From Candidatus Sigynarchaeum calidifontis (GTDB lineage: Archaea > Asgardarchaeota > Lokiarchaeia > Sigyniarchaeales > Sigyniarchaeaceae): DNA of 16,685 nt. The position numbers and the translations under genes are program-made. Shown here piece by piece: positions 1 through 16,685 of this stretch; the first letter of the stretch is position 1; every line of letters begins with the position of its first letter. The notes below the pieces were generated by a model, which saw only the letters and a list, made by a program, of their open reading frames with translations, was not told the DNA's origin and searched no databases. The stretch is from NCBI GenBank assembly GCA_030587475.2, contig JAUQYZ020000220.1, positions 1 to 16,685 of the forward strand, in the 5' to 3' direction.

Positions 1-642
1 ACCGCGATCATGGCGATGCCACTAGGCAATTATCGGGAGGGCAGCATCGGGGTGCCGTTCCCCGACATGCTAGCCAAGATCTGTAAAACGGGCACGATCG
101 AGGAAGCCCCGAGCGGCGAGGAGGGCGAGATCTGCGTTTCTGGGCCTGCCGTCATGAAAGGTTACTTGAACAATCCCCAGGCGACCGCGGAAACTCTCAA
201 GAAGCACAAGGACGGGCGCATCTGGCTCCACACGGGCGATCTTGGCACCATGGACAAGGACGGGTTCTTTTATTTCAAGCTCCGGCTCAAGCGCATGCTC
301 AAGGTTAGTGGCGTCAACGTGTACCCGACACACGTGGAGGAAATACTCCGGAAGATGCCGGACATCGAGGACGTGTGCGTCATTGGAGTCCCGGACGAGA
401 AGCAAGTGACCCGAGTCAAAGCATTCGTCATCCTCAAGGACAAGTCAAAAGCCGGCGAAGAGATGGTCAAGAAAATCCAGGACTATGGACTCGCCAACTT
501 GCTCAAGTACGAGTCCCCGCGCGAGATCGAATTCCGCGAAACTCTTCCCAAGACCTTGATCGGCAAGATAGCCTTCAACACGCTCGAGAAAGAAGAACTG
601 GAGAAACTCAAGGCCCAGAAAAAGTACCCGTTCGACAAGTAA
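1..642 (+). CDS. Long-chain fatty-acid--CoA ligase / AMP-binding enzyme, C-terminal part (5' end outside window)
   Basis: Frame open from base 1. ANL-family motifs GEICVSGPAVMKGYLNNP, WLHTGDLG, RMLKVSGVNVYP and C-terminal LPKTLIGKI with the catalytic Lys. Confidence 0.92.
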   Translation, partial: TAIMAMPLGNYREGSIGVPFPDMLAKICKTGTIEEAPSGEEGEICVSGPAVMKGYLNNPQATAETLKKHKDGRIWLHTGDLGTMDKDGFFYFKLRLKRMLKVSGVNVYPTHVEEILRKMPDIEDVCVIGVPDEKQVTRVKAFVILKDKSKAGEEMVKKIQDYGLANLLKYESPREIEFRETLPKTLIGKIAFNTLEKEELEKLKAQKKYPFDK

Positions 643-659
643 AACGAGAACCGTAACCA

Positions 660-672
660 TTTTCCTTTTTTT
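660..672 (+). terminator. Oligo-T archaeal terminator after the acyl-CoA ligase
   Basis: TTTTCCTTTTTTT starting 18 nt after the TAA stop. Confidence 0.55.
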
Positions 673-705
673 AGTGGAATTCAACCACGTCTCTTCGTCA
701 AGCAA

Positions 706-713
706 TTTATAAA
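706..713 (+). promoter_or_regulatory. TATA box for the membrane wHTH regulator (near-leaderless)
   Basis: TTTATAAA ending 25 nt before ATG 738. Confidence 0.65.
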
Positions 714-737
714 TCGGATGCTCGCCATCGATTGATC

Positions 738-2066
738 ATGGACGCCGTCCCTCGGCAAAGTACGCAGCGGCCCTACGGGGTTCGCTCGATCAACCTCGCC
801 GGCAATTCTTTAATCCTCGCGTCTACGCTCTTCGAGTGGACGAAGACCAAGACGTTTGAGCAAGCCATAGCGGATTCGATGCCGTTGGGAGCTATATTGC
901 TCGTTTCGGCAGCCATCTCGAATATAAGCTTGACTATACTTTATCTCGTGCAGAAAACCCGCAAGATCCTCTGGTTCGTATTGCAAGCAGTTGCCACGAG
1001 CATCATCATATTTATATTCCTCACGGTGACGAACTTCTACATCGATTTTTTCAACTCGCTCGAAGTCGGCTATTTTCTTTGCGGCATGGGCATCGTTCTG
1101 ACCGTCCTGGAGCTCGTGAGCCTCTTCATTTTTTACCCCGGGCTCGAAGGCCAAGGTGATACGGATCGTGGGAGACCAGCTGATGCAAATGCTATATCAG
1201 TGACCGCTATTGCTGAAATCGAGAAGAAAATTTACGAGGCACTTGATCACGAGATCCGGCGGAAAATTCTTCGAATTATCGGGGAGAATGGTGTTGGAAC
1301 TTTCACAGAATTCAAAAATTCACTCGGCATCGGCACGGGCACGCTTTATCACCACCTCAACATCCTTTCCCCGCTTGTATTCCAGAAAGATGACAAGAAA
1401 TATTACCTCACCAAACTCGGCGAGATGACCCTCAGGTTTATGCAAGATAACCTGTCCTATCTCGGCGCTGTGAAGCCGCGGGACCTGGTGGGCAAGGCAA
1501 CACGCAATTTTCAGAGGTATTTAGCCTATCTCGATCTACGCCCGTTGTTTGCTAGGTTATTCGACGGCAAGCCCCGCCTTCGCGCCATATATCTCCTGAT
1601 TCCGCTGGCATTCTATATAACCGGCGCGTTTCTTGGATTCCAGAATTATCTCTATTTTTTCGTGATCCACACATCGCCCCTATTCGCCCCGCTGCTGCAA
1701 GTCCCTGCATTCATCATCCAAGCAGTCATATCATGGTTCGTCATGTGGGCCCTGATCGAGGGCCTTTGTTATGCGAACTTTAAAAAGAAAGCTGACTTCC
1801 CCACGTCTTTGGCAGGATGCGGCATCAGCGCACTTCCCATCTTCGTCTACGAACTAGCCATTTTCGTCATGAAAGCCATGTCTGTCGACATGTCCGACGT
1901 GATATCGGGAGTTTTACTTGTGATCGCCCAACTCGTGACCGTGTACCTCCTTGTCATGTTCCAGATGTACCAGAAGGGCCTGAAACTAGAGAAATCGATA
2001 TCTATCGTATTACCCGCCCACTACATCGCGATCTTTCTTTATCTCCTTGTCTTTATCGCCATATAA
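738..2066 (+). CDS. Polytopic membrane protein with a central ArsR-like winged-HTH domain and a C-terminal ~5-TM (Yip1-like) region, 442 aa
   Basis: 3-4 N-terminal hydrophobic segments, then IYEALDHEIRRKILRII...GTLYHHLNIL...YYLTKLG (ArsR/HTH_20 pattern), then five hydrophobic segments. ATG 738 preferred over TTG 732 from TATA spacing. Confidence 0.8.
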   Translation: MDAVPRQSTQRPYGVRSINLAGNSLILASTLFEWTKTKTFEQAIADSMPLGAILLVSAAISNISLTILYLVQKTRKILWFVLQAVATSIIIFIFLTVTNFYIDFFNSLEVGYFLCGMGIVLTVLELVSLFIFYPGLEGQGDTDRGRPADANAISVTAIAEIEKKIYEALDHEIRRKILRIIGENGVGTFTEFKNSLGIGTGTLYHHLNILSPLVFQKDDKKYYLTKLGEMTLRFMQDNLSYLGAVKPRDLVGKATRNFQRYLAYLDLRPLFARLFDGKPRLRAIYLLIPLAFYITGAFLGFQNYLYFFVIHTSPLFAPLLQVPAFIIQAVISWFVMWALIEGLCYANFKKKADFPTSLAGCGISALPIFVYELAIFVMKAMSVDMSDVISGVLLVIAQLVTVYLLVMFQMYQKGLKLEKSISIVLPAHYIAIFLYLLVFIAI

Positions 2067-3278
2067 GCATGTATTGAGCCGCCCGATGGATTCGATGGCG
2101 GCCGTTCGTGTTCGCCCCCGGGCAGCGATGAAGGCGGAGATGCCACCGCTTGGCAGTCTCATCTGTAAAACTTGGAGATCGACCGAGCGATAATGCTTGC
2201 AAGCAAAATTGGAAGCGTGTCCAGGCAACGTGATGACCTTGAATGCGATAAATTCATTTTGCGGGTTCCAAGGAGGGATAACAGGTTTATCACCTTTATG
2301 ATCAGCGATAAAACGTAGCAAAGACGCGCGATGCACCATTTTCAAGCCAACGAACGACGTGGTGAGCCGGGGGTTCAACTCTACCACGATGGGAGTTCCG
2401 CGCTTGTCGAGAATGAAATCGAAGCCGAAATACCCCTCGAGATGGAATGCACCCGCCGCCGCTCGTGCTACGCGCTCGCACTCGACCGCGAGTTCGGGAT
2501 GCATCGGCCCGACGATTCCGCCCTGATACTTCGAGTTCGAAAACCGCGCGGGAGAAAGGACAATGTTTTGCTCGTTGATTCCGAGTAAAACGGTACCTCT
2601 CCTCGAGGCGACCGCGCTTGCACTGAGCTGCTTGCCAACAACCTGTTCTTGCACGATCATCATGTCACGCGAGAATGACAATCGCTCGTTGGCGGCAATA
2701 GCGTCTTGCAATTCCGTTTCATTTCTCGCAAGGAACACACCGATGCTTCCAGCCCCGCGCTGTGGCTTGACGACAACTGGATAAGGGATGGCGGGAGCAG
2801 TGATAAATTCGTCCATTTTCTGGGTGGGGGGAACTTGGATTCCGGCTGCCGCTAACTGCTGCATCACGTCCTTTTTATTACTCCCAGCACGTACGGCGGT
2901 CGACGGTTGGCTAAGCAAGATGCCATCGTACGATTCGAGCAAGGCCGTGTATGCTTCAAGATAATTGCCGAATTCCGGTGCCACGATGTAGTAATAACGA
3001 ACGCGTGGAGCGAGATCCTTGATCATGTCTTGCACGTTGTTGCCAATACCCACTCGATGCCAGTGCACGCGGGCATCTAGGGACGAGTGCATTGGAACAT
3101 CGATCCCCTCTTGCAATAAGACGTGAGGTTCAAAATTACCATCGATCGCATCGGCGACGAGCGCATCCAGCATCGCTAGTCCCTCGATGCTGATCGATTC
3201 CATTCGTTCCATACCTGAGCCCATCCCGCCCGCGGTGGTGAGCTCTAAAACCAGTATCTCGTCCCTTTTTTCACTCAT
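2010..3278 (-). CDS. mfnD: ATP-grasp ligase, tyramine--L-glutamate ligase (MfnD)-like, methanofuran biosynthesis, 422 aa
   Basis: N-terminal ILVLELTTAGG..SISIEGLAMLDAL and IVAPE, typical of the MfnD/PylC-like subfamily. ATP-grasp motifs PVVVKPQRGAGSIG, IVQEQVVG, GYFGFDFI, VVELNPRLTTS. Alternative start GTG 3287. Confidence 0.72.
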   Translation of the reverse strand: MSEKRDEILVLELTTAGGMGSGMERMESISIEGLAMLDALVADAIDGNFEPHVLLQEGIDVPMHSSLDARVHWHRVGIGNNVQDMIKDLAPRVRYYYIVAPEFGNYLEAYTALLESYDGILLSQPSTAVRAGSNKKDVMQQLAAAGIQVPPTQKMDEFITAPAIPYPVVVKPQRGAGSIGVFLARNETELQDAIAANERLSFSRDMMIVQEQVVGKQLSASAVASRRGTVLLGINEQNIVLSPARFSNSKYQGGIVGPMHPELAVECERVARAAAGAFHLEGYFGFDFILDKRGTPIVVELNPRLTTSFVGLKMVHRASLLRFIADHKGDKPVIPPWNPQNEFIAFKVITLPGHASNFACKHYRSVDLQVLQMRLPSGGISAFIAARGRTRTAAIESIGRLNTCLYGDKDKEIKKDRDVVGG

Positions 3279-3321
3279 GGCCGCCACGATCTAGGTACCA
3301 TCACCGAGAGAAAATAATCCA

Positions 3322-3343
3322 CCGTGAACTTTTAATTGCACGG
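3322..3343. promoter_or_regulatory. Shared divergent promoter core flanked by an inverted repeat
   Basis: CCGTG-aacTTTTAAttg-CACGG. TTTTAA (3330-3335) ends 26 nt before ATG 3361 and is also readable on the minus strand. Confidence 0.45.
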
Positions 3344-3360
3344 CGCATCCTTTGAGGTTC

Positions 3361-4095
3361 ATGGCCGCGTTTCGCATCGTTCCCGTCGTGGATCTCAAGA
3401 ACGGGCGCGCCGTACATGCCATCAAGGGCCAGCGAGATAAATACGCCCCGGTATGCTGCAGCTGGTGCGAGAACGGGGATGTCGCATCGCTGGTAAGGGG
3501 ATACAAGGAAGTTTTCGGATTGCATGATTTATACGTTGCTGATCTCGATGCTATCGTGCTGCGCAAGCCTAACAAGGCGATATACAAGGAAATAATCCCG
3601 AGCGTGGATGGAGAGGTCATGGTTGATGCAGGTATTGCTTCGATCGACGAGTTCAATGACATTGCATCTGAAGGGATCAAGAGCTTGATCCTTGGCACGG
3701 AAACCATCCCGAGCATTTCATTGCTCGGTGACATCATCGAGCAAAGCGAACACGCGGCGATCGTGAGCCTTGATGTCAAGGACGGGGTCGTTCTCTCCCC
3801 AGCAAAGCATCTATCCGGCACCAATATCATCGACGCGTTCCGCATCATAGAACGCTTAGAACCATCGGCGATCATCTTTCTTGACTTGTCTGGTGTAGGA
3901 GCCCGCACGGGGATCAGCCCCCTTGCAAAAAAACTCGTGAAAAAATCCCGCGTGCCATTATACATCGGGGGGGGCGTGAGCTCGGCATCGGATATCCGAG
4001 ATGCCCACGCCGCAGGGTTCGCGGGCGTGCTTGTTGCTACCGCCCTTCAAGCAGGCCTTATCTCACCGGATGAGGTCGCTAGTCTCGTCGTATGA
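3361..4095 (+). CDS. HisA/HisF-related TIM-barrel protein (type associated with H4MPT/methanofuran C1 gene clusters), 244 aa
   Basis: IVPVVDLKNGRAVHAIKGQRDKY, LYVADLDAI, MVDAG, ILGTET, SLDVKDG, LDLSGVG, YIGGGV, GVLVATAL. The VHA..G.R..Y and YVADLDAI motifs distinguish it from true HisA. Confidence 0.85.
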   Translation: MAAFRIVPVVDLKNGRAVHAIKGQRDKYAPVCCSWCENGDVASLVRGYKEVFGLHDLYVADLDAIVLRKPNKAIYKEIIPSVDGEVMVDAGIASIDEFNDIASEGIKSLILGTETIPSISLLGDIIEQSEHAAIVSLDVKDGVVLSPAKHLSGTNIIDAFRIIERLEPSAIIFLDLSGVGARTGISPLAKKLVKKSRVPLYIGGGVSSASDIRDAHAAGFAGVLVATALQAGLISPDEVASLVV

Positions 4096-4231
4096 TGCGC
4101 CGGCCGCAATTCCATATATCACCATATATATGTTCACAAATTCGCACCTCCGCGTCTTTTAAACTGCCAGTAGGGCATTATTCACTCACACGTCTATCGA
4201 GCAGAAGCGTGCTATACGCGGTGCAACCGTC

Positions 4232-4408
4232 ATGGAACCGTTTTACGCTTGGCAATCAAGCCATCAAAAATTGCTGGCATCTCGTATCATACAGTGGTTA
4301 GAAGCTCCCGAGAAGGAAGCTTCAAGGCGCCAATCACGCACGATGCATCAGACACGCTATAAACAGCTCACGCTCTTCGAAGCCATCTGTGCAATTCTCC
4401 TAACGTAG
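4232..4408 (+). CDS. Putative 58-aa small protein with a KQLTLFE motif (not in ORF track)
   Basis: ATG 4232 to TAG 4406-4408: MEPFYAWQSSHQKLLASRIIQWLEAPEKEASRRQSRTMHQTRYKQLTLFEAICAILLT. Upstream TTTTAAAC at 4157-4164. Fills an otherwise empty 417-nt gap. Confidence 0.45.
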   Translation: MEPFYAWQSSHQKLLASRIIQWLEAPEKEASRRQSRTMHQTRYKQLTLFEAICAILLT

Positions 4409-4512
4409 AGGTCGACAAAGGCAGAATCTCTCATCGGGAGATCCCGGCGCCTTGCAAAAAATTTAACCGCCCAGATCTTTCTTTCTTTTAGCCGGTATAT
4501 TTGTGTGAAACC

Positions 4513-5193
4513 ATGCAAAATCCGACCACGAATGACCAAGTCGATGTTAACGCAAAGCTACTCAAGGCAGACTGGATCGCCGAGATCGACGCCGGCGTGA
4601 AACACATGGTGGCCGTGATCAAGCGGGTTTTCCGTCCCGATGGTTTGCTCGGCATCATCGCCGATCCATTCATCGACCTGGCCGCTGTCGCTTTTTTAAA
4701 GTCGTCTAGAAGGACAGGTATAAAGCAGATGAACATCACGATCCAATGTGCCAAGGAATGCATCGAAACGGGGATACACGACGCTACCATACAAAAGCAT
4801 TCCAATCGCTTCGTTGATCTCGATGAAATGTTCGTCTACGGGAATAAAACACATCCGCGGTTCAAAGACCTCGAGAAGAGCATCCGTGAAGAGTTCGCGC
4901 TTCGGGTAGAGGAAACGACCTGGTTGCTCTCGGCGAAGCCATGGGAAGGATGCACGATCACGGGCGCGCCCGACATCTACAAGATCGCGTATAATAACGA
5001 TATAGAAAAAGCAAAAAAGGTACATGCTCAAGAGCTCGGCTTCATCGAGGATAGGCTTCGCATGGTGCGGGAATACGAGGGCCTCATCGAGATCCCGTTC
5101 GGCTTGCGGGACAAGGTCTTGCAAGTCATTGCAGAAGGGATGGAATTCACGAAGGAACGGTACCAGCAAGTGTTCCGGCGCTGGTTCTCGTGA
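4513..5193 (+). CDS. Hypothetical alpha-helical protein, 226 aa
   Basis: Long ORF with codon usage like its neighbours and charged/amphipathic composition; no recognisable motif. ATG 4513 preferred to TTG 4501. Confidence 0.8.
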   Translation: MQNPTTNDQVDVNAKLLKADWIAEIDAGVKHMVAVIKRVFRPDGLLGIIADPFIDLAAVAFLKSSRRTGIKQMNITIQCAKECIETGIHDATIQKHSNRFVDLDEMFVYGNKTHPRFKDLEKSIREEFALRVEETTWLLSAKPWEGCTITGAPDIYKIAYNNDIEKAKKVHAQELGFIEDRLRMVREYEGLIEIPFGLRDKVLQVIAEGMEFTKERYQQVFRRWFS

Positions 5194-5274
5194 CCAGCGG
5201 GCTTTCACGCGAATGACTTTATGTGGGCTGGAAGACTATTCGTCAAGAAGACCACCAACACGGCAAGAAGAACC

Positions 5275-5712
5275 ATGGTAAACGACATCCAGGTTAAAAA
5301 GTACGAGGAATTCAATGTCGGGGACACTGCATCCGTTACAAAGACAGTTACCGAAGCCGACGTGATATTATTCGCGGGCATCACGGGTGATTTTAACCCA
5401 ATGCACGTCAACGAAGAATTTGCAAAAAAAACAAGGTTCGGGAAACGAATCGTCCACGGCTGCTTTTCTAGCGGGCTCATCTCGGCCGTGATAGGCATGA
5501 AGCTGCCAGGACCAGGGGCGCTATATGGTGGACAGACCGTGCGGTTCAACAAGCCCGTGTTCATCGGAGATACCATCACCGCGAAGGCCACGATCGTGGA
5601 GAAGTACACGAAGAAGAACGGCGAGTTGAAATTCCTCCGGATCCAGACAGACTGTTTCAACCAAGCCGGAGACAAGGTTACAGAGGGTGAGGCGACCGTT
5701 ATCGTCATGTAA
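5275..5712 (+). CDS. MaoC/PhaJ-family (R)-specific enoyl-CoA hydratase, 145 aa
   Basis: Hydratase-2 signature FAGITGDFNPMHVNEEFAKKTRFGKRIVHG with the D-x4-H dyad; LPGPGALY, RFNKPVFIGDTI. Confidence 0.93.
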   Translation: MVNDIQVKKYEEFNVGDTASVTKTVTEADVILFAGITGDFNPMHVNEEFAKKTRFGKRIVHGCFSSGLISAVIGMKLPGPGALYGGQTVRFNKPVFIGDTITAKATIVEKYTKKNGELKFLRIQTDCFNQAGDKVTEGEATVIVM

Positions 5713-5715
5713 TGC

Positions 5716-5723
5716 TTTTTTTT
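5716..5723 (+). terminator. Oligo-T terminator after the MaoC gene
   Basis: T8 run 4 nt after TAA. Confidence 0.6.
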
Positions 5724-5854
5724 GCGTTCTTTGCCAATCGCCTAGCTAGGATCCCGAGTACCATTTTTGGATGATACGCTTTCATTAACCTCCTTAAAGG
5801 ATCACAAGGTGTAGGTTACATGGCCCCGAACGCGAGCCAGATCGTTGGCAAATC

Positions 5855-6400
5855 ATGAAAAGGAATAAAAGTCTGCGCGACCTCGCCGATCAGTACAAGA
5901 AAAAACCCGGCAAGGAACCAGACGAGTTGAACGATGACGATCAGCCGCGCATCGTCGAGGAGATCAACCCGCCTGAGAGACATGCCGCATCACCAGCGGA
6001 GCCAATCGTGGTGAAAAAGTGCAAGGTACACCGGACGAAAATCGAGGGCCTCAGCTATCGATGTGACAAGTGTGGGTCAGTGTTCTGCCTCGCGTGTATA
6101 ATAAATGTATTACAGCCCGAGAGGAAATGCATGGTATGCGACGAGCCCGTCGAGATCAACGACGAATACCGGTCCATGATCGACCGGGCGACGCGTGTCG
6201 TCGATCCGGACACCTTCACAATGAGCGGGAAGGTCACCATAATCGCCCCCGAGATATGGCGCCGGTTCGATGAGCTGGGACTTGACGAGGATGTTATCGA
6301 CGAGGTCATCGACCGGTTGAAGTACGTCCCACCAGAAGACCGCTTGAAATACATCAATGCATATTTTAATGATGAACATGAATACGAAGATCGGCTTTAA
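5855..6400 (+). CDS. RING-like zinc-finger protein with acidic helical C-terminus, 181 aa
   Basis: C-x2-H-x10-C-x2-C-x4-C-x2-C-x10-C-x2-C (eight ligands) encoded at 6020-6139. Confidence 0.8.
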   Translation: MKRNKSLRDLADQYKKKPGKEPDELNDDDQPRIVEEINPPERHAASPAEPIVVKKCKVHRTKIEGLSYRCDKCGSVFCLACIINVLQPERKCMVCDEPVEINDEYRSMIDRATRVVDPDTFTMSGKVTIIAPEIWRRFDELGLDEDVIDEVIDRLKYVPPEDRLKYINAYFNDEHEYEDRL

Positions 6401-6512
6401 ATCCCCCACTACTCTTTGAGCGTTTATTCTCACATCAAAACAGACCCCTTTCGAAAAGAAAACGAGTCGAGTGGTACAAAGCCATAAAAGTTACGAATTT
6501 CCGAAATTACGT

Positions 6513-6584
6513 GGCGAGTGATGATTGAACTAAGGAGAATGAGACGAATAGTCTATGACTGTCTCCGGGGTACATGAGCTCGCC
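6513..6584 (+). ncRNA. C/D-box-like sRNA with two K-turns
   Basis: Terminal stem GGCGAGT(6513-19)/GCTCGCC(6578-84). C box GTGATGA(6518-24) or ATGATTG(6521-27), D' ATGA(6539-42), C' ATGACTG(6555-61), D ATGA(6574-77). Spacers 11 and 12 nt. Upstream CATAAAAG(6483-90), downstream TTTATT. Confidence 0.65.
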
Positions 6585-6750
6585 TTTATTAACAAGCAAT
6601 TATAGTCTAAACCTCAATATCGAATGCAAGTTGATTCGTTAAACCATAGATGTTTTGAGATTATTGTTTTTTGCCCACATATAACGGGATTTAGATTCCA
6701 GGTTTTTAATAAAAAAGTCTATAATGCGGAATTTCACACGCGTTAAAAAA

Positions 6751-7389
6751 TCAAGCAGAGAACAGCCGCTCGATCTCCTTGACGCCGCTGGTAGCGTCGT
6801 CCGCATACATGTCGGCACCGAGCTTCTTGGCAAGTGCCATGTTGAGAGGGGCCCCCCCCACGATGATTTTAACGCTGTCGCGCAAGCCAGCGGCTTTCAA
6901 GGCCTCGGCCACGACCTTGATCTGCTCGACGGTCATAGTGAGCAAGGATGACAAGGCCACGACCTTGGCACCGGTTTCCTTGACCTTGGCGACGACCTTC
7001 GACGCGTCGACGTCCATGCCGAGATCCAGGATCTCGAAGCCCTTCGACATGAGCAAACTCTTGAGTATGTTCTTGCCGATGTCGTGCTGGTCACCTTTCA
7101 CTGTTGCAAGGACAATTTTTCCCTTACTCGATGAAGAGCCCGCCTCTTTCAACGCGGGGGCGAGAACTTCCAGGGCTTCTTTCATGGTTTCGCCGGCGAG
7201 AACAAGTTCTGTTAGATAATATTCTTTTTGCTCGTATTTCTTGCCGACCTCGTCCATTCCCTTTGTCAATGCCTTCATGATGTCTTTTGCAGGAATACCA
7301 GCTTCCAGGGCACTTTTCACGAGTGCCTTGATGTTGTCCACGTCGAGCTCGATGATGCTATTCGTGATTCCGTTTAACTTTTCGTTCAT
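6751..7389 (-). CDS. Cobalamin-binding corrinoid methyl-carrier protein (MtbC/MttC/MtaC-like), 212 aa
   Basis: N-terminal cap domain (GMDEVGKKYEQKEYYLTELVLAGETM), DQHDIGKN (DxHxxG), SSLLT, IVGGAP. GGTGGT RBS-like site at 7398-7403. Confidence 0.95.
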   Translation of the reverse strand: MNEKLNGITNSIIELDVDNIKALVKSALEAGIPAKDIMKALTKGMDEVGKKYEQKEYYLTELVLAGETMKEALEVLAPALKEAGSSSSKGKIVLATVKGDQHDIGKNILKSLLMSKGFEILDLGMDVDASKVVAKVKETGAKVVALSSLLTMTVEQIKVVAEALKAAGLRDSVKIIVGGAPLNMALAKKLGADMYADDATSGVKEIERLFSA

Positions 7390-7644
7390 GTGAATCGACC
7401 ACCATAAATGTTCTTATGCCGTATTATGGATGGATAGGTTAGCCCGTAACCATAAAAAGATGTCCAGGAATGTTTTAAGCGAGAGAATTGATATAATAGT
7501 GGCAATAAGAGAAGTGCCTCTTTGGGGAAAAGTGTGGGCCGGTTGGATTTGGCTCACGACGCGGGATGCACGAATGGTCATGGTGAAGTATTCTACCGAA
7601 GCGACCGCTTATCATTACATATAGTATTCTTTATTACCCGCTAT

Positions 7645-7694
7645 GCTCGATCTTAGCTCGATCCATAGCTATAGAATGCTCGATTCATAGTTAT
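7645..7694 (+). repeat. Three phased GCTCGAT direct repeats (putative operator)
   Basis: GCTCGAT at 7645, 7656 and 7678 (spacing 11 and 22). Copies 2 and 3 extend to GCTCGATccATAGcTAT / GCTCGATtcATAGtTAT. Confidence 0.6.
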
Positions 7695-7728
7695 GAAGAT
7701 AGAAAACAAGGTAACGTGAGGGAAAAAA

Positions 7729-7908
7729 ATGCTTGGAGAATCTGAACTGACGATAGAAAAGGGAGTCGTGAAGTTCATGCGGAAACCCGCGAAGATGGGC
7801 GATGATTACATCTTTTGGATTCCGCGGGTCTATATTAAGAACGGGCTCGTCGATCCTAGCGTGGAATACGACGTTTACTTGCGAAAACGCCCGAAAAAAC
7901 AAGAATGA
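7729..7908 (+). CDS. 59-aa small basic protein, AbrB/MazE-like swapped-hairpin DNA-binding candidate (not in ORF track)
   Basis: MLGESELTIEKGVVKFMRKPAKMGDDYIFWIPRVYIKNGLVDPSVEYDVYLRKRPKKQE. The K-M-G-x-x-Y-x-F-x-I-P + short helix + beta strand pattern resembles the AbrB fold. GC-richer than its flanks; GTGAGG upstream; T-tracts downstream. Confidence 0.8.
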   Translation: MLGESELTIEKGVVKFMRKPAKMGDDYIFWIPRVYIKNGLVDPSVEYDVYLRKRPKKQE

Positions 7909-8469
7909 ACGATTGACGAAAATTATTATATAGTAGTGGCTTAATGCGAGTATTATGCTCGGGATATTATAATTTTTTCATCTATTTTTTGTCATTCAAG
8001 CACGACCCTTGAAAAAATTCGGTGGCCATACTTGTAGGTTACCATGGTTCACGTTTATAAGCACTGCGGCTCATTCTACGATTATAAGGCCTTTTCTGAC
8101 TATCCATCAAATCTTTGTAAAAATTCAAGAATTGACAAGGGGGATTTCCGTTTGTCCGAAGCAGTTTTTTCCATTGATTAACCATCTTTTAAAAGATTTT
8201 TATTTTGAAGTAAACAAAATAAAACGATCAGGTCGTCATAGAGATTCAATCAGGATGGCCGGCATAATGAGATCGACTCCGTGCATTCTTATAAAGGGAA
8301 GGGATATGGCTTGAGCAATAGGCGCGCGGCGGGCAAAAAGTGGCTTATCGAAATGAATAATTAATCTTTTATACGTGGAATTCTAACTACCAAAATAGAG
8401 GTCAGAGTGACGCTTTAAGGAACTTGGTTTACGTTGACTCTATAGGTTAATTTTGAACAATAAAAGTAA

Positions 8470-8557
8470 TTGCGAAAACCACGAAATTTAAGTAAAGGAT
8501 TGAGATATTCGCAAAAGTGTACACAAAATCTTGCGAAACCAAACGTTTTTAAGTGAA
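8470..8557 (+). promoter_or_regulatory. Tandem promoter-like units with TTGCGAA boxes
   Basis: TTGCGAAAACCACGAAATTTAAGT (8470-8493) and TTGCGAAACCAAACGTTTTTAAGT (8531-8554), 61 nt apart. Inverted copy TTCGCAA at 8508-8514; GTGTACAC palindrome at 8517-8524. Confidence 0.6.
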
Positions 8558-8579
8558 TTTCACCAATACAACAACAGAA

Positions 8580-8837
8580 AAATGAATTCGGAATGGGTGT
8601 TCAAGATCGAATAATAGATATCGGTGACCCCTAAAGGACGAATAAACCTCGAGACGGGCGCCCGCACGGCGTTCGATCGACTACATAACCCGGAAAACAA
8701 AAAACCATGGGTAGAACACTTGATTCGTCAGGTGTCCTACTTCTTTTATAGCGAAGCCTCATGGCTGCGCCTCGTGCAACGCTGTAAGGCCTTTTATCGC
8801 TATATCGCCCTCCCCTCTCCCCTCTTTTATTTTTTTT
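8580..8837 (+). ncRNA. Candidate structured non-coding RNA (~250 nt, five hairpins), family unrecognised
   Basis: GC-richer island between a TATA (8546-8553) and a T-tract (8825-8837). Hairpins at 8586-8643, 8649-8680, 8688-8712, 8711-8740 and 8747-8804. Several G-U pairs form only on the + strand. Confidence 0.55.
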
Positions 8838-8988
8838 CCTGGCGGCTTGTGTTCTACCCTTTCTCCCCTTTCTCAACGATTTCTCGTGCATAGGCTGTTT
8901 TTTGATCCAGCGCCAGCTTCGAGAACGTAAGAATTACGTTGAGAGGGCAAATCAAGGGAAAGATATGGAAAAAAAGGAGAGAATGATT

Positions 8989-9306
8989 TTACCCGAACTT
9001 GTCCCAGAACGCTGCGATTAAAATTGGGATACCGCCCCAATTGCCACCCGGAATGAGGATCACGAGGCCGACGATCAGCATTGGGATGAACTCGGTCGGG
9101 ATCTTGAAGAAAAACTTCGGCACGACGTTTAATGTACACAAGATAGCGAGCGCAAGGAGAACGACGATCACGGCCATGATGAGACCACCAATCCAACCCC
9201 AGCCCCATCCGCCTGTCCACCAGAAGATGTTTATGATAGCGAGGATAAGGCTCACGATCGCGCCGATCTTGTAAAGTAACTCGATAGTAGCCTTATTTTT
9301 TGCCAT
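8989..9306 (-). CDS. Small membrane protein (~4 TM, Gly/Trp-rich loop), 105 aa
   Basis: Hydrophobic segments LLYKIGAIVSLILAIINIFWW, IGGLIMAVIVVLLALAILCTL, FIPMLIVGLVILI, WGGIPILIAAFW. Pyrimidine-rich terminator-like tract follows on the minus strand. Confidence 0.85.
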   Translation of the reverse strand: MAKNKATIELLYKIGAIVSLILAIINIFWWTGGWGWGWIGGLIMAVIVVLLALAILCTLNVVPKFFFKIPTEFIPMLIVGLVILIPGGNWGGIPILIAAFWDKFG

Positions 9307-9485
9307 GTATGTCACTGTTGATTGTGTTCAATCGGGATTGTATTTCCGACACGACCACTTGCAGCTATCCCCCTCTTATTGCGGAGATGTTCGTATAAGT
9401 ATCGTCATCTGGCTAGTTTTCATCGCTATAGCTCACCGAAACTGCAGCTGTACCTTTTTTTAAGTTTCCAGGGGAACATGTGTTC

Positions 9486-10661
9486 ATGGCCCCACCATCC
9501 CCGGATCCGTACCGGGCCCTCCAACAGCACCTGGATACCATGCCGGTGCGGTTTCCCAAGACGAGATCCGGCGTGGAAATCGAGATCTTGAAACACTTGT
9601 TTGATGCCGACGAAGCCAGGCTTGCTTTACACCTGGATCACGTGCCACGATCCGCTGCGGAGATCATCGATCGGATGAAAGCAACGGGGGCCGTCGAAGG
9701 CGTTCAACCCACTGCTGCCGAATTGGACGAGCGGCTCGCGCGGCTCGCGTCGAAAGGCGGGCTTTTCGCGGCGAGGCGCGGTGGCGTGGTCAAGTATTCC
9801 CTCCACCCGTTCGTGGCGGGCATGTTCGAGATAGCTTGCGCGAGTCGCATGGCCGAGGGGAAGCTGACGAGGGAGTTTCTCGATACGTGCTCGGCATACA
9901 CGCACAAGCTCTTCGGGATCGAGATGCTATCCATCGACAAGCGGGCATTCAGGACGATCCCGATCGAGGTTAGCCTCACTCCCGAGCACGGCGTCGCGAC
10001 ATACGATCAGATCGAGCGTATCATCGGGGAGAGCACGGCATGCGGCGTGTTGAACTGCATCTGCAAGGTCGACAAGGAAATGCACGGCCACCCGTGCAAC
10101 CGTACCAATCGGCGAGACACGTGCATGGCGTTCAACGACTACGCAGAGTTTGGCATCGAGCATGGCCTTGTCACGAAGAAGACTAAGGAAGAAATGCTCG
10201 AGATTGCACGGCTGAGCCAGAAAGAAGGATTGGTGCTCCAGCCGGAGAACACGGCGCGCCCCAACTTCATCTGCGCTTGCTGTGGCGACTGTTGCGGGTT
10301 CCTCGAGCTGCTCAAGGCCGTGCCACGACCCGTCGACTTCGCGTCGAGCAATTTCCACGCGGCCGTGAATGCAGACGCGTGCAAGGGTTGCGGCACGTGC
10401 GTCAAGCGGTGCCACATGGCGGCCATTGTCGTGAAGAACAAGAAAGCACGGGTTAATCTCGCCCGGTGCATCGGGTGCGGGGTGTGCGTGCCGACTTGCA
10501 AGCCCGGGGCCATCAGCCTCGTGAAGAAGGCGACGGAAATCAAGCCTGCAGAGGACTTTCCCGCGTATCTCGCTCATCTCGATGAGCACAGGCTCAACAA
10601 CATTCAAAAGCTCGGGAAGCTCTTGAAGGCATTCTTGCGCATCCCGCAGCACGATGACTGA
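9486..10661 (+). CDS. Cys-rich iron-sulfur protein with C-terminal 2x[4Fe-4S] ferredoxin domain and N-terminal wHTH-like region, 391 aa
   Basis: CKGCGTCVKRCH and CIGCGVCVPTCK; CICK..HPC..DTC and FICACCGDCCG clusters. TTTTTTAA TATA about 25 nt upstream of ATG 9486. Confidence 0.88.
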   Translation: MAPPSPDPYRALQQHLDTMPVRFPKTRSGVEIEILKHLFDADEARLALHLDHVPRSAAEIIDRMKATGAVEGVQPTAAELDERLARLASKGGLFAARRGGVVKYSLHPFVAGMFEIACASRMAEGKLTREFLDTCSAYTHKLFGIEMLSIDKRAFRTIPIEVSLTPEHGVATYDQIERIIGESTACGVLNCICKVDKEMHGHPCNRTNRRDTCMAFNDYAEFGIEHGLVTKKTKEEMLEIARLSQKEGLVLQPENTARPNFICACCGDCCGFLELLKAVPRPVDFASSNFHAAVNADACKGCGTCVKRCHMAAIVVKNKKARVNLARCIGCGVCVPTCKPGAISLVKKATEIKPAEDFPAYLAHLDEHRLNNIQKLGKLLKAFLRIPQHDD

Positions 10662-10699
10662 CCACGCTATCAGGATTCCTCTTTTTGAGGCCTTGTGCA

Positions 10700-11767
10700 T
10701 CACAGGAAAAAGACTACGGCGATCATCGCAGCGCCGGTCAGCAGCGGGTTGAGGATGTTATCCGACACGTTTTTCGAAAACGCGTCGATCATGAAGAATA
10801 TCACCGCCGCGGCGCAAGCGATGTAGAAAATTTGCAGCAACGGCATGGCCGTGTAATTGAACATTTGGGAGAACACGAGCACGACGCAGAACGCGCTGAC
10901 CGTCCCGGCGACATATCCGGCCTCCGTCTTCTGCGAGCCCTTCGGAAACTTGCGTTTTCCGAACTTGCGGCCGATCAAATTAGCCGCCGCATCTGCGAGC
11001 GAGGAGACGAAGGCGACGCTCACGAACACTTGGATCGGCGCGAACAAGAACGGCGTGAGGGTAAGCACCAGTGCACATGATGACACGAACGTTCTCATCT
11101 CCGACCGCTTTAGCGACGAGAAAAACCATCGCTTCGCCCAGTTGGGTAATTGTGTATAGTCTGTCACGCGCAAGTAGTCCGCGTAGCCGATCATGAACAC
11201 GAAAATGTAGGCAATCGTCGTCTCCCCGAAAACCGCGAATGCCTTCCGCGTGATGCCAGTATCGGCGTATAAAGTCGTGTAATTCTCGACGATGAACGAA
11301 CTGAGCTCGATGACGATGATCACGAGCCCGGGCAGCAAGTGCAGGATCTTTCGCTTCACGTCAACCCCTAGATCATACTCGTATTTTTCGCGATACTTGT
11401 TCAGCATAGCCGCTTCCTCGTCAAGGCGACGCCGCTTCTCCGCGGGGTTTCTCCTGCACCGGAAGTAGTTGAATGTCCCTTGCGCGTACCAGTTCGCACT
11501 AATGGCCACGATAATCAGCGTCGACGCAACGTAGAGCAGCTCGATCCCTTGATCTGATGCACCTGTCGGCTCGTAGATGAATGGCCATAGCACGCCGGAT
11601 GCAAAAAAAAGACCTGCAAGCAATACCTCGTTAAAAAACGTGGAATTGTCCTTGAATTCGAGCACCACGGGATCCGTGGTGCGCCTGATCTTCACCGCGT
11701 GTCGAGCGATGAACGCGCCGTACACGACGAACATAGCGAGCACGGGTATGCACCAGGCATAAAACAT
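10700..11767 (-). CDS. CTP-dependent lipid kinase of the phytol/farnesol/dolichol kinase - Dgk1 family, polytopic membrane protein, 355 aa
   Basis: RKILHLLPG (RKxxH), SLADAAANLIGRKFG, KTEAG and SDNILNPL motifs; extra N-terminal TM segments. Confidence 0.8.
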   Translation of the reverse strand: MFYAWCIPVLAMFVVYGAFIARHAVKIRRTTDPVVLEFKDNSTFFNEVLLAGLFFASGVLWPFIYEPTGASDQGIELLYVASTLIIVAISANWYAQGTFNYFRCRRNPAEKRRRLDEEAAMLNKYREKYEYDLGVDVKRKILHLLPGLVIIVIELSSFIVENYTTLYADTGITRKAFAVFGETTIAYIFVFMIGYADYLRVTDYTQLPNWAKRWFFSSLKRSEMRTFVSSCALVLTLTPFLFAPIQVFVSVAFVSSLADAAANLIGRKFGKRKFPKGSQKTEAGYVAGTVSAFCVVLVFSQMFNYTAMPLLQIFYIACAAAVIFFMIDAFSKNVSDNILNPLLTGAAMIAVVFFL

Positions 11768-11973
11768 AACAATTCACGTCTGGTTTTTATCAATAAGAAC
11801 AAAACACGCGGGCTATTTGAGGCTTCATACTTCACCTCGAGGGAATCGTATGGCGACTCTAATGCAAAAAAAAATGCCCACCAACGTCATAACCAATCAG
11901 CCTCGGGCGAATAACCAACCCTCACCGCGGGAACCTTTATGTAAACCCACTTGTTCTCCAGGAGGAGAGCATC

Positions 11974-12798
11974 ATGCCCGACAAAGAAAAACCCCCGGCT
12001 GGTTCCAATGATTCCCAACCCGGATCAGCCGAGTCAAAGGAAAAGAAAGAGAACCCGTTCATGAAATTCCTCACCAGTGCTGTTCTCAAGCCCGTGGGCA
12101 AGATTTTCGACGAAACTTTGCGAATTGTGGAGAACGCGGGCCTCACCAATCAGATCCAGTACCCGTTCTATTTGTCGCAGGACACGCTCTGGTGGGCTAT
12201 CACCCACAACCTTTTCGGATTCGAGATCTATGGTAGCGACAACGTGCCGCCAGATGGGACCCCAGCGGTCGTTTGTTCGAACCACCAGAGTTTATTCGAC
12301 CCGATCATCTTTTGTGTCACGTTCGCGCATTACACGCGCCGCCGCATTCATGTAATGGCGAAGCAAGAGCTGTTCGACATGCATCTCATCACGGCTTACA
12401 TCCGGTGGTGCTATGCCTTCCCAGTGAAGCGCGGCGAGCACGATGAGGAGGCTTACAAAAAAGCCATGGAGTTTTTGCGCCAGGGCGAGCTCGTTGGCAT
12501 GTATCCAGAAGGCACGACGAACCACGGCGAGTACGGGTTTCTTGATCCCCATACCGGCGCCGCCCGGCTCGCGATCGAGGCGAAAGTTCCCATCCTGCCC
12601 GTCGGCATCTCCGGGACGGATCGTATCCTGCCGAAGGGCGCCCGCATGCCCAACTTCAACCAGAAACTCACGGTCAAGATCGGGGAGCCCATCCACGTGC
12701 ACGAGAAGTTTTATGGCCGTACCGACGTGCCTTACGACGATCTCAAGAAAATAATGATACACGTCATGGACAAGATCAAGGGCCTTTTAGTTTACTGA
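11974..12798 (+). CDS. plsC: 1-acyl-glycerol-3-phosphate / lysophospholipid acyltransferase (PlsC family), 274 aa
   Basis: NHQSLFD (HX4D), MAKQELF, FPVKRG, MYPEGT, VPILPVGI. CTTTATGTAA TATA at ~11935-11944. Confidence 0.9.
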   Translation: MPDKEKPPAGSNDSQPGSAESKEKKENPFMKFLTSAVLKPVGKIFDETLRIVENAGLTNQIQYPFYLSQDTLWWAITHNLFGFEIYGSDNVPPDGTPAVVCSNHQSLFDPIIFCVTFAHYTRRRIHVMAKQELFDMHLITAYIRWCYAFPVKRGEHDEEAYKKAMEFLRQGELVGMYPEGTTNHGEYGFLDPHTGAARLAIEAKVPILPVGISGTDRILPKGARMPNFNQKLTVKIGEPIHVHEKFYGRTDVPYDDLKKIMIHVMDKIKGLLVY

Positions 12799-12845
12799 TC
12801 TTTCCCATCTTTTTTTCCCAATTTCGCAAGAGGTTCGTGGCGAAA

Positions 12846-13325
12846 ATGCCGAAGGGAATATGTCTCACGGGCTGGAAATACACGATCAACGTGCTGGCTA
12901 CCATGCGAACGGCGGATGGCTTTGGATTCAACGATTTCGTGATTACTGGAAAGAACCGACTTGATGAAGAATGGATCAAGAAGATCGCGAAACGAAACCT
13001 CGTGGATCTCGTCGGAGGACTCAAGTTGACGTGTTTACCGGATCTGGAATCGGTTAAAGAATTTATCTCGACACATCACTACGATCCCGTGCTCCTGGAA
13101 TGCAAGGAAGGCGAGGATGTCGACGCGTTTAACTGGCCAGCTAATCCCATCATCATCATCGGTCACGAGGTGACTGGCATCCCCTTGGACAAGTTTCCCG
13201 AAGCGCCTCGCGTTCACGTGACGATGGCCAGGAAGGCACATAGCTTGAACCTGGCTTGCGCAGCGAGCATCGCGATGCACGCTTTTCACTTGTACGAAAC
13301 CAAAGGGGGAGGGAAAAAAGTCTAA
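12846..13325 (+). CDS. SpoU/TrmH-family (SPOUT) RNA 2'-O-methyltransferase, minimal TrmL-like, 159 aa
   Basis: NVLATMRTADGFG, IIIGHEVTGIP and SLNLACAASIAM motifs. GAGGT RBS 11 nt before ATG 12846 (alternative GTG 12837). Confidence 0.88.
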   Translation: MPKGICLTGWKYTINVLATMRTADGFGFNDFVITGKNRLDEEWIKKIAKRNLVDLVGGLKLTCLPDLESVKEFISTHHYDPVLLECKEGEDVDAFNWPANPIIIIGHEVTGIPLDKFPEAPRVHVTMARKAHSLNLACAASIAMHAFHLYETKGGGKKV

Positions 13326-13353
13326 AAAAAGGGGGGACATTGGGGTCGCATTG

Positions 13354-13653
13354 TCACGCCGTTATGAGAGTTAGGCGCTCAAGAACCTCATCGAGCTGGA
13401 AGTCCCCAAGCACGCCGCCGTCCTTGAGGTGAAAATTGCTGAGTTGACGCGCAAGGTCCCGCGCCATTCGCAATTGATTTTCTCGGGTCTTCTCCTCGCG
13501 CATCATGGCAATCGTTCTGGCGATCGCTGGACGTAATCTCCGGTTCGCCGGGTCGTTATCATCGATGGCGTCCATCACGCCGCGGAGATCCCGGATGATC
13601 ATGTTGATGTCATTCCAGTCGGGGACGGGGGCGATTTCCTCTTGCAAGAACAT
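13354..13653 (-). CDS. Hypothetical small helical protein, 99 aa
   Basis: GGTGA RBS 5 nt before ATG 13653; TTTTTATAAG TATA at 13701-13710 on the minus strand; host-like codon usage. Confidence 0.75.
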   Translation of the reverse strand: MFLQEEIAPVPDWNDINMIIRDLRGVMDAIDDNDPANRRLRPAIARTIAMMREEKTRENQLRMARDLARQLSNFHLKDGGVLGDFQLDEVLERLTLITA

Positions 13654-14045
13654 ACATTTCACCAAATGATCGATGTATGACCGCCTTTGGATCGGACTAG
13701 CTTATAAAAAGTGCGAGGTTTCCTCGAACTTCTATGGGATTCATTCTCGAATGTTATGTGAACGATGGTTTTCGATGGTAATTTTGCTCTCATTTCACCT
13801 CTCCGCGCGTGTAAATTTTCGAGAATCCTTAACCACTTAATATTCCTAACTATATTACATGGCCTACATTTTGAATAAACATGCCCGAAAATCACAAGGA
13901 ACCAAAAATAAGGCTTTAGCGCACCGATAATCATCACGAGGGAGATTTGCGCTAGATCACGCATAGCACGAATTGCATGTATAAGATACAAAAACGCTAC
14001 CATCAATGCAACCACATCTTAATCGAATAACGAGGTTAGTGATCC

Positions 14046-16016
14046 ATGAACGAAGATCAGGCGAGAACCACGAAATTTTTTCCATTTGCGCATGCCCTCC
14101 GGCACGGAATGTTCGTGCTGGTCATTTTCGGCGGCTTATTGACGGGACTTGGCATCTATTTCAATATTGGACAAGCAAGATATGCCACGATCTTGTACCA
14201 CTACAACGCGGAATACCGTGCGGGTAATCAAGCAGTCGAGGATGCGATCATCAACGTTGCGATCCCGGAACTCATCAAGATGTACGATCGCCACCCGGAT
14301 TGGCCTTGGACGCTTGAGCTGCAAGCATGGGCCATCGTAAACATGTCATTGACCAACAACGGCACCATCTTCAACATGTTAAAGAACCAGATCAACCGGG
14401 GGCAGTGCGAGCTCATCACGCCACTTTGGTCCTACCAGATGCTCACCGCGTTCACGCTGGACGACGTTAACATCTCGCTCGCGCTCACGCGAGAGACTTT
14501 ATCAGGATTGGGCATAAGCCGGTTCCCGCGGGTTTGCTTTTTCCAGGAAAGTCAAGCCTTTCCTGGCTTTGGCAATGCGATTTTCAAGCATTATGGATTC
14601 GATACGTGCATGGTCGGCACGCACGTCCTTGCACTGCATGGTATCGAGCCGGTGCACCCCCTATTCATCCAACGGTTGTGGAATGACCCGTCGACGGACT
14701 TTTTCTATTTGCCTTATAATTGGGTGCCAGAGACGGTCCAAGATGGATTCCATTTCTGGACATTCTTGGCGACGGGCGAGACCGTAACTGGACGTAACGT
14801 GCTCACCAGCCAGGGAACGGGGCAAGGGGAGGAAGCCTACCTTCCTGCGCCCGAGCTCATCGCCGCCCACGAGCTTCGCCTGGACCTGATGCGAAAGTCA
14901 GGCTACCGGATGATGACCATCAGCGATTACATAACGACCCTGGTAAACCGGCATGAATATGCAATGCTCGGCCGATTCGTGCCTGAAACGACCTGGCGCG
15001 ACATGCCGGGATTCGGCATCAACCGCGAAGATTCCAACGGACTCTGGAAATGGATGGCGCACAACACGGCCAAGGGTAACGCGACGAACTACAACGACGA
15101 TGGCAGCCAGCTCGCTGACACGTGGCGCACGGGTATAATCTTGAAAGCCACGCGAACGCTCTTGCTGGCAAATTGGAACAACTTGGTGGGAACGAGGGAA
15201 ACTTTAAACGCAACCCTCACAAACGCCTATAAATTTTACTTCCGTGCGCAAGGTACCGACGCGTATGGCTGGGAACCAAGCTGGATCGTGAAAAACGTGC
15301 TTCACGAGACGGATTACTCGCGCAGGAACAACCACGAGGCGCGACTCCTCGCGCTGCAAGTATTACAATCGATCAACAGCACGTTAGCCCTCGGTAATCT
15401 CGTCCAGATCTACACGGAAAACATGACCGTCGGCGCGGGAACTGCCGCGTTCTCGCAACTCCCCGCATCCTTTATAAACGAGACCCGGATCCTAACCGGT
15501 CTCGGGTTAAACGACTTGCCTCTTGAAATGAGCCTTGGACTCGAAGGAAACACGTCAGCCCCCACCGTGACCGTGTACAATTGCACGTGGGGCGGTTTCA
15601 CCTATCAAACCGTCGATATCGACATCCCCACCATAACTGCTTCCCGTCTGAAATTGGCCAGTTCGTACCCCCTCTGGTATTGCCCGACGTTCTACGAGGA
15701 CCGTGCCATGCAATTCTCGTTCTACGGGGAGGAACCATTTGCTCTACCGATTGCCAATGGCCTGGTTTTCCTGGGATCTGAAACAAGTGGCATAGCCATC
15801 ATCAAGAATAACTCCGCGAGGCACGTCGCGCTCCTTGCTGATCGCGATTGGATCGGCTATTACGAGGAGACCGACGAAGATGATCCATATCCCGTCAAGA
15901 ACGTGCATTATTCCTTCGTTATTTATCAGGGCACGCTGGAAACGGCGAATGCCTTGGCAAATTTCATCAACACGCGTCCATATGTCAAGATCGACATGAA
16001 CGGGGGGTGGGCATGA
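14046..16016 (+). CDS. Membrane-anchored/secreted divergent GH57-like protein, 656 aa
   Basis: N-terminal TM (MFVLVIFGGLLTGLGIYF). GH57-like regions HYNAEY, GQCELITPLWSY, FFQESQ and AQGTDAYGWEP. 11 N-x-S/T sequons. Confidence 0.7.
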   Translation: MNEDQARTTKFFPFAHALRHGMFVLVIFGGLLTGLGIYFNIGQARYATILYHYNAEYRAGNQAVEDAIINVAIPELIKMYDRHPDWPWTLELQAWAIVNMSLTNNGTIFNMLKNQINRGQCELITPLWSYQMLTAFTLDDVNISLALTRETLSGLGISRFPRVCFFQESQAFPGFGNAIFKHYGFDTCMVGTHVLALHGIEPVHPLFIQRLWNDPSTDFFYLPYNWVPETVQDGFHFWTFLATGETVTGRNVLTSQGTGQGEEAYLPAPELIAAHELRLDLMRKSGYRMMTISDYITTLVNRHEYAMLGRFVPETTWRDMPGFGINREDSNGLWKWMAHNTAKGNATNYNDDGSQLADTWRTGIILKATRTLLLANWNNLVGTRETLNATLTNAYKFYFRAQGTDAYGWEPSWIVKNVLHETDYSRRNNHEARLLALQVLQSINSTLALGNLVQIYTENMTVGAGTAAFSQLPASFINETRILTGLGLNDLPLEMSLGLEGNTSAPTVTVYNCTWGGFTYQTVDIDIPTITASRLKLASSYPLWYCPTFYEDRAMQFSFYGEEPFALPIANGLVFLGSETSGIAIIKNNSARHVALLADRDWIGYYEETDEDDPYPVKNVHYSFVIYQGTLETANALANFINTRPYVKIDMNGGWA

Positions 16017-16685
16017 TGAGTAGGTCCAAACCATCAATCTCCCCGATGCGTGACGAGATCGCAAACCTTTCGGGGATGTCCGCGTGGTGCAACTTGATCG
16101 GGGGTTTCTTCTTGATACTGATCTGGGCAGCATTCGAATATGTCGACGAAGTGATGATATACATGTACTATGCCGCCCCGCTCATCACGCCCACGACGAC
16201 CCGAGTGATGCTCGTCCTTGGTATTTTATGCCTGGGCGATTTCGTGCTTGATTGCATCGTGTGGAGCCGGGCGATCACGAACAAGTCCCTCCCCAAGGTT
16301 TTACTCGCGGCCTCCGCGCTCCCGTGCATCATTTTTCCTCCTGTTGGCACGTTTTTCGGCATTATCAAGATCTCCCTCGCGCGAAAACTCAGCCCGGAAC
16401 TCGATAAGGTAGAGCCATTGATTGATACCGCCGGGATCAAGCAGTTGTTGCTGCTTAACGCGTTGTGTGCCATGTTTTCATGCGCATTCATCGTGCTCTT
16501 CATCCCCGCATTCTACATCCTCCCGCTGGAATTCATCAATGACGAGGAGTTGTTCTGGCTCAGACTCAACATCTACAATTTGGAGGGGATCGTGGTGGCT
16601 ATATACGCTGCCCTCGTCGCGATCATCGCAATATCGGCAGTCCTGGTCATAAAGCAGAAGCCAGGTGGCCGGAAATCCACGTGGA
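16013..16685 (+). CDS. Polytopic membrane protein, partial (runs off window; not in ORF track)
   Basis: ATG 16013 overlaps the upstream TGA (ATGA coupling). Open for 224 codons: MMSRSKPSISPMRDEIANLSGMSAWCNLIGGFFLILIWAAF...PCIIFPPVGTFFGII...; at least 5 hydrophobic segments. Confidence 0.85.
   Translation, partial: MMSRSKPSISPMRDEIANLSGMSAWCNLIGGFFLILIWAAFEYVDEVMIYMYYAAPLITPTTTRVMLVLGILCLGDFVLDCIVWSRAITNKSLPKVLLAASALPCIIFPPVGTFFGIIKISLARKLSPELDKVEPLIDTAGIKQLLLLNALCAMFSCAFIVLFIPAFYILPLEFINDEELFWLRLNIYNLEGIVVAIYAALVAIIAISAVLVIKQKPGGRKSTW

Follow-up and report, generated by a model that had tools for sequence, protein, structure and literature searches.

Does the stretch around positions 8580 to 8837 of this contig of Candidatus Sigynarchaeum calidifontis hold an RNA gene, and if so, where would that RNA end and what might it bind? 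A preliminary description of the window (the whole stretch of DNA that was analysed, 16,685 nucleotides) had proposed a structured RNA of ~250 nt, ending at 8837, with its own promoter and terminator and of no recognised class. We found that the locus most likely encodes a folded RNA of ~290 bases, read from the + strand and restricted to a single Asgard family, as judged from alignments and folds. The listed stems were borne out and the region is a conserved non-coding element, while the boundaries and the terminator needed revision: sequence homology and pairing extend beyond the T-tract to ~8865, and the length is therefore ~290 nt. Eight related copies (seven strong, one weak) were found, two in the organism's own genome, one each in three other genomes of the same family and three on metagenome contigs. 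They include a paralogue within the same genome, an orthologue in a sister genome, a diverged copy (G002) and a weak, minimal copy (G003). A search of ~147 other genomes belonging to the order, and of a sample from the class, gave no further copy, and searches of the own genome with DNA and with the model returned two copies only. Motif scans, in which new loci were checked with the model, returned G001, G002 and chance matches on genome contigs and only chance matches on viral contigs.

The absence of a known class agrees with the database searches. The whole window gave no match in Rfam 15 at gathering thresholds (including archaeal SRP, RNase P, C/D, H/ACA, Y RNA, 6S and riboswitch families), and with E values up to 10 the region 8300-9000 gave only a chance mir-320 match (8868-8962, E = 6). 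A tRNA search found none. Two overlapping open reading frames, of 89 and 86 amino acids, might speak for a small protein-coding gene, but neither has a relative among 5.8 billion proteins and the frame is broken between the paralogues, which supports the view that the element is non-coding. The presence of two copies within one genome could likewise suggest a mobile repeat, and the preliminary description had named a MITE as the alternative to be considered; however, there are just two copies in 5 Mb, no terminal inverted repeats were found at the homology borders and the orthologue loci are syntenic, which argues against a MITE. To a mobile repeat or a protein-coding gene we give almost no credence.

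Next to the putative 5′-end, the sequence is arranged as expected for a gene with its own promoter, as had been proposed. A TATA box with TTGCGA/TCGCAA boxes precedes six of the seven strong copies, and helix P0 begins at a conserved distance of 20-23 nt past this box in the window, L064, G001 and C85. The predicted transcription start is at ~8575-8577. The distal module is a 27-nt direct repeat with 70% identity to 8531-8557, 61 nt away. Upstream of the TATA box, C85, L064, G001, G002 and L063 carry the operator palindrome in full or as half-sites. A genome scan with at most one mismatch gave 28 matches at spacing 3 compared to 9-16 at other spacings; as most of them are intragenic, no regulon can be read from these matches. 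The downstream gene (8989-9315) lies on the - strand and is convergent, and this arrangement is kept in L064 and G001; the earlier statement that the element is not a 5′ UTR therefore holds, and a cis-acting riboswitch or attenuator was rejected since there is no co-oriented downstream gene. The suggested link with an AbrB-like gene had to be given up: neither the AbrB-like ORF (59 amino acids), missing at all other loci, nor the upstream ORF of 101 amino acids has a counterpart beside any homologue, and the ORFs neighbouring the paralogue carry no Pfam domain.

With T-tracts on both strands, a + strand region on one side and a convergent - strand gene on the other, the element might instead act in cis, as a terminator or insulator that separates convergent genes or as part of a 3′ UTR, and not be a stand-alone RNA gene. 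We consider this very unlikely, as the convergent gene has a T7 tract of its own (8963-8973), the upstream ORF ends 260 nt before the element and is separated from it by the promoter-like module, the gene surroundings of the paralogue and of the distant copies are unrelated, and a covarying structure of ~290 nt far exceeds what a terminator needs.

Table 1. Features of the RNA locus, in coordinates of the window. The ends of the RNA and the function of the promoter modules are predicted.
Feature	Position	Strand	Basis
Distal promoter-like module, TTGCGAA box then A/T-rich TATA-like stretch	8470-8496	+	direct repeat D1; putative function
Operator-like palindrome TTGAGA-TAT-TCGCAA (consensus TTGCGA-N3-TCGCAA)	8500-8514	.	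genome scan
Proximal promoter (predicted): TTGCGAA box 8531-8537, TATA-like TTTTTAAG 8546-8553	8531-8557	+	sequence
Entire putative RNA, long form, ~290 nt	8576-8865	+	homology extent, P0, long-range helix
Putative short form, would terminate within the U-tract	to ~8837	+	
P0 5′ strand AGAAA, partner UUUCU 8860-8864	8576-8580	+	full-length folds of window, L064, G001
P1 5′ strand AUGA, partner CCAU 8705-8708; closes the 5′ domain beside the long-range helix	8582-8585	+	RNAalifold consensus, four copies
H1 domain: outer AUUCG/CGAAU, GGGU/ACCC, inner hairpin	8586-8643	+	sequence, fold
H2 hairpin UCGA..CGGGCGCC-loop-GGCGUUCG..UCGA	8649-8680	+	MFE and centroid folds
A-rich linker GGAAAACAAAAAA	8692-8704	+	conserved in five copies
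Hub segment: 5′ arm of long-range helix; also 5′ arm and loop of alternative hairpin H4	8709-8732	+	folds, alignment
H4, local hairpin competing with long-range helix	8709-8742	+	per-sequence folds
H5 hairpin, UCUUUUAU on both flanks (8742-8749, 8823-8830)	8747-8804	+	inverted repeat I8, direct repeat D6
C/U-rich tract CGCCCUCCCCUCUCCCCUC	8806-8824	+	predicted single-stranded
U-tract UUUUAUUUUUUUU (TTTTATTTTTTTT)	8825-8837	+	conserved in all copies; inside conserved helix
3′ arm of long-range helix, CCUGGCGGC..GUGUUCUACCC	8838-8859	+	covariation, duplex energy
P0 3′ strand UUUCU and second tandem hub-complementary motif UUCUCCCCU	8860-8869	+	direct repeat D5, alignments

The five stems first listed are present, H1, H2 and H5 as in Table 1, H3 at 8688-8712 and H4 at 8711-8740, and the MFE and centroid folds of the window sequence recover H2, H4 and H5. 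Thermodynamic support from the window sequence alone is modest, the MFE z-scores being unremarkable (for 8580-8837, -1.92 on the + strand and -1.12 on the - strand; for 8577-8868, -1.71 and -0.02). The comparison of copies, with counts taken from a model-fitted alignment of eight sequences, three of them closely related, shows that 91% of cells are paired in the overall structure compared to 35-45% with slid partners, and that 18 of 37 pairs carry compensatory changes; none of 500 shuffles matched the observed values. H2 has two compensatory pairs among four copies and H5 has them in seven of its ten outer and middle pairs. The outer pairing of H1 is kept with changed letters in L064, G001 and C85 (AUUCG/CGAAU, GGUUC/GAACC and GACA/UGUC in the alignment), and its GGGU/ACCC helix is invariant. 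P0, which is read as AGAG/CUCU in C85, gives weak evidence since it is short, and P1 has a compensatory G-C pair in C85; both helices are supported mainly by one diverged paralogue. The A-rich linker is missing in L063 and G002, and an additional hairpin of 36-45 nt precedes it in other close copies.

The strongest pairing joins the hub to a segment beyond the U-tract. This long-range helix of ~20 bp encloses H5, the C/U-rich tract and the U-tract, and in the alignment compensatory change is seen in 10 of its 21 pairs, with 93% of its cells paired. In the window the duplex has an energy of -31.6 kcal/mol, compared to -11.4 kcal/mol for shuffles, and across seven copies the energies range from -32 to -39 kcal/mol. 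Duplex energies also show that in the diverged copies each hub favours its own partner arm. The helix is the MFE solution in six of seven copies folded singly and is present in the RNAalifold consensus.

That both arms change together could also be explained at the DNA level, since the arms of an inverted repeat must match; the helix would then flank a 105-bp cassette (8733-8837) as an invertible segment, a recombination site or a cruciform, and both a perfect 11-bp inverted repeat (I2) and a polypurine/polypyrimidine mirror repeat within the cassette are in keeping with this. A DNA repeat should show G-U and A-C cells equally, whereas the nine pairable cells of the long-range helix that are not Watson-Crick are without exception G-U on the + strand, with no A-C cell among them, which indicates that the helix forms in + strand RNA. 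In addition, the arms have asymmetric bulges and internal loops, the cassette has the same orientation in eight of eight copies, and no recombinase gene was found among the neighbouring ORFs scanned. A DNA-level repeat is thus highly improbable.

The same bias is found in the whole structure (19 G-U cells compared to 4 A-C cells), and together with the better z-score on the + strand it upholds the strand first assigned from G-U pairs. In a minus-strand transcript, the long helix would close just ahead of UUUUUUGUUUU (8706-8692), and the strand left exposed would be the purine-rich GAGGGGAGAGGGGAGGG. Such an RNA would have a T-tract directly after the helix in five copies, and its MFE is numerically lower (-81.8 kcal/mol). 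Its z-score, however, is -0.02, no TATA-like element was found downstream of 8860, where conservation declines, the minus-strand T-tract is absent from G002 and L063, and the conserved TATA/operator module sits on the + side, which the G-U bias also favours. We therefore regard transcription from the minus strand as very doubtful.

The long-range helix changes how three parts of the preliminary description are read. Stems H3 and H4 are present, but they are mutually exclusive with P1 and the long-range helix, which are better supported. H4 forms in all seven strong copies, at -10 to -23 kcal/mol, and does so with changed letters in L063, G002, C85 and L065; on fixed alignment columns its covariation is weak, since the copies do not share one pairing register, and per-sequence folds were used instead. 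Since H4 excludes the long-range helix and yet forms in every copy, the RNA looks bistable in these folds. The third part is the terminator, proposed to be the T-tract: the signal is strong by sequence, but this reading is incomplete since the covarying helix spans the tract, which therefore lies inside a conserved structure. In Methanococcus, termination was most efficient, and aCPSF1 bound most strongly, with signals of two or more U4 tracts, and a Lokiarchaeota aCPSF1 orthologue behaved likewise (PMC8716108). The U-tract here holds three U4 runs and so would be a strong archaeal terminator and a predicted aCPSF1-type binding site. As it belongs to the most efficient class of archaeal termination signal (PMC8716108), most transcripts may stop before the 3′ arm is made.

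From this one could also propose an sRNA of ~260 nt that always ends at the U-tract (8837), folds into H3, H4 and H5, and offers its C/U-rich 3′ tail as a free seed, the downstream complement not being part of the functional RNA. The three U4 runs, of the strongest archaeal terminator class (PMC8716108), the ability of every copy to form H4 and the similarity of a free C-rich 3′ tail to known sRNA seeds all suit such a molecule. However, homology runs beyond the tract, and covariation between the hub and the downstream arm, with a G-U bias, is seen in every copy, which would hardly be expected of an arm that is never transcribed. The weak copy G003 has a short in-loop U-tract (UUUUAUU) and a hairpin with U7 ~25 nt beyond the 3′ arm, a layout that argues for transcription beyond the U-tract. 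The tail is also predicted to be less accessible in the short form, and targets are not enriched. An RNA that always stops at 8837 is accordingly unlikely, though it deserves more weight than the readings set aside above.

We propose instead that the RNA folds into a three-way junction of a short terminal helix (P0), a variable 5′ domain (P1, H1 and H2) and a conserved 3′ domain. The 3′ domain would be closed by the ~20-bp long-range helix and would hold H5 and two single-stranded pyrimidine strands, one being UUCUUUUA and the other the near-invariant CGCCCUCCCCUCUCCCCUC followed by UUUUAUUUUUUUU. Transcription would start from the RNA's own TATA promoter with its TTGCGA/TCGCAA operator boxes. 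As the hub could alternatively form the local hairpin H4 or pair with the upstream ACCC segment (H3), the molecule would have two states: the local hairpin could form during transcription or in molecules that terminate at the U-tract, and the more stable long-range clamp would become possible only after the polymerase has passed the U-tract. We consider it probable that 8576 to ~8865 on the + strand encodes a structured non-coding RNA of ~290 nt, confined to this lineage and with this full architecture.

What the clamp would present can be read from its most conserved part. The C/U tract is identical in six copies, has one added C in G002 and is shortened in G003, and in the long form its predicted unpaired probability is 0.70-0.98, compared to ~0.40 for the remaining molecule. 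The clamp may tentatively be seen as a binding platform that presents a C/U- and U-rich strand to a pyrimidine-reading protein (KH-domain, Sm-like or possibly aCPSF1) or to a purine-rich RNA, the balance of folds and isoforms tuning the exposure; this we hold with low certainty, at somewhat less than an even chance. Far more speculative, and a long shot at present, is a two-state regulator built around a terminator, in which the U-tract sits in a loop clamped by a helix that forms after read-through. It would act as a high-affinity, non-cleavable decoy for aCPSF1/FttA, Sm-like or KH-domain proteins, an archaeal counterpart of the 6S/7SK type of global regulators of transcription, under a dedicated factor that recognises TTGCGA-N3-TCGCAA.

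Searches for RNA partners of the C/U tract yielded none. At 3163 crude gene starts the mean duplex was -10.3 kcal/mol, compared to -11.7 kcal/mol at internal controls, a weak negative for anti-Shine-Dalgarno pairing, and GGAGG lies upstream of just 3.5% of starts in this crude gene set, which hints weakly at little use of Shine-Dalgarno sites in this genome. No rRNA is assembled in the genome (G000), and the family's only 16S rRNA is that of G002; its best duplex with the tract (-33.6 kcal/mol) is only slightly stronger than a background that reaches -31.2 kcal/mol, and 16S rRNA was set aside as a partner that does not convince. In a genome-wide search for complements, the long matches were the RNA genes themselves only. 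The pair that ranks next lies where contigs C33 and C204 end; it resembles the antisense strand of a coding region and was rejected. A template for a telomerase-like or retron-like reverse transcriptase was also rejected: genomic arrays of the templated repeat (GAGGGGA)n were not found, the 17-mer with at most two mismatches being confined to the two RNA genes, PF00078 (RVT_1) was not found in G000, nor was a reverse transcriptase among the neighbouring ORFs scanned.

Among known systems, the Y RNAs, which associate with Ro60 in animals and some bacteria, are alike in their long closing stem, large pyrimidine-rich loop and oligo-U tract, and as small, stand-alone non-coding RNAs of the abundant type that serve as protein platforms. 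The long-range stem here does close a pyrimidine-rich loop, a resemblance of shape only. In contrast to Y RNAs, the U-tract lies within the loop and not at the 3′-end, and the RNA has about three times their size and a 5′ domain that they lack. It has no match to the Rfam Y_RNA family, and the 89% complete genome gave no match to Ro60/TROVE (PF05731), in a search whose controls matched as expected; a Y RNA was therefore rejected. Regulatory sRNAs with C-rich motifs include RsaE/RoxS of Firmicutes and archaeal sRNAs that mask ribosome-binding sites, such as sRNA41 of Methanosarcina. They share with the RNA described here a stand-alone gene, a dedicated transcription-factor site (putative here) and an exposed C-rich strand able to pair with G-rich mRNA sites. 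However, the tract here is near-invariant and, at 19-33 nt, far longer than a seed, Shine-Dalgarno sites are little used in the host, predicted duplexes show no enrichment at gene starts, and Rfam gave no match in sequence or structure.

RNAs that titrate proteins (CsrB/RsmZ, 6S RNA and 7SK) likewise carry repeated single-stranded motifs on a stable scaffold; in the present RNA, UCUUUUAU occurs two or three times and YUCYCCCU four or five times. By this analogy titration is a possible mechanism, although motifs and folds are unrelated and the partner protein here is hypothetical. Lineage restriction, support by covariation, no assigned function and no Rfam family are also features of the orphan structured RNAs OLE, ROOL, GOLLD and raiA, from which this RNA differs in being smaller and in its architecture; searches of this genome with the DNA and with the model also gave no sign of a sequence relation. 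With the archaeal U-tract terminators that are read by aCPSF1/FttA, UUUUAUUUUUUUU shares the presence of at least two U4 tracts (PMC8716108). The tract here differs in being bracketed by a covarying helix, with the 3′ arm downstream of the tract. To our knowledge, no terminator described so far is bracketed like this.

Asgard archaea are the closest prokaryotic relatives of eukaryotes, and our literature search found no paper on their regulatory RNAs. The RNA described here would be a defined, covariation-supported RNA family for an Asgard lineage. Current models of archaeal termination would not lead one to expect a conserved helix across a textbook U-tract terminator; such a helix implies either programmed read-through or a competition between folding and 3′-end formation. 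If confirmed, it would be a natural test case for RNA structure against aCPSF1-dependent termination, and the near-invariant C/U tract would provide a handle for finding an RNA-binding partner in organisms that can be cultured only with great difficulty.

The candidate structured RNA gene, which lies on the + strand of the window at about 8576-8865, has relatives in several genomes. Genome G000, a 5.0-Mb assembly that is 89% complete and contains the window as contig C119, carries a second, diverged copy on contig C85 in an unrelated gene context. The sister genome G001 (Promethearchaeota archaeon Zod_Metabat.1055) has one copy, G002 of the same family has a far more diverged one, and a metagenome scan with the most conserved motif found three more (L063, L064 and L065). 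A covariance model built on the 3′ domain of the element (R1) returned only the known copies from 151 genomes sampled from the order and 151 sampled from the class. Under laxer filters, R1 gave a weak match in a fourth genome of the family, G003 (L085 1400-1640; G003:C1 ~1425030-1425270), and inspection by eye showed a miniature form with the same parts: a TATA box, a short clamp, a GGCCC-GUUU-GGGCC hairpin and the tract UUUCGCCCCUCCCCCCUCUUUUAUU. As far as searched, the element is confined to one family-level Asgard lineage. Since each genome has only one or two copies and the orthologues keep their neighbour genes, a mobile repeat such as a MITE does not fit. Within G000, searches with the DNA of the element and with R1 revealed no other related locus. 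For the convergent gene downstream, identity is 91% in L064 and 50% in G001, and L063 retains a B12-binding gene beside the element. The G002 record (L028 / L005, WJJB01000235.1) is labelled Candidatus Bathyarchaeota; this label is probably outdated, because the genome shares its family with the window genome and a Promethearchaeota MAG and contains this Asgard-family RNA. Elsewhere in G000, the ends of contigs C33 (~23000-23425) and C204 (~45940-46275) have 337 nt in common at 93% identity, suggesting redundancy in the assembly or strain heterogeneity within this MAG.

No convincing gene was found in 8320-8988, where two overlapping ORFs (89 aa on the + strand, 86 aa on the - strand) have no Pfam domain; a search of 5.8 billion predicted proteins gave no relative of either. 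The paralogues in the window and C85 have dissimilar reading frames, and their alignment contains indels of 36, 31 and single nucleotides, which argues for a non-coding element. ARAGORN found no tRNA. The claim of novelty agrees with a search of the whole window against Rfam 15, which gave zero matches at gathering thresholds; at E up to 10, the sole match was a chance miRNA downstream of the element. We consider it very probable that the element is both real and non-coding. The five stems proposed earlier (H1 to H5) are present in the sequence at the positions assigned to them, and single-sequence folding of the window copy recovered H2, H4 and H5. By itself, this copy is thermodynamically unremarkable, with z-scores of -1.92 (+) and -1.12 (-) for 8580-8837, and -1.71 (+) and -0.02 (-) for 8577-8868.

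The element does not end at 8837 as first described, since homology reaches ~8865-8900. When the 3′ domain of each copy was folded alone, a long-range helix was the minimum-energy fold in six of the seven copies; in G002 it was seen in the full-length fold, and it is also the RNAalifold consensus. This helix encloses the 3′ half of H4, H5, and two pyrimidine tracts. In a model-guided alignment of the seven copies, 91% of the cells were paired, compared to 35-45% when the partners were slid by 1-3 columns, and none of 500 shuffles reached the observed pairing values. Covariation among homologues was thus found, with changes on both sides in 18 of 37 pairs, in a set of few sequences that includes three close relatives and in an alignment fitted to the model. 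Within the long-range helix, 10 of the 21 pairs are compensatory and 93% of the cells are paired. The arm sequences are wholly different in the distant copies (GGGCAGGGC/GCCCUGCCC in L063, AGGAUCGG/CCGAUCCU in G002). Every one of the seven copies has a duplex energy of -32 to -39 kcal/mol, compared to -11 to -19 kcal/mol for shuffled arms. In addition, in the diverged copies each arm pairs preferentially with its own partner.

Since a DNA inverted repeat would covary too, wobble cells were counted. Overall there are 19 G-U and 4 A-C cells on the + strand, and 9 and 0 in the long-range helix, whose arms also carry asymmetric bulges. These results favour an RNA helix of the + strand over a DNA repeat and over a minus-strand RNA. 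The minus-strand reading is further disfavoured as there is no TATA-like element and no conservation past 8870 on that side, and no T-tract follows the helix in G002 and L063. The + strand, proposed earlier from its G-U pairs, agrees with both the wobble counts and the better z-scores on this strand.

A putative promoter, also suggested in the preliminary description, is found upstream of six copies (window, L064, G001, C85, G002 and L063) as a TATA-like box preceded by TTGCGA/TCGCAA boxes. The boxes form a palindromic operator-like consensus, TTGCGA-N3-TCGCAA, kept in these six, and the TATA box lies 20-23 nt ahead of the first base of the terminal helix P0 in four copies. In the window, the promoter-like module (TTGCGAA box and TATA-like stretch) is doubled, 61 nt apart, at 8470-8557; the module or its operator also occurs in L063 (7540-7600 and 7750-7815) and upstream in L004 and L005. 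Genome-wide, the palindrome with a spacing of 3 and up to 1 mismatch has 28 matches, compared to 9-16 at other spacings. A second short helix, P1, closes the 5′ domain and adjoins the long-range helix. With P0 and P1, both weakly supported, the predicted fold would be a three-way junction in which the 5′ and 3′ ends meet.

Features of the candidate RNA gene and its neighbour in the window
Feature	Position	Strand	Remarks
P0 (short terminal helix)	AGAAA 8576-8580 with UUUCU 8860-8864	+	AGAG/CUCU in C85
P1 (four-base helix)	8582-8585 with 8705-8708	+	one compensatory pair in C85
Long-range helix	8709-8732 (GGGUAGAACAC..G..UCGUCAGG) with 8838-8859 (CCUGGCGGC..GUGUUCUACCC)	+	coordinates of the window copy
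C/U tract CGCCCUCCCCUCUCCCCUC	8806-8824	+	inside long-range helix
U-tract UUUUAUUUUUUUU	8825-8837	+	inside long-range helix
Tandem 9-mers TTCTACCCT, TTCTCCCCT	8852-8869		after long-range helix
108-aa hydrophobic Trp/Gly-rich membrane protein, no Pfam domain	8989-9315	-	conserved beside the RNA gene in L064 and G001

In every copy, the 5′ arm of the long-range helix (the hub) also takes part in the local hairpin H4 (-10 to -23 kcal/mol), and where the hub has changed (L063, G002, C85 and L065), both partners have changed too. H3 uses the same hub; its L064 version has 9 bp (UUCUACCCA with UGGGUAGAA). Further complements of the hub lie 3′ of the arm, in the window as the tandem UUCUACCCU and UUCUCCCCU. 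In L064, both tandem 9-mers are perfect hub complements and another copy lies upstream of an A-rich linker, so that as many as four segments could pair with the hub. Both H3 and H4 thus reflect real complementarity, but neither can exist together with P1 and the long-range helix. The long-range helix, with a stability two to three times greater, could form only once polymerase is past the U-tract; the hub would thus be bistable between local H4 and the long-range clamp.

The T-tract had been read as the terminator of the gene. It holds three U4 runs, which places it in the class of U-tract that terminated most efficiently and bound aCPSF1 most strongly in Methanococcus; a Lokiarchaeota aCPSF1 orthologue showed the same cooperation with U-tracts (PMC8716108). 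The strong-class signal agrees with that reading, but the conserved 3′ arm lies beyond it, and a helix with its arm past the U-tract appears to be kept by selection. G003 has a short internal tract (UUUUAUU), and a hairpin with U7 follows ~25 nt after the 3′ arm, an arrangement that would fit a transcript containing this arm. It is likely that two forms exist, a short one ending at ~8837 with the H4 fold and a long one ending at or past 8860 with the clamped fold; the long form, at least, would be under selection. We regard the architecture, including the terminator-spanning helix, as reasonably probable. Taken together, these results partly confirm the initial observation and partly support its interpretation.

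All copies share a core of clamp, UUCUUUUA, hairpin and (U)UCGCCCUCCCCUCUCCCCUC-UUUUAUUUU. Six copies carry the same C/U tract; that of G002 has one extra C and that of G003 is shortened. For the long form, the predicted unpaired probability of the tract is 0.70-0.98, and for the short form 0.40-0.92, compared to ~0.40 for the rest of the molecule; since it is higher in the long form, the clamp seems to keep the pyrimidine strand unpaired. As possible partners, Shine-Dalgarno-like sites were not supported: GGAGG is upstream of only 3.5% of 2089 crude gene starts in G000, and tract duplexes are not enriched at gene starts. In the same genome, Shine-Dalgarno motifs are rare before long ORFs, with mild G enrichment at -12 to -8. 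The 16S rRNA likewise found no support, as the duplex with the one 16S available in the family is marginal, and a genome-wide search found no long complement besides the RNA genes themselves. No TROVE gene was found in G000, which leaves a Y-RNA-like ribonucleoprotein unsupported; likewise, a template role is unsupported because neither a reverse transcriptase gene in G000 nor genomic repeat arrays were found. The tract can be read as a tandem pair of UCCCCUC heptamers, and its part at 8810-8824, CTCCCCTCTCCCCTC, makes up a perfect polypyrimidine mirror repeat of the kind able to form H-DNA. A (U)CUUUUAU motif occurs three times, at 8742-8749 and 8823-8830 flanking H5 and at 8791-8800 in its internal loop. 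All strong homologues retain the flanking pair, and the repeats could be binding sites of a protein that reads U-rich RNA.

Full-text literature searches turned up no paper on the motif, and none on regulatory RNAs of Asgard archaea. Y RNAs are alike in shape, with a closing stem round a pyrimidine loop, as are motif-display sponge RNAs, and transcription-factor-controlled sRNAs with C-rich motifs are alike in logic; the element does not qualify as a member of any of the three. We rate it as a new family of RNA whose general kind is familiar and whose unusual feature is the helix spanning the terminator. Because the tract is long and near-invariant and the UCUUUUAU and YUCYCCCU motifs are repeated, a binding platform is favoured; by elimination and with low confidence, we suggest that the RNA may serve a protein that reads pyrimidine-rich single strands, such as a KH-domain or Sm-like protein, possibly aCPSF1.
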